Shown: piece after piece, positions 1 through 41,543 of the stretch
How positions within the stretch are numbered: the stretch's first letter is position 1
Layout of the letters: each line of letters starts with the position of its first letter
Sequence record: SRR2962707_1636
Length of the DNA: 41,543 nt
Strand: one strand, 5' to 3'
The notes under the pieces: generated by a model
What the model was told of the DNA's origin: nothing
The model's input: the letters and a program-made list of their open reading frames with translations, nothing else
Databases searched by the model: none
Translations under genes and position numbers: made by a program

Positions 1-55
1 CGTTTCGATGACAGTTCAGTGACAGTCGCCGCGGTTTATCCCCGTTTGGAACTTT

Positions 56-1489
56 TCAGGCCCCGTTCCGCCAGTTCCCGTGAAAGCCGAAAGGCACGCG
101 CGAGGGTAGTTCGACGCGCGCCACCGGGCCCTTGGAAATATCATCCGTATCGAGAACGATGAAGTCGCTGAGATTGCGGGCGCTGTCATAAACGAGCGAC
201 ACCAGATAGCCGTCGCCCTCCGCCGCATCCGCCTTGCGCGGAACGAAAACGGGCTCATGCACATAGCGGCCCTTGCCCGGTTCCCATGCGTTACGCTTGC
301 CGCTCTGAAGATCGATATGCACCAGCGTATCGTAGGACGAGCCCTTCTGTTCCTTCGGCCGGTTCATCGCAGCGTAGTAGCCGTGACGATAGCCATGACC
401 CGCAAAGCGTTCATCGAAGCGCGGAAACTCACCGCCAAGATCGGTCAGTTGTTCTTCCGTGTAGCTGTCCGAATTCCCGTCGAGATCGAACGTCCAGCGC
501 ACCAGCTTGCCCTGTTCGTCGGAAAGATCGCTCGGTGCCCTCTTGCCGTCCGCATCGGGAAAGAGTGGCACACGGCTGTATTTCATCACATCGGTATGAA
601 CGCGCGTCCTACCGCCTTCATGGCTCGTCCATGCATTCATCGGATGATAGACGTAGCAGGGATCGCCCTTGAACCAGCGCACCGTGTCGACGCTCGCGTC
701 GCGCGCCATGATGCCGATATGCGTGCCGGCATCGGGATCCCACGCAATCGTCGGCCCGCCCGCCATGATCCGCTCGACATCGATCGTCGCCGGAAAGATC
801 GGAAAGATCACATGCTCGTCGGTCACGATGAAATCGTGAACCATGCTGGCATAAGGCGCCTTGAACATGTCGCTGCGCGTCAGCTTCCCGTCCCGGTCGA
901 CCACCTGGTAGGAAATGTCGGGCGTCGCCGGGCCCGCCGCCATGTAACCGAAGAAGTGCATCTCGCCGGTGCGCGGATCGAACTTCGGATGCGCCGTCAT
1001 CGGCCCTTCATACTTGCCCTCGAAGGTCCACGAGCCGTCCGTCGTCAGTGTGTCGCCGTCCATCGCAACCGGCGAACTTCCCTCGTCCAGCGCCAGCAGC
1101 CTGCCCGCATGCCACACCACATTCGTGTTCGCGACATTGCGCTTCACATTCTCCGCACCCGCCACCGCCGCCTCGCCGAACGCCGTCGGCACCAGCCGTT
1201 CGCGCGCCTCGCGCTGCGCTTCGTATTGCTCCGTATGCACCCAGCGATTGCGATAGCTCGCCTTGCCGCCTTCCACATGGATCGCGTGGATCATGCCCTC
1301 GCCGAGAAACCAGTGATGCTTGTTGCCGAGCGGCGGAAACATCGGGTTCGGTCCGTTGCGATAAAGCGTGCCTGCGAGATCGCGCGGCAACTCGCCCTCG
1401 CTCACCACAAGATCCGGCGCATCGCATTCCGCCATCACCGGCGCGAAGTTCTCCGTCAGAAACGGATTGTCGGGAAAGGGCTTCGTCAT
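56..1489 (-). CDS. Carotenoid/stilbene cleavage oxygenase family (RPE65/CCD) dioxygenase
   Basis: 477 aa; GTLYRNGPNP, TAHPKFDP, VHDF, YHPMNA, EFPRFD, EPVFVPR and VPFGFHGNW; four Fe-ligand His present; GGAGG RBS. Confidence 0.93.
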   Translation of the reverse strand: MTKPFPDNPFLTENFAPVMAECDAPDLVVSEGELPRDLAGTLYRNGPNPMFPPLGNKHHWFLGEGMIHAIHVEGGKASYRNRWVHTEQYEAQREARERLVPTAFGEAAVAGAENVKRNVANTNVVWHAGRLLALDEGSSPVAMDGDTLTTDGSWTFEGKYEGPMTAHPKFDPRTGEMHFFGYMAAGPATPDISYQVVDRDGKLTRSDMFKAPYASMVHDFIVTDEHVIFPIFPATIDVERIMAGGPTIAWDPDAGTHIGIMARDASVDTVRWFKGDPCYVYHPMNAWTSHEGGRTRVHTDVMKYSRVPLFPDADGKRAPSDLSDEQGKLVRWTFDLDGNSDSYTEEQLTDLGGEFPRFDERFAGHGYRHGYYAAMNRPKEQKGSSYDTLVHIDLQSGKRNAWEPGKGRYVHEPVFVPRKADAAEGDGYLVSLVYDSARNLSDFIVLDTDDISKGPVARVELPSRVPFGFHGNWRNGA

Positions 1490-1529
1490 GGCTTGGTTCC
1501 TCCCTGGAGTGACCGCTATCTTGCCTTGG

Positions 1530-1557
1530 AAAGATATATAACACTGTTATAATCTTT
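1530..1557. promoter_or_regulatory. Palindromic operator, probably for the adjacent TetR, overlapping an extended -10
   Basis: TATAACA-C-TGTTATA at 1537-1551, extendable to AAAGAT/ATCTTT with one bulge; TGnTATAAT at 1545-1553; lies between divergent oxygenase and tetR genes. Confidence 0.75.
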
Positions 1558-1603
1558 ATAGATATCGCTGGACACACCGTCAAGCCTGTTCGATAGAGGG
1601 CAT

Positions 1604-2278
1604 ATGAGTACGCAGGTTCAGGAGAGTGCGGCAGATGCGCGGCGCAGCGCCCAGCGCGAAGCCCTGCTCGATGCAGCGAGCGAAATGCTGGTGCATGGCG
1701 GTCCCGATGCGATTTCGCTGAGAAAGCTCGCCGCCCGCGTCGGCACTTCCACCATGGCGGTCTACACGGCGTTCGGCGGCAAGGACGGCCTGATCGCCGC
1801 CCTCTTCATGGAAGCCTTCGACCGCCTCGCCGCCGCCGAGCGCGCCGCGCCGAAGCACGGCGAGCCCTTGCTCTGGCTCGCCGAACTCGCCCGCGCCTAT
1901 CGCGGCTTCGCGCTGAAGAACCCGTCTTATTATTCGCTGATGATCAGCGCGACCCTGCCGATCCCCGCCGCGCTTCGCCACGGCGAGACGGCGGAACCGG
2001 CCGCGCGCGGCGTTTCCCAGCACGCTTCTTACGAAATCATGCGCAGCGCCGTCGAAGCCTGTATCGCTGAAGGAAGTTTTCCGTCCGTCGAGCCTGACGA
2101 ACTGGCTGGCGCTCTATGGGCCGCCGTTCACGGGCATTGCAGCCTGGAACTCGCGGGCTTTCACGCGAGTCCCGAAGCCGCAGAGAAACGCTTCAATCTC
2201 ACGACCGAAGCGATCCTGCGCGGCCTGTTGACGCCGAAGGGCCTCAAGAAGCTCGAAAGTTTCAGCCGGGGTTCGTGA
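1604..2278 (+). CDS. TetR/AcrR family regulator with WHG-type C-terminal domain
   Basis: N-terminal HTH (ISLRKLAARVGTSTMAVYTAFGGKDGL); C-terminal LWAAVHG. Confidence 0.92.
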   Translation: MSTQVQESAADARRSAQREALLDAASEMLVHGGPDAISLRKLAARVGTSTMAVYTAFGGKDGLIAALFMEAFDRLAAAERAAPKHGEPLLWLAELARAYRGFALKNPSYYSLMISATLPIPAALRHGETAEPAARGVSQHASYEIMRSAVEACIAEGSFPSVEPDELAGALWAAVHGHCSLELAGFHASPEAAEKRFNLTTEAILRGLLTPKGLKKLESFSRGS

Positions 2279-2597
2279 CCGACGGAAACCGGCTGAGCGG
2301 AAACGGCTTTTCCTCGCGCGCGAAAATCACGAAGGCGAGGCATTCCCACACATACTGGATCAGGTTGCGGCTGAACGAACGCAACTCCTCGTTCTTGTTG
2401 CCCGTAACGAGGATCACGACGAACTGAAGCGCGCCGAGGAAGATCGCGATGGAAAAGGCGATGTTGCCGAGGAACCAGTACGCAATCATGTAGAGAAAGC
2501 GAATCCACAGCTCCTTGCGCTCCGAAGAAGCTCCGGCCTCGGAACTGTCGGGTCCGGTATCCGGATGCGCGCCGGAATCCGCTGATGTGTCGCTCAT
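2262..2597 (-). CDS. DUF4389-like small membrane protein
   Basis: WIRFLYMI...LQFVVILVTGNKNEELRSFSRNL...EEKPFP pattern; AGGAG RBS. Confidence 0.75.
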   Translation of the reverse strand: MSDTSADSGAHPDTGPDSSEAGASSERKELWIRFLYMIAYWFLGNIAFSIAIFLGALQFVVILVTGNKNEELRSFSRNLIQYVWECLAFVIFAREEKPFPLSRFPSVTNPG

Positions 2598-2693
2598 GAA
2601 TCTCCTCCTGAAAGGGGCCTCAGGCCAAAGGGCCTATTCTCTATGTGGTTTACGGCCGCGCGATTTCAATGCGCATCCGCACGCCTTCGGCTC

Positions 2694-3515
2694 TCACTCG
2701 CGCGGTTCCTCGCCGAGCCATTCGCCATAGCCGACATTCCCGGGCCCGCCGGAGGGCGAGCGGCGCGGCGGATCGAACAGGCCGAAGATCAGCAGCCCCA
2801 TGATGAAACCGCCGAGATGCGCTTCCCACGCCACCTGCGCGGTCACGCCAAGTGCGCCGCTGAGCGCCGTTGCGCCGAAGAGAAAATTGAGGCCGATCCA
2901 GACACCGACGAAAATAAGCGTCCGCCTGTCGCGAAGCGCCGCGCCGATGCTCGCGCGTCGACGGGGCGCCGCCGCGAATTGCCCGCGCCCCCGCCCGCCA
3001 AGTGCGCCAAGCGGCCCGTCCGCCAGGAACACGAAACGCGCCGCGCCGCCCATCAGACCGGAGATCGCGGCGGACGCGCCGACAACCGGCACCTCCGACC
3101 CCGGATAGAGAACGACATGGAGGAAAGCCCCCGCCACCCCGCAGAGAAAATAGAAGAGAAAGAAGCGCACCGCGCCGAAGCGTTGCGCGATCGGCGAGCC
3201 GAAGGCCAGCAGCCAGACGCTGTTGACGATCAGGTGTTCCCAGCCGCCATGCAGGAATGTGTAGGTGATCGGCGTCCAGAGTTCCGCCGCAAGCCCGCCC
3301 GGCAGCGCATCCGCCAACGCACTGGCGCCGCCCGTATAGCGGATCGGAAACAGCGCGAACCAGAGGATGATCTGCTCCTGCATCGCCCAATCGAGCGCAT
3401 TCACCGCGATGTGAATGCCGACAACGAGAAGAAGAAGCGCGAGAACCGGCCCCGGCACATTGAAGGCCGGCGGTTCGCGGCGCGGCGGGGGGCCGTCCGG
3501 CAGCGGTTCAGCCAT
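2694..3515 (-). CDS. Rhomboid family intramembrane serine protease
   Basis: TYTFLHGGWEHLIVN, catalytic GASA and WEAHLGG; ATG at 3515 overlaps the upstream gene's stop. Confidence 0.93.
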   Translation of the reverse strand: MAEPLPDGPPPRREPPAFNVPGPVLALLLLVVGIHIAVNALDWAMQEQIILWFALFPIRYTGGASALADALPGGLAAELWTPITYTFLHGGWEHLIVNSVWLLAFGSPIAQRFGAVRFFLFYFLCGVAGAFLHVVLYPGSEVPVVGASAAISGLMGGAARFVFLADGPLGALGGRGRGQFAAAPRRRASIGAALRDRRTLIFVGVWIGLNFLFGATALSGALGVTAQVAWEAHLGGFIMGLLIFGLFDPPRRSPSGGPGNVGYGEWLGEEPRE

Positions 3516-4110
3516 GAGCGAGCGCCGCTTCCACCAGCGGCAGCCGGTCATTGCCAAAATACATGTCTGTCTTGTTCACATACATGGTCGGCGAGCCGAA
3601 GCCGCCCCGTGCGATCAGCTCTTCCGTGTTCGCCCGGAGCCGCGCCTTGACCACGTCCGTCTTGATCCGCGCGCTGACATCGGCCCAATCGAGCCCGACG
3701 GAGCGGCAAATCTCCTCCAGCACTTGCGGCTGGCTGATGTCCTTGAGGTCGCCCCAATAGGCCCGGAAGGTCGCCCAGGAGAATTCCGGCAGCTTGCCCT
3801 CGTCCAGCGCCACGATTGCCGCGCGCATGGCGTCGACGGAGCGCACCGGAAACACCGGCGGCTGGCCGATCTCGATGCCGCAGAACCGCGCCCAGTCACG
3901 CAAATCCTTAACGTAGTACCGGCCCTTGACGGGATGCGGGTTCGCGCGCGCTTCGTAGACACTCTCATTCACCGCATTGAAGACGCCGCCGACCAGAATG
4001 GGCTTCCATTCGATCTCCGCCCTCGTGCGCTTCACCACATCCTCGATCCGGCTGAACGCCAGATAAGTCCAGGGACTGGAACAATCATAAAAGAACTCAA
4101 GCTTCGCCAA
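3508..4110 (-). CDS. 2-hydroxychromene-2-carboxylate isomerase / DsbA-kappa GST family
   Basis: EFFYDCSSPWTYLA and RGGFGSPTMYV...YFGNDRL; TTG start at 4110 with GGAG RBS. Confidence 0.9.
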   Translation of the reverse strand: MAKLEFFYDCSSPWTYLAFSRIEDVVKRTRAEIEWKPILVGGVFNAVNESVYEARANPHPVKGRYYVKDLRDWARFCGIEIGQPPVFPVRSVDAMRAAIVALDEGKLPEFSWATFRAYWGDLKDISQPQVLEEICRSVGLDWADVSARIKTDVVKARLRANTEELIARGGFGSPTMYVNKTDMYFGNDRLPLVEAALAHG

Positions 4111-4228
4111 GACCAAGGCTCCGTCATCCGTGCCGTTAACGATATCGCGCGGAGTTTCGCTCGCACTCGCCCGCGCCGCAACCCGCATTCCCTTCTCTTT
4201 CCTGCCCATGTTGCGTGGCGGCACAGGC

Positions 4229-4244
4229 TTAACGGGAGATTGAC
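4229..4244. promoter_or_regulatory. Candidate CtrA binding site
   Basis: TTAA-CGGGAGA-TTGAC, one mismatch to TTAA-N7-TTAAC, in the intergenic region upstream of hfaB. Confidence 0.5.
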
Positions 4245-4375
4245 GTGCGAAATCGGGACGGGGCGTGCCGGCACCGGGGCGTTACAGGACGTAAACCATT
4301 TGCATTCCGGCACAGCGTTCCCGAAGGCGCACAAAAAACGGCGGAATTCCGCAATTCTTAATGAGGTATGACCGC

Positions 4376-4391
4376 TGGCACACCGGTTGCA
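4376..4391 (+). promoter_or_regulatory. Sigma54 (-24/-12) promoter of the hfaB-like gene
   Basis: TGGCAC-ACCGG-TTGCA, exact match to TGGCAC-N5-TTGCW, about 100 bp upstream of the start. Confidence 0.75.
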
Positions 4392-4487
4392 CTCCCCTTG
4401 GCAACCAAGCCTCGACGGGCGCGGTGGCAGAATCGAAAAAATTGATCGCCAGCACGACCGTCGAAAGGTGACCTTCAGGAGGCCAAA

Positions 4488-5543
4488 GTGTTTTCAACGG
4501 TTCTGTCCATCGCGACGAAAAAGGGAATGCCCAAGCGGACGCTGGGTGCCCTTGCCATGGCATTCGCACTCACCGGCTGCGTCAGCGCCAATGCGGGTTC
4601 CGACGGGCGCTATGCGGCGCCGATCGGCAATGCCCCGGTCATCAACAATGAAACGCCTTACTCGAGCGCGCTTCGCTGCCTTGCGGGCCATGTGCCCATG
4701 GGCGCGAACACGACGCGCATCGCGGTCGGCAACATCCGCGACTACACCGGCAAGTCGGAAGCCGACGGCACCGGCATGAAGGTCACGCAGGGCGCCTCGC
4801 TGATGGCGATGTCCGCTCTCGGCCGGGCCGGCGTGCCGCTCGTCGAGCGTTACGACACGTCGATCTCCGAACTCGAGATGAAGTACACCAACAACAAGCT
4901 CATCGGCGACGCGGTTGACGGCGAATACCGCAAGATCTACGCGGGCGAAATCCGCGGCTCCGACTACTACCTCGTCGGCGGCATCACCGAGCTGAACTTC
5001 AACATCCAGTCGGGCGGCATCAATGCGGGCTTCGCCGAAGGTGGCGACATGGGCGCGGCGGCCAATGCCTCGGCTTCCAGCTATGTCATGAACATCGGCC
5101 TCGACCTGCGCCTCGTGAACAGCCGCACGCTCGAAGTCGTCGACTACGTTTCCTACCAGAAGCAGATCGTCGGCCGCGAGATCAAGGCCGGTGTGTTCGA
5201 CTTCTTCGGCGGCAACCTGTTCTCGCTCGGCGTCGGTTCGAGCGCGCAGGAGCCGATCCAGCTCGCTGTCCGCGCCGTTGTCGAACGCGCCGTGCTCAAG
5301 CTGCTGGTTCCGCTCTATGGCGTGAACCCCGCCGACTGCGCCCGCTTCCCGGGCAACAAGGACCCGATGGGCGAAATCGACTACCGCCAGGCGAACCCCG
5401 GCGCGAAGGCGACCCCCTCCCACGGCCAGCGCGTCGCCCAGGCGCCCGCGCCGAGCAAGAGCCGTCCTTCGGAAACCGAGCCCTACGCCTACTACTCCGA
5501 GCCGGTCTTCGAATCCGGCAGCCTCCGGGGCGGTTCCTACTGA
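4488..5543 (+). CDS. hfaB: CsgG/HfaB family outer-membrane lipoprotein (holdfast anchor HfaB-like)
   Basis: Lipobox ALTGC; YAAPIGNAPV, RIAVGNIRDYTGK, KVTQGASLMAMSAL, LVERYDTS, GGITELNFNI, LDLRLVNSRTLEVV, YQKQIVGREI and EPIQLAVRAVVERA match Caulobacter-type HfaB as I recall it; GTG start after AGGAGG (alternative ATG 4527). Confidence 0.85.
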   Translation: MFSTVLSIATKKGMPKRTLGALAMAFALTGCVSANAGSDGRYAAPIGNAPVINNETPYSSALRCLAGHVPMGANTTRIAVGNIRDYTGKSEADGTGMKVTQGASLMAMSALGRAGVPLVERYDTSISELEMKYTNNKLIGDAVDGEYRKIYAGEIRGSDYYLVGGITELNFNIQSGGINAGFAEGGDMGAAANASASSYVMNIGLDLRLVNSRTLEVVDYVSYQKQIVGREIKAGVFDFFGGNLFSLGVGSSAQEPIQLAVRAVVERAVLKLLVPLYGVNPADCARFPGNKDPMGEIDYRQANPGAKATPSHGQRVAQAPAPSKSRPSETEPYAYYSEPVFESGSLRGGSY

Positions 5544-5732
5544 CCACCTGAACTTCCATCGAATTGCCGGCGATGTCCGAGAGACAAGTGAGCAAAGACA
5601 TCGCCGGCTCCCACCCTCATTGCGTCCTGGCTGGTCGGCCTCCGGCTGGACCATGAGAGCTGAGGCGGGGCTTGCCCGCCGATCCCGGAACGGAGTTTTT
5701 CAAGTTTCCTTTTTCGTTCCGGACGACCACTT

Positions 5733-5759
5733 GGGAGGGCCTCGTGCCCTCCCCTTTTT
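5733..5759 (+). terminator. Rho-independent terminator after the hfaB 3' region
   Basis: GGGAGGGC-ctcgt-GCCCTCCC followed by CTTTTT. Confidence 0.7.
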
Positions 5760-5762
5760 CGT

Positions 5763-6080
5763 TCAGCCCTCCGCGAGTTTGAGCATCGCGACGCCTGTGA
5801 CGATGAGGGCAATGGCGGAGAGACGAAGCGGAGAGACGCTCTCACCCAACACGACGACACCGAGCACCGCGGCTCCGAGAATGCCGATGCCTGTCCACGC
5901 CGCATAGGCCGTACCGGGGGGCAGCGTCCGCATCGCCTGTGAGAGGAACCACATGGCGACGAGAAGCGCCGCGATGTTGAACGTCACCATTAGCGGCCGC
6001 GTGAAGCCGTCGCTCGCCTTGAGCGTGTAGGCCCAGACGATTTCCGCCGCGCTTGCGATGAGAAGATAGATCCAGGCCAT
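5763..6080 (-). CDS. gdx: SMR family guanidinium exporter (Gdx/SugE)
   Basis: 105 aa, four TM helices; MAWIYL...EIVWA...K..DGF, LPPGTAYAAWTGIG, GE; guanidine-II riboswitch directly upstream. Confidence 0.88.
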   Translation of the reverse strand: MAWIYLLIASAAEIVWAYTLKASDGFTRPLMVTFNIAALLVAMWFLSQAMRTLPPGTAYAAWTGIGILGAAVLGVVVLGESVSPLRLSAIALIVTGVAMLKLAEG

Positions 6081-6100
6081 GCGCCCCTCCTGTCGAAGAA

Positions 6101-6157
6101 GCGAGGCCGTCCTCGCGAACAAGGGGAAGGCCGGAACCTTCCGCAGGGTCGTCCCTG
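6101..6157 (-). ncRNA. Guanidine-II (mini-ykkC) riboswitch
   Basis: Minus strand has two GC-rich hairpins with ACGR tetraloops, CAGGG-ACGA-CCCUG (6144-6157) and GCGAGG-ACGG-CCUCGC (6101-6116), just before the AGGAGG RBS of an SMR gene. Confidence 0.9.
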
Positions 6158-6276
6158 ATTTCGCAATTTATATCAGCTTGGGCGGGAACTTGAAGGCCTT
6201 TCAATCGCTCTGACTCCATCGTCACAACCGAACCGCGCAAGGGGCTGCGCAGCATGACGCGAGGAGATGAAGCGCT

Positions 6277-6777
6277 ATGTCCGCAACTCACACGATAATC
6301 ACGCTTGGCGCAGCGGTTTTCACCGGCATCGCCTCCCACTCCGCCCTTTCCGCCTTCGCCGCCAACGAAGCCACGGAGCCCACGGGCTACTGGCGCACCA
6401 TCGACGACGAAACTCATGAGGCAAAGAGCATCGTCCGCATCACGGAAGAACGCGGCGAGCTCAAGGGCAAGGTCGTCACGCTTCTGAACCGCAAGGGCGA
6501 GGACCCGAACCCCGTCTGCGATGGATGTCCGGGCGACCGCAAGGACCAGCCGATCAAGGGCATGACGATCCTCTGGGGCCTTGAGCGGGACGGCGGCGAA
6601 TGGTCCGGCGGCACCATTCTCGATCCCGAATCCGGCGACACCTACGACGCGAAGCTCGAATTGAAAGAAGGCGGCGAGAAACTCGACGTGCGCGGCTACA
6701 TCGGATTCTCGATGCTCGGCCGTACCCAGACCTGGGAACGGATCGATAAACCGGACCTGAAGAAAAACAGCGGTTGA
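6277..6777 (+). CDS. DUF2147 family secreted protein (copy 1)
   Basis: Signal peptide; PTGYWRTIDD, CDGC, GMTILWGL, WSGGTILDPESG, VRGYIG, GRTQTWER. Confidence 0.88.
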   Translation: MSATHTIITLGAAVFTGIASHSALSAFAANEATEPTGYWRTIDDETHEAKSIVRITEERGELKGKVVTLLNRKGEDPNPVCDGCPGDRKDQPIKGMTILWGLERDGGEWSGGTILDPESGDTYDAKLELKEGGEKLDVRGYIGFSMLGRTQTWERIDKPDLKKNSG

Positions 6778-6814
6778 TACCCTGCGAGCAGGGCCTTGAA
6801 CCTTCCGGCCTTTC

Positions 6815-6847
6815 GATTATATTGACACACATAATGTCAATATAATC
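6815..6847. promoter_or_regulatory. Perfect 13-bp inverted repeat, probable repressor operator
   Basis: GATTATATTGACA-cacataa-TGTCAATATAATC, AT-rich, directly before the RBS of the second DUF2147 gene. Confidence 0.7.
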
Positions 6848-6863
6848 GGGTGGAGGGTATCCC

Positions 6864-7316
6864 ATGACATTCCATAGCTTGAAAACAGCCGCTGCGTGCG
6901 CCGCCGCGACCTTGCTGACCTTGTCTGCGCTCGCCCTGCCGGCCTCGGCGGACGATGCCTCCCCCGCTGGCAAATGGCGGACTTTCGACCCGGACACAGG
7001 CACCCCGAAGACGGTCGTCGAAATCACGGAAACGGACGGCACGCTGACAGGGACCATTGTCGAATTGCTGGACGATGGCGAAACCACCTGCTCGCAATGC
7101 GAAGGCGACAAGAAGAACCAGCCGCTCGTCGGCCTGGCGATCCTCTGGGGCCTGACGCCAGACGGCGACGAATGGTCGGGCGGCACCATCCTCCGCCCCG
7201 CCAACGGCAAGACGGCGGATGCCAGCCTCGAACTGACCGGAGATGGAAGCAAACTCGAAGTCACCGGCTCAAAAGGCTTCATGAGCCGCAGCCAGACCTG
7301 GGAACGGGTGGAGTAA
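6864..7316 (+). CDS. DUF2147 family secreted protein (copy 2)
   Basis: Signal peptide (ALPASA); PAGKWRTFD, CSQC, GLAILWGL, WSGGTIL, RSQTWER; paralog of 6277..6777. Confidence 0.85.
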   Translation: MTFHSLKTAAACAAATLLTLSALALPASADDASPAGKWRTFDPDTGTPKTVVEITETDGTLTGTIVELLDDGETTCSQCEGDKKNQPLVGLAILWGLTPDGDEWSGGTILRPANGKTADASLELTGDGSKLEVTGSKGFMSRSQTWERVE

Positions 7317-7355
7317 ACCTCAACCGGCTACGCTGACGGGCACCCAGCGCACCTG

Positions 7356-7388
7356 AAAAAAAACGGAGAGAGCTTTCGCCCTCTCCGT
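7356..7388 (-). terminator. Rho-independent terminator of the Asn-rich gene
   Basis: Minus strand ACGGAGAGGGC-GAAA-GCUCUCUCCGU followed by a U run. Confidence 0.85.
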
Positions 7389-7449
7389 CTCTTCCGGCAC
7401 TTGTTGCAGGCTGCGGGATGAAGCGGTCGCAGCCTGCAGCATCCCTCGC

Positions 7450-8400
7450 CTAGTACCCCACACCGCCCGAGAAGAAGGCGCCGCCCGTGGCCGCCATCTC
7501 TTCGCCGCGCTCGTTCTTGCGGATGAAAACTTCCGCATAGGCCTGGCGCGTCGAAGCCGGGATTTCGCTGTAGCCATGCTTCTGCTGCGGCACGCAGGCA
7601 AGCATCCCGTTCGAGCCGTGACGCAGTGCCTCGCCGGGACGGCACTCGATGACATAGCCGCCGACATAGTCCGGCGTCGCGTCGCCGCCTTTGCCCGCCA
7701 TGCGGCCAATCGTGGCGACGAGCATGTCGCCCGCGACGCAGTGAAAGAGTTCGACGTCGTCGGCGGGCTCGACTTCGCTAACCTTCGAGCTCATGCGCGC
7801 CGCTTCTTCAAGCCCCTTCGCGCTGACGCAGATCGCCTTGACCGGCTTCACAACCTTCGCCGTGCGCACGACCACGTTGAGCGCACCCATCGGCGCAGCC
7901 TGCGGCGCGGAAACGTAGTAGCTCGAACCGCCACCGCCGAAGCCGCCGCCGCTGCCATTGCCGATGGCCGTGGAGCTGGTGCGGTCGAGAGCGGAAGACG
8001 CGCTGTCCGCCGCCGCGTTCGCATTGGCGATGGCCGATGCGGTCGCCGAAGCATTCGCATTCGAGTTCGCATTGACGTTCACGTGAACGTCGATGTTGTT
8101 GGTATTGTTATTCGTATTGTTGTTCGTGTTGTTATTGGTGTTGTGGTTCTCGTTGTAGTTGTAGTTCTTGTTGTAATTGTAATTCTTGTTGTAGTTCTTG
8201 CCGCCGCCCTTGCCGCCACCGTCGTGGTCGCAGCCGCAATCATGCTTCGGCGGCGGGGGCGCGCATCCGCCGCCGCATCCGCCTGAACCGGCCGCCGCCG
8301 GGGTCGCCCCCGCCAGCGCGTAAATGAAAAGCGCGGCGCCGAACGCCATCGCACTCAGAACCGGCATCCCGCCGGAAATCAAAAACTTCATCTGCTTCAT
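7450..8400 (-). CDS. Secreted Gly/Cys/Asn-rich low-complexity protein, putative amyloid-like holdfast anchor (HfaE-like)
   Basis: 316 aa; GGGAG RBS; signal peptide ending TPAAA; GGCGGGCAPPPPK; NYNKNYNYN..NTNNNTNNN..VNVNANSNANA ladder; C-terminal domain with four Cys; own promoter and terminator. The CDS is well supported; HfaE identity is from recollection only. Confidence 0.7.
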   Translation of the reverse strand: MKQMKFLISGGMPVLSAMAFGAALFIYALAGATPAAAGSGGCGGGCAPPPPKHDCGCDHDGGGKGGGKNYNKNYNYNKNYNYNENHNTNNNTNNNTNNNTNNIDVHVNVNANSNANASATASAIANANAAADSASSALDRTSSTAIGNGSGGGFGGGGSSYYVSAPQAAPMGALNVVVRTAKVVKPVKAICVSAKGLEEAARMSSKVSEVEPADDVELFHCVAGDMLVATIGRMAGKGGDATPDYVGGYVIECRPGEALRHGSNGMLACVPQQKHGYSEIPASTRQAYAEVFIRKNERGEEMAATGGAFFSGGVGY

Positions 8401-8474
8401 CCTGACACTCCCGGCCCATTTGGGCACGTTGGCCTGCGTCGTTTGGAAACCTTCTTGGCTTCCGCCCTCCACGA

Positions 8475-8490
8475 TGCAGGAGCCGTGCCG
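8475..8490 (-). promoter_or_regulatory. Sigma54-type promoter of the Asn-rich gene
   Basis: Minus strand CGGCACG-GCTC-CTGCA (GG-N10-GC); TTAACCA half-site about 35 bp upstream. Confidence 0.6.
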
Positions 8491-8679
8491 GAGAGGTGTT
8501 GTCCCGGCCCAGCGCGCGCCTCATTGGTTAACGTCCCGCCAAAACGCACTTCGGCGGGCCTGCGCCCTGCTCCGTTAACGCTTTCGTTCCCTCTCGCCAC
8601 CGATGCATCCCCTTAAACCCTTGATCCCGCTGCAGGAATGGGGCCGCCCCACCACCCCGGGATCGCCGTCATTAACGGC

Positions 8680-8695
8680 TGGCACGCTTTCTGCT
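8680..8695 (+). promoter_or_regulatory. Sigma54-type promoter of the PAS_5 gene
   Basis: TGGCACG-CTTT-CTGCT (GG-N10-GC), preceded by TTAAC at 8672. Confidence 0.65.
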
Positions 8696-8878
8696 CCCTG
8701 TCGCCTGTCCCCGGCGCCCGGCGCAGACCTCGTATCGGATCGGTACGAACGCCGGGAGCGGGACAGGAATTCGATGAGGCGACCCGAAACGGGACGTTTC
8801 GCAGTGAATGAGTTAGGATTTCCGCCTAGGCATTGGGGGCTCCCCCGCCGGCGGAAAGCACGGCAGGGGATGATGGGT

Positions 8879-9550
8879 ATGAAGCACAAGAACAATCAGG
8901 TTCTGTTCGATTACTGGAACGCGATCCGCGCGGGCCGGCCCGCGCCGCATCGCAGCGAAATCGAGCCGGGCGACATCCGCCGCGTCCTGCCTTACGTGTT
9001 CATTCTGGAGCGCAAAGACCGCGACACCTACCGCTTCCGCCTCGCGGGAACCGGCCTCTGCAGCACCTACGGAATGGAATTTCGCGGCCACAACATGCTC
9101 TCCCTGTGGTCGGACGACTGCGTGGAAACGCTGAAGCAGGCAATGGACGACGTGGCGGTCAACGCGACGATCTCCGTCGTCGAATATACCGCGGCGACGA
9201 ATGACGGCCGCGAAGCCACCTTCGAAATGATCCTGCTGCCGCTCGCTCATGAAGACGGCTCGATGACCCGCGTGCTCGGCGCCGCCGTCCCGATTGACCC
9301 GCTACCCTGGATCGGCGACCGGATGCTCGCCCGCCAGTGGATCGACCGCCTCCGCCGCCTCGACCCCGAGCGGATGCGCGCTCCCGAGCGCGATGCGGAA
9401 TCGGTCGCGCGCCGCATCCTCGCCGAGAAGCCGCCGGTGGCCATCGCCAGCATCACCAGCCACGCAAGCCGCAAGCCGCCGCTCAGGAGCGAGCGTTCCT
9501 ATCTGCGCCTTGTGAAGAACGCGCCCGCCGGCAGAGAAGAGATGGGTTAA
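8879..9550 (+). CDS. PAS_5 (DUF1457) domain protein
   Basis: LFDYWNAIRAGRPAPHRSEIEPGDIRRVLPYVFILE, FRLAGT, FEMILLPL; tail YLRLVK; start chosen at MKH. Confidence 0.88.
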   Translation: MKHKNNQVLFDYWNAIRAGRPAPHRSEIEPGDIRRVLPYVFILERKDRDTYRFRLAGTGLCSTYGMEFRGHNMLSLWSDDCVETLKQAMDDVAVNATISVVEYTAATNDGREATFEMILLPLAHEDGSMTRVLGAAVPIDPLPWIGDRMLARQWIDRLRRLDPERMRAPERDAESVARRILAEKPPVAIASITSHASRKPPLRSERSYLRLVKNAPAGREEMG

Positions 9551-10446
9551 ATTTTACCCAGCCGCGAGAGCCAGTACAAAATCCAGAGCACTCGCCGCCA
9601 CGGCGATTTCAGATACCCGAACTGACTATCGAAATCGTCGATGTCCAGCACCTGCGCTTCGCCCTCGCAGAAACCCTCCACGAAGTCATGCTGCAAACAT
9701 TCGCCGAGGCACTTCTGGAACCTCCCCCGCGGCCGGTTCGGACCGACCGGGGTTAGCATGTATACCGGAATGCCCGCAGGCACCCACAGCATGTTGGCGA
9801 ATTCCGCGCCTCTTATTCCAATTACGCCAAGGGCATTCGAGAAGACTTCGATCTGGCACCCCAGTTCGTGAGCGCCTGGCTCATAGACGATAACGGGGTA
9901 GCCAAGAGCCCTCATACGCCGCCGTGTTTCCGCCAGATTGCGGATATGCCGCCGGGCGCTGCCATATGAAGGACTGTCTGTTCCTCCGTCGAGCTGGTAG
10001 AAATCCGGCATCGGACTGCGATCGAGAAGAAGGATCCGGTCACGGCACTTTGCGGTCGCGTCGCAGGCGCACCGGTTCGGAACCCCGCCCTTCAACAGCG
10101 GAATAACGCGGCTGATCCGTGAACGGAGTTCATCGCGCTGGCTCGGATCGAGCGTGTACTTGTCCCAATGCTCGATATCGACACGGCGGGACGCAGGGAA
10201 CTGCCCGGCGATTTCGCTCTTCTTCAGAATGCGGAAATCAACCCCGAGAGACTGCAAGCCTTCGAGAAGGACTGCGTCCATTACCGGGCCACACGACTCT
10301 ATCAGATATGTCCCGTCTTCATCGCCATGGGCCGCAATATGGTCCATCGCAGGCAGGAAATATCCGAACATGAAGTGCCAGTAGTGCTGCACGGACCCAA
10401 TCATGCTGTGATCTGGCACCAGATGCACCGCGGTGGGCGAGGACAT
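9547..10446 (-). CDS. Glycosyltransferase family 61-like (DUF563) protein
   Basis: HYWHFM near the N-terminus, RRHIRN, QIEVFSNALGVIGIRGAEFANMLW; start 5 nt after the upstream gene's stop. Confidence 0.65.
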   Translation of the reverse strand: MSSPTAVHLVPDHSMIGSVQHYWHFMFGYFLPAMDHIAAHGDEDGTYLIESCGPVMDAVLLEGLQSLGVDFRILKKSEIAGQFPASRRVDIEHWDKYTLDPSQRDELRSRISRVIPLLKGGVPNRCACDATAKCRDRILLLDRSPMPDFYQLDGGTDSPSYGSARRHIRNLAETRRRMRALGYPVIVYEPGAHELGCQIEVFSNALGVIGIRGAEFANMLWVPAGIPVYMLTPVGPNRPRGRFQKCLGECLQHDFVEGFCEGEAQVLDIDDFDSQFGYLKSPWRRVLWILYWLSRLGKI

Positions 10447-10451
10447 GGCGG

Positions 10452-11699
10452 TCAACTGCCGGCCAGCAGCGCTTTCTGCTGCTGCCAAAGCTGCAGAAGG
10501 CGCGTATCGGGCATGTCGAGATCGTCCCAGCTCAACGGCTCGTCTCGTGCAACCGCGCGTCGAAGCACCGGCCGTTCATTTGTATCTTCGACGTCGAGCA
10601 ACCCTTGCGGCACAAGATCGGCGGCATCGGCATCCTGCGCCGACATGATCAGCCCATAGACCTCGTCGCTGCCGATGGCATGCGCGATCCGGTCTCCACG
10701 CGAGAGAGGCCGTTTCGCATGAGCGTAGCAGTCGGTCATGCGCCCATGACGCAGATCAAGCCCGCTTCGTCCGTAAAGCACGCTCATCGCAATCGCTCGT
10801 GGCGTTTCGAAGTGACAAAGATGATAGGGCCTGAAGAAGACACAGTAGGGCGCGCGATTGGTGATCTTGTAGTAGTCGAGATAGTGAGCGCGGAACGGAT
10901 CGTCGCTGCGGGCGACGACGTAAACCCCGCCACCATGCTGGCGCGCGCCGAGAATGTAGTCGACATGCGCCTTGCCGCCATAACTCTCGAAATCAAACAG
11001 GCCGAGGACGTCCTCGACGCGCTCCGCGCACGGCCCCTCCATTCCCGGCACACGCGGCGTAAGGCCCCGCTCGTTCGCGATCAGCGACATTTCGATGTTG
11101 AGCTTCGACCCGTCCGTGTAAGCAAGACACTGCTCGGGGCTGAGCTGGAGCGAAGCTGCGATCTCGACCGACCCTTCCAGCGTCCGGTAGCGGTCGAGAA
11201 ATCCTTTCATGTTCCCGGCCTGAACGAATTCGAAACCCCACATTTCGATTTCATCCATCATGCGTGCAAGCACGCCATGCTGATCGCCCGCATCGCTCGT
11301 CACTACTACGCCCTTTCGGGCGGCGGCATCGCGGAGGAGATAACCGAGCATGGCATCGACTTCGGCGTTCATCAGCACGCAATGCGCACCCTTCTCGATT
11401 GCCGCCATGCAGTAATCGAAGGCAGCGACAATGGAATTCGTCGCTTCAATCAGCACATCGCACGGGAGGGAGGGGTCTTCGAGAGCCGCAAGGCAATCGG
11501 TTGCGACATGTGTCGGCTTGCCATAGAGGCGCGCAGCTTCGCCCGCCGCTGCCTCTGACTTGTCGGCGACAAATGACAGCCGCATTCCCGGCGTCAATCC
11601 AAGTTGGTGAGCGATACCGAGCCCCATGGCCCCGGCTCCGACGAGCCCAACCTGAATCGGTTCGCCCGTCGCTTCTCTACGCTTCAATTCCGCAAACAC
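10452..11699 (-). CDS. NAD(P)-dependent oxidoreductase with C-terminal SAF domain (homoserine dehydrogenase-like, COG4091-type)
   Basis: IQVGLVGAGAMG, MNAEVD, GDQHG, DGSKLNIEM..IAN, RPYHLCHFE, AKRPL..GD..G..VYG, L.RAVARDEPLSWDDL; GTG start at 11699. Confidence 0.85.
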   Translation of the reverse strand: MFAELKRREATGEPIQVGLVGAGAMGLGIAHQLGLTPGMRLSFVADKSEAAAGEAARLYGKPTHVATDCLAALEDPSLPCDVLIEATNSIVAAFDYCMAAIEKGAHCVLMNAEVDAMLGYLLRDAAARKGVVVTSDAGDQHGVLARMMDEIEMWGFEFVQAGNMKGFLDRYRTLEGSVEIAASLQLSPEQCLAYTDGSKLNIEMSLIANERGLTPRVPGMEGPCAERVEDVLGLFDFESYGGKAHVDYILGARQHGGGVYVVARSDDPFRAHYLDYYKITNRAPYCVFFRPYHLCHFETPRAIAMSVLYGRSGLDLRHGRMTDCYAHAKRPLSRGDRIAHAIGSDEVYGLIMSAQDADAADLVPQGLLDVEDTNERPVLRRAVARDEPLSWDDLDMPDTRLLQLWQQQKALLAGS

Positions 11700-11878
11700 T
11701 GTGACTTCGCCCGCCCCCGGCCGGTTTCCCCAGATGCCGGCCGCGCCCTGCCCCGGCCGCAGCGACGATCGAAAGATAACATGGGGAAAAGAATCTCCCC
11801 ACCCAAATGCCATGCGGTCCGAAAGCAAATGGCCCGGCAGAGCCGGGCCATGAACTTGTCTTTTCGCTACCGGAAAAA

Positions 11879-13525
11879 TCAGGCCGCGTGGCCGACCCGG
11901 TCTTCGGCAATCGTGACGTTCTCCGAAGGCAGCGGCGCCTTGCCCAGCATGTCGTCGGAAATCTTCTCCGCGATCATGATCGTCGGCGCATTGGTATTGC
12001 CGCCGACAAGCGTCGGCATCACGGAGGCATCGACGACGCGCAATCCCTGCAACCCGTGGACGCGGCACTTCGCATCGACGACCGCCATCGGGTCTGTGCC
12101 CATCTTCGCCGTGCCGACCGGGTGATAGATCGTCTCCGCCGTCTCGCGAATCCAGGCGTCGATCTCCGCATCGGACTGGACACCTGCGCCCGGCCAGAAT
12201 TCCGGTCCGCGATAGGCATCCATCGCACGCTGCGAAAGAATCTCGCGCACCATGCGCACGCCGTCGCGCATCACCTTGCGGTCGTACTCCGCTTCCAGGT
12301 AGTTCGGCTGGATCAGCGCATGCTCGGCCGGATTGGTCGACTTCAGTGCGATGAAGCCGCGGCTTTCCGGACGAAGCTGACAGATATGCACGGTGAAGCC
12401 ATGCCTGTCGGACTTCACGCGCGCATGATCGCGCATCATCGCCGCCACGAAGTGAAGTTGAATGTCCGGCACTTCGAGTTCCGGCCGCGTTTTCAGGAAC
12501 GCGCCGCTCTCAAGTCCGTTCGAGGTCGCAATGCCCGTCTTGAAGAAGGTGTATTGCATGCCGCTCATCAGCTGCTTGAGCGGGTTGGAAACCGTGCTGT
12601 GAAGGGTGATCGGCTGCGTGCATTCGTTGATGACGACACAGTCCAGATGGTCCTGCAGGTTCTGGCCGACGCCCGGCAGGTCGGCGACGACATCGAGGCC
12701 GAACTTCTTGAGATATTCGCCCTTGCCGATGCCCGACAGCATCAGGATTTGCGGCGTATTGACCGCGCCGCCGGAGACGACGATCTCCTTGCCCGCGCGG
12801 GCGACTTTCGTTTCGCCCTTCTGCGTATATTCAACACCGACGGCCTTTTTGCCCTCGAAGAGGATGCGCGATGTGAGCGCCTCGACTTCGATGGTGAGGT
12901 TCGGCCGGTTCAGCGCCGGAACGAGATAGCCCTTGGCCGCGCTGCAGCGCTGGCCGTCCTTGATGGTGAGCTGGTAGGGGCCGACGCCCTCCTGCTGCGG
13001 GCCGTTGAAGTCTTCCGTATAAGGATGACCGGCCTGCTGGCCCGCTTCCACGAAGGACTCGAACAGCACATTCGTCTTGCGCGGGTTGCTGACGCCAAGC
13101 GGACCCTCGCCGCCATGAAAGGCGCTGTTGCCGTTCTCATTGCCTTCCGAGCGCCGGAAATATGGCAGCACATCCGAGAAACCCCAGCCTTCGAGGCCGA
13201 GCTGACGCCACATGTCGTAGTCGCGCGCATGGCCGCGAATGTAGATCATGCCGTTGATGGAGGACGACCCGCCAAGCACCTTGCCGCGCGGCCAGTAGAG
13301 CTTGCGATTGTTCAGGAAGGGCTGCCCTTCCGTGTCGTAGCACCAGTTGGCGAGGTCCGTGCCGATCAGTTTGCCGACGCCCGCCGGCATATGGATCATG
13401 AAGTTCGAATCCTTCGATCCCGCCTCAAGAAGCAGAACCTTGTTGGATGGATTCTCCGACAGACGGTTGGCGAGCACGCATCCCGCGCTGCCTGCACCAA
13501 TAATGATGTAGTCGAAATCGCTCAT
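11879..13525 (-). CDS. GMC family FAD oxidoreductase (choline/alcohol dehydrogenase-like)
   Basis: FDYIIIGAGSAGCVLANRLSE, RGKVLGGSSSINGMIYIRG, VGQNLQDH, IYHPVGTAKMG, GNTNAPTIMIAEK. Confidence 0.93.
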   Translation of the reverse strand: MSDFDYIIIGAGSAGCVLANRLSENPSNKVLLLEAGSKDSNFMIHMPAGVGKLIGTDLANWCYDTEGQPFLNNRKLYWPRGKVLGGSSSINGMIYIRGHARDYDMWRQLGLEGWGFSDVLPYFRRSEGNENGNSAFHGGEGPLGVSNPRKTNVLFESFVEAGQQAGHPYTEDFNGPQQEGVGPYQLTIKDGQRCSAAKGYLVPALNRPNLTIEVEALTSRILFEGKKAVGVEYTQKGETKVARAGKEIVVSGGAVNTPQILMLSGIGKGEYLKKFGLDVVADLPGVGQNLQDHLDCVVINECTQPITLHSTVSNPLKQLMSGMQYTFFKTGIATSNGLESGAFLKTRPELEVPDIQLHFVAAMMRDHARVKSDRHGFTVHICQLRPESRGFIALKSTNPAEHALIQPNYLEAEYDRKVMRDGVRMVREILSQRAMDAYRGPEFWPGAGVQSDAEIDAWIRETAETIYHPVGTAKMGTDPMAVVDAKCRVHGLQGLRVVDASVMPTLVGGNTNAPTIMIAEKISDDMLGKAPLPSENVTIAEDRVGHAA

Positions 13526-13773
13526 AAGCCTGTTTCCGGTCCTTGTTGTCCGGCCACTCTCAAGATCGGGAAGTAAATGACAGCCGCCTGCCTGCACGGC
13601 AATGGCGACAGTCGGCTCCCGCTTTCGGCCGATTCCCTGCCCGATTCCGTAAATGATCGGAGTTTCCCCGATTGTCCGGAATCGCGGAAGCTGACGCAAG
13701 CGTCAATTTTCTACAATGCAGAGAACCGCTTTGCTCCGTATCGGGGAAATATTCGGCCGCGAAGACAACCGCA

Positions 13774-13790
13774 GTAAAATTTCGTTAACC
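13774..13790 (+). promoter_or_regulatory. Candidate CtrA binding site upstream of the tandem PilZ gene
   Basis: GTAA-AATTTCG-TTAACC, one mismatch to TTAA-N7-TTAAC. Confidence 0.6.
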
Positions 13791-13861
13791 GTGACGCAGT
13801 TATTCTGCATTTACAGAATTCAGCGCTTTCGCGCCGTCGACAGAGATCGCAGGCATACAAG

Positions 13862-14461
13862 ATGCAGCCCGACCACGAAGAACGCCGCAAACACCAGCGT
13901 GTCGCCTTTGAGGCGAAAGGCAGGTTCCTCGCGCCCGACGGCTCCGAGCACACCTGCTCGATCCGCGACTTGTCGCTCGGCGGGGTTGCCCTCTCTTCGG
14001 ATGTGCCTGTCGACCACGGAGCGAACATCATCGTCTATCTGGACGAGTTCGGCCGGTTCGAGGGCAAGGTAGTCCGCATCTTCGAAGGCGGTTTCGCCAT
14101 CGAGACGGCGATCAGCGGCCCGCGCCGCGAGCGCCTCCAGCAGCGCCTCGACGCCCTTGCCCGGGGCGAAAAGATCGAAGTTTCGGCGCGCCGCGCCTTC
14201 GCGCGCTATGCGCCGGGCGAAGCCGGTCTTGAGGAAAGCTCTGTCCTGACGATGGCTGACGGGGGCTCCATGCCCTGCCGCATCATCGACATGTCGCTGG
14301 GCGGCGCCCAGGTAGCGGTCGAAAACCGTCCGCCAATCGGCACCGACGTCTCCATCGGCCGCATGACCGGCCGTGTGGTCCGCCACACCGAAGAAGGCAT
14401 CGGCATCCAGTTCACCGATATTCCCGAACGCGCGACCGCCCTTTCCCGGCCCTTCGGCTGA
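13862..14461 (+). CDS. Tandem PilZ-domain c-di-GMP receptor protein
   Basis: Two RxxxR / DxSxxG pairs: ERRKHQR...DLSLGG and ARRAFAR...DMSLGG. Confidence 0.92.
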   Translation: MQPDHEERRKHQRVAFEAKGRFLAPDGSEHTCSIRDLSLGGVALSSDVPVDHGANIIVYLDEFGRFEGKVVRIFEGGFAIETAISGPRRERLQQRLDALARGEKIEVSARRAFARYAPGEAGLEESSVLTMADGGSMPCRIIDMSLGGAQVAVENRPPIGTDVSIGRMTGRVVRHTEEGIGIQFTDIPERATALSRPFG

Positions 14462-14537
14462 TTCCCGCACTTCCGCACTCGGCAAGCACCGCGCCGTCGC
14501 CTAGACTGCCCCGCACAAAAACAAGCGGGGGAAGCGC

Positions 14538-15242
14538 GTGTCCGAACCTTTGATCACCACCATCGAAAACGATATCGCCGTCCTGACCATGGATGACGGA
14601 CGCGCAAACGCGCTCGGCCATGCCATGATCGACGCACTGAACAAGGCGCTCGATGAGGCGGAAACAAGCGCCAAGGCCGTGCTGATTGCCGGCCGCGAAA
14701 AGCGCTTCTGCGCCGGTTTCGACCTCGACGTCATGGCCTCTGGCTCCGAAAACGTCCGCAAACTGGTCACCGCCGGGGCTGAACTCCTGCTCCGGCTCTA
14801 CGAATACCGCCTGCCCGTGGTCATGGCCTGCACCGGCCATGCGCTGGCGGCAGGCGGCCTGCTGCTCCTTTCCGGAGATTCCCGCGTGGGCACCGAGGGT
14901 GAGTTCCGCATCGGGCTGCCCGAGGTCGCAATCGGCATGACCATGCCCGTCTTCGGGATCGAGCTTGCCCGCGACCGGCTCGCCCGCAATCGCTTTTCGG
15001 AAGCCGTGACGCAGGCCCGCATCTATGGCCCGGCCGACGCCGTCACCGTCGGATATCTCGACGAGGCGGTCCCGGCGGCGAGCCTGATCGAGACGGCAAA
15101 GGCCCGCGCGGCCGCCCTGGCCGCCCTTCAGCAACCGGCCTTCGCGAACACCAAGCGCAAGGAGCGCGCGTTAACGATCCGGCATATTCGTGACACGCTG
15201 AACGCCGATTCAGGCACTTTCGACGGCTCACATCCCCGCTAA
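14538..15242 (+). CDS. Crotonase / enoyl-CoA hydratase-isomerase family protein
   Basis: MDDGRANAL, FCAGFDL, GHALAAG, IGLPEVAIG; GTG start. Confidence 0.9.
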   Translation: MSEPLITTIENDIAVLTMDDGRANALGHAMIDALNKALDEAETSAKAVLIAGREKRFCAGFDLDVMASGSENVRKLVTAGAELLLRLYEYRLPVVMACTGHALAAGGLLLLSGDSRVGTEGEFRIGLPEVAIGMTMPVFGIELARDRLARNRFSEAVTQARIYGPADAVTVGYLDEAVPAASLIETAKARAAALAALQQPAFANTKRKERALTIRHIRDTLNADSGTFDGSHPR

Positions 15243-15559
15243 AGCCCCCCTGCGACAATTTTTCTCCACCCATTTCCGTCTCGAAAATGAGTCGCGGCTT
15301 GGTTTATCGACGGCCTGAAAAACAGAAAGGCCGCTCACACAAGAATCGCTCCAAGCCTTGATACAGATGGACTTTCGACGTGTGAGCCAACATCTGCAAT
15401 TTTAACTAAATTTGGATCGTTCGAATTTTACGAAAACCCGTCTCAAATTTGATCTGCATTAAGATCAAAACCCACTCACACGCTTAAACGAGCGCAAATT
15501 CCTACCTGCCATTCTCCCCGCTAACGAGTTCGACAGTGCCTTTTTTGTTGGTGGGCAAA

Positions 15560-16360
15560 ATGATGTGGGTAAAGCGTTTCGGTGCGTTGGTAGGTATCGC
15601 CGCAGGTCTGGCCGCGTGTCAGTCGCCGGATTATGTGGGCAGCATCGACGGTTCTTTTTTTGACGAAAAGGCCGGCGTGCATCTGGTTGCAGCCAGTATG
15701 CCGACCTATCAGCAGGTCGCGCCGCCCTTCGGCTATGTGGGCTTCTGCGTCCGCAACCCCGACGAATGCGGCGGCGGCACGGATGCGCCAGCGCCGGTTG
15801 CGATGACGGCAAGCAAGTGGACCGAACTCAACCGGGTCAACGACTACGTCAACCGTACGGTCCCCCAGGTTTCCGACATGGCGCTTTATGAGCGCGCCGA
15901 ATGGTGGGCCTACCCGGACGCGCGCGGCGGCGACTGCGAAGACTTCGCGCTCGAAAAGCGCAAGCTCCTGATGGAGCGCGGCTGGGCGGCGGAAAACCTG
16001 CTCGTCTCCGTGGTACGCGAATGGAACGGCGACGGCCATGCCGTGCTGCTCGTGAAAACCGACCGCGGCGAGTTCGTGCTCGACAACAAGAATTGGGAAG
16101 TCGTCGTCTGGTCGGACGCGCCCTACCAGTGGATCAAGCGCCAGTCCGAGGAACGCCCGTATATCTGGGTCAATCTCGACGCTAAAGCCGTTCGCACCGC
16201 CGTGAAAACGCCGCCGCTGCCGCCGCTTGGCGAAATGGCGCCGTTCCTCGCCGCGGTTCAGAAGAAGGCGCCCGCAACGGATCTCCGTCCGGGCATCGAA
16301 GATGGTCAGACCGCAAGCCGCAAGGCATTCATGGAGGAACCGACGGCCGCGATCAACTGA
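15560..16360 (+). CDS. Transglutaminase-like cysteine peptidase (BTLCP, peptidase C93, LapG-like), predicted lipoprotein
   Basis: Lipobox LAAC; P.GYVGFC..NPDEC; triad motifs GDCEDFA, GHAVLLV, VLDN. Confidence 0.9.
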   Translation: MMWVKRFGALVGIAAGLAACQSPDYVGSIDGSFFDEKAGVHLVAASMPTYQQVAPPFGYVGFCVRNPDECGGGTDAPAPVAMTASKWTELNRVNDYVNRTVPQVSDMALYERAEWWAYPDARGGDCEDFALEKRKLLMERGWAAENLLVSVVREWNGDGHAVLLVKTDRGEFVLDNKNWEVVVWSDAPYQWIKRQSEERPYIWVNLDAKAVRTAVKTPPLPPLGEMAPFLAAVQKKAPATDLRPGIEDGQTASRKAFMEEPTAAIN

Positions 16361-16413
16361 CCTGCCGACCGGGTCCCGCCGCCCCCCCCAATACGGGATC
16401 TGGTCCTGTCGAG

Positions 16414-16456
16414 GCCGGCCTTGCCGCTCCCCCCGCGGCAGGGCCGGTACTTTTTT
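16414..16456 (+). terminator. Rho-independent terminator after the BTLCP gene
   Basis: GCCGGCCTTGCCGC-tcccccc-GCGGCAGGGCCGGT then ac and TTTTTT. Confidence 0.7.
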
Positions 16457-16465
16457 GGGGTGAGC

Positions 16466-17239
16466 CTACTTGCCCTTCCACTGCGGCGCGCGCTTCTCGG
16501 CGAAGGCACGGGGACCTTCGATCAGGTCTTCGCTCTTGAAGAGCGCGGCGACCGCAGCGTACTTGCCCTCGACCGCTTTCTGCAGATTGGCTTCGTCGAG
16601 CCCCTTGTAGACGGACTCTTTCGAGGCGCGGATCGACATCGGCGAGCATTCCGCGATGAGCCCCGCCCAGCGCTTCGCCGCCGCCAGCAACTCTCCCGCA
16701 GGCACCACCTCGTTCACGAAGCCGAGCTCCTTGCCTTCCGCGGCGGGCACCCTGCGGCCCGTCAGGATCATGCCCATCGCCTGCTTGGTGCCGATCTGGC
16801 GCGGCAGCCTGTGCAATCCGCCCGCAAGCGCCGCGAGCCCCACCCTCGGTTCCGGCAGCGCGAAGACCGCGTTCGCGGATGCGATGATGAGATCGCAGGC
16901 AAGCGCGATCTCGAAACCGCCGCCCATCGCAACGCCGTTGACGGCGGCAATGACCGGCTTGTTGAGGTCGTAGCGCGCGGTGAGACCCGCGAAGCCCGAC
17001 TTCGGCACTTCCATCTTGTTGCCTTCGGCCTGCCAGCGAAGGTCGTTGCCCGCGCTGAACGCACGCTCGCCTTCGCCCGTGATGATGGCGACCCAAAGGT
17101 CATCGTCCTTCGCGAAATCGTCGAAAATCTTTTCGAGTTCGAAATTCGCCGGCGGATGCAGCGCGTTCATGCGCTCGGGGCGGTTGATGGTGACGACGAG
17201 CACATGTCCGTCGCGTTCGGCCTTGCAGAATTCGGTCAT
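16466..17239 (-). CDS. Enoyl-CoA hydratase (CaiD-like crotonase)
   Basis: INRPERMNAL, AFSAGNDL, AMGGGFEIALACD, LPEPRVG, FAEKRAPQWKG. Confidence 0.92.
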   Translation of the reverse strand: MTEFCKAERDGHVLVVTINRPERMNALHPPANFELEKIFDDFAKDDDLWVAIITGEGERAFSAGNDLRWQAEGNKMEVPKSGFAGLTARYDLNKPVIAAVNGVAMGGGFEIALACDLIIASANAVFALPEPRVGLAALAGGLHRLPRQIGTKQAMGMILTGRRVPAAEGKELGFVNEVVPAGELLAAAKRWAGLIAECSPMSIRASKESVYKGLDEANLQKAVEGKYAAVAALFKSEDLIEGPRAFAEKRAPQWKGK

Positions 17240-17435
17240 CGGCGCTTCCCCGTTAATTCCCGTTAATCTTTTTGCGGTTTTCCCGCGGTTGAGGCCGACT
17301 TTGCCCGCTTGCACAGGGCGCGGCAAGCGCCCGGATGTTGACGTTGCGGTAACCAAAACCACCTAAAAATAGACGCAGTTCGTTCCAACTTGAGAAAGCG
17401 GCGCTCTCTCCGCTCCCGAAAGACCACGCAAGACA

Positions 17436-18224
17436 ATGGCGCATTCAGGCGAAGTATCGGCCCAACCGATGGCAGACAATACGCAAGACACCGGCTCTTC
17501 GGCAGTTCCAGCGCACCGCTGGATGCTGAAGTATGGCGACAAGGTCTACGGCCCCTACACGTTCGAGGCCATGAAGGGCTATGTTGCGGAAGGCCGCGTG
17601 GCCGAGCACAGCCTGATCGCTCCTGAAGGCACGCCTGCGGGCGCCAGCATGTGGCAATACGCGGTCGATATCGCGGCTTTCGCGCCTCTCTTCGAGGCCG
17701 CCCCCGGCGACACGGCGCCGGCCGCTGAAACGCACACCGAACAAGACGAAACGCCCGCCGCCACGCCCGCCGAGGAAACGGCGGATATGCATGGCGACGC
17801 GGCCAGGGATGCTGAAGCGGCGGATGTACCCGCGCGGCAGCCCGAACCCGCTCTCCGCAAACCCGTTCCCGAAACAGCCGCCGACGGTCAGCGCCCGGCC
17901 TATGGTCCGGGCAAGGGCCAGATCGACCGGCGGCGTCAGGCAGACACGGCGAACTTCATCATCGTGATGGACATCAAGGCGCGCTTCGCCGGCCCGCTCG
18001 AACAGGCGATCATGTCGCTTGGACCTGCCTACAAGCTCGCGGTGAATGTCTGGTGCGTGAACACGGATGCAACCGCGGCAGGATTGCTGAACGATCTCAG
18101 CCAGCACATCGGCCGCACCGACACCATGTTCATCGCCGACACGACTCGCGACCGCACGGCATGGAGTTCCATGGGCCCGGAAGTCGATGCGAAAATTCGT
18201 CGCGTTTGGCGCCGCACCTACTGA
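17436..18224 (+). CDS. GYF_2 (DUF4339)-like N-terminal domain protein with acidic linker and C-terminal alpha/beta domain
   Basis: W....DKVYGPYTFEAMKGYVAEGRV..HSLI...W..A; start may be 17469. Confidence 0.65.
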   Translation: MAHSGEVSAQPMADNTQDTGSSAVPAHRWMLKYGDKVYGPYTFEAMKGYVAEGRVAEHSLIAPEGTPAGASMWQYAVDIAAFAPLFEAAPGDTAPAAETHTEQDETPAATPAEETADMHGDAARDAEAADVPARQPEPALRKPVPETAADGQRPAYGPGKGQIDRRRQADTANFIIVMDIKARFAGPLEQAIMSLGPAYKLAVNVWCVNTDATAAGLLNDLSQHIGRTDTMFIADTTRDRTAWSSMGPEVDAKIRRVWRRTY

Positions 18225-18437
18225 ATACCGCGCAATTTAGCCATATGCGGCGGCATTAATTCGCCCCGCAAGGTGGCCAGCGGCACCACGCGGTGTTATC
18301 TTTCTTCTTGCCGATGATTTGAGGGCCTTCGGGTGATCCGCCCGCAGGCCCTTATTTATTTTATCGGTCCGCAAGTTCATCGAACGGCGCGGTAGCCACT
18401 TCTCGAAGTGGACGCAGCCGCGCGGAAAGGCAAGACA

Positions 18438-18866
18438 ATGGCAGCACAGAACGGCGACAAGGTGCGTGTGCACTACACCGGCAAACTGAATGACGGCACC
18501 GTGTTCGACTCCAGCCGCGAAGGCGACCCGATCGAATTCGCGATCGGCAGCCAGATGGTCATCGCCGGTTTCGAGACCGCCGTCGTCGGCATGGAACCGG
18601 GCGACAGCAAGAGCTTCACGGTCGCCTCCACCGAAGCCTATGGCGAACACGACCCGCGCCTCGTGCAGGAAGTTCCCCGCGCCGAGCTTCCGCCGGAACT
18701 CGAACCGCACCCCGGCATGCGCCTTACGGCGACCGGCCGCGACGGCCGCGAAATCGGCCTTGTCGTGACGGAAGTGAACGACAATGTCGTGCGGCTCGAT
18801 GCCAATCACCCGCTTGCGGGCGAAGACCTGACATTTGAAATCCAGCTCGTGGAAATCGCTGCCTGA
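18438..18866 (+). CDS. FKBP-type peptidyl-prolyl isomerase (SlyD/SlpA-like, no His tail)
   Basis: GDKVRVHYTGKLNDGTVFDSS, AYGE, DANHPLAGEDLTF. Confidence 0.93.
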   Translation: MAAQNGDKVRVHYTGKLNDGTVFDSSREGDPIEFAIGSQMVIAGFETAVVGMEPGDSKSFTVASTEAYGEHDPRLVQEVPRAELPPELEPHPGMRLTATGRDGREIGLVVTEVNDNVVRLDANHPLAGEDLTFEIQLVEIAA

Positions 18867-18880
18867 CCGGCAGCTGATTT

Positions 18881-20083
18881 CTACCCGGGCGGCGCGAGCG
18901 GCAGACGGTGCATGCGTATCGTCTCGCTCGCCGGTGCCGCTGCAGGTGCAGGTGTTTCAAGCGAGGATGTGTCAGGCAGGAAATCGGAAACGGTTTCCTC
19001 CTCTGCGCCGGGACGCGCCAGCGGTAACGGCACGCCGGGCGTGAGGGAAACCGGCGGCTCTTCTTCCGCAATCATCTCCTCCTGCATTTCCGTTTCAGGC
19101 CCCATCGTGGAATCGGGTATCGGCGCCATGTCCGCCGTTCCCTCTTCCGCCTCCTGTCGAGGCGGCGCCAGCGCGCGCATGATCGCATCCGCCCTGCGCC
19201 ACTTCAGGATCAGCGGCGCGGCAAGCGCGCTCACATCCGCACAGCGGGCAGGCGCGGACACCCCTCTGTCGCAGAGCACCGTCGCGCGAATAAGCTCAAG
19301 CTGGAATTGCGAACGCCGCAGAAACTCCGGGAAGAGGCCGCTCTTTTGCGCCGCCTCGACGAGAGGCAAATAGGCAGTGCATTCCGCCTGCTGCCGTTCC
19401 AGCATTTCCAGTAGCGCGCGCGCTTCCTCCGTCCCCTCAAGGGGCGCCGCCTCGCAGATCCGCCACATCAGCTCCGCCGTCGCATGATCGTGGAGCAGAA
19501 CGAGCCCGCGCGCATTGGCTGGCAGCGATGCATAGAGCCGCGCAACATCCAGCGGCGACCAGCCACGAAATCCGTCGATGAAGGCGACAACATCGACAGG
19601 CTCGGCGGGCGCCTCCCGGTAACGCTTCTTCGCATCGGGCGACAGGGTGGGACGCACCCCCTGTTTCAGGAAAGAATATTCGCGCGACGAACCGAGGTCC
19701 GGCGTGCCGTCGGACTTCGCGGGAATGAACAGCAATTGCAGCCCGAGCGGACGTTCCTCGATGTGGAAAAAGGCGCCATCCGCTGCCGCGCCGGAAACGC
19801 GGAGCGCTCCCTGCGCACTGCCCTCCGCCACCGCCGCGCGCTCACCGTTCAGGGTGTAACCGACACCGGAAGGCAGAACGAGCCGCCCGACGACGCGACG
19901 CTCGGCCTCGCTCAGCGTCAGCGTCATGCCGGCCGCATCGCCGATGCCGTCGTAACCGCCATTGAGCTCCGCTGCACGAAGCGGCAGGGCCATCGCAAAC
20001 GACAGCGCAAGAAACAGGAACGGCGCAACGAGCGCGCGCACCATCCTCTTCGTTGCCCTTGCCGAGTTCAGCCCCCGCATCAT
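18881..20083 (-). CDS. Hypothetical exported protein
   Basis: 400-aa ORF with signal peptide-like N-terminus, Cys-containing helical core and Pro/Glu-rich tail; same strand as its neighbours. Confidence 0.7.
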   Translation of the reverse strand: MMRGLNSARATKRMVRALVAPFLFLALSFAMALPLRAAELNGGYDGIGDAAGMTLTLSEAERRVVGRLVLPSGVGYTLNGERAAVAEGSAQGALRVSGAAADGAFFHIEERPLGLQLLFIPAKSDGTPDLGSSREYSFLKQGVRPTLSPDAKKRYREAPAEPVDVVAFIDGFRGWSPLDVARLYASLPANARGLVLLHDHATAELMWRICEAAPLEGTEEARALLEMLERQQAECTAYLPLVEAAQKSGLFPEFLRRSQFQLELIRATVLCDRGVSAPARCADVSALAAPLILKWRRADAIMRALAPPRQEAEEGTADMAPIPDSTMGPETEMQEEMIAEEEPPVSLTPGVPLPLARPGAEEETVSDFLPDTSSLETPAPAAAPASETIRMHRLPLAPPG

Positions 20084-20121
20084 CTTCGCCGCTATTCTCC
20101 AGGCCCCTCGGAGAAAGCGCG

Positions 20122-20946
20122 CTACTTGCCTTTGAACTGAGGCTCGCGCTTTTCCATATAGGCCATCATGCCTTCCTTCACGTCTTCCGTCCGCATCAGC
20201 GGCAGAAGCTGCAGATAGACATGATGCACATGTTCCGGGAAGGGTTCGTTAAGCCCCATGCGCATCATCCGCTTCGCTGCCCGCACCGCGAGCGGCGCAT
20301 TGCCAGCGATCTCGGCTGCAACGGCGCGCGCACGCGGCATCAGCTCTTCGTCGGCAACGGCTTCCGAGGCAAGCCCCCAGGCAACACTCTCATCGGCGGA
20401 AAGCGTGCGTCCGGTGAAAATGAGTTCTGCTGCCCTCGACCAGCCGATGAGGCGCGGCAGATACCATGTGCCGCCCGATTCGGGCACCAGACCACGCTTG
20501 CAGAAGGCCGCCGCCAGTTTCGCCGACTTCCCCATGATGCGGATATCGCAGCCAAGCGCCGTGTCCATGCCGTAACCGGCCGCGCCGCCATTAAGGGCGC
20601 AGATCGTCGGCGTCTCCATTTCCTGGAGCACGGTCGGCGGGGTATTCTTGAGGTCGAGGCTCGTCGAGGTGACACCGCCGCTCGAACCGATGGAGAGCCC
20701 CGCGCCTTGCGTCTGCGCCCGAAGATCGAGACCGGCGCAGAAGGCGCGCCCGGCACCGGTGAGGATCACGCAGCGCACTTCCGGGTCGGCATCCGCTTCC
20801 TTCAGCCGCACGGTCAGCTGATCCAGCATCGTCGCCGAGATCGTGTTCATGCGGTCTGGCGCGTTGAGCGTGATGGTCGCGATATGGCCGGAGACTTCGT
20901 AGAGAACCTCCTGCGCTTCTTGCTGCACGGCCTTTGCCTGGCTCAT
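20122..20946 (-). CDS. Enoyl-CoA hydratase/isomerase family protein
   Basis: TLNAPDRMNTI, AFCAGLDL, GLVPESGG, YMEKREPQFKG; GAGGAGG RBS. Confidence 0.92.
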   Translation of the reverse strand: MSQAKAVQQEAQEVLYEVSGHIATITLNAPDRMNTISATMLDQLTVRLKEADADPEVRCVILTGAGRAFCAGLDLRAQTQGAGLSIGSSGGVTSTSLDLKNTPPTVLQEMETPTICALNGGAAGYGMDTALGCDIRIMGKSAKLAAAFCKRGLVPESGGTWYLPRLIGWSRAAELIFTGRTLSADESVAWGLASEAVADEELMPRARAVAAEIAGNAPLAVRAAKRMMRMGLNEPFPEHVHHVYLQLLPLMRTEDVKEGMMAYMEKREPQFKGK

Positions 20947-21013
20947 GTCTTCCTCCCTCGGGGTCGCGGATTGTTTGGCGGAAATACCTGTTCGCACAGT
21001 TTAGCCGATAAAA

Positions 21014-21487
21014 TCAGCCGCAAGTAGCCTTGCCGCCTTCGCCGAACCAGAGATGCCGGACATAGTCGCCCTCGGCGATGCCGAGACGCTGCGTCAGTCC
21101 GCCGTTTACTTCGAGAACGCCGTTCACGGGCACACCGGACGAATGAAAATCGAGCGTCTCGGGTTGGGCCTCCCTGGCGATGCGGGCAATGCGCCCGTCC
21201 GTCTCGATGAAGATCATGTCGAGCGGGATAAAGGTATTCTTCATCCAGAAGGTCGCGGCTTCGCATGCCTTGTAGAAAAACAACATGCCCGCCTCATCCG
21301 CCAGTTCGGTGCGGTACATGAGGCCCCGCCTCTGCTTGTCGGCGGTGACAACCAGTTCGACCGAGAAGGAATGACTTTCGCCATCCGCCTTTTCGATCTG
21401 AAGAACATGTTCTTCCCCCGCAAGCGCCGTCGCAGGGAGGAATGCGGCAACAAGGAAGAGAAACGCTGACAGCGATGTGAAACGCAT
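21014..21487 (-). CDS. DUF192 family exported protein
   Basis: RGLMYR, GMLF, FWMKNTFIPLDMIFI, VLEVNGG; TGATG coupling to the upstream gene. Confidence 0.9.
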   Translation of the reverse strand: MRFTSLSAFLFLVAAFLPATALAGEEHVLQIEKADGESHSFSVELVVTADKQRRGLMYRTELADEAGMLFFYKACEAATFWMKNTFIPLDMIFIETDGRIARIAREAQPETLDFHSSGVPVNGVLEVNGGLTQRLGIAEGDYVRHLWFGEGGKATCG

Positions 21488-22017
21488 CAATCGAGCCGCG
21501 TCAGGCCGGCGGCGTATTTCTTCCAGTTCTCGACATAGTGATCGGCGGAAAGTTTCAGTGCCGCCGCGGTCTCCTTGTCGAGCGTACGCACAACCTTGCC
21601 CGGCGACCCGAGCACCATCGAATAATCCGGAATTTCCTTGTTCTCCGAGATCAGCGTATTCGCGCCGATGAGGCAGCCTTTTCCGATCTTCGTGTTGTTG
21701 AGAACGATGCTGCCGATGCCGATCAGGCTGCCCGCACCGATGGTGCAGCCATGCAGCATCACCATATGGCCGATGGTGACGTTCTCCTCGATGGTGAGCG
21801 GCGATCCCGGATCGCTGTGAAGCACCGAGCCGTCCTGCACATTGGAGTTTTCGCCGACGGTGATGAGTTCGTTGTCGCCTCGCAAAACCGCTCCGAACCA
21901 GATGCTGGCATTCTTCTCAAGCTTCACATTGCCCATGACTTCCGCATTGGGGGCGATCCAGTAGTCGCCCTCGGCGGGCAGGATCGGCTTTCTCTCTCCA
22001 ATGGCATAGACGGGCAT
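21487..22017 (-). CDS. Gamma carbonic anhydrase family (YrdA/PaaY-like) hexapeptide protein
   Basis: WFGAVLRGD, NVQDGSVLH, TIGHMVMLHGCTIG. Confidence 0.93.
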   Translation of the reverse strand: MPVYAIGERKPILPAEGDYWIAPNAEVMGNVKLEKNASIWFGAVLRGDNELITVGENSNVQDGSVLHSDPGSPLTIEENVTIGHMVMLHGCTIGAGSLIGIGSIVLNNTKIGKGCLIGANTLISENKEIPDYSMVLGSPGKVVRTLDKETAAALKLSADHYVENWKKYAAGLTRLD

Positions 22018-22105
22018 GGGTTTCCTCCTCGGACATATTGCTTTGCCGGGACTATGACACGGGCAGCCCCTCGATACGAGGCTTGCACGACGCCCCCGAA
22101 ACAGG

Positions 22106-22134
22106 CTGTCATCGCTCCGTCAATTCGGTTCCAT
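22106..22134 (+). promoter_or_regulatory. Pho box (PhoB site)
   Basis: CTGTCAT-cgct-CCGTCAA-ttcg-GTTCCAT, heptamers at 11-bp period, 38 bp upstream of phoX. Confidence 0.8.
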
Positions 22135-22171
22135 AGGGCTGGAAGCGGTTTGGATGAAGCGGGGGGCTGAC

Positions 22172-24157
22172 ATGACGGAACGAGAATCCTTCGGCGAGGA
22201 ACTTGAGGCGGCTGACGACCTTCGAGTCGAGCGCAAGACATCTGCTCCGCTTTCGCAGTTGTGGAGCCGCCGCATCGCCCGGCGGGGGTTCCTCTCGGGG
22301 CTCGGCAAGGCGGCTTTGCTCGCCTCCGTCTCGCCTTCCATCCTCTCGCTCGCCGCCTGCGGCGATACGCCGGAAGCCGCGCCCGACGACATATTCGGCT
22401 TTGAGGAAGTCCCGCACGGCATCGATGATGCTCATCACATTGCCGCCGATCACAACGCCGAAATCCTGATCCGCTGGGGCGAACCTGTGCTCAAGGATGC
22501 GCCGGACTTCGACGTCCGCAACCAGAGCGCGCCCGCGCAGCTCGGTCAGTTCGGTTACAACAACGACTATATCGGCTTCATCCCCCTGCCCCACGGCTCC
22601 GATGCGAGCGATCGCGGCCTGCTCTGCATCCATCACGAATACACAAACGATGATCTTATGTATCCGGGCTACCCGGCGGACGATCCGGCGAGCTTCTACA
22701 CGCGTGACATCGTGGAGGTTTCGATGGCCGCGCACGGTGGCACCATCGTTGAAGTGGCGCGTGGAGAAGACGGCAAATGGAGCACCGTCCGCGACAGCAC
22801 CTACAATCGCCGCCTGACACCGCTCGCAACCGAGATGACCCTCGCAGGCCCCGCCGCCGGACATCCGCGTCTGCAAACCGGCGAAGACCCCGAAGGCCGC
22901 CGTGTCATGGGCACGTTCAACAATTGCGCGGGCGGCATCACGCCTTGGGGCACATGGCTCATGTCGGAGGAGAATTTCAACTTCTACTTCACCGGCGAGA
23001 ACGCCGACGAGAGCGAAGCCGCAAACCATGAGCGCATAGGCGTCCCCGGCAGCCGTTCCTATCCCTGGGGCTATTTCCACAAACGCTTCGACATTTCGCA
23101 GGAACCGCACGAGCCGAACCGCTATGGCTGGGTGGTCGAGGTCGATCCGCTCGATCCGGCCTCCGCGCCCGTCAAACACACCGCGCTTGGCCGCTTCAAG
23201 CACGAGGGCTGCGAAAACGTGCTGACAAAAGACGGCCGCCTTGCCGTCTACTCGGGCGACGATCAGGCATTTGAATACCTCTACAAGTTCGTCAGCACAC
23301 GCAAGGTCTCCAAAGACCGCGCGGCAAACAGCTCCCTTCTCGATGAAGGCACGCTCTACGTCGCCCGCTTCGAGGAAGACGGCAGCGGCAAATGGATGCC
23401 GCTCGTCCACGGCGAGAACGGCCTCGACGAGGCGAACGGTTTTTCTTCGCAGGCCGATGTCGTGATTGAAACACGCCGCGCCGCCGACATTCTCGGCGCC
23501 ACACCGCTCGACCGTCCCGAAGATGTGACGCCGAACGAAGCCACCGGCAAGGTCTATGTCGCGCTCACCAATTCGAAAGAACGCGAAACAGCTGACGCGG
23601 TGAACCCGCGCGCCGGCAATCTCTGGGGTCAGATCGTCGAACTGACACCTGACGGCGACGACCACGCTTCCGAAGGTTTCGCCTGGACGCTCATCGTCAA
23701 ATGCGGGGACCCGGCGTTCCCCGCGATTGGCGCGGAGTGGCATCCCGAAACCGGCCGCGACAACTGGTTCGCATGCCCGGACAACATGGCCGTCGATCCG
23801 AAAGGCCGCCTCTGGGTCTCAACCGATCAGGGCTCCGGCTGGCACACGGCGTCGGGTTCGGCGGACGGCCTCTACGCACTTGCCACTATCGGCGAAAAGC
23901 GCGGTCTCGCCCGCCGGATATTCCGCGCACCCATTGGCGCGGAGGTCTCCGGTCCCTGTTTCACACCGGACGGAACGACGCTCTTCCTCGCCGTGCAGCA
24001 CCCGGGTGCGGACGGCACAAAAAACTACAAGGGCTTCGAGCGCGCCTCGACCTTCGACGATCCGGCAACCCGCTGGCCGGACTTCGCGCCCGACATGCCT
24101 CCGCGCCCTTCCATCGTCGTCATCACCGCGAAAAATGGCGGTTCCGTGGGCGGCTGA
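22172..24157 (+). CDS. phoX: PhoX family alkaline phosphatase (Tat-exported, possibly a lipoprotein)
   Basis: ARRGFL Tat motif then LAAC; GYNND, HEY, NNCAGGITPWGTWLMSEEN, GRFKHE, DRPED, PDN, GAEVSG, VQHPG. Confidence 0.94.
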   Translation: MTERESFGEELEAADDLRVERKTSAPLSQLWSRRIARRGFLSGLGKAALLASVSPSILSLAACGDTPEAAPDDIFGFEEVPHGIDDAHHIAADHNAEILIRWGEPVLKDAPDFDVRNQSAPAQLGQFGYNNDYIGFIPLPHGSDASDRGLLCIHHEYTNDDLMYPGYPADDPASFYTRDIVEVSMAAHGGTIVEVARGEDGKWSTVRDSTYNRRLTPLATEMTLAGPAAGHPRLQTGEDPEGRRVMGTFNNCAGGITPWGTWLMSEENFNFYFTGENADESEAANHERIGVPGSRSYPWGYFHKRFDISQEPHEPNRYGWVVEVDPLDPASAPVKHTALGRFKHEGCENVLTKDGRLAVYSGDDQAFEYLYKFVSTRKVSKDRAANSSLLDEGTLYVARFEEDGSGKWMPLVHGENGLDEANGFSSQADVVIETRRAADILGATPLDRPEDVTPNEATGKVYVALTNSKERETADAVNPRAGNLWGQIVELTPDGDDHASEGFAWTLIVKCGDPAFPAIGAEWHPETGRDNWFACPDNMAVDPKGRLWVSTDQGSGWHTASGSADGLYALATIGEKRGLARRIFRAPIGAEVSGPCFTPDGTTLFLAVQHPGADGTKNYKGFERASTFDDPATRWPDFAPDMPPRPSIVVITAKNGGSVGG

Positions 24158-24301
24158 TCCGCGCGCGGAGGGAACCCGATTTGCGTCCGCGGGTTGCACC
24201 TTATGCAGCAATGGCCCAAGCTTGGCGCTGCGGCAGTGAAAACGGCGGCGCGGGCACGCCTCCGGCTCATGTGACTTGTATTTGTTCGGGGGCGTCAGTT
24301 C

Positions 24302-25357
24302 ATGCGATTTATCTTCAGTCTCGTCATCTTCCTGCTCGCCCTCCCGCTTCTCTTCATGTTCGCTTTCGAACGCGGGCTGCTCGACGAGTATGTCGCCGAC
24401 GACGAGATTCCGGCCGAGCCGTTCATCCGCGCCGAACTGACGGAAACGACAAACGGCCCCGATCTCAGCCGCCGCATAAACGCAGCGCTCGACGAAGATG
24501 CCTATGACGACGCGGTGATGTATGCGGAAATCGCCGCCTACATCGACGCGCCGCTCGACGCCGAAACGCACGAACGCCTTGAAGCAGAAAATGTCTTTGC
24601 GCGCCGCGCCGCGCGCAACACCGGCAGCTTCGTGACCGGCTTTGTGACCGGCACCGGCGACGACACGCCGGCCTTCATGGGCGCCGTCGCCTCCGACCTC
24701 ACCGTGGTGGGCGATGTGCGCGACATCGGCTCGGAAGGCGCCAAGCTCGCACGTGGCGAGGAGTACTCGAAAATGATCCTCGGCCTTTCCGTCGTCGGCC
24801 TCGCGGCGACAACGGCAACGGTCGCGACCGGCGGCGGCGGCCTTCCCGCCCGCGTCGGCGTCTCTATCCTCAAAGTCGCGAAAAAAGCGGGCACGATTAC
24901 AGCGGGCTTCACGCGCGACGTGACGCGCCTCCTTCAGGAAGCGATGAATTTCAACAAGCTGGGAGACACGCTGCGCGCTGTCGATCTCGGCAACACGGCG
25001 GCCACGCGCCGCGCGATCACCGACTATGCGGACGGCATCTCCATGGCGAAGGTGACGCCCGTTCTCGACGATGTCGCTGCACTCGAAAAGGCCGCAGGCC
25101 CTGCTGAAACCGTGCGCCTGATGAGATATGTGGACAACACGGACGATCTCGCCCGCGTCAGCAAGATGAGCGGAACGCTCGGCACCAAGACGCGCGGTGT
25201 CATCGAACTCACCGGCAAGACGGGCCTCCGCGCTTTCAAGACGGCGTGGAACCTGATCCTTTTAGCGCTTGAATGGGTGTGGGCGATTGTTGGCGGTATC
25301 GGCGCCCTCATCGCGACGGCGCTCGGCCGCCGCGCCGTGCGCGGGCGCCGGGCCTGA
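24302..25357 (+). CDS. Conserved hypothetical membrane protein
   Basis: 351 aa with N- and C-terminal TM segments; SDLTVVGDVRD, LGLSVVGLAAT, GTKTRGVI motifs recalled from Rhizobiales proteins next to phoX. Confidence 0.8.
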   Translation: MRFIFSLVIFLLALPLLFMFAFERGLLDEYVADDEIPAEPFIRAELTETTNGPDLSRRINAALDEDAYDDAVMYAEIAAYIDAPLDAETHERLEAENVFARRAARNTGSFVTGFVTGTGDDTPAFMGAVASDLTVVGDVRDIGSEGAKLARGEEYSKMILGLSVVGLAATTATVATGGGGLPARVGVSILKVAKKAGTITAGFTRDVTRLLQEAMNFNKLGDTLRAVDLGNTAATRRAITDYADGISMAKVTPVLDDVAALEKAAGPAETVRLMRYVDNTDDLARVSKMSGTLGTKTRGVIELTGKTGLRAFKTAWNLILLALEWVWAIVGGIGALIATALGRRAVRGRRA

Positions 25358-25364
25358 GCGTCAA

Positions 25365-25676
25365 TCAGGCCGAGAGCATCACGCCGAGGAGGAAGACGCC
25401 GGAGAGAAAGCTCCAGATCGTCGCGATGCAGCCCGAAAGCAGCATCCAGAATGGCGGGCGGTTCTCGAACACCTGCGCCCGGAGCGCGTTCCTGAGAATG
25501 ACCGTCGGCCCTGCGAAGACCAGCGCGACGACACCGGCAAGCTGGCCGAAAGTTGATTCCGACGTGAGCTGGAAGCTCGGCGGCTTGCTCGTCACCATCC
25601 GGTAAAGACTGCTGGTAAGCCCCGCCGCAACAAACCCCGTCGCGATTGAAAAGAAAAACGCCGTCAACTGATGCAT
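25365..25676 (-). CDS. DUF6949-like small membrane protein
   Basis: GFVAAGL.SSLYRMVT.KPPSF, FAGPTVILRNA, WSFLSG; three TM segments. Confidence 0.7.
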   Translation of the reverse strand: MHQLTAFFFSIATGFVAAGLTSSLYRMVTSKPPSFQLTSESTFGQLAGVVALVFAGPTVILRNALRAQVFENRPPFWMLLSGCIATIWSFLSGVFLLGVMLSA

Positions 25677-25732
25677 CTGCCCCTATGCGCCCTACTGGCC
25701 GCCCCTGCTGTCTGTCGTTCGATCCGGCCAGA

Positions 25733-26095
25733 TCAGTGGCGGCCGGTTTCGACCCCCTCGATGAAACGATTGGCGAGTCCGGCAATGCGCGTTTCGGCAG
25801 CCGCCACCATGAAATCCGGCACGACATGCTCATCGAGCAGTCCGGCAATCGCCGGGTCCGAAAGGCTCTTTTTCAAATCGTCCACGGGCGTGCCGCGCGA
25901 ACGCTCGACGAGCGAGGCGAAGAAGTCCGAACGCTCGCCGAGCGCGAACTCCGTTTCGCCGAGCCGGCAGGTGCCGAGGTCCGCCTCACAGGCGAACCCC
26001 GGCAACGCCCCCGCGCGCCCGTCCAGTGGCAGGTGCCCCCCGAAATAGAAGAAGGCCCCGGCAATCATCAGCGATTTGAAAACAAAACTGGTCAT
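25733..26095 (-). CDS. Hypothetical protein with N-terminal hydrophobic segment
   Basis: 120-aa ORF with AGGGG RBS filling the gap; no recognisable motif. Confidence 0.6.
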   Translation of the reverse strand: MTSFVFKSLMIAGAFFYFGGHLPLDGRAGALPGFACEADLGTCRLGETEFALGERSDFFASLVERSRGTPVDDLKKSLSDPAIAGLLDEHVVPDFMVAAAETRIAGLANRFIEGVETGRH

Positions 26096-26307
26096 GGCCC
26101 CCTATCCGCAAGCGGCGTACCAGCGGGGGTGGCCATAGGGAAAATCTCCCTTGGACTTGAAATGATCTTTTAATTTCAGCAGGTTATAAAAACAGTCACG
26201 AGGCGGGGGCAGGCCCGCACCCGGCATCTGGGCCTCTCCCACGTGCCGGTTTGCATCGAACCTGTTTCAATGCGGAACAGAACGGCGAACGGCAGGGGGA
26301 CGGCGGT

Positions 26308-27072
26308 TTGGCGCGGCGCAATAAATCAAACGACGATCTGGTTCAGGAACGGCCCGCCTGGATCATCCCCGCGCTGGTGTTCGTCGGTGTGCTGACCTTT
26401 TCGGGTGCCTTCCTCTACTATTATTTCGGCCCCACCCCCGCCGAGCTGCTGGGCCGCGACCCGCGCGCCAGCTCGGCAAGCGGCGAAGTTGAGGCGATCG
26501 TCGGCAACATCCGCTTCCAGATTCCGGAAAACTACACCCGTTATCCAAGCCAGCGCGGCGGCGGGCGGATCTCCTCCATCGACATGCACGCCCTCCTGCC
26601 GAACCTCGAACCTTATTCGAGCGAACGGCAGGATCGCTTCGCCGATAATTCGGCGGCGTCGGACGTCGTTTATTTTTCTCTGGGAGAAAGCGCGGCGCCG
26701 CTCAATTCGGCACGGCGGCTGAAGGATATCTATTCAAAGTATCTCGAAACGACGGCGCCCGCCGAAGGCCCCGACGGCCTGCAGCTCTTTCCCTTCCGCC
26801 CGGACAGCGGCTATGCCGATCAGGATCTGCTTGTGGGCAAGGATGCGGAATCGCGGATGCTGCTGCTTCTCTGCGACCGCCAGACGCCGCTCATCGAAAG
26901 CCCGAACTGCTCTCGCTCGCTGCTCCTCGGCCCCAATCTCGAACTCACCTATCGCTACAAGCGGGACCACCTGGACGACTGGCGCGAAATCGACACCGCC
27001 CTCTCGGAACTGGTCGCGGAATTTGGCGCTGCCGAACCGACCGGCGACCTCCAGGGCTCGATACTGGACTGA
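26308..27072 (+). CDS. Hypothetical membrane-anchored periplasmic protein
   Basis: Single N-terminal TM; F.IP.NY.R, C...PNC.R, LTYRYKR.HL.DW; TTG start uncertain. Confidence 0.75.
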   Translation: MARRNKSNDDLVQERPAWIIPALVFVGVLTFSGAFLYYYFGPTPAELLGRDPRASSASGEVEAIVGNIRFQIPENYTRYPSQRGGGRISSIDMHALLPNLEPYSSERQDRFADNSAASDVVYFSLGESAAPLNSARRLKDIYSKYLETTAPAEGPDGLQLFPFRPDSGYADQDLLVGKDAESRMLLLLCDRQTPLIESPNCSRSLLLGPNLELTYRYKRDHLDDWREIDTALSELVAEFGAAEPTGDLQGSILD

Positions 27073-27074
27073 GC

Positions 27075-27284
27075 TTACGGCAGGTCGATGTCGAGGATCG
27101 CCATGTTGAAGGCGTAGGAAACCTCGCCTTCCTCATCATCCCTGAAAATCACGCCGATGAATTCATCGCCGATATTCACTTCGGCGGAATCGTCCTTCTG
27201 CGGCCGCTGGCGCACGACGATCGACGGCAACTGGAACTTCTGGCGCAGATAAGCCTCGATACGCTGTATTTCGGTCTTGTCCAA
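27075..27284 (-). CDS. DUF3126 family protein
   Basis: 69 aa; RPQKDDSAEV.IGDEFIGVI..DDEEGE.SY.F.MAILD.DL; TTG start with GGGAG RBS. Confidence 0.88.
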   Translation of the reverse strand: MDKTEIQRIEAYLRQKFQLPSIVVRQRPQKDDSAEVNIGDEFIGVIFRDDEEGEVSYAFNMAILDIDLP

Positions 27285-27481
27285 GAAGCTCTCCCGTCAT
27301 CGCTGAATGGTCGTGAGCCGGAACTTGCGGCATCGAAAGCCGCCCGCGGCGTCCCGAGGTTGTAACCATTTGGCGCCGCCGGTGCAAACCCCTGCGGCGC
27401 TTGGTCCAATGGGCGGCAGGCGCGGCCCATGTCAGTCTTTCGGCCTTGAGCCATGGGAAAATGGCGGAAGGAAATGGCGAG

Positions 27482-27622
27482 ATGACGCGCCGCACGCGAA
27501 AATTCCTGACCTTCGTTGCCGTCGCACTGACGGTCGCCGCCGTGCTCACGCTCGCCCAGTCGCGGTTTCCTGCGGAGCCCGGCGTGGAGCAGCGCGCGCT
27601 GCTCCAGCCCGACCCGCGCTGA
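27482..27622 (+). CDS. Small hypothetical membrane or secreted peptide (46 aa)
   Basis: Basic N-terminus plus one hydrophobic helix (MTRRTRKFLTFVAVALTVAAVLTLA). Confidence 0.45.
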   Translation: MTRRTRKFLTFVAVALTVAAVLTLAQSRFPAEPGVEQRALLQPDPR

Positions 27623-27629
27623 CCAAAGT

Positions 27630-28436
27630 CTAGCGGCTCGTATAACCGCCATCCGCCACAAGCTCCGATCCCGTCATGAAAGAGGAATCCTCACTCGCGA
27701 GGAAAAGGATCGTATTGGCGATCTCCTCTGCAATGCCGAGACGGCCGACCGGGTGCAGCATGATGAGAAGCTCGCGCATCTCGTTCGGCCCCACTGCCTG
27801 CCCCTGAACGACACCGCGATTGAGCGCATCGCGCACCAGCGGCGTATCGATATAGCCGGGGTGCACCGAGTTAACGCGGATGTTGTATCCCGCCTCCGCG
27901 CATTCCAGCGCCGCCGATTTCGTGAGCAGGCGCACACCGCCCTTCGCCGCATTATAGTCGCTCGCACCGGGATGCCCGACAAGTCCAAGGATCGACGAGA
28001 TGTTGATGATCGAGCCTCCCGTTCCGCCCTTCGCGGTATGCTTCTTGATCGTGCGGATACCGTGCTTGCAGCCGAGAAACACACTGTCGAGATCGATCTC
28101 GATGGTCCGCCGCCAGGAAGCTAGCGTCTTCTCCTCAATGGGCCCGCCTTCCGGCGCAATGCCTGCATTGTTGACAAGTATGTGAAGCCCGCCAAAGCGC
28201 TCCTCCGCAAGCTTCGCCGCCGCTTCCCATTGCGCTTCGTCGACCACATCGTGACGAATGAAAGCAGCTTCACCGCCTGCATTGGCGATTTCATCGGCGA
28301 CCGCCTGTCCGCCCTCTTCGTCGAGGTCCGTGCAGACGATCTTCGCTCCTTCCCGCGCGAGTATCGCCGCCGTCGCCGCGCCGATGCCCTTCGCCGCCCC
28401 TGTCACGATCGCGACTTTTCCTTGCACCCGTCCCAT
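27630..28436 (-). CDS. SDR family oxidoreductase (3beta-HSD/cyclopentanol dehydrogenase-like)
   Basis: TGAAKGIG, NNAG, YNAAK, IRVNSVHPGYIDTP. Confidence 0.93.
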   Translation of the reverse strand: MGRVQGKVAIVTGAAKGIGAATAAILAREGAKIVCTDLDEEGGQAVADEIANAGGEAAFIRHDVVDEAQWEAAAKLAEERFGGLHILVNNAGIAPEGGPIEEKTLASWRRTIEIDLDSVFLGCKHGIRTIKKHTAKGGTGGSIINISSILGLVGHPGASDYNAAKGGVRLLTKSAALECAEAGYNIRVNSVHPGYIDTPLVRDALNRGVVQGQAVGPNEMRELLIMLHPVGRLGIAEEIANTILFLASEDSSFMTGSELVADGGYTSR

Positions 28437-28595
28437 TTGCTGCCTCCCGCCCTGTCATTATGATTGTTGTTCGGCATTCTGCCGCGCCCGCGTTCCACCG
28501 CAAAGCATGAAAGCCCGTATCCGGGCCTTGTGCTATAGAACAGCACCGCCAAAAAAGACCCCGCCCGGAAAGAGTGGGGCCGATAAGGAGTAGAA

Positions 28596-28871
28596 ATGGC
28601 CATCGCTCTCAAGATCACCTTCGAAACCTCGCAAGCCGATCAGATTCTGACGCAGCTCCGCGCCTACAAGGAACGTGAGTTCGACCGCAACCCGCCGCGT
28701 GGTTTCATCGGTGCGAATGTGGAAGAAGGCGACGGCAAAGTGATCTTCCGCAGCGATTGGGAAGACGACGACGCATTGGAGAATACGCGCGACAGCGCGC
28801 CCTTCGAAGCCTGCCTCGATCTCTGCGATATCTATGCCGATGGCCGCCACGACGAAAAAGTCGAGCTCTGA
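28596..28871 (+). CDS. Small acidic hypothetical protein
   Basis: 91 aa; strong TAAGGAG RBS; ends 3 nt before the next gene. Confidence 0.75.
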   Translation: MAIALKITFETSQADQILTQLRAYKEREFDRNPPRGFIGANVEEGDGKVIFRSDWEDDDALENTRDSAPFEACLDLCDIYADGRHDEKVEL

Positions 28872-28874
28872 CAC

Positions 28875-30146
28875 ATGGCCTACCCGCCCTCCTACTACGC
28901 AGCAACGGCAAACGAGACGCCGCCCGTCACACCGCTTATGGGCGACACGACAGCGGATGTCTGCGTAGTCGGCGCGGGATATACCGGCCTCTCGGCGGCG
29001 CTGCATCTCGCCGAACGCGGGTTTTCCGTCATCGTTCTGGAAGCCGAGCGCGTCGGCTGGGGCGCGTCGGGCCGCAATGGCGGTCAGTTGGGCGTCGGCC
29101 AGCGCAAGGACCAGCGTTCGCTGGAAGAAAGCCTCGGCAAGGAGTGGGCGCATCGCCTCTGGGATCTCGGCGTTGAAAGCAACGCGCTCGTAAAGCATCT
29201 GATCGCCCGCCACGAAATCGACTGCGACCTGAAACCGGGTCTTCTTCAGGCGGGCTGGAAAAGAAGCTGCGCCGTCTGGCTGAAGTCCGAAGTCGAGCAT
29301 CTTGCCGAAGAATACGGGCACACGAAGATGCGCTACGTGCCGCGCGACGAAATGCACGAGATGATCGCGACGGATTGTTACCACGGCGGCATTCTCGAAG
29401 AAGCGGGCGCACATCTTCATCCGCTGAACTACGCCCTCGGCCTCGCCCGCGCGGCGCGCGAACGGGGCGTCGCAATCCACGAGCAAACCCGCGTCCTCGA
29501 TGTGACACAGGAAGACCCGGCCATCGTGAAGACGGAAAAGGGTTCCGTCCGCGCGCGCCATGTCGTGCTTGCCTGCAATGCCTATCTGGGTTCGCTTGAG
29601 CCCCGCGTCGCGGGCGCCATCATGCCGATCAACAATTTCCTGCTCGCGACCGAGCCGCTGGGCGACGAGGCGCGCAAACTCATACGCGACGATGTCTGCG
29701 TGCAGGACACGAAATTCGTCATCGACTATTACCGGCTATCGGCGGATGGCCGTCTCGTCTTTGGCGGCGGCGAGAGCTATTCGCCGAACCTGCCGAAAGA
29801 CCTCGCGGGCTTCGTCCGCAAGCCCATGCTCCGCGTCTTCCCGCAACTGAAAGACACGCGCATCGACTATGCCTGGTCCGGCTCCGTCGCGATCACGCTG
29901 AAGCGCATGCCGCATTTCGGCCGCATCGCACCGAACATCGTCTTCGCGCATGGCTATTCGGGTCAGGGCATCAACATCGCAACGCTCGGCGGCAAGCTCG
30001 TCGCCGAGGCCGTCGCCGGTCAGGCCGAACGCTTCGATGTCATGGCAAAATTGAAGACGCCAAATTTCCCCGGCGGCACGCTGCTGCGCTACCCCGGCCT
30101 CGTCGCGGGAATGATCTTCTATGCGTTGAAGGACAGGCTGCCCTGA
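28875..30146 (+). CDS. FAD-dependent oxidoreductase, gamma-glutamylputrescine oxidase (PuuB/OrdL)-like
   Basis: YPPSYYAATA, DVCVVGAGYTGLSAA, GASGRNGG, HLHPLNYALGLA, DYYRLSAD, GYSGQG. Confidence 0.88.
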   Translation: MAYPPSYYAATANETPPVTPLMGDTTADVCVVGAGYTGLSAALHLAERGFSVIVLEAERVGWGASGRNGGQLGVGQRKDQRSLEESLGKEWAHRLWDLGVESNALVKHLIARHEIDCDLKPGLLQAGWKRSCAVWLKSEVEHLAEEYGHTKMRYVPRDEMHEMIATDCYHGGILEEAGAHLHPLNYALGLARAARERGVAIHEQTRVLDVTQEDPAIVKTEKGSVRARHVVLACNAYLGSLEPRVAGAIMPINNFLLATEPLGDEARKLIRDDVCVQDTKFVIDYYRLSADGRLVFGGGESYSPNLPKDLAGFVRKPMLRVFPQLKDTRIDYAWSGSVAITLKRMPHFGRIAPNIVFAHGYSGQGINIATLGGKLVAEAVAGQAERFDVMAKLKTPNFPGGTLLRYPGLVAGMIFYALKDRLP

Positions 30147-30149
30147 GGC

Positions 30150-30986
30150 TCAGATGCCCGCGCCAGGATCGCCCTCTTCGCGGATGATGTGATCCATCGA
30201 ATGGGCGGGCTTGTCGCAACCTGCGCAGCCGACCACCTTCGCGGGCACGCCCACTGCCGTGCAATGCGCCGGCACTTCATGAAGCACCACGCTACCTGCG
30301 CCGATGCGGCTGTATTCGCCGATCACGATATTGCCGAGAACCTTGGCGCCGACGGAAATGAGCACGCCGCGCCGAACCTTCGGATGACGGTCGCCCGTCT
30401 CCTTGCCCGTGCCGCCCAGCGTCACGCCATGCAGCATCGACACATCGTCTTCCACGACCGCCGTCTCGCCGATCACGATGCCGGTCGCATGGTCGATGAA
30501 GATGCCGCGCCCGAGCTTTGCCGCCGGGTGGATATCGACCGCGAAGAGTTCCGACATGCGGCTCTGCAGATAGAGCGCCATCGCCCGCCGCCCTTCTCCC
30601 CAAAGCCAGTGCGCAACGCGGTAAGCCTGCAGCGCATGGAAGCCCTTGAAGTAGAGAAGCGGCTGGATATAGGAGTGGCAGGCCGGGTCGCGGTCGTAAT
30701 AGGCAACGATGTCCGCGCGGGTCGCTTCGCCGATCTCCGGCTGCTCGCGCAGCGCCTCGTCAAAAAGCTCGCGAAGCTGCATCGAATGCACTTCCGCATT
30801 GCCGAGCTTCTGCGCCAGGTGATAGGCGAGCGCATCGTTGAAGGTGCGGTGGCTCAGGATCGTCGAATAGAGAAAACTTGCAAGGATCGGCTCGCCCGAT
30901 GCCATGTCCTCCGCTTCTTCTCGCACGCGCTCCCAGACAGGATCGCACACGGATAGCGGCTGATTCTTTTCGACCGGCTTCGACAT
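30150..30986 (-). CDS. cysE: Serine O-acetyltransferase
   Basis: RDPAC, FKGFHALQAYRVAH, VDIHPAA, IDHATGIVIGET, TLGGTGKETGDRHPK. Confidence 0.96.
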   Translation of the reverse strand: MSKPVEKNQPLSVCDPVWERVREEAEDMASGEPILASFLYSTILSHRTFNDALAYHLAQKLGNAEVHSMQLRELFDEALREQPEIGEATRADIVAYYDRDPACHSYIQPLLYFKGFHALQAYRVAHWLWGEGRRAMALYLQSRMSELFAVDIHPAAKLGRGIFIDHATGIVIGETAVVEDDVSMLHGVTLGGTGKETGDRHPKVRRGVLISVGAKVLGNIVIGEYSRIGAGSVVLHEVPAHCTAVGVPAKVVGCAGCDKPAHSMDHIIREEGDPGAGI

Positions 30987-31176
30987 GACCCCGCTCCTTC
31001 CCTTGCGCCCTGCCTAAAATCAGGGCTGCCTGCGCGGAAAGCCCCGCGACATGAACACGGAGCCAGTTGCAAAGAGCTTAATACATAGCGCGCGTCCATG
31101 CGAGTTCAATGGGGGAACCCACCCCCGCCCGCCCGTGTTAATCTTTTCCGAAAAGCACCATCGGGAGAAACCGGCC

Positions 31177-31986
31177 ATGCCATTCGCCACCGCAGGCGGC
31201 ATCGACATTTTCTATGAGCGCATCGGCTCCGGCCCGCGCCTCCTCTTCATTTCCGGCACCGGCGGCGATCTCCGCCTCCGGCCCAATGTGCTGGACGGGC
31301 CCTTCCCGAAGCATTTCGATATGGCAGCCTATGACCAGCGCGGCCTCGGTCAGACCTCGAAGCCGGACCGCCCCTACAGCATGGCCGAATATGCCGAAGA
31401 CGCCGTCGGCCTGATGGAGGCCATCGGCTGGGGCTCCGCCCTTGTCGTCGGCGTCTCCTTCGGCGGCATGGTCGCGCAGGAACTGGCGATCCGGCACCCG
31501 CACGCGGTGGAGGGCCTCGTCCTCGCCTGCACCTCTCCCGGCGGCGCGGGCGGCGCGTCGTACCCGCTCCACACGCTCCTCGGCATGGACCGCGAAGAGC
31601 GCGCCCGCCACATGATCCCGATTTCCGATACACGCCACGACGAGGCATGGGCGAAGGCCAACTCGGAGACATATGAACAGCTCGTCGCCTTCTCCGCCAA
31701 CGATCCTTATGCGGATGAACCGGGCCGGGAGATGGGCGCCCGCCGTCAGCTCGAAGCCCGTGCAGACCACGACACATGGGACCGCCTCGGTGAAATCCAC
31801 TGTCCCACGCTCATCTGCGGCGGCAAATATGACGGCATCGCCCTCCCCGAAACGCAGGAGAAGATGGCCTCGCGCATCCGGGGCGCCGAGCTTCGCTTCT
31901 TCGAAGGCGGCCACCTCTTCATGCTGCAGGACCGCACGGCCCTCCCCACAATGACCTCTTTCCTCAAAGGCGAGGACGAAACTTGA
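31177..31986 (+). CDS. Alpha/beta hydrolase (enol-lactonase-like)
   Basis: YDQRGLGQT, nucleophile elbow GVSFGG, G.YD, GGH. Confidence 0.9.
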   Translation: MPFATAGGIDIFYERIGSGPRLLFISGTGGDLRLRPNVLDGPFPKHFDMAAYDQRGLGQTSKPDRPYSMAEYAEDAVGLMEAIGWGSALVVGVSFGGMVAQELAIRHPHAVEGLVLACTSPGGAGGASYPLHTLLGMDREERARHMIPISDTRHDEAWAKANSETYEQLVAFSANDPYADEPGREMGARRQLEARADHDTWDRLGEIHCPTLICGGKYDGIALPETQEKMASRIRGAELRFFEGGHLFMLQDRTALPTMTSFLKGEDET

Positions 31987-32081
31987 TCCGGTCCTGATCC
32001 GTTTCGGCACAGTCCGCCAAGGAAACGTTAAGCCGCTCCGCCTAACCTGAACGCGAATTCCAGTTTCGCATTCGGGTACCC

Positions 32082-32279
32082 ATGTCTGTATCGAGTATGG
32101 CGGCCGCCGCCGTCGCCAGTCAGCAAAACCAGATCGCCCAGGCCATGCAGGTCGCCATGCTCCGCGCCGGACATGAGCAGGAAAAGGCGATGGTCGACAT
32201 GCTCGCCGAAGCGGCGCAGGCATCGGCAAAAGCAACTCCACCCGACGGGCTCGGCGCCCGCCTCGACATCAGCGTCTGA
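32082..32279 (+). CDS. Small protein resembling the YjfB-like putative motility protein family
   Basis: 65 aa; Q..QVAMLR...EQE....ML and C-terminal GLGARLDISV. Confidence 0.6.
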   Translation: MSVSSMAAAAVASQQNQIAQAMQVAMLRAGHEQEKAMVDMLAEAAQASAKATPPDGLGARLDISV

Positions 32280-32292
32280 AGCGGCTGGTCCG

Positions 32293-32847
32293 GTGGCGAA
32301 GATCGTTCCCTTCAGGACCGCCTTCCCGCGACGCACATCGCAGGTCCGGTACGGCAAACCGAAATGGCTTGCATCCCCGCGCGTGCGCCGCCTGTTCTTC
32401 CGCTGCGCCGTCTTCGCCGTTCTTCTCGCCAGCGTGCCCTTCCTCCTCGACGGCGAAACCTCCTCCACGACAGCCCCCGCCCCCTACCGGCCCGGCGCGC
32501 CGGTTGAGCATGACCGCCCCGCGCCCATCCACGGGCGCATCTCCGTCTATGACGGCGACACGATCCGCCTCGGCGACGAACGCATTCGCGTCGTCGGCTT
32601 CGACACGCCGGAACTCGGCCACCGCGCCCGCTGCAACAAGGAAGCCCGCGCCGCCAAGCAGGCAAAGCAGGTGCTGATCGGCGAGATCGCGCGCGGCGAT
32701 GTCGAACTCCACCGCCAGGGAACTGACCGCTACGGCCGCACGCTCGCCCGCGTCACGGTCAACGGCCGCGACGTCGCCAATACGATGATCGGCCGAGGCC
32801 TCGCCCGCCCCTACGACGGCGGCCGCCGCGCGGGCTGGTGCGGCTGA
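32293..32847 (+). CDS. Thermonuclease (SNase) family protein with N-terminal TM
   Basis: VYDGDTI, RIRVVGFDTPE, DRYGRTLA, MIGRGLA, WC terminus; start uncertain (GTG 32293). Confidence 0.88.
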   Translation: MAKIVPFRTAFPRRTSQVRYGKPKWLASPRVRRLFFRCAVFAVLLASVPFLLDGETSSTTAPAPYRPGAPVEHDRPAPIHGRISVYDGDTIRLGDERIRVVGFDTPELGHRARCNKEARAAKQAKQVLIGEIARGDVELHRQGTDRYGRTLARVTVNGRDVANTMIGRGLARPYDGGRRAGWCG

Positions 32848-33047
32848 TACCTGCGCGTCCGAAATACTCTTCATTCACCGGACCGCATGATCCGCCCCAT
32901 CTTGAAACCCTGGGATCACAGATGGATGCTTTTCTGTGTGGAAACCAACTTTGAAGCGTCTTCCACGCTTGCCGCACACTGTCCTCTTCCCTAGAAATAA
33001 TGAAAAGCATTAGGGCATCGCCGCAGGGTCGCCCGAGGGAGATACGC

Positions 33048-34586
33048 ATGGGCCGCAAGATACTTTTCATCACCACCGACCAGATGCGCTTCGATGCCAT
33101 CGGCGCGAATGGCCAGAAGGTCGCGAAGACACCGGCCATCGACGCCCTCGCTGCGAACGGCATCAACTACACGCGCGCGCATAACCAGAACGTCGTCTGC
33201 ATGCCGGCACGCTCCACCATGATCACCGGCCAGTATGTTTCGACGCATGGGGTCTGGATGAACGGCGTGCCGCTGCCGGAAGACGCACCCTCCGTCGCGC
33301 AATATCTCCACGACAAGGCGAATTACAAGACCGCGCTCATCGGCAAGGCGCATTTCGAACCCTTCGTCGATCCGGAGCGGAAATTCTACGAAAGCCAGAT
33401 GGCGCGCAAGGGTGAGAACGGCCCGCATCGCGGCTTCGACTACATGGAGCTCGCGACCCACTCGCCGCTCATCCTCCACTACGCCGAATGGATGAAGAAG
33501 AACCATCCCGAAGAACTCGACGGCTTCTACCGGAACCTCAACGAGAAGTATCAGGTGAACGCCGAGGGTGGCGGCGAGACGGGCGGATGCCAGCTCCATT
33601 TCAATCCCGTCGCGCGCGAGCATTATCACACCGACTGGGTCGCCGACCGCACCGTGAACTGGCTCTCCTCCGTCGGCGCGGAGGACGACTGGTTCTGCTG
33701 GATGAGCTTCCCCGATCCGCACCACCCGTGGGATCCGCCGCAATCGGAACTGAAGCGCCACCCCTGGCGCGACACGCCCCTGCCGGACTTCTATCCGGGC
33801 TCGAAAGAACATATCGAGACGGTACTGCGCGACAAGCCACAGCACTGGATGGAATGGTACACCGGCAAGCGCGTCACGAATTTCGAGGCCCCGCCGGACT
33901 TCCGCGCCTGCGACATGACGGCCGATCAAGTGCAGGAAATCAACGCCTTCACCCATGTCGAGAACGAGCTGATCGATGAGGCCGTCGCGAAAGTCATGGC
34001 CTATATTGAAAGTCGCGGCTGGGGCGACGATGTCGATGTCGTCTTCACCACCGATCACGGCGAATTCCAGGGCGAGTTCGGCCTGCTCTTCAAGGGCCCC
34101 TATCACGTCGATGCGCTGATGCGCCTGCCGATGATCTGGCGCCCCGCGAAATCCGCCAAAGTCGCCGCCGCTTCCGTCGCAAAGCCCGTCGGTCAGGTCG
34201 ACCTCGCGCCGACCTTCTGCGAAATCGCAGGCCTCCCCGTGCCCGAATGGATGCAAGGCAAGCCGATGCCGAAGACGAATGAGGAAGGCGAAAAACAAAA
34301 CCGCCAGCGCGTCTTCACCGAATGGGATTGCCAGCACGTCGACGGCACCACCATCGGGCTGCGCACAATCTACCGCGACGGCTACACCATCACCGCCTAT
34401 CTTCCCGGCACGATCTATGACGGCACCGAGGGCGAACTCTACGACCACCGCCATGACCCGCGGCAACTCCGCAATCTCTGGAACGATTCCGCCTACGCGT
34501 CGATCAAGTCAGACCTCCTCGCCGACCTGAAGGACAACCTCCCTCCGGTCCGTGAACCCCGCATGGAATGCGTCGCCCCGGTATAG
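33048..34586 (+). CDS. Formylglycine-dependent sulfatase (Cys-type, no signal peptide)
   Basis: ILFITTDQ, CMPARSTMITG (CxPxR), IGKAH, PHHPW, TDHGE, K-G, ELYD. Confidence 0.93.
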   Translation: MGRKILFITTDQMRFDAIGANGQKVAKTPAIDALAANGINYTRAHNQNVVCMPARSTMITGQYVSTHGVWMNGVPLPEDAPSVAQYLHDKANYKTALIGKAHFEPFVDPERKFYESQMARKGENGPHRGFDYMELATHSPLILHYAEWMKKNHPEELDGFYRNLNEKYQVNAEGGGETGGCQLHFNPVAREHYHTDWVADRTVNWLSSVGAEDDWFCWMSFPDPHHPWDPPQSELKRHPWRDTPLPDFYPGSKEHIETVLRDKPQHWMEWYTGKRVTNFEAPPDFRACDMTADQVQEINAFTHVENELIDEAVAKVMAYIESRGWGDDVDVVFTTDHGEFQGEFGLLFKGPYHVDALMRLPMIWRPAKSAKVAAASVAKPVGQVDLAPTFCEIAGLPVPEWMQGKPMPKTNEEGEKQNRQRVFTEWDCQHVDGTTIGLRTIYRDGYTITAYLPGTIYDGTEGELYDHRHDPRQLRNLWNDSAYASIKSDLLADLKDNLPPVREPRMECVAPV

Positions 34587-34606
34587 GAAAATTCTGTTCC
34601 CTTTTC

Positions 34607-34631
34607 CCACCCTCCCTCAAGGGGAGGGTGG
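34607..34631. repeat. Short palindromic intergenic element (alphaproteobacterial CCCTCCC..GGGAGGG type)
   Basis: CCACCCTCCCT-caa-GGGGAGGGTGG. Confidence 0.55.
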
Positions 34632-34709
34632 AAATAAGTGTGCCTGTTGCCAGAAACGCACCCGCCCTGTATCCCGGGAGGCATCGACGCAATCCCCGCA
34701 AGGACGCCC

Positions 34710-35504
34710 ATGCCCTCCACCACCTCCTCCATGATCGCGAAGAAAGACGGCGCAATCGGCTGGATGATCTTCAACAATCCCGACCGCCTGAACGCCGTCA
34801 GCCTGGAAATGTGGCAGGCCGTGCCGGAAATCCTGCATGCCTTCGAGAACGACGACAAGATCCGCGTCATCGTGCTGACGGGCGCTGGCGACCGCGCATT
34901 CGTCGCAGGTGCCGACATCTCGCAGTTCGGCGAAAGCCGCTCATCGGCCGAAGGCATCCTCGCCTACGAAACGGCGACAGAAATCGCCTTCAATGGCATC
35001 GCCGATGCCTCGAAGCCCACCATCGCCATGATCGACGGCTATTGCATCGGCGGCGGCCTCGGCATCGCGCTCTCCTGCGACATGCGCATTGCCGCCGAAG
35101 GCTCGACCTTCGGCATCCCTGCGGCAAAACTCGGCCTCGCTTATGGCGCAGGCGGCACCGGCCGCCTCGTCCATGTCGTCGGCCCCTCCTTCGCGAAGGA
35201 AATCTTCTTCACCGCGCGCCGCTTCACGCATGACGAAGCCTTGACGATGGGTCTCGTCAACCGCGTGACGACGAAGGACGCGCTGGAAAATTTCGTGCGC
35301 GACTATTGTTCGCTCATCGCCGAAAACGCGCCCTTGACGGTCAACACCGCTAAGCAGGTCGTGGACGAGTTCACGAAAGCGCCCGGCAATTTCGACTCGG
35401 AAAAATGCGAAGCGCTGATCGCCCGCTGCTTCGCCAGCGACGACTACAAGGAAGGCCGCGCCGCCTTCATGGAAAAAAGAAAGCCCACCTTCAAGGGCAA
35501 ATAA
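34710..35504 (+). CDS. Enoyl-CoA hydratase family protein
   Basis: FNNPDRLNAV, AFVAGADISQF, YCIGGG, IPAAKLG, FMEKRKPTFKG. Confidence 0.92.
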   Translation: MPSTTSSMIAKKDGAIGWMIFNNPDRLNAVSLEMWQAVPEILHAFENDDKIRVIVLTGAGDRAFVAGADISQFGESRSSAEGILAYETATEIAFNGIADASKPTIAMIDGYCIGGGLGIALSCDMRIAAEGSTFGIPAAKLGLAYGAGGTGRLVHVVGPSFAKEIFFTARRFTHDEALTMGLVNRVTTKDALENFVRDYCSLIAENAPLTVNTAKQVVDEFTKAPGNFDSEKCEALIARCFASDDYKEGRAAFMEKRKPTFKGK

Positions 35505-35527
35505 AAACCGCAACAGGGAGAAACATC

Positions 35528-36391
35528 ATGGGACGTCTCGACGGAAAGGTCGCCATCATCACCGGCGGCACCAGCGGCATCGGCCGCGGCACGGTCGACC
35601 TCTTCCTCAAGGAAGGCGCGAAAGTCGTCGCCGCCGATCTTCAGGACCACAAGGGCGAGGCGATGGAGCGCGAACTGGGCGCGAACTTCTCCTATTGCCG
35701 CGCCAACGTGGCCCATGAGGACGAGGTGAGGAACCTCGTCGCTCACACCGTGAAGAAGTTCGGCAAGCTCGACATTCTCTTCAACAACGCAGGCTATGGC
35801 GGCGTCGGCGGCGAACTCTCCGAGATCGACATGGCGGGTTTCGACGAAACCGTCGGCGTGCTGCTGAAGGGCGTCGTGCTCGGCTACAAATATGCCGTCC
35901 CCCACATGAAGAAGCAGAAGTCCGGCTCGATCATTTCGACAGCTTCCGTCGCCGGTCTCCAGGCAGGCTACGGCCCGCTCGTCTACTCGGCGTGCAAGGC
36001 CGCCGTGCATCATTTCTCGCGCTGCGCCGCGATGGAGCTCGCGCCGCATTTTGTGCGCTCCAATGCAATCTGCCCCGGCGGCATCGCCACCTCGATCTTC
36101 GGCAACGGATTGGGCCTCGGCACGCAGGTCGCCGACCAGTTCGCCGAAGTCATGAAGGAGCATCTCGCGAAAATCCAGCCGACGCCGCGCTCCGGCATCC
36201 CTGATGACATCGCCAATGCGGCGCTCTTCCTCGCCAGCGACGAATCCACCTTCGTCAACGGCCAGACCATCGCCGTCGATGGCGCCCTCACCGCCGGCCC
36301 GATGAACACGCTCGGCAAGCGCATCGATTTCGAAAAGGTGATCACGGACTTCCTGTCGAGCCTGCCGGAAGATCAGAAGAAACCGGCCTAG
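35528..36391 (+). CDS. SDR family oxidoreductase
   Basis: TGGTSGIG, FNNAG, YSACK, NAICPG; GGGAG RBS. Confidence 0.93.
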   Translation: MGRLDGKVAIITGGTSGIGRGTVDLFLKEGAKVVAADLQDHKGEAMERELGANFSYCRANVAHEDEVRNLVAHTVKKFGKLDILFNNAGYGGVGGELSEIDMAGFDETVGVLLKGVVLGYKYAVPHMKKQKSGSIISTASVAGLQAGYGPLVYSACKAAVHHFSRCAAMELAPHFVRSNAICPGGIATSIFGNGLGLGTQVADQFAEVMKEHLAKIQPTPRSGIPDDIANAALFLASDESTFVNGQTIAVDGALTAGPMNTLGKRIDFEKVITDFLSSLPEDQKKPA

Positions 36392-36408
36392 AACCCGCGC
36401 TCCAGTGC

Positions 36409-36437
36409 GTCATGACCCGCCTCGCGCGGGTCATGAC
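36409..36437. repeat. GTCAT..CCG REP-like palindrome between convergent genes
   Basis: Perfect 12-bp inverted repeat GTCATGACCCGC-ctcgc-GCGGGTCATGAC. Confidence 0.6.
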
Positions 36438-36457
36438 TATCTTGAGGACGGGGGGTG

Positions 36458-36850
36458 CTACTCCACCTCAATCGTCACCTTGCTCGGATAGAAGGACATA
36501 TAGTCCTTGATCTCGGCCATCTCGACAAACGGGTCCTCATAGGACCACACCCCGTCCTGAACATCGCCGCCCTCGGCGTCGATCTTCCAGTATGCCGCCT
36601 CGCCCTTGTAGGGGCACCAGGTATGGCTCGGCGTCGGCGTGAGCTTGCCCATCTGCACATCCTTGCGCGGCAGGTAGAAAGCAGGCGCGTAGTCGCCCTC
36701 GAAAAGCTCCAGCGCCTCGGAACTGTCTGCAATCGTCTCGCCGTCCACGCTGATGCGAACGCGCCGCCCCGCCGGCATGACGCGCAGCAAATGCTTCGGA
36801 TTGGTCTCGTATCCCGACTTGTGCTCCTTGCCCGAAACAAGCTGTCCCAT
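36458..36850 (-). CDS. DUF427 domain protein
   Basis: IADS..AL.LFE, YLPRKDV, TWCPYKGEAAYW, WSYEDP, IKDYMSFY. Confidence 0.9.
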   Translation of the reverse strand: MGQLVSGKEHKSGYETNPKHLLRVMPAGRRVRISVDGETIADSSEALELFEGDYAPAFYLPRKDVQMGKLTPTPSHTWCPYKGEAAYWKIDAEGGDVQDGVWSYEDPFVEMAEIKDYMSFYPSKVTIEVE

Positions 36851-36952
36851 GGGGCCTCCGCCTTTGGCTATGTGTCTGTCTCATTGGAAGATGGGGCCCG
36901 GCAAGGATTTGGCAACCTCCCGCCGCTAGCGTAAGCGGCGGAGACATATGTC

Positions 36953-37318
36953 ATGGCCGAGCCTTCTGAAATTGCCGGAACCCCTCAAACGGAGGCTGAA
37001 CGCCGCCGTTTCCGCCGTATCGCCACGCGCATCGAAGGCCGCATCGTCTATGCCGGCGTCGATGCCGAATGTCTCGTCCATGAAATGTCGGCGACAGGCG
37101 CCATCGTTGAGGTAACGCCGCTCCCTGCCCTGGGCGTCGAGGTGGCGCTCGATGTGCCGGGCGTCGGTTTCTCGCGCGGCGTGGCAAAGCGGCATGAAGG
37201 GCGGGATCGCGTCTCGATCGACCTCGAAACCTCGCCCGCCCGCCGCAGCCGGCTGAACGACCGGCTCATCCTCGCCGCCTTCCGCTTTCCGCCCGAGCCC
37301 CCGGCGTCTGACGAATAG
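36953..37318 (+). CDS. Single PilZ-domain protein
   Basis: ERRRFRR and EMSATGA (D replaced by E in DxSxxG). Confidence 0.8.
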   Translation: MAEPSEIAGTPQTEAERRRFRRIATRIEGRIVYAGVDAECLVHEMSATGAIVEVTPLPALGVEVALDVPGVGFSRGVAKRHEGRDRVSIDLETSPARRSRLNDRLILAAFRFPPEPPASDE

Positions 37319-37407
37319 TCGGAACCGGGCAATCGACACGATATCCGGTTGGGCCTCGCGCCCACCCTCGCTACACTCCCCGCAAAATCAATCAGGGGAG
37401 AAGTCTC

Positions 37408-38199
37408 ATGTCGCAGCTCAAGAACAAGGTCGCCATCGTCACGGGTTCGGCCACGGGCCTCGGCGCCGCCGTCGCGCTGCAGCTCGCGGACAAGGGCTGC
37501 AACGTCGTCATCAACTACACGAAGAGCGAAACCGAAGCGAAGGAGACGCTCGCCGCCTGCGAGGCGAAAGGCGTCGAGGCGCTACTCGCTCAGGGCGACG
37601 TCGGCGAGGATGCCGATTGCCGCCGCATCGTGGACGAGACGGTGAAGAAATGGGGCCGCGTCGATGTGCTGGTGAACAATGCGGGCGGCACCAAGTTCGC
37701 GAACCACGCCGAACTCGATGAGCTGAACGCCGAAGACTTCCTCTGGATCTACAAGGTGAACGTCGTCGGCGCCTACCAGATGATCCGCGCCTGCGCGCCC
37801 CACATGAAGGAAGCAGGCAAGGGCTCGGTGGTGAACATCTCGTCCATCGCAGGCGTCACCGGCATCGGCTCTTCCGTCGCCTATGCGGCATCGAAAGGCG
37901 CCCTCAACACCATGACGCTCTCGCTCGCCCGCTCGCTCTCGCCGAAGATCCGCGTCAACGCCGTCTGCCCCGGCTTCATCGGCACGCGCTGGTTCTCGGA
38001 TCGCTTCGGCAGTCAAACCTTCGAAGGCATCAAGCGCCAGCAGGAAGAATCGACACCGCTTCAGCGCGCCGGCACGCCCGAAGACATCGCCACCGCCGTC
38101 GTCTTCTTCTGCGGCGAAGGCTCCGACCACATCACCGGCGAAACGCTCATCACCGATGCCGGCATGCATCTCGGCTTCGCCCCGCTGACGGCGCGCTGA
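37408..38199 (+). CDS. SDR family oxidoreductase (FabG-like)
   Basis: TGSATGLG, NNAG, YAASK, VNAVCPG. Confidence 0.93.
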   Translation: MSQLKNKVAIVTGSATGLGAAVALQLADKGCNVVINYTKSETEAKETLAACEAKGVEALLAQGDVGEDADCRRIVDETVKKWGRVDVLVNNAGGTKFANHAELDELNAEDFLWIYKVNVVGAYQMIRACAPHMKEAGKGSVVNISSIAGVTGIGSSVAYAASKGALNTMTLSLARSLSPKIRVNAVCPGFIGTRWFSDRFGSQTFEGIKRQQEESTPLQRAGTPEDIATAVVFFCGEGSDHITGETLITDAGMHLGFAPLTAR

Positions 38200-38235
38200 C
38201 CTCAGCTGGCATCGCTGGCTCCAGCCAAACCCAAA

Positions 38236-38270
38236 AGTGTCATCCCGGGAACAAGTGCCGGGGTGACACT
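38236..38270. repeat. GTCATCCCGG REP-like palindrome between convergent genes
   Basis: AGTGTCATCCCGG-gaacaagtg-CCGGGGTGACACT, 13-bp stem with one G-U pair. Confidence 0.6.
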
Positions 38271-38293
38271 GAATTTTCTCGATGCGCTGAATT

Positions 38294-39040
38294 CTATTCA
38301 GCCAGAAACGCCAGCACCGCTTCCCTGTACGCCTTGTCCCCCACCGTCTTCATATGGTCGCGCTTCGGCACCGTGAAGGCTTCACCCTTCGGTATCCGCT
38401 TTGCAAGCGGCCCGGGCGCCCCCGCCTGCACATCCGCCTCGCCTGCGACGACAAGCACCGGCCGCGCAATATCTTTAAGCCCCTCCACCGGAAAAGGCGC
38501 GCGCACCGCCTCGAAACAGGCAGCGAGCGCCTTTCTGTCCTGCCCGTTCTGATCGGCGAAAGTCCGGAACAAAAGCGCGCCCTTGTCCTCGGTGCTCGCC
38601 GGGTCATCCGCGAGTAGCGCGTCAATCACAGGCCCCGGATCGCGCCTCGGGTCGAGCAACGTCGCGCCTACACCGCCCGCGACGATCCTGTCGAAACGCT
38701 CCGGCGCTTCCATCGCCGCAACAAGCGCCACCATCGCCCCCATCGAATAGCCCATCAAGTCCGCGCCCGGCTCGCCGAGATGGTCGAGCAGCGCCACAAG
38801 GTCGCCCGCCATCGCAGAAAGCGTGTAATCGGCCTTGTCATGGCTCTTTTCGCTCTGCCCGTGCCCGCGCATGTCCGGCATGATCACGCGGTATCCCGCC
38901 TCGACAAGCGCACGCACCCATCCGGTCGGGCCCCAGTTCACGGCATGCGTGGAAGCAAAGCCATGCGCCAGCAGCACGGGGCTCCCCTCGCCTTCCAGTG
39001 CATAGGCGATCCGCATTCCGTTCGACTCGAAGAATTCCAT
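38294..39040 (-). CDS. Alpha/beta fold hydrolase
   Basis: HGFAS...NW, DMRGHGQS, GYSMGA, RDHM..VGD. Confidence 0.92.
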   Translation of the reverse strand: MEFFESNGMRIAYALEGEGSPVLLAHGFASTHAVNWGPTGWVRALVEAGYRVIMPDMRGHGQSEKSHDKADYTLSAMAGDLVALLDHLGEPGADLMGYSMGAMVALVAAMEAPERFDRIVAGGVGATLLDPRRDPGPVIDALLADDPASTEDKGALLFRTFADQNGQDRKALAACFEAVRAPFPVEGLKDIARPVLVVAGEADVQAGAPGPLAKRIPKGEAFTVPKRDHMKTVGDKAYREAVLAFLAE

Positions 39041-39135
39041 GGAAGGTCCTTTCGCCGCGAAGTCTAGCCCCGCTGCCCCCGCTGGAAAACCCGCCCTCAA
39101 CGGTCTACGCTCTCTGAAAACATGGGGAGAACAAG

Positions 39136-40392
39136 ATGACCGATGCCGCCACCCTGAAGCGCGACGTCTGCGATGCGATCGATGCCATGTCGCCGAGCCT
39201 GCTCGGCGTCAGCCACGCGATCCACGCCAAGCCCGAAGTCGCTTTTCACGAGCACGAGGCCGCCCACATCCTGACGGCGGCGCTCGACGCGGCGGAGCTT
39301 CCTGTCACCCGCGCTGCCTTCGGTCTTCCCACCGCTTACGCATCGAGCTTTGGCGAGCGCGGCCCCGAAGTCGCGATCCTCTCCGAATATGACGCCCTCC
39401 CCGGCATCGGTCATGCCTGCGGCCACAACATCATCGCGACCACGGGCCTCGGTGCCTCGCTAGCGCTCGCGAAGCTCGGCGCGAAGCTTCCCGGTCGCGT
39501 CCGCTATCTCGGCACGCCGGCCGAAGAGATGGGCGGCGGCAAGGAACTGATGGCGCAGGAAGGCGCCTTCGCGGGCGTCGATGCCGCCATGATGGTGCAT
39601 CCGGCAGGCGTCGATCTCGTCACCATGCCCTGCATCTGCGTCTCGGAAGTTTCCGTCACCTATCATGGCCGCTCGGCCCACGCTTCCGCCATGCCGCATA
39701 TGGGGCTGAATGCGCTCGACGCGCTCATCTCCGCATATCAGTCGATCGCTCAGCTCCGCCAGCACATCAGGCCGACCGAACGCATCCACGGCATCATCAA
39801 GAAGGGTGGCGCCGCGCCAAACATCGTGCCCGACGAAACCTCCGGCCTCTTTTATGTCCGCGCCGCGAACGCAGAAGATCTCGCGCCCTTGAAAAAGCGC
39901 GTCCAGGCCTGCTTCGAAGCGGGTGCGCTCGCCACCGGCTGCACGGCGGAAATCAAATGGGCCAAGGCCGACTATCTCGACCTGAAAACAAGTATGCCGA
40001 TTGCCGATGCCTATGAGGCAAACGCGCGCGCGCTCGGTCGCGACTTCTTCCCGCTGTCGAAAATGCCGACAGGTTCGGCGGGCAGCACCGACATGGGCAA
40101 TGTCAGCCACCGTGTACCGTCCATCCACCCGATGATCGCCTGCGCCCCGTCCCATGTCGTGATCCACAATCCGGAATTCACGAAATGGGCCGCTTCCGAA
40201 CTCGGCGACAAGGCCTGCATAGATGGCGCCAAGTCGCTCGCCATGACCGCCATCGACTACATGACGGATTCAGCCATGCGTGAAAAGGCGAAAGCGGATT
40301 TCGCCGTCACCGCCGAGAGCTCCGCCCGCTCCGTCGGCGCCGCCTACGATCCGAACGGCTCGACCAACATCGGCGGCTGCGGCTGCATGTGA
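39136..40392 (+). CDS. M20 metallopeptidase/amidohydrolase (ACY1L2/PM20D2-like)
   Basis: HAKPE..F.E, EYDALPGIGHACGHN, GTPAEE, GSTDMGNVS. Confidence 0.92.
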   Translation: MTDAATLKRDVCDAIDAMSPSLLGVSHAIHAKPEVAFHEHEAAHILTAALDAAELPVTRAAFGLPTAYASSFGERGPEVAILSEYDALPGIGHACGHNIIATTGLGASLALAKLGAKLPGRVRYLGTPAEEMGGGKELMAQEGAFAGVDAAMMVHPAGVDLVTMPCICVSEVSVTYHGRSAHASAMPHMGLNALDALISAYQSIAQLRQHIRPTERIHGIIKKGGAAPNIVPDETSGLFYVRAANAEDLAPLKKRVQACFEAGALATGCTAEIKWAKADYLDLKTSMPIADAYEANARALGRDFFPLSKMPTGSAGSTDMGNVSHRVPSIHPMIACAPSHVVIHNPEFTKWAASELGDKACIDGAKSLAMTAIDYMTDSAMREKAKADFAVTAESSARSVGAAYDPNGSTNIGGCGCM

Positions 40393-40396
40393 CGCC

Positions 40397-41542
40397 TCAG
40401 GGCAGGTTCGGCGGCCGCTCCGTCTGCTCGACCTCTTCGACGAAACGCTCGTCGAGCTTGCGGCGCAGTTCCTCCTGCTCCCTGATGCCGATGGGGAACT
40501 TCCACATGATCGCGGCGACGAGCGCATTGCAGATGACCGGCGTCGCCACGAACACGATGGAAAGCCCGGTCAGCGTCGATGGCGTATTCGCCCCCTGCTC
40601 CGGCACGAAGCCGATCAGCGCCAGCGTCCAGAACACCACGCCGACCGCCACCGCCCCGCCGAGCTTCTGCGTCAGCGTGAGCAGCGCGTAGAAAAGCCCC
40701 GTCTGCCGCCGCCCGGTTTCCAGCTCGTCGATATCCGCCACATCCGCCATCATCGAGCGGTAAAGCGTTGTCGTCGTACCGATATTGACACCGAGGAACA
40801 GCAGCACGAACGACGCGACGATGTAGTTTCCTTCCGGGATCAGGAAGATCACCGGCGGAAACACGACGTTGAACACCCCCGCCGCGACGACGGTCCGGTG
40901 CTTGCCGAGCCGGTAGCTGAGCTTCAGCACCACCGGAATGAAGATGATCCCGCCGAAGAAATAGAGCAGCAGCAGGAAGCTCGCGACTGAGCCGATGCCC
41001 CAGACATAGGTCGCCTCGTAAATATACATCGAGGCGAGCGCCGCGCCCGCAAAGCCGCTCAGAAAATCCGCCGCCAGCAACCGGCGCAGCGGCAGGTTGC
41101 GGAAGATCGCCTTCATCGCCGCGTTGATGTCCAGCGGCGGCTGCGGCGCCACCTTCCGTTCCGGCACGAAAAAAATGGTCACGGCCACCGCAATCGGCAG
41201 CGTCAACACGATGAACCAGCCGATGGAGGCGACGCGCGCCGCTTCCATGTTCTCCGGGCCCATCCGTTCGATGATCGCTGGAATGAGCAGCACCAGCGGC
41301 ACGCCGATAAGCTGGAATGCCTCGCGATAGCCCTGGATGCGCGAACGCTCGTTATAGCTGTCGCTCAGTTCCGCTGCCCATGCCATGTGCGAGATGGTGA
41401 GCATCGTCCAGCCGATATAAAGAACGAACATCCAGCCGAAGAGGTAGATCGCCGTCACAGGCGCCGTCGGCACGAACGCCATATAGGCGCAGACCGCGAG
41501 CAGCGGCACCGACAGCACGATCCAGTGCCGCCGCCTGCCCCA
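40397..41542 (-). CDS. MFS transporter, glycoside-pentoside-hexuronide (GPH) family; 5' end outside the window
   Basis: Frame stays open to the window edge with WGRRRHW; AELSDSYNERS, MMADVAD.DELETGRRQTGLFY..K. Confidence 0.9.
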   Translation of the reverse strand, partial: WGRRRHWIVLSVPLLAVCAYMAFVPTAPVTAIYLFGWMFVLYIGWTMLTISHMAWAAELSDSYNERSRIQGYREAFQLIGVPLVLLIPAIIERMGPENMEAARVASIGWFIVLTLPIAVAVTIFFVPERKVAPQPPLDINAAMKAIFRNLPLRRLLAADFLSGFAGAALASMYIYEATYVWGIGSVASFLLLLYFFGGIIFIPVVLKLSYRLGKHRTVVAAGVFNVVFPPVIFLIPEGNYIVASFVLLFLGVNIGTTTTLYRSMMADVADIDELETGRRQTGLFYALLTLTQKLGGAVAVGVVFWTLALIGFVPEQGANTPSTLTGLSIVFVATPVICNALVAAIMWKFPIGIREQEELRRKLDERFVEEVEQTERPPNLP

Positions 41543-41543
41543 G

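Follow-up and report, generated by a model that had tools for sequence, protein, structure and literature searches.

The window analyzed here, a 41,543-nt stretch of DNA from sequence record SRR2962707_1636, holds at positions 4229..9550 what by its sequence is the Caulobacter holdfast-anchor locus reduced to hfaB and a divergent hfaE. The initial annotation had seen here a reduced or rearranged module made of an orphan HfaB and a new Asn-rich cargo; a reduced, conserved and probably sigma-54 co-regulated pair of HfaB and a partner stands, while the orphan status does not, and the partner is the known protein HfaE. The host, as judged from sequence, is Parvibaculum, outside the Caulobacterales as first supposed, because the window's HfaB is 97% identical to the HfaB of a Parvibaculum genome.

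A reduced hfa locus

The features of the locus are as follows.

4376..4390, plus strand: -24/-12 motif before hfaB, exact TGGCAC-N5-TTGC
4488..5543, plus strand: hfaB, CsgG-family outer-membrane lipoprotein, 351 aa, GTG start
5763..7316, no strand assigned: variable passenger genes (SMR transporter, two DUF2147) between hfaB and hfaE
7450..8400, minus strand: divergent hfaE ortholog, 316 aa, predicted from HfaE-profile homology and slot
7453..7902, minus strand: C-terminal beta domain of the HfaE family (residues 167-316), invariant Cys and terminal GGVG
8047..8196, minus strand: Asn ladder, residues 69-118, 26 Asn per 50 residues
8476..8490, minus strand: -24/-12-type motif before hfaE, 2 mismatches, alone not above chance
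8680..8694, plus strand: -24/-12-type motif upstream of PAS_5, in divergent orientation to hfaE, 1 mismatch, conserved in relatives
8861..9550, plus strand: PAS_5 gene, MopJ-like (below the MopJ cut-off), from Pfam/NCBIfam; longest ORF starts at 8603

A Pfam search of the locus ORFs found DsbA-like, SMR, two DUF2147 and PAS_5 genes between or beside hfaB and hfaE and, in keeping with the first reading of the locus, no hfaA, hfaD or csg gene. SMR and DUF2147 were rejected as parts of the module, being present in 23 and 21 of 55 gaps, respectively. The PAS_5 gene appears to be a conserved neighbor that marks the hfa slot, adjoining hfaE also in the hfaABD loci L144, L145 and L147, and we do not claim it as a member of the module. 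A contig of run X1, which is possibly not independent, spans the full 8.3 kb with 121 differences, so an assembly artifact does not explain the gene order. For expression, three poly(A) runs gave 0 reads, which does not bear on transcription.

HfaB and a divergent HfaE

The product of the 4488-5543 ORF, annotated at the outset as a CsgG/HfaB-like lipoprotein, is one: it scores 391.9 bits against NCBIfam holdfast_HfaB NF037935 (cut-off 300), matches Pfam CsgG PF03783 at 7.6e-19 and E. coli CsgG structure chains at E 2e-9, and has a lipobox (LTG-C31; LTGC at 4569-4580) that reads L[AT]GC across 55 loci. Against the CsgG equivalog NF011731 it reaches 38 bits where the cut-off is 505, so the pore is of the HfaB type.

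The Asn-rich protein has no Pfam or NCBIfam match, including no PF07012 curlin repeat, and no usable match in the ESM Atlas; a PDB sequence search with a 132-row HfaE-like profile likewise gave 0 matches. Its architecture is HfaE-like, with a signal peptide (an N-terminus judged signal-peptide-like by eye), a Cys/Pro-rich stretch, the Asn ladder, an Ala/Gly linker and a conserved C-terminal domain. Searched with a profile built on just the C-terminal domain from Parvibaculum and Tepidicaulis, a set of 1.84 billion proteins yielded 137 at E<=1e-3; 129 of these were new, and in 48 of the 129 each of the three published HfaE motifs is present with at most one mismatch. Comparison by hhalign with the HfaE of two hfaA/B/D-type loci gave 97.9% and 95.4%, and the precomputed family annotation PF26654 is shared by 38 of 39 close relatives of the Asn-rich protein and all 120 listed Caulobacterales-type HfaE. 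C191, C221, C253, C269 and the terminal GGVG are invariant in 132 aligned rows, and the chromosomal slot, running from the rhomboid gene through the hfa genes, which face hfaE, to the PAS_5 gene, is common to the window, L144 and L145. From profiles, family annotation, cysteines and slot, the protein is predicted to be a divergent HfaE and not the new cargo it was first taken for; we hold the orthology of both genes with high confidence. HfaB is thus no orphan and the pairing is already known, since HfaE is a described HfaB-dependent anchor protein (10.1101/2022.07.20.500906).

The divergence is considerable. Of the published motifs, DGGVG is retained as SGGVG (1 mismatch), while PHPASQV (best match 4 mismatches; EEAARMS at the aligned position) and CNERSLLR (best match 5 mismatches) are lost, and because of these losses the function of HfaE may have shifted. 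AlphaFold models residues 181-270 of the C-terminal domain at pLDDT 92-97; with the HfaE-like model Foldseek found no match at E<=0.001 and the best VIA-align Z was 3.7, and we assign no fold and claim no new one.

Retention and loss among relatives

We searched 73 Parvibaculales genomes, mostly incomplete MAGs, with a loose first filter, and the absences given here refer to these relatives. The expectation that the two genes co-occur was borne out: hfaB is present in 68/73, hfaE-like genes in 68/73 and both in 67/73, as intact single copies, and in all 59 same-contig pairs the two are convergent and 1-10 kb apart. Of 301 genomes sampled from the class, 9 have HfaB over the cut-off, and HfaE occurs in these same 9 and in no other. 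The whole neighborhood is syntenic among relatives and the flanking genes are equally so; therefore hfaB-hfaE linkage alone proves little. Both genes are under purifying selection (dN/dS 0.07-0.29), with values of 0.10-0.21 across the whole of hfaB in 7/7 pairs and 0.07-0.29 in the C-terminal domain of hfaE.

A complete hfaABD elsewhere does not explain HfaB among these relatives. By NCBIfam and Tepidicaulis-built profiles hfaA is found in 3/73 genomes (Tepidicaulis); HfaD is over the cut-off in 0/73, and a weak HfaD-like tandem pair occurs in 3/73 (Tepidicaulis). The hfaA position is taken in 12 loci by an unrelated-looking ORF of 65-73 aa, which was considered as HfaA and is not detectably so (E>0.5). 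A narrow HfsF (flippase) query, with G312 as positive control, matched 0/73 Parvibaculales genomes and a narrow HfsA query 0/4 genomes searched; because the queries are narrow, we say of these hfs genes that they were not found with these queries. Wza genes of relatives are 30-35% or less identical to HfsD, and in three Parvibaculales genomes a common Wza/Wzy cluster lies beside pcm, with a deacetylase in 3/3 and an HfsK-type GNAT in 2/3. Our literature search brought up nothing on Parvibaculales hfa genes, and the one paper pairing Parvibaculum with holdfast was unrelated; Dataset S1 of 10.1101/085225 covers hfa homologs in Rhizobiales, with 'most other' lacking them, and that dataset may name Parvibaculum. 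Relative to the literature found, the reduced Hfa anchor is a new variant.

Promoter motifs and the Asn ladder

We scanned for the -24/-12 consensus TGGCAC-N5-TTGC. The window has 38 matches at <=2 mismatches (43.4 expected), of which the hfaB site is the sole exact one; its start lies 112 nt from the hfaB start, with no hfaA gene between. TGGCAY-N5-TTGC lies upstream of hfaB in 55/55 loci with an intact 5' end (of 63 loci, 2 truncated ones and 6 whose fetched DNA had no hfaB were set aside), and in Tepidicaulis the same motif precedes hfaA-hfaB. A motif relaxed post hoc occurs 70-93 nt before hfaE in 61/61 related loci (2 of 63 dropped), against a background of 2.2%. The motifs first noticed at both genes are credible because they are conserved across loci, despite the chance-level single match at hfaE. 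The Caulobacter hfaA promoter is under sigma-54 control, and from the motifs we consider hfaB and its partner to be probably co-regulated by sigma-54. A strict pattern across genome G002 gave 2 matches (one being hfaB) versus 3 for the control and pointed to no further sigma-54-linked cargo.

In the ladder, 17 of 25 residues of one alternating face are Asn, and the ladder is apparently a lengthened form of the short N-x-N strand seen in canonical HfaE. Loci without hfaA (n=58) have a median of 18 Asn in the best 30 residues and at least 12 in 57/58, L097 being an hfaA-less locus without a ladder; hfaA-bearing loci (n=8) have at most 11, and canonical HfaE (n=87) up to 17. The ladder thus appears enlarged where hfaA was lost, which is one evolutionary contrast, phylogenetically single. 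It is unstructured in AlphaFold monomer models (pLDDT <50), modeling it alone with a 36-row alignment was uninformative (pLDDT 44), and a model of an HfaB dimer with HfaE, run without alignments, scored 0.00 and is not counted as evidence. The HfaE ladder may form amyloid.

Curlin genes without csgG

Curlin repeats are encoded in 25/73 genomes, including the window's nearest relative, by csgA/B-like genes unlinked to the hfa locus, and csgH is over the cut-off in 3/3 curlin-bearing genomes examined. PF03783 has one match in each of the 25 curlin-bearing genomes, at hfaB, which is their only CsgG-family gene. CsgF was found in 0/10 genomes searched (8 of the Parvibaculum group and 2 others), including 0/7 curlin-bearing ones, and 11 curlin loci scanned have no sigma-54-type motif. 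Many Alphaproteobacteria have curlin subunits without other Csg proteins, so that alternative proteins must substitute (Dueholm et al. PMC3521004); Maricaulis maris, in Table S1 of that paper, has csgH and csgA/B without csgG. Our literature search found no paper on HfaB exporting curlins. Curlins may, from these gene inventories, be a second candidate cargo of HfaB in the Parvibaculum subclade with csgG-less curlin genes. A tentative extension, possible though doubtful, is that HfaB is a general type VIII pore that predates the holdfast and exports both a ladder-expanded HfaE, replacing the HfaA/HfaD fiber, and csgAB-csgH curlins; if true, such a hybrid Hfa-curli system would be one answer to how alphaproteobacterial curlins exit without csgG.

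Models for the HfaB-HfaE pair

We think it somewhat probable that the locus is an ancestral alphaproteobacterial hfa locus that has lost hfaA and hfaD and now serves as a minimal attachment anchor. We count as its established basis orthology, order-wide retention and linkage, purifying selection, conserved motifs, and hfaA, HfaD-like genes and the hfs flippase not being found in nearly all relatives. Sigma-54 would turn both genes on together, likely at the motile-to-attached transition; HfaB would assemble in the outer membrane as a lipoprotein ring like that of CsgG, and would either hand HfaE, exported by Sec, on to the surface or place it there. HfaE would then self-polymerize: cross-beta strands stacked from its enlarged ladder would take over from the lost HfaA/HfaD fiber, and its disulfide-bonded C-terminal domain would bind the cell surface, polysaccharide or substrate. 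The outcome would be a minimal anchor by which the cell surface attaches; in the Parvibaculum subclade with csgG-less curlins, the HfaB pore may export curlins too. In Caulobacter, HfaE assembles into SDS-resistant polymers in the absence of HfaA, HfaB or HfaD (10.1101/2022.07.20.500906), and P. lavamentivorans, which requires a solid surface, is believed to grow as a biofilm on surfactants (PMC3368416). Parvibaculum are common degraders of surfactants and hydrocarbons, and we found no description of their attachment mechanism in the literature. Polar localization of Caulobacter HfaE depends on HfaA, HfaD, HfaB and HfsDAB. Against the minimal anchor, most of these factors were not found in our searches. 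The CsgG-type pore is narrow, and a compact cysteine-linked C-terminal domain would be an awkward fit. Export of HfaE through HfaB is predicted, and the pair may act in polar adhesion.

It is also conceivable, though rather unlikely, that HfaE is not cargo but a standing partner of HfaB, as a periplasmic or pore-associated accessory or a sugar-binding adaptor, and that the two together fix a Wzy-type polysaccharide other than holdfast to the outer membrane, with HfaA and HfaD as dispensable add-ons. The perfect co-occurrence of hfaB and hfaE (9/301), while hfaA and hfaD come and go, is consistent with such a partnership, as is the Wza/Wzy cluster of three Parvibaculales (deacetylase 3/3, HfsK-type GNAT 2/3). 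Losing hfaB has a worse effect in Caulobacter than losing hfaA, hfaD and hfaE together, and the authors suggest that HfaB contacts the polysaccharide directly (10.1101/2022.07.20.500906), but the triple-mutant result equally means that HfaE is not essential to HfaB's extra role. Moreover, an accessory would not obviously need an expanding Asn ladder, and fold searches with HfaE (Foldseek, none at E<=0.001; VIA-align, best Z 3.7) gave no clear resemblance to any known lectin or accessory.

Alternatively, HfaB might be kept mainly as the exit for other substrates, above all the orphan curlins, with HfaE independent of it, which we regard as distinctly improbable. The curlin repeats in 25/73 genomes with a single PF03783 match at hfaB in all 25, the CsgF result (0/7) and csgH (3/3) would fit, and Caulobacter HfaE does polymerize without HfaB (10.1101/2022.07.20.500906); however, the curlin genes are without the sigma-54-type motif in the 11 loci, and because 43 of 68 hfaB-bearing genomes have no curlin match, curlins cannot explain order-wide hfaB retention. 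It is very improbable that the hfa locus is decaying and the two genes are leftovers, adjacent by ancestral synteny only and each now non-adhesive. Decay would account for the equally syntenic flanking genes, the loss of hfaA with an unrelated-looking 65-73 aa ORF in its position in 12 loci, and the hfs genes not found with narrow queries (HfsF 0/73, HfsA 0/4), but it sits poorly with dN/dS of 0.07-0.29 in both genes, intact single copies in 68/73 genomes, and promoter motifs kept in 55/55 (hfaB) and 61/61 (hfaE) loci.

Comparison with known systems

Curli, or type VIII secretion (CsgG with CsgA, CsgB, CsgE and CsgF), has a CsgG-family pore in common with the window, and 25/73 relatives carry curlin-repeat genes, with csgH where examined, as in its alphaproteobacterial csgAB-csgH variant. 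The window differs in that its pore is of the HfaB type, no csgF was found and the Asn-rich protein has no curlin repeat match; in the relatives, curlin genes are unlinked to hfaB and confined to a minority of genomes. The HfaA-HfaB-HfaD-HfaE anchor of Caulobacter crescentus and Hirschia baltica shares with the window a true HfaB, an HfaE homolog of the same architecture and a slot beside a rhomboid gene and a mopJ-like PAS gene. That anchor has hfaA and hfaD, whereas the Parvibaculum locus is without both and they were not found in 70/73 genomes of the order, nor were hfsF and hfsA in Parvibaculales with the queries used. Compared with HfaE CC_2639 and Hbal_0649, the window's protein is alike in its C-terminal domain (~28% identity), four invariant cysteines, GGVG end, signal peptide, Cys/Pro stretch, N-x-N strand, Gly linker and position, but has a ladder several times longer. 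HfaE and HfaA are said, in 10.1101/2022.07.20.500906, to occur in Caulobacterales only, which is contradicted by HfaE-like genes in 68/73 Parvibaculales and HfaA in Tepidicaulis. The same paper points, from the Caulobacter hfaB mutant versus the triple mutant, to a role of HfaB beyond HfaA/HfaD export. Parvibaculum offers a natural background without hfaA and hfaD, and apparently without hfs, that keeps hfaB and hfaE under selection, and its locus thus provides a naturally minimal setting in which to ask what HfaB exports. Two stated open questions, HfaB's extra role and curlin export without csgG, can be addressed in this one group of organisms, and the distribution of the genes suggests that hfaB and hfaE are the core of a system older than the holdfast.

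The gene pair and its host

The initial annotation called two open reading frames at this locus, and both are correctly placed:

4488-5543 (+): hfaB, encoding a 351-aa lipoprotein that scores 391.9 bits against the NCBIfam HfaB equivalog (cut-off 300)
5340-5543 (+): HfaB C-terminal tail, with a conserved terminal PY-x-YY...LRG motif
7450-8400 (-): hfaE-like gene, encoding a 316-aa Asn-rich protein with a signal-peptide-like start

The equivalog score bears out the naming of HfaB, which falls under the NCBIfam CsgG equivalog cut-off (38 bits vs 505) and matches both Pfam CsgG (PF03783) and solved CsgG chains (E 2e-9); its PY-x-YY...LRG end is common to the Parvibaculales loci displayed in our comparison. 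The host was thought to lie outside Caulobacterales, and it is a Parvibaculum: the named related loci come from Parvibaculum, Tepidicaulis or closely allied bins and the closest HfaB relative is 97% identical; the sole outlier in naming is a single contig of 897 bases assigned to another phylum. The SMR transporter and two DUF2147 genes that Pfam identifies in the hfaB-hfaE gap are variable passengers (SMR in 23/55 and DUF2147 in 21/55 gaps). Glycosyltransferase-61 and DRL/SAF oxidoreductase genes at 9547-11900, between PAS_5 and a GMC gene, are shared by just 2 of 42 related loci and represent a recent insertion.

The Asn-rich protein as a divergent HfaE

Behind its signal-peptide-like start, the Asn-rich protein runs through a Cys/Pro stretch, the Asn ladder and an Ala/Gly linker to a C-terminal half that contains cysteines. 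Pfam and NCBIfam profile searches left it unnamed. A profile of the C-terminal domain only, made from the window protein plus 16 relatives in Parvibaculum/Tepidicaulis, picked up 137 proteins from 1.84 billion at E<=0.001. Of the 129 that were new, 48 have, with at most one mismatch, all three HfaE motifs given in 10.1101/2022.07.20.500906 (PHPASQV, CNERSLLR, DGGVG); one of these 48 groups with Asticcacaulis. PF26654 is precomputed on 38/39 close relatives and on each of the 120 matches listed out of 1198 Caulobacterales-type hits, and four cysteines and one glutamate show no variation across the 132 rows of the HfaE-like alignment. Gene order in G142 and G312, both of which have hfaA, hfaB and hfaD scoring above cut-off, is rhomboid | hfaA hfaB hfaD -> <- hfaE | PAS_5, which puts their hfaE in the slot of the Asn-rich gene; hhalign against these two HfaE gave 97.9% and 95.4%. 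AlphaFold predicts with confidence a beta domain at ~181-270; the N-terminal half comes out unstructured and the ladder unfolded, and a fold-match search with this model found none. Homology and position thus point to an HfaE orthologue, not a canonical member because only the third motif (DGGVG) is kept. HfaB is thus not the orphan of the initial annotation, since the Asn-rich protein is a divergent member of the already described HfaE family.

Distribution, losses and the Asn ladder

HfaB occurs in 68 of 73 Parvibaculales genomes (65 over cut-off), the HfaE-like protein in 68, single copy, and both together in 67, so the two genes do co-occur in relatives. All 59 same-contig pairs are convergent and 1-10 kb apart, the other 8 lying on different contigs; the entire neighborhood is syntenic among relatives, which cautions against over-reading this linkage. 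Purifying selection acts on both genes (dN/dS vs 7 relatives: hfaB 0.10-0.21, hfaE-like 0.07-0.29), at values similar to those of neighbor genes. Across 301 evenly sampled Alphaproteobacteria, HfaB exceeds its cut-off in 9 genomes, and HfaE (scored on at most 7 candidates per genome) occurs in those 9 and no others; HfaA passes in exactly 6 of them, the non-Parvibaculales ones.

In nearly all relatives no hfaA/hfaD set was found elsewhere: profile searches found HfaA in 3/73 genomes and HfaD over cut-off in 0/73, and profiles rebuilt from Tepidicaulis HfaA and its tandem half-size HfaD-like genes again matched only the same 3. Tepidicaulis hfaA lies between the conserved promoter and hfaB, and it was therefore deleted from that position elsewhere. 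Two tandem secreted half-size (~215 aa) HfaD-like genes lie distant from the Tepidicaulis hfa locus (L046:1459-2963, L080:1492-2983), match NF037936 weakly and are confined to the three genomes keeping hfaA. Twelve loci (L092-L110) have, between sigma-54 motif and hfaB, a conserved ORF of 65-73 aa that begins like a signal peptide and shows no detectable similarity to HfaA, a candidate remnant or replacement small cargo.

An HfsF query matched 0/73 Parvibaculales genomes and an HfsA query 0/4 genomes searched, both narrow queries on mostly incomplete genomes; HfsF was positive in the control genome G312 and negative in four other hfa-bearing genomes. Four Alphaproteobacteria (G228, G138, G255, G077; loci L146-L149) have hfaA-hfaB plus hfaE in or from the same slot, hfaD short or absent, and no HfsF match, so hfa without an hfs locus appears to be wider than Parvibaculales.

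The window's ladder holds 26 Asn among 50 residues (69-118). Counted as Asn in the best 30-residue window, the median is 18 in 58 hfaA-less loci (at least 12 in 57, the exception being L097), whereas the count never exceeds 11 in the 8 loci with hfaA and has a median of 5 in 87 canonical HfaE (maximum 17). The hfaA-bearing rows fall on one side of a branch of the HfaB tree (support 88/90; 43 hand-chosen rows, long branches, unreliable root), so ladder against hfaA is one contrast only. This contrast is suggestive of ladder expansion as compensation for hfaA loss, not proof of it.

Promoter motifs

Motifs were scored against the -24/-12 consensus. Of the two sites initially annotated, the one before hfaB is the sole exact match within the window, and in relatives TGGCAY-N5-TTGC precedes hfaB in 55/55 loci whose 5' end is intact (of 63 loci, the 8 left out were truncated or had no hfaB). 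The site before the Asn-rich gene has two mismatches and taken alone is chance-level (38 matches seen, 43.4 expected in the window); a motif relaxed after the fact is present 70-93 nt before the gene in 61/61 loci, themselves related to one another (2 of 63 dropped; background 2.2%). With conserved motifs before both genes, co-regulation is likely. The adjoining PAS_5 gene is likewise preceded by a -24/-12-type motif.

Possible mechanisms and cargo

We lean toward a minimal anchor whose genes would be under sigma-54 control, in which a HfaB ring would export or position HfaE, and HfaE would self-polymerize through its Asn ladder. According to 10.1101/2022.07.20.500906, Caulobacter HfaE polymerizes without HfaA, HfaB or HfaD; its localization requires all three plus HfsDAB, and Parvibaculum HfaE must therefore be placed differently. 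Cryo-tomography puts HfaB at the outer membrane, its pore role being only inferred there (PMC6707917). It is possible, if rather unlikely, that HfaE is instead HfaB's standing partner in tethering another polysaccharide, for which relatives do offer a Wza/Wzy/deacetylase cluster. Loci L159-L161 share this cluster, which sits next to pcm and includes deacetylase and Acetyltransf_6 genes (L159 additionally has tolC and DUF2497); it is a candidate sugar partner of HfaB. That the pair is a relic we consider very improbable.

Retention of HfaB for curlins or an unknown cargo seems doubtful to us, a little less so than a relic. In 25/73 Parvibaculales genomes, among them G002, the closest relative of the window, curlin repeats score over the Pfam cut-off, and 10 of 11 fetched 16-kb loci have the arrangement csgB-like <- -> csgA-like, csgH (one is degenerate):

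L170:6980-8663, L171:7523-9228, L172-L180: curlin block csgB-like/csgA-like/csgH, without csgG or csgF found

The block's GC resembles its flanks, CsgH passes in 3/3 tested, and the curlins fall under the enterobacterial CsgA/CsgB cut-offs. There was no HfaB/CsgG match near the curlin genes in these 16-kb loci, no sigma-54-type motif before them in the loci scanned, and no CsgF in 7 curlin-bearing genomes tested. PF03783 has one match in each of the 25 curlin-bearing genomes, at hfaB, their sole CsgG-family gene; a second such gene occurs in 6/73 genomes, all curlin-negative. Many Alphaproteobacteria have curlin subunits only, and other jobs must fall to alternative proteins (Dueholm et al., PMC3521004). 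Curlins are a second candidate cargo of HfaB in curlin-bearing relatives. Distant HfaB/CsgG paralogues (150-234 bits; L154 at G001:C34, L150-L153), some with an OmpA-like C-terminus, lie beside unnamed secreted proteins.

Comparison with known systems

In the literature searched, no account of Parvibaculales hfa genes or of curlin export by HfaB turned up. 10.1101/2022.07.20.500906 states HfaE and HfaA to be Caulobacterales-only, 10.1101/085225 reports hfa genes absent from most Rhizobiales, and PMC3368416 describes P. lavamentivorans as dependent on a surface for growth on surfactants. The pattern of loss across the order, together with curlins that lack csgG, makes two open questions directly testable. 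HfaB and HfaE are both already-described families, and what is new is a variant of them: canonical HfaE has three motifs, whereas the window protein has the third only, in the same slot next to PAS_5.
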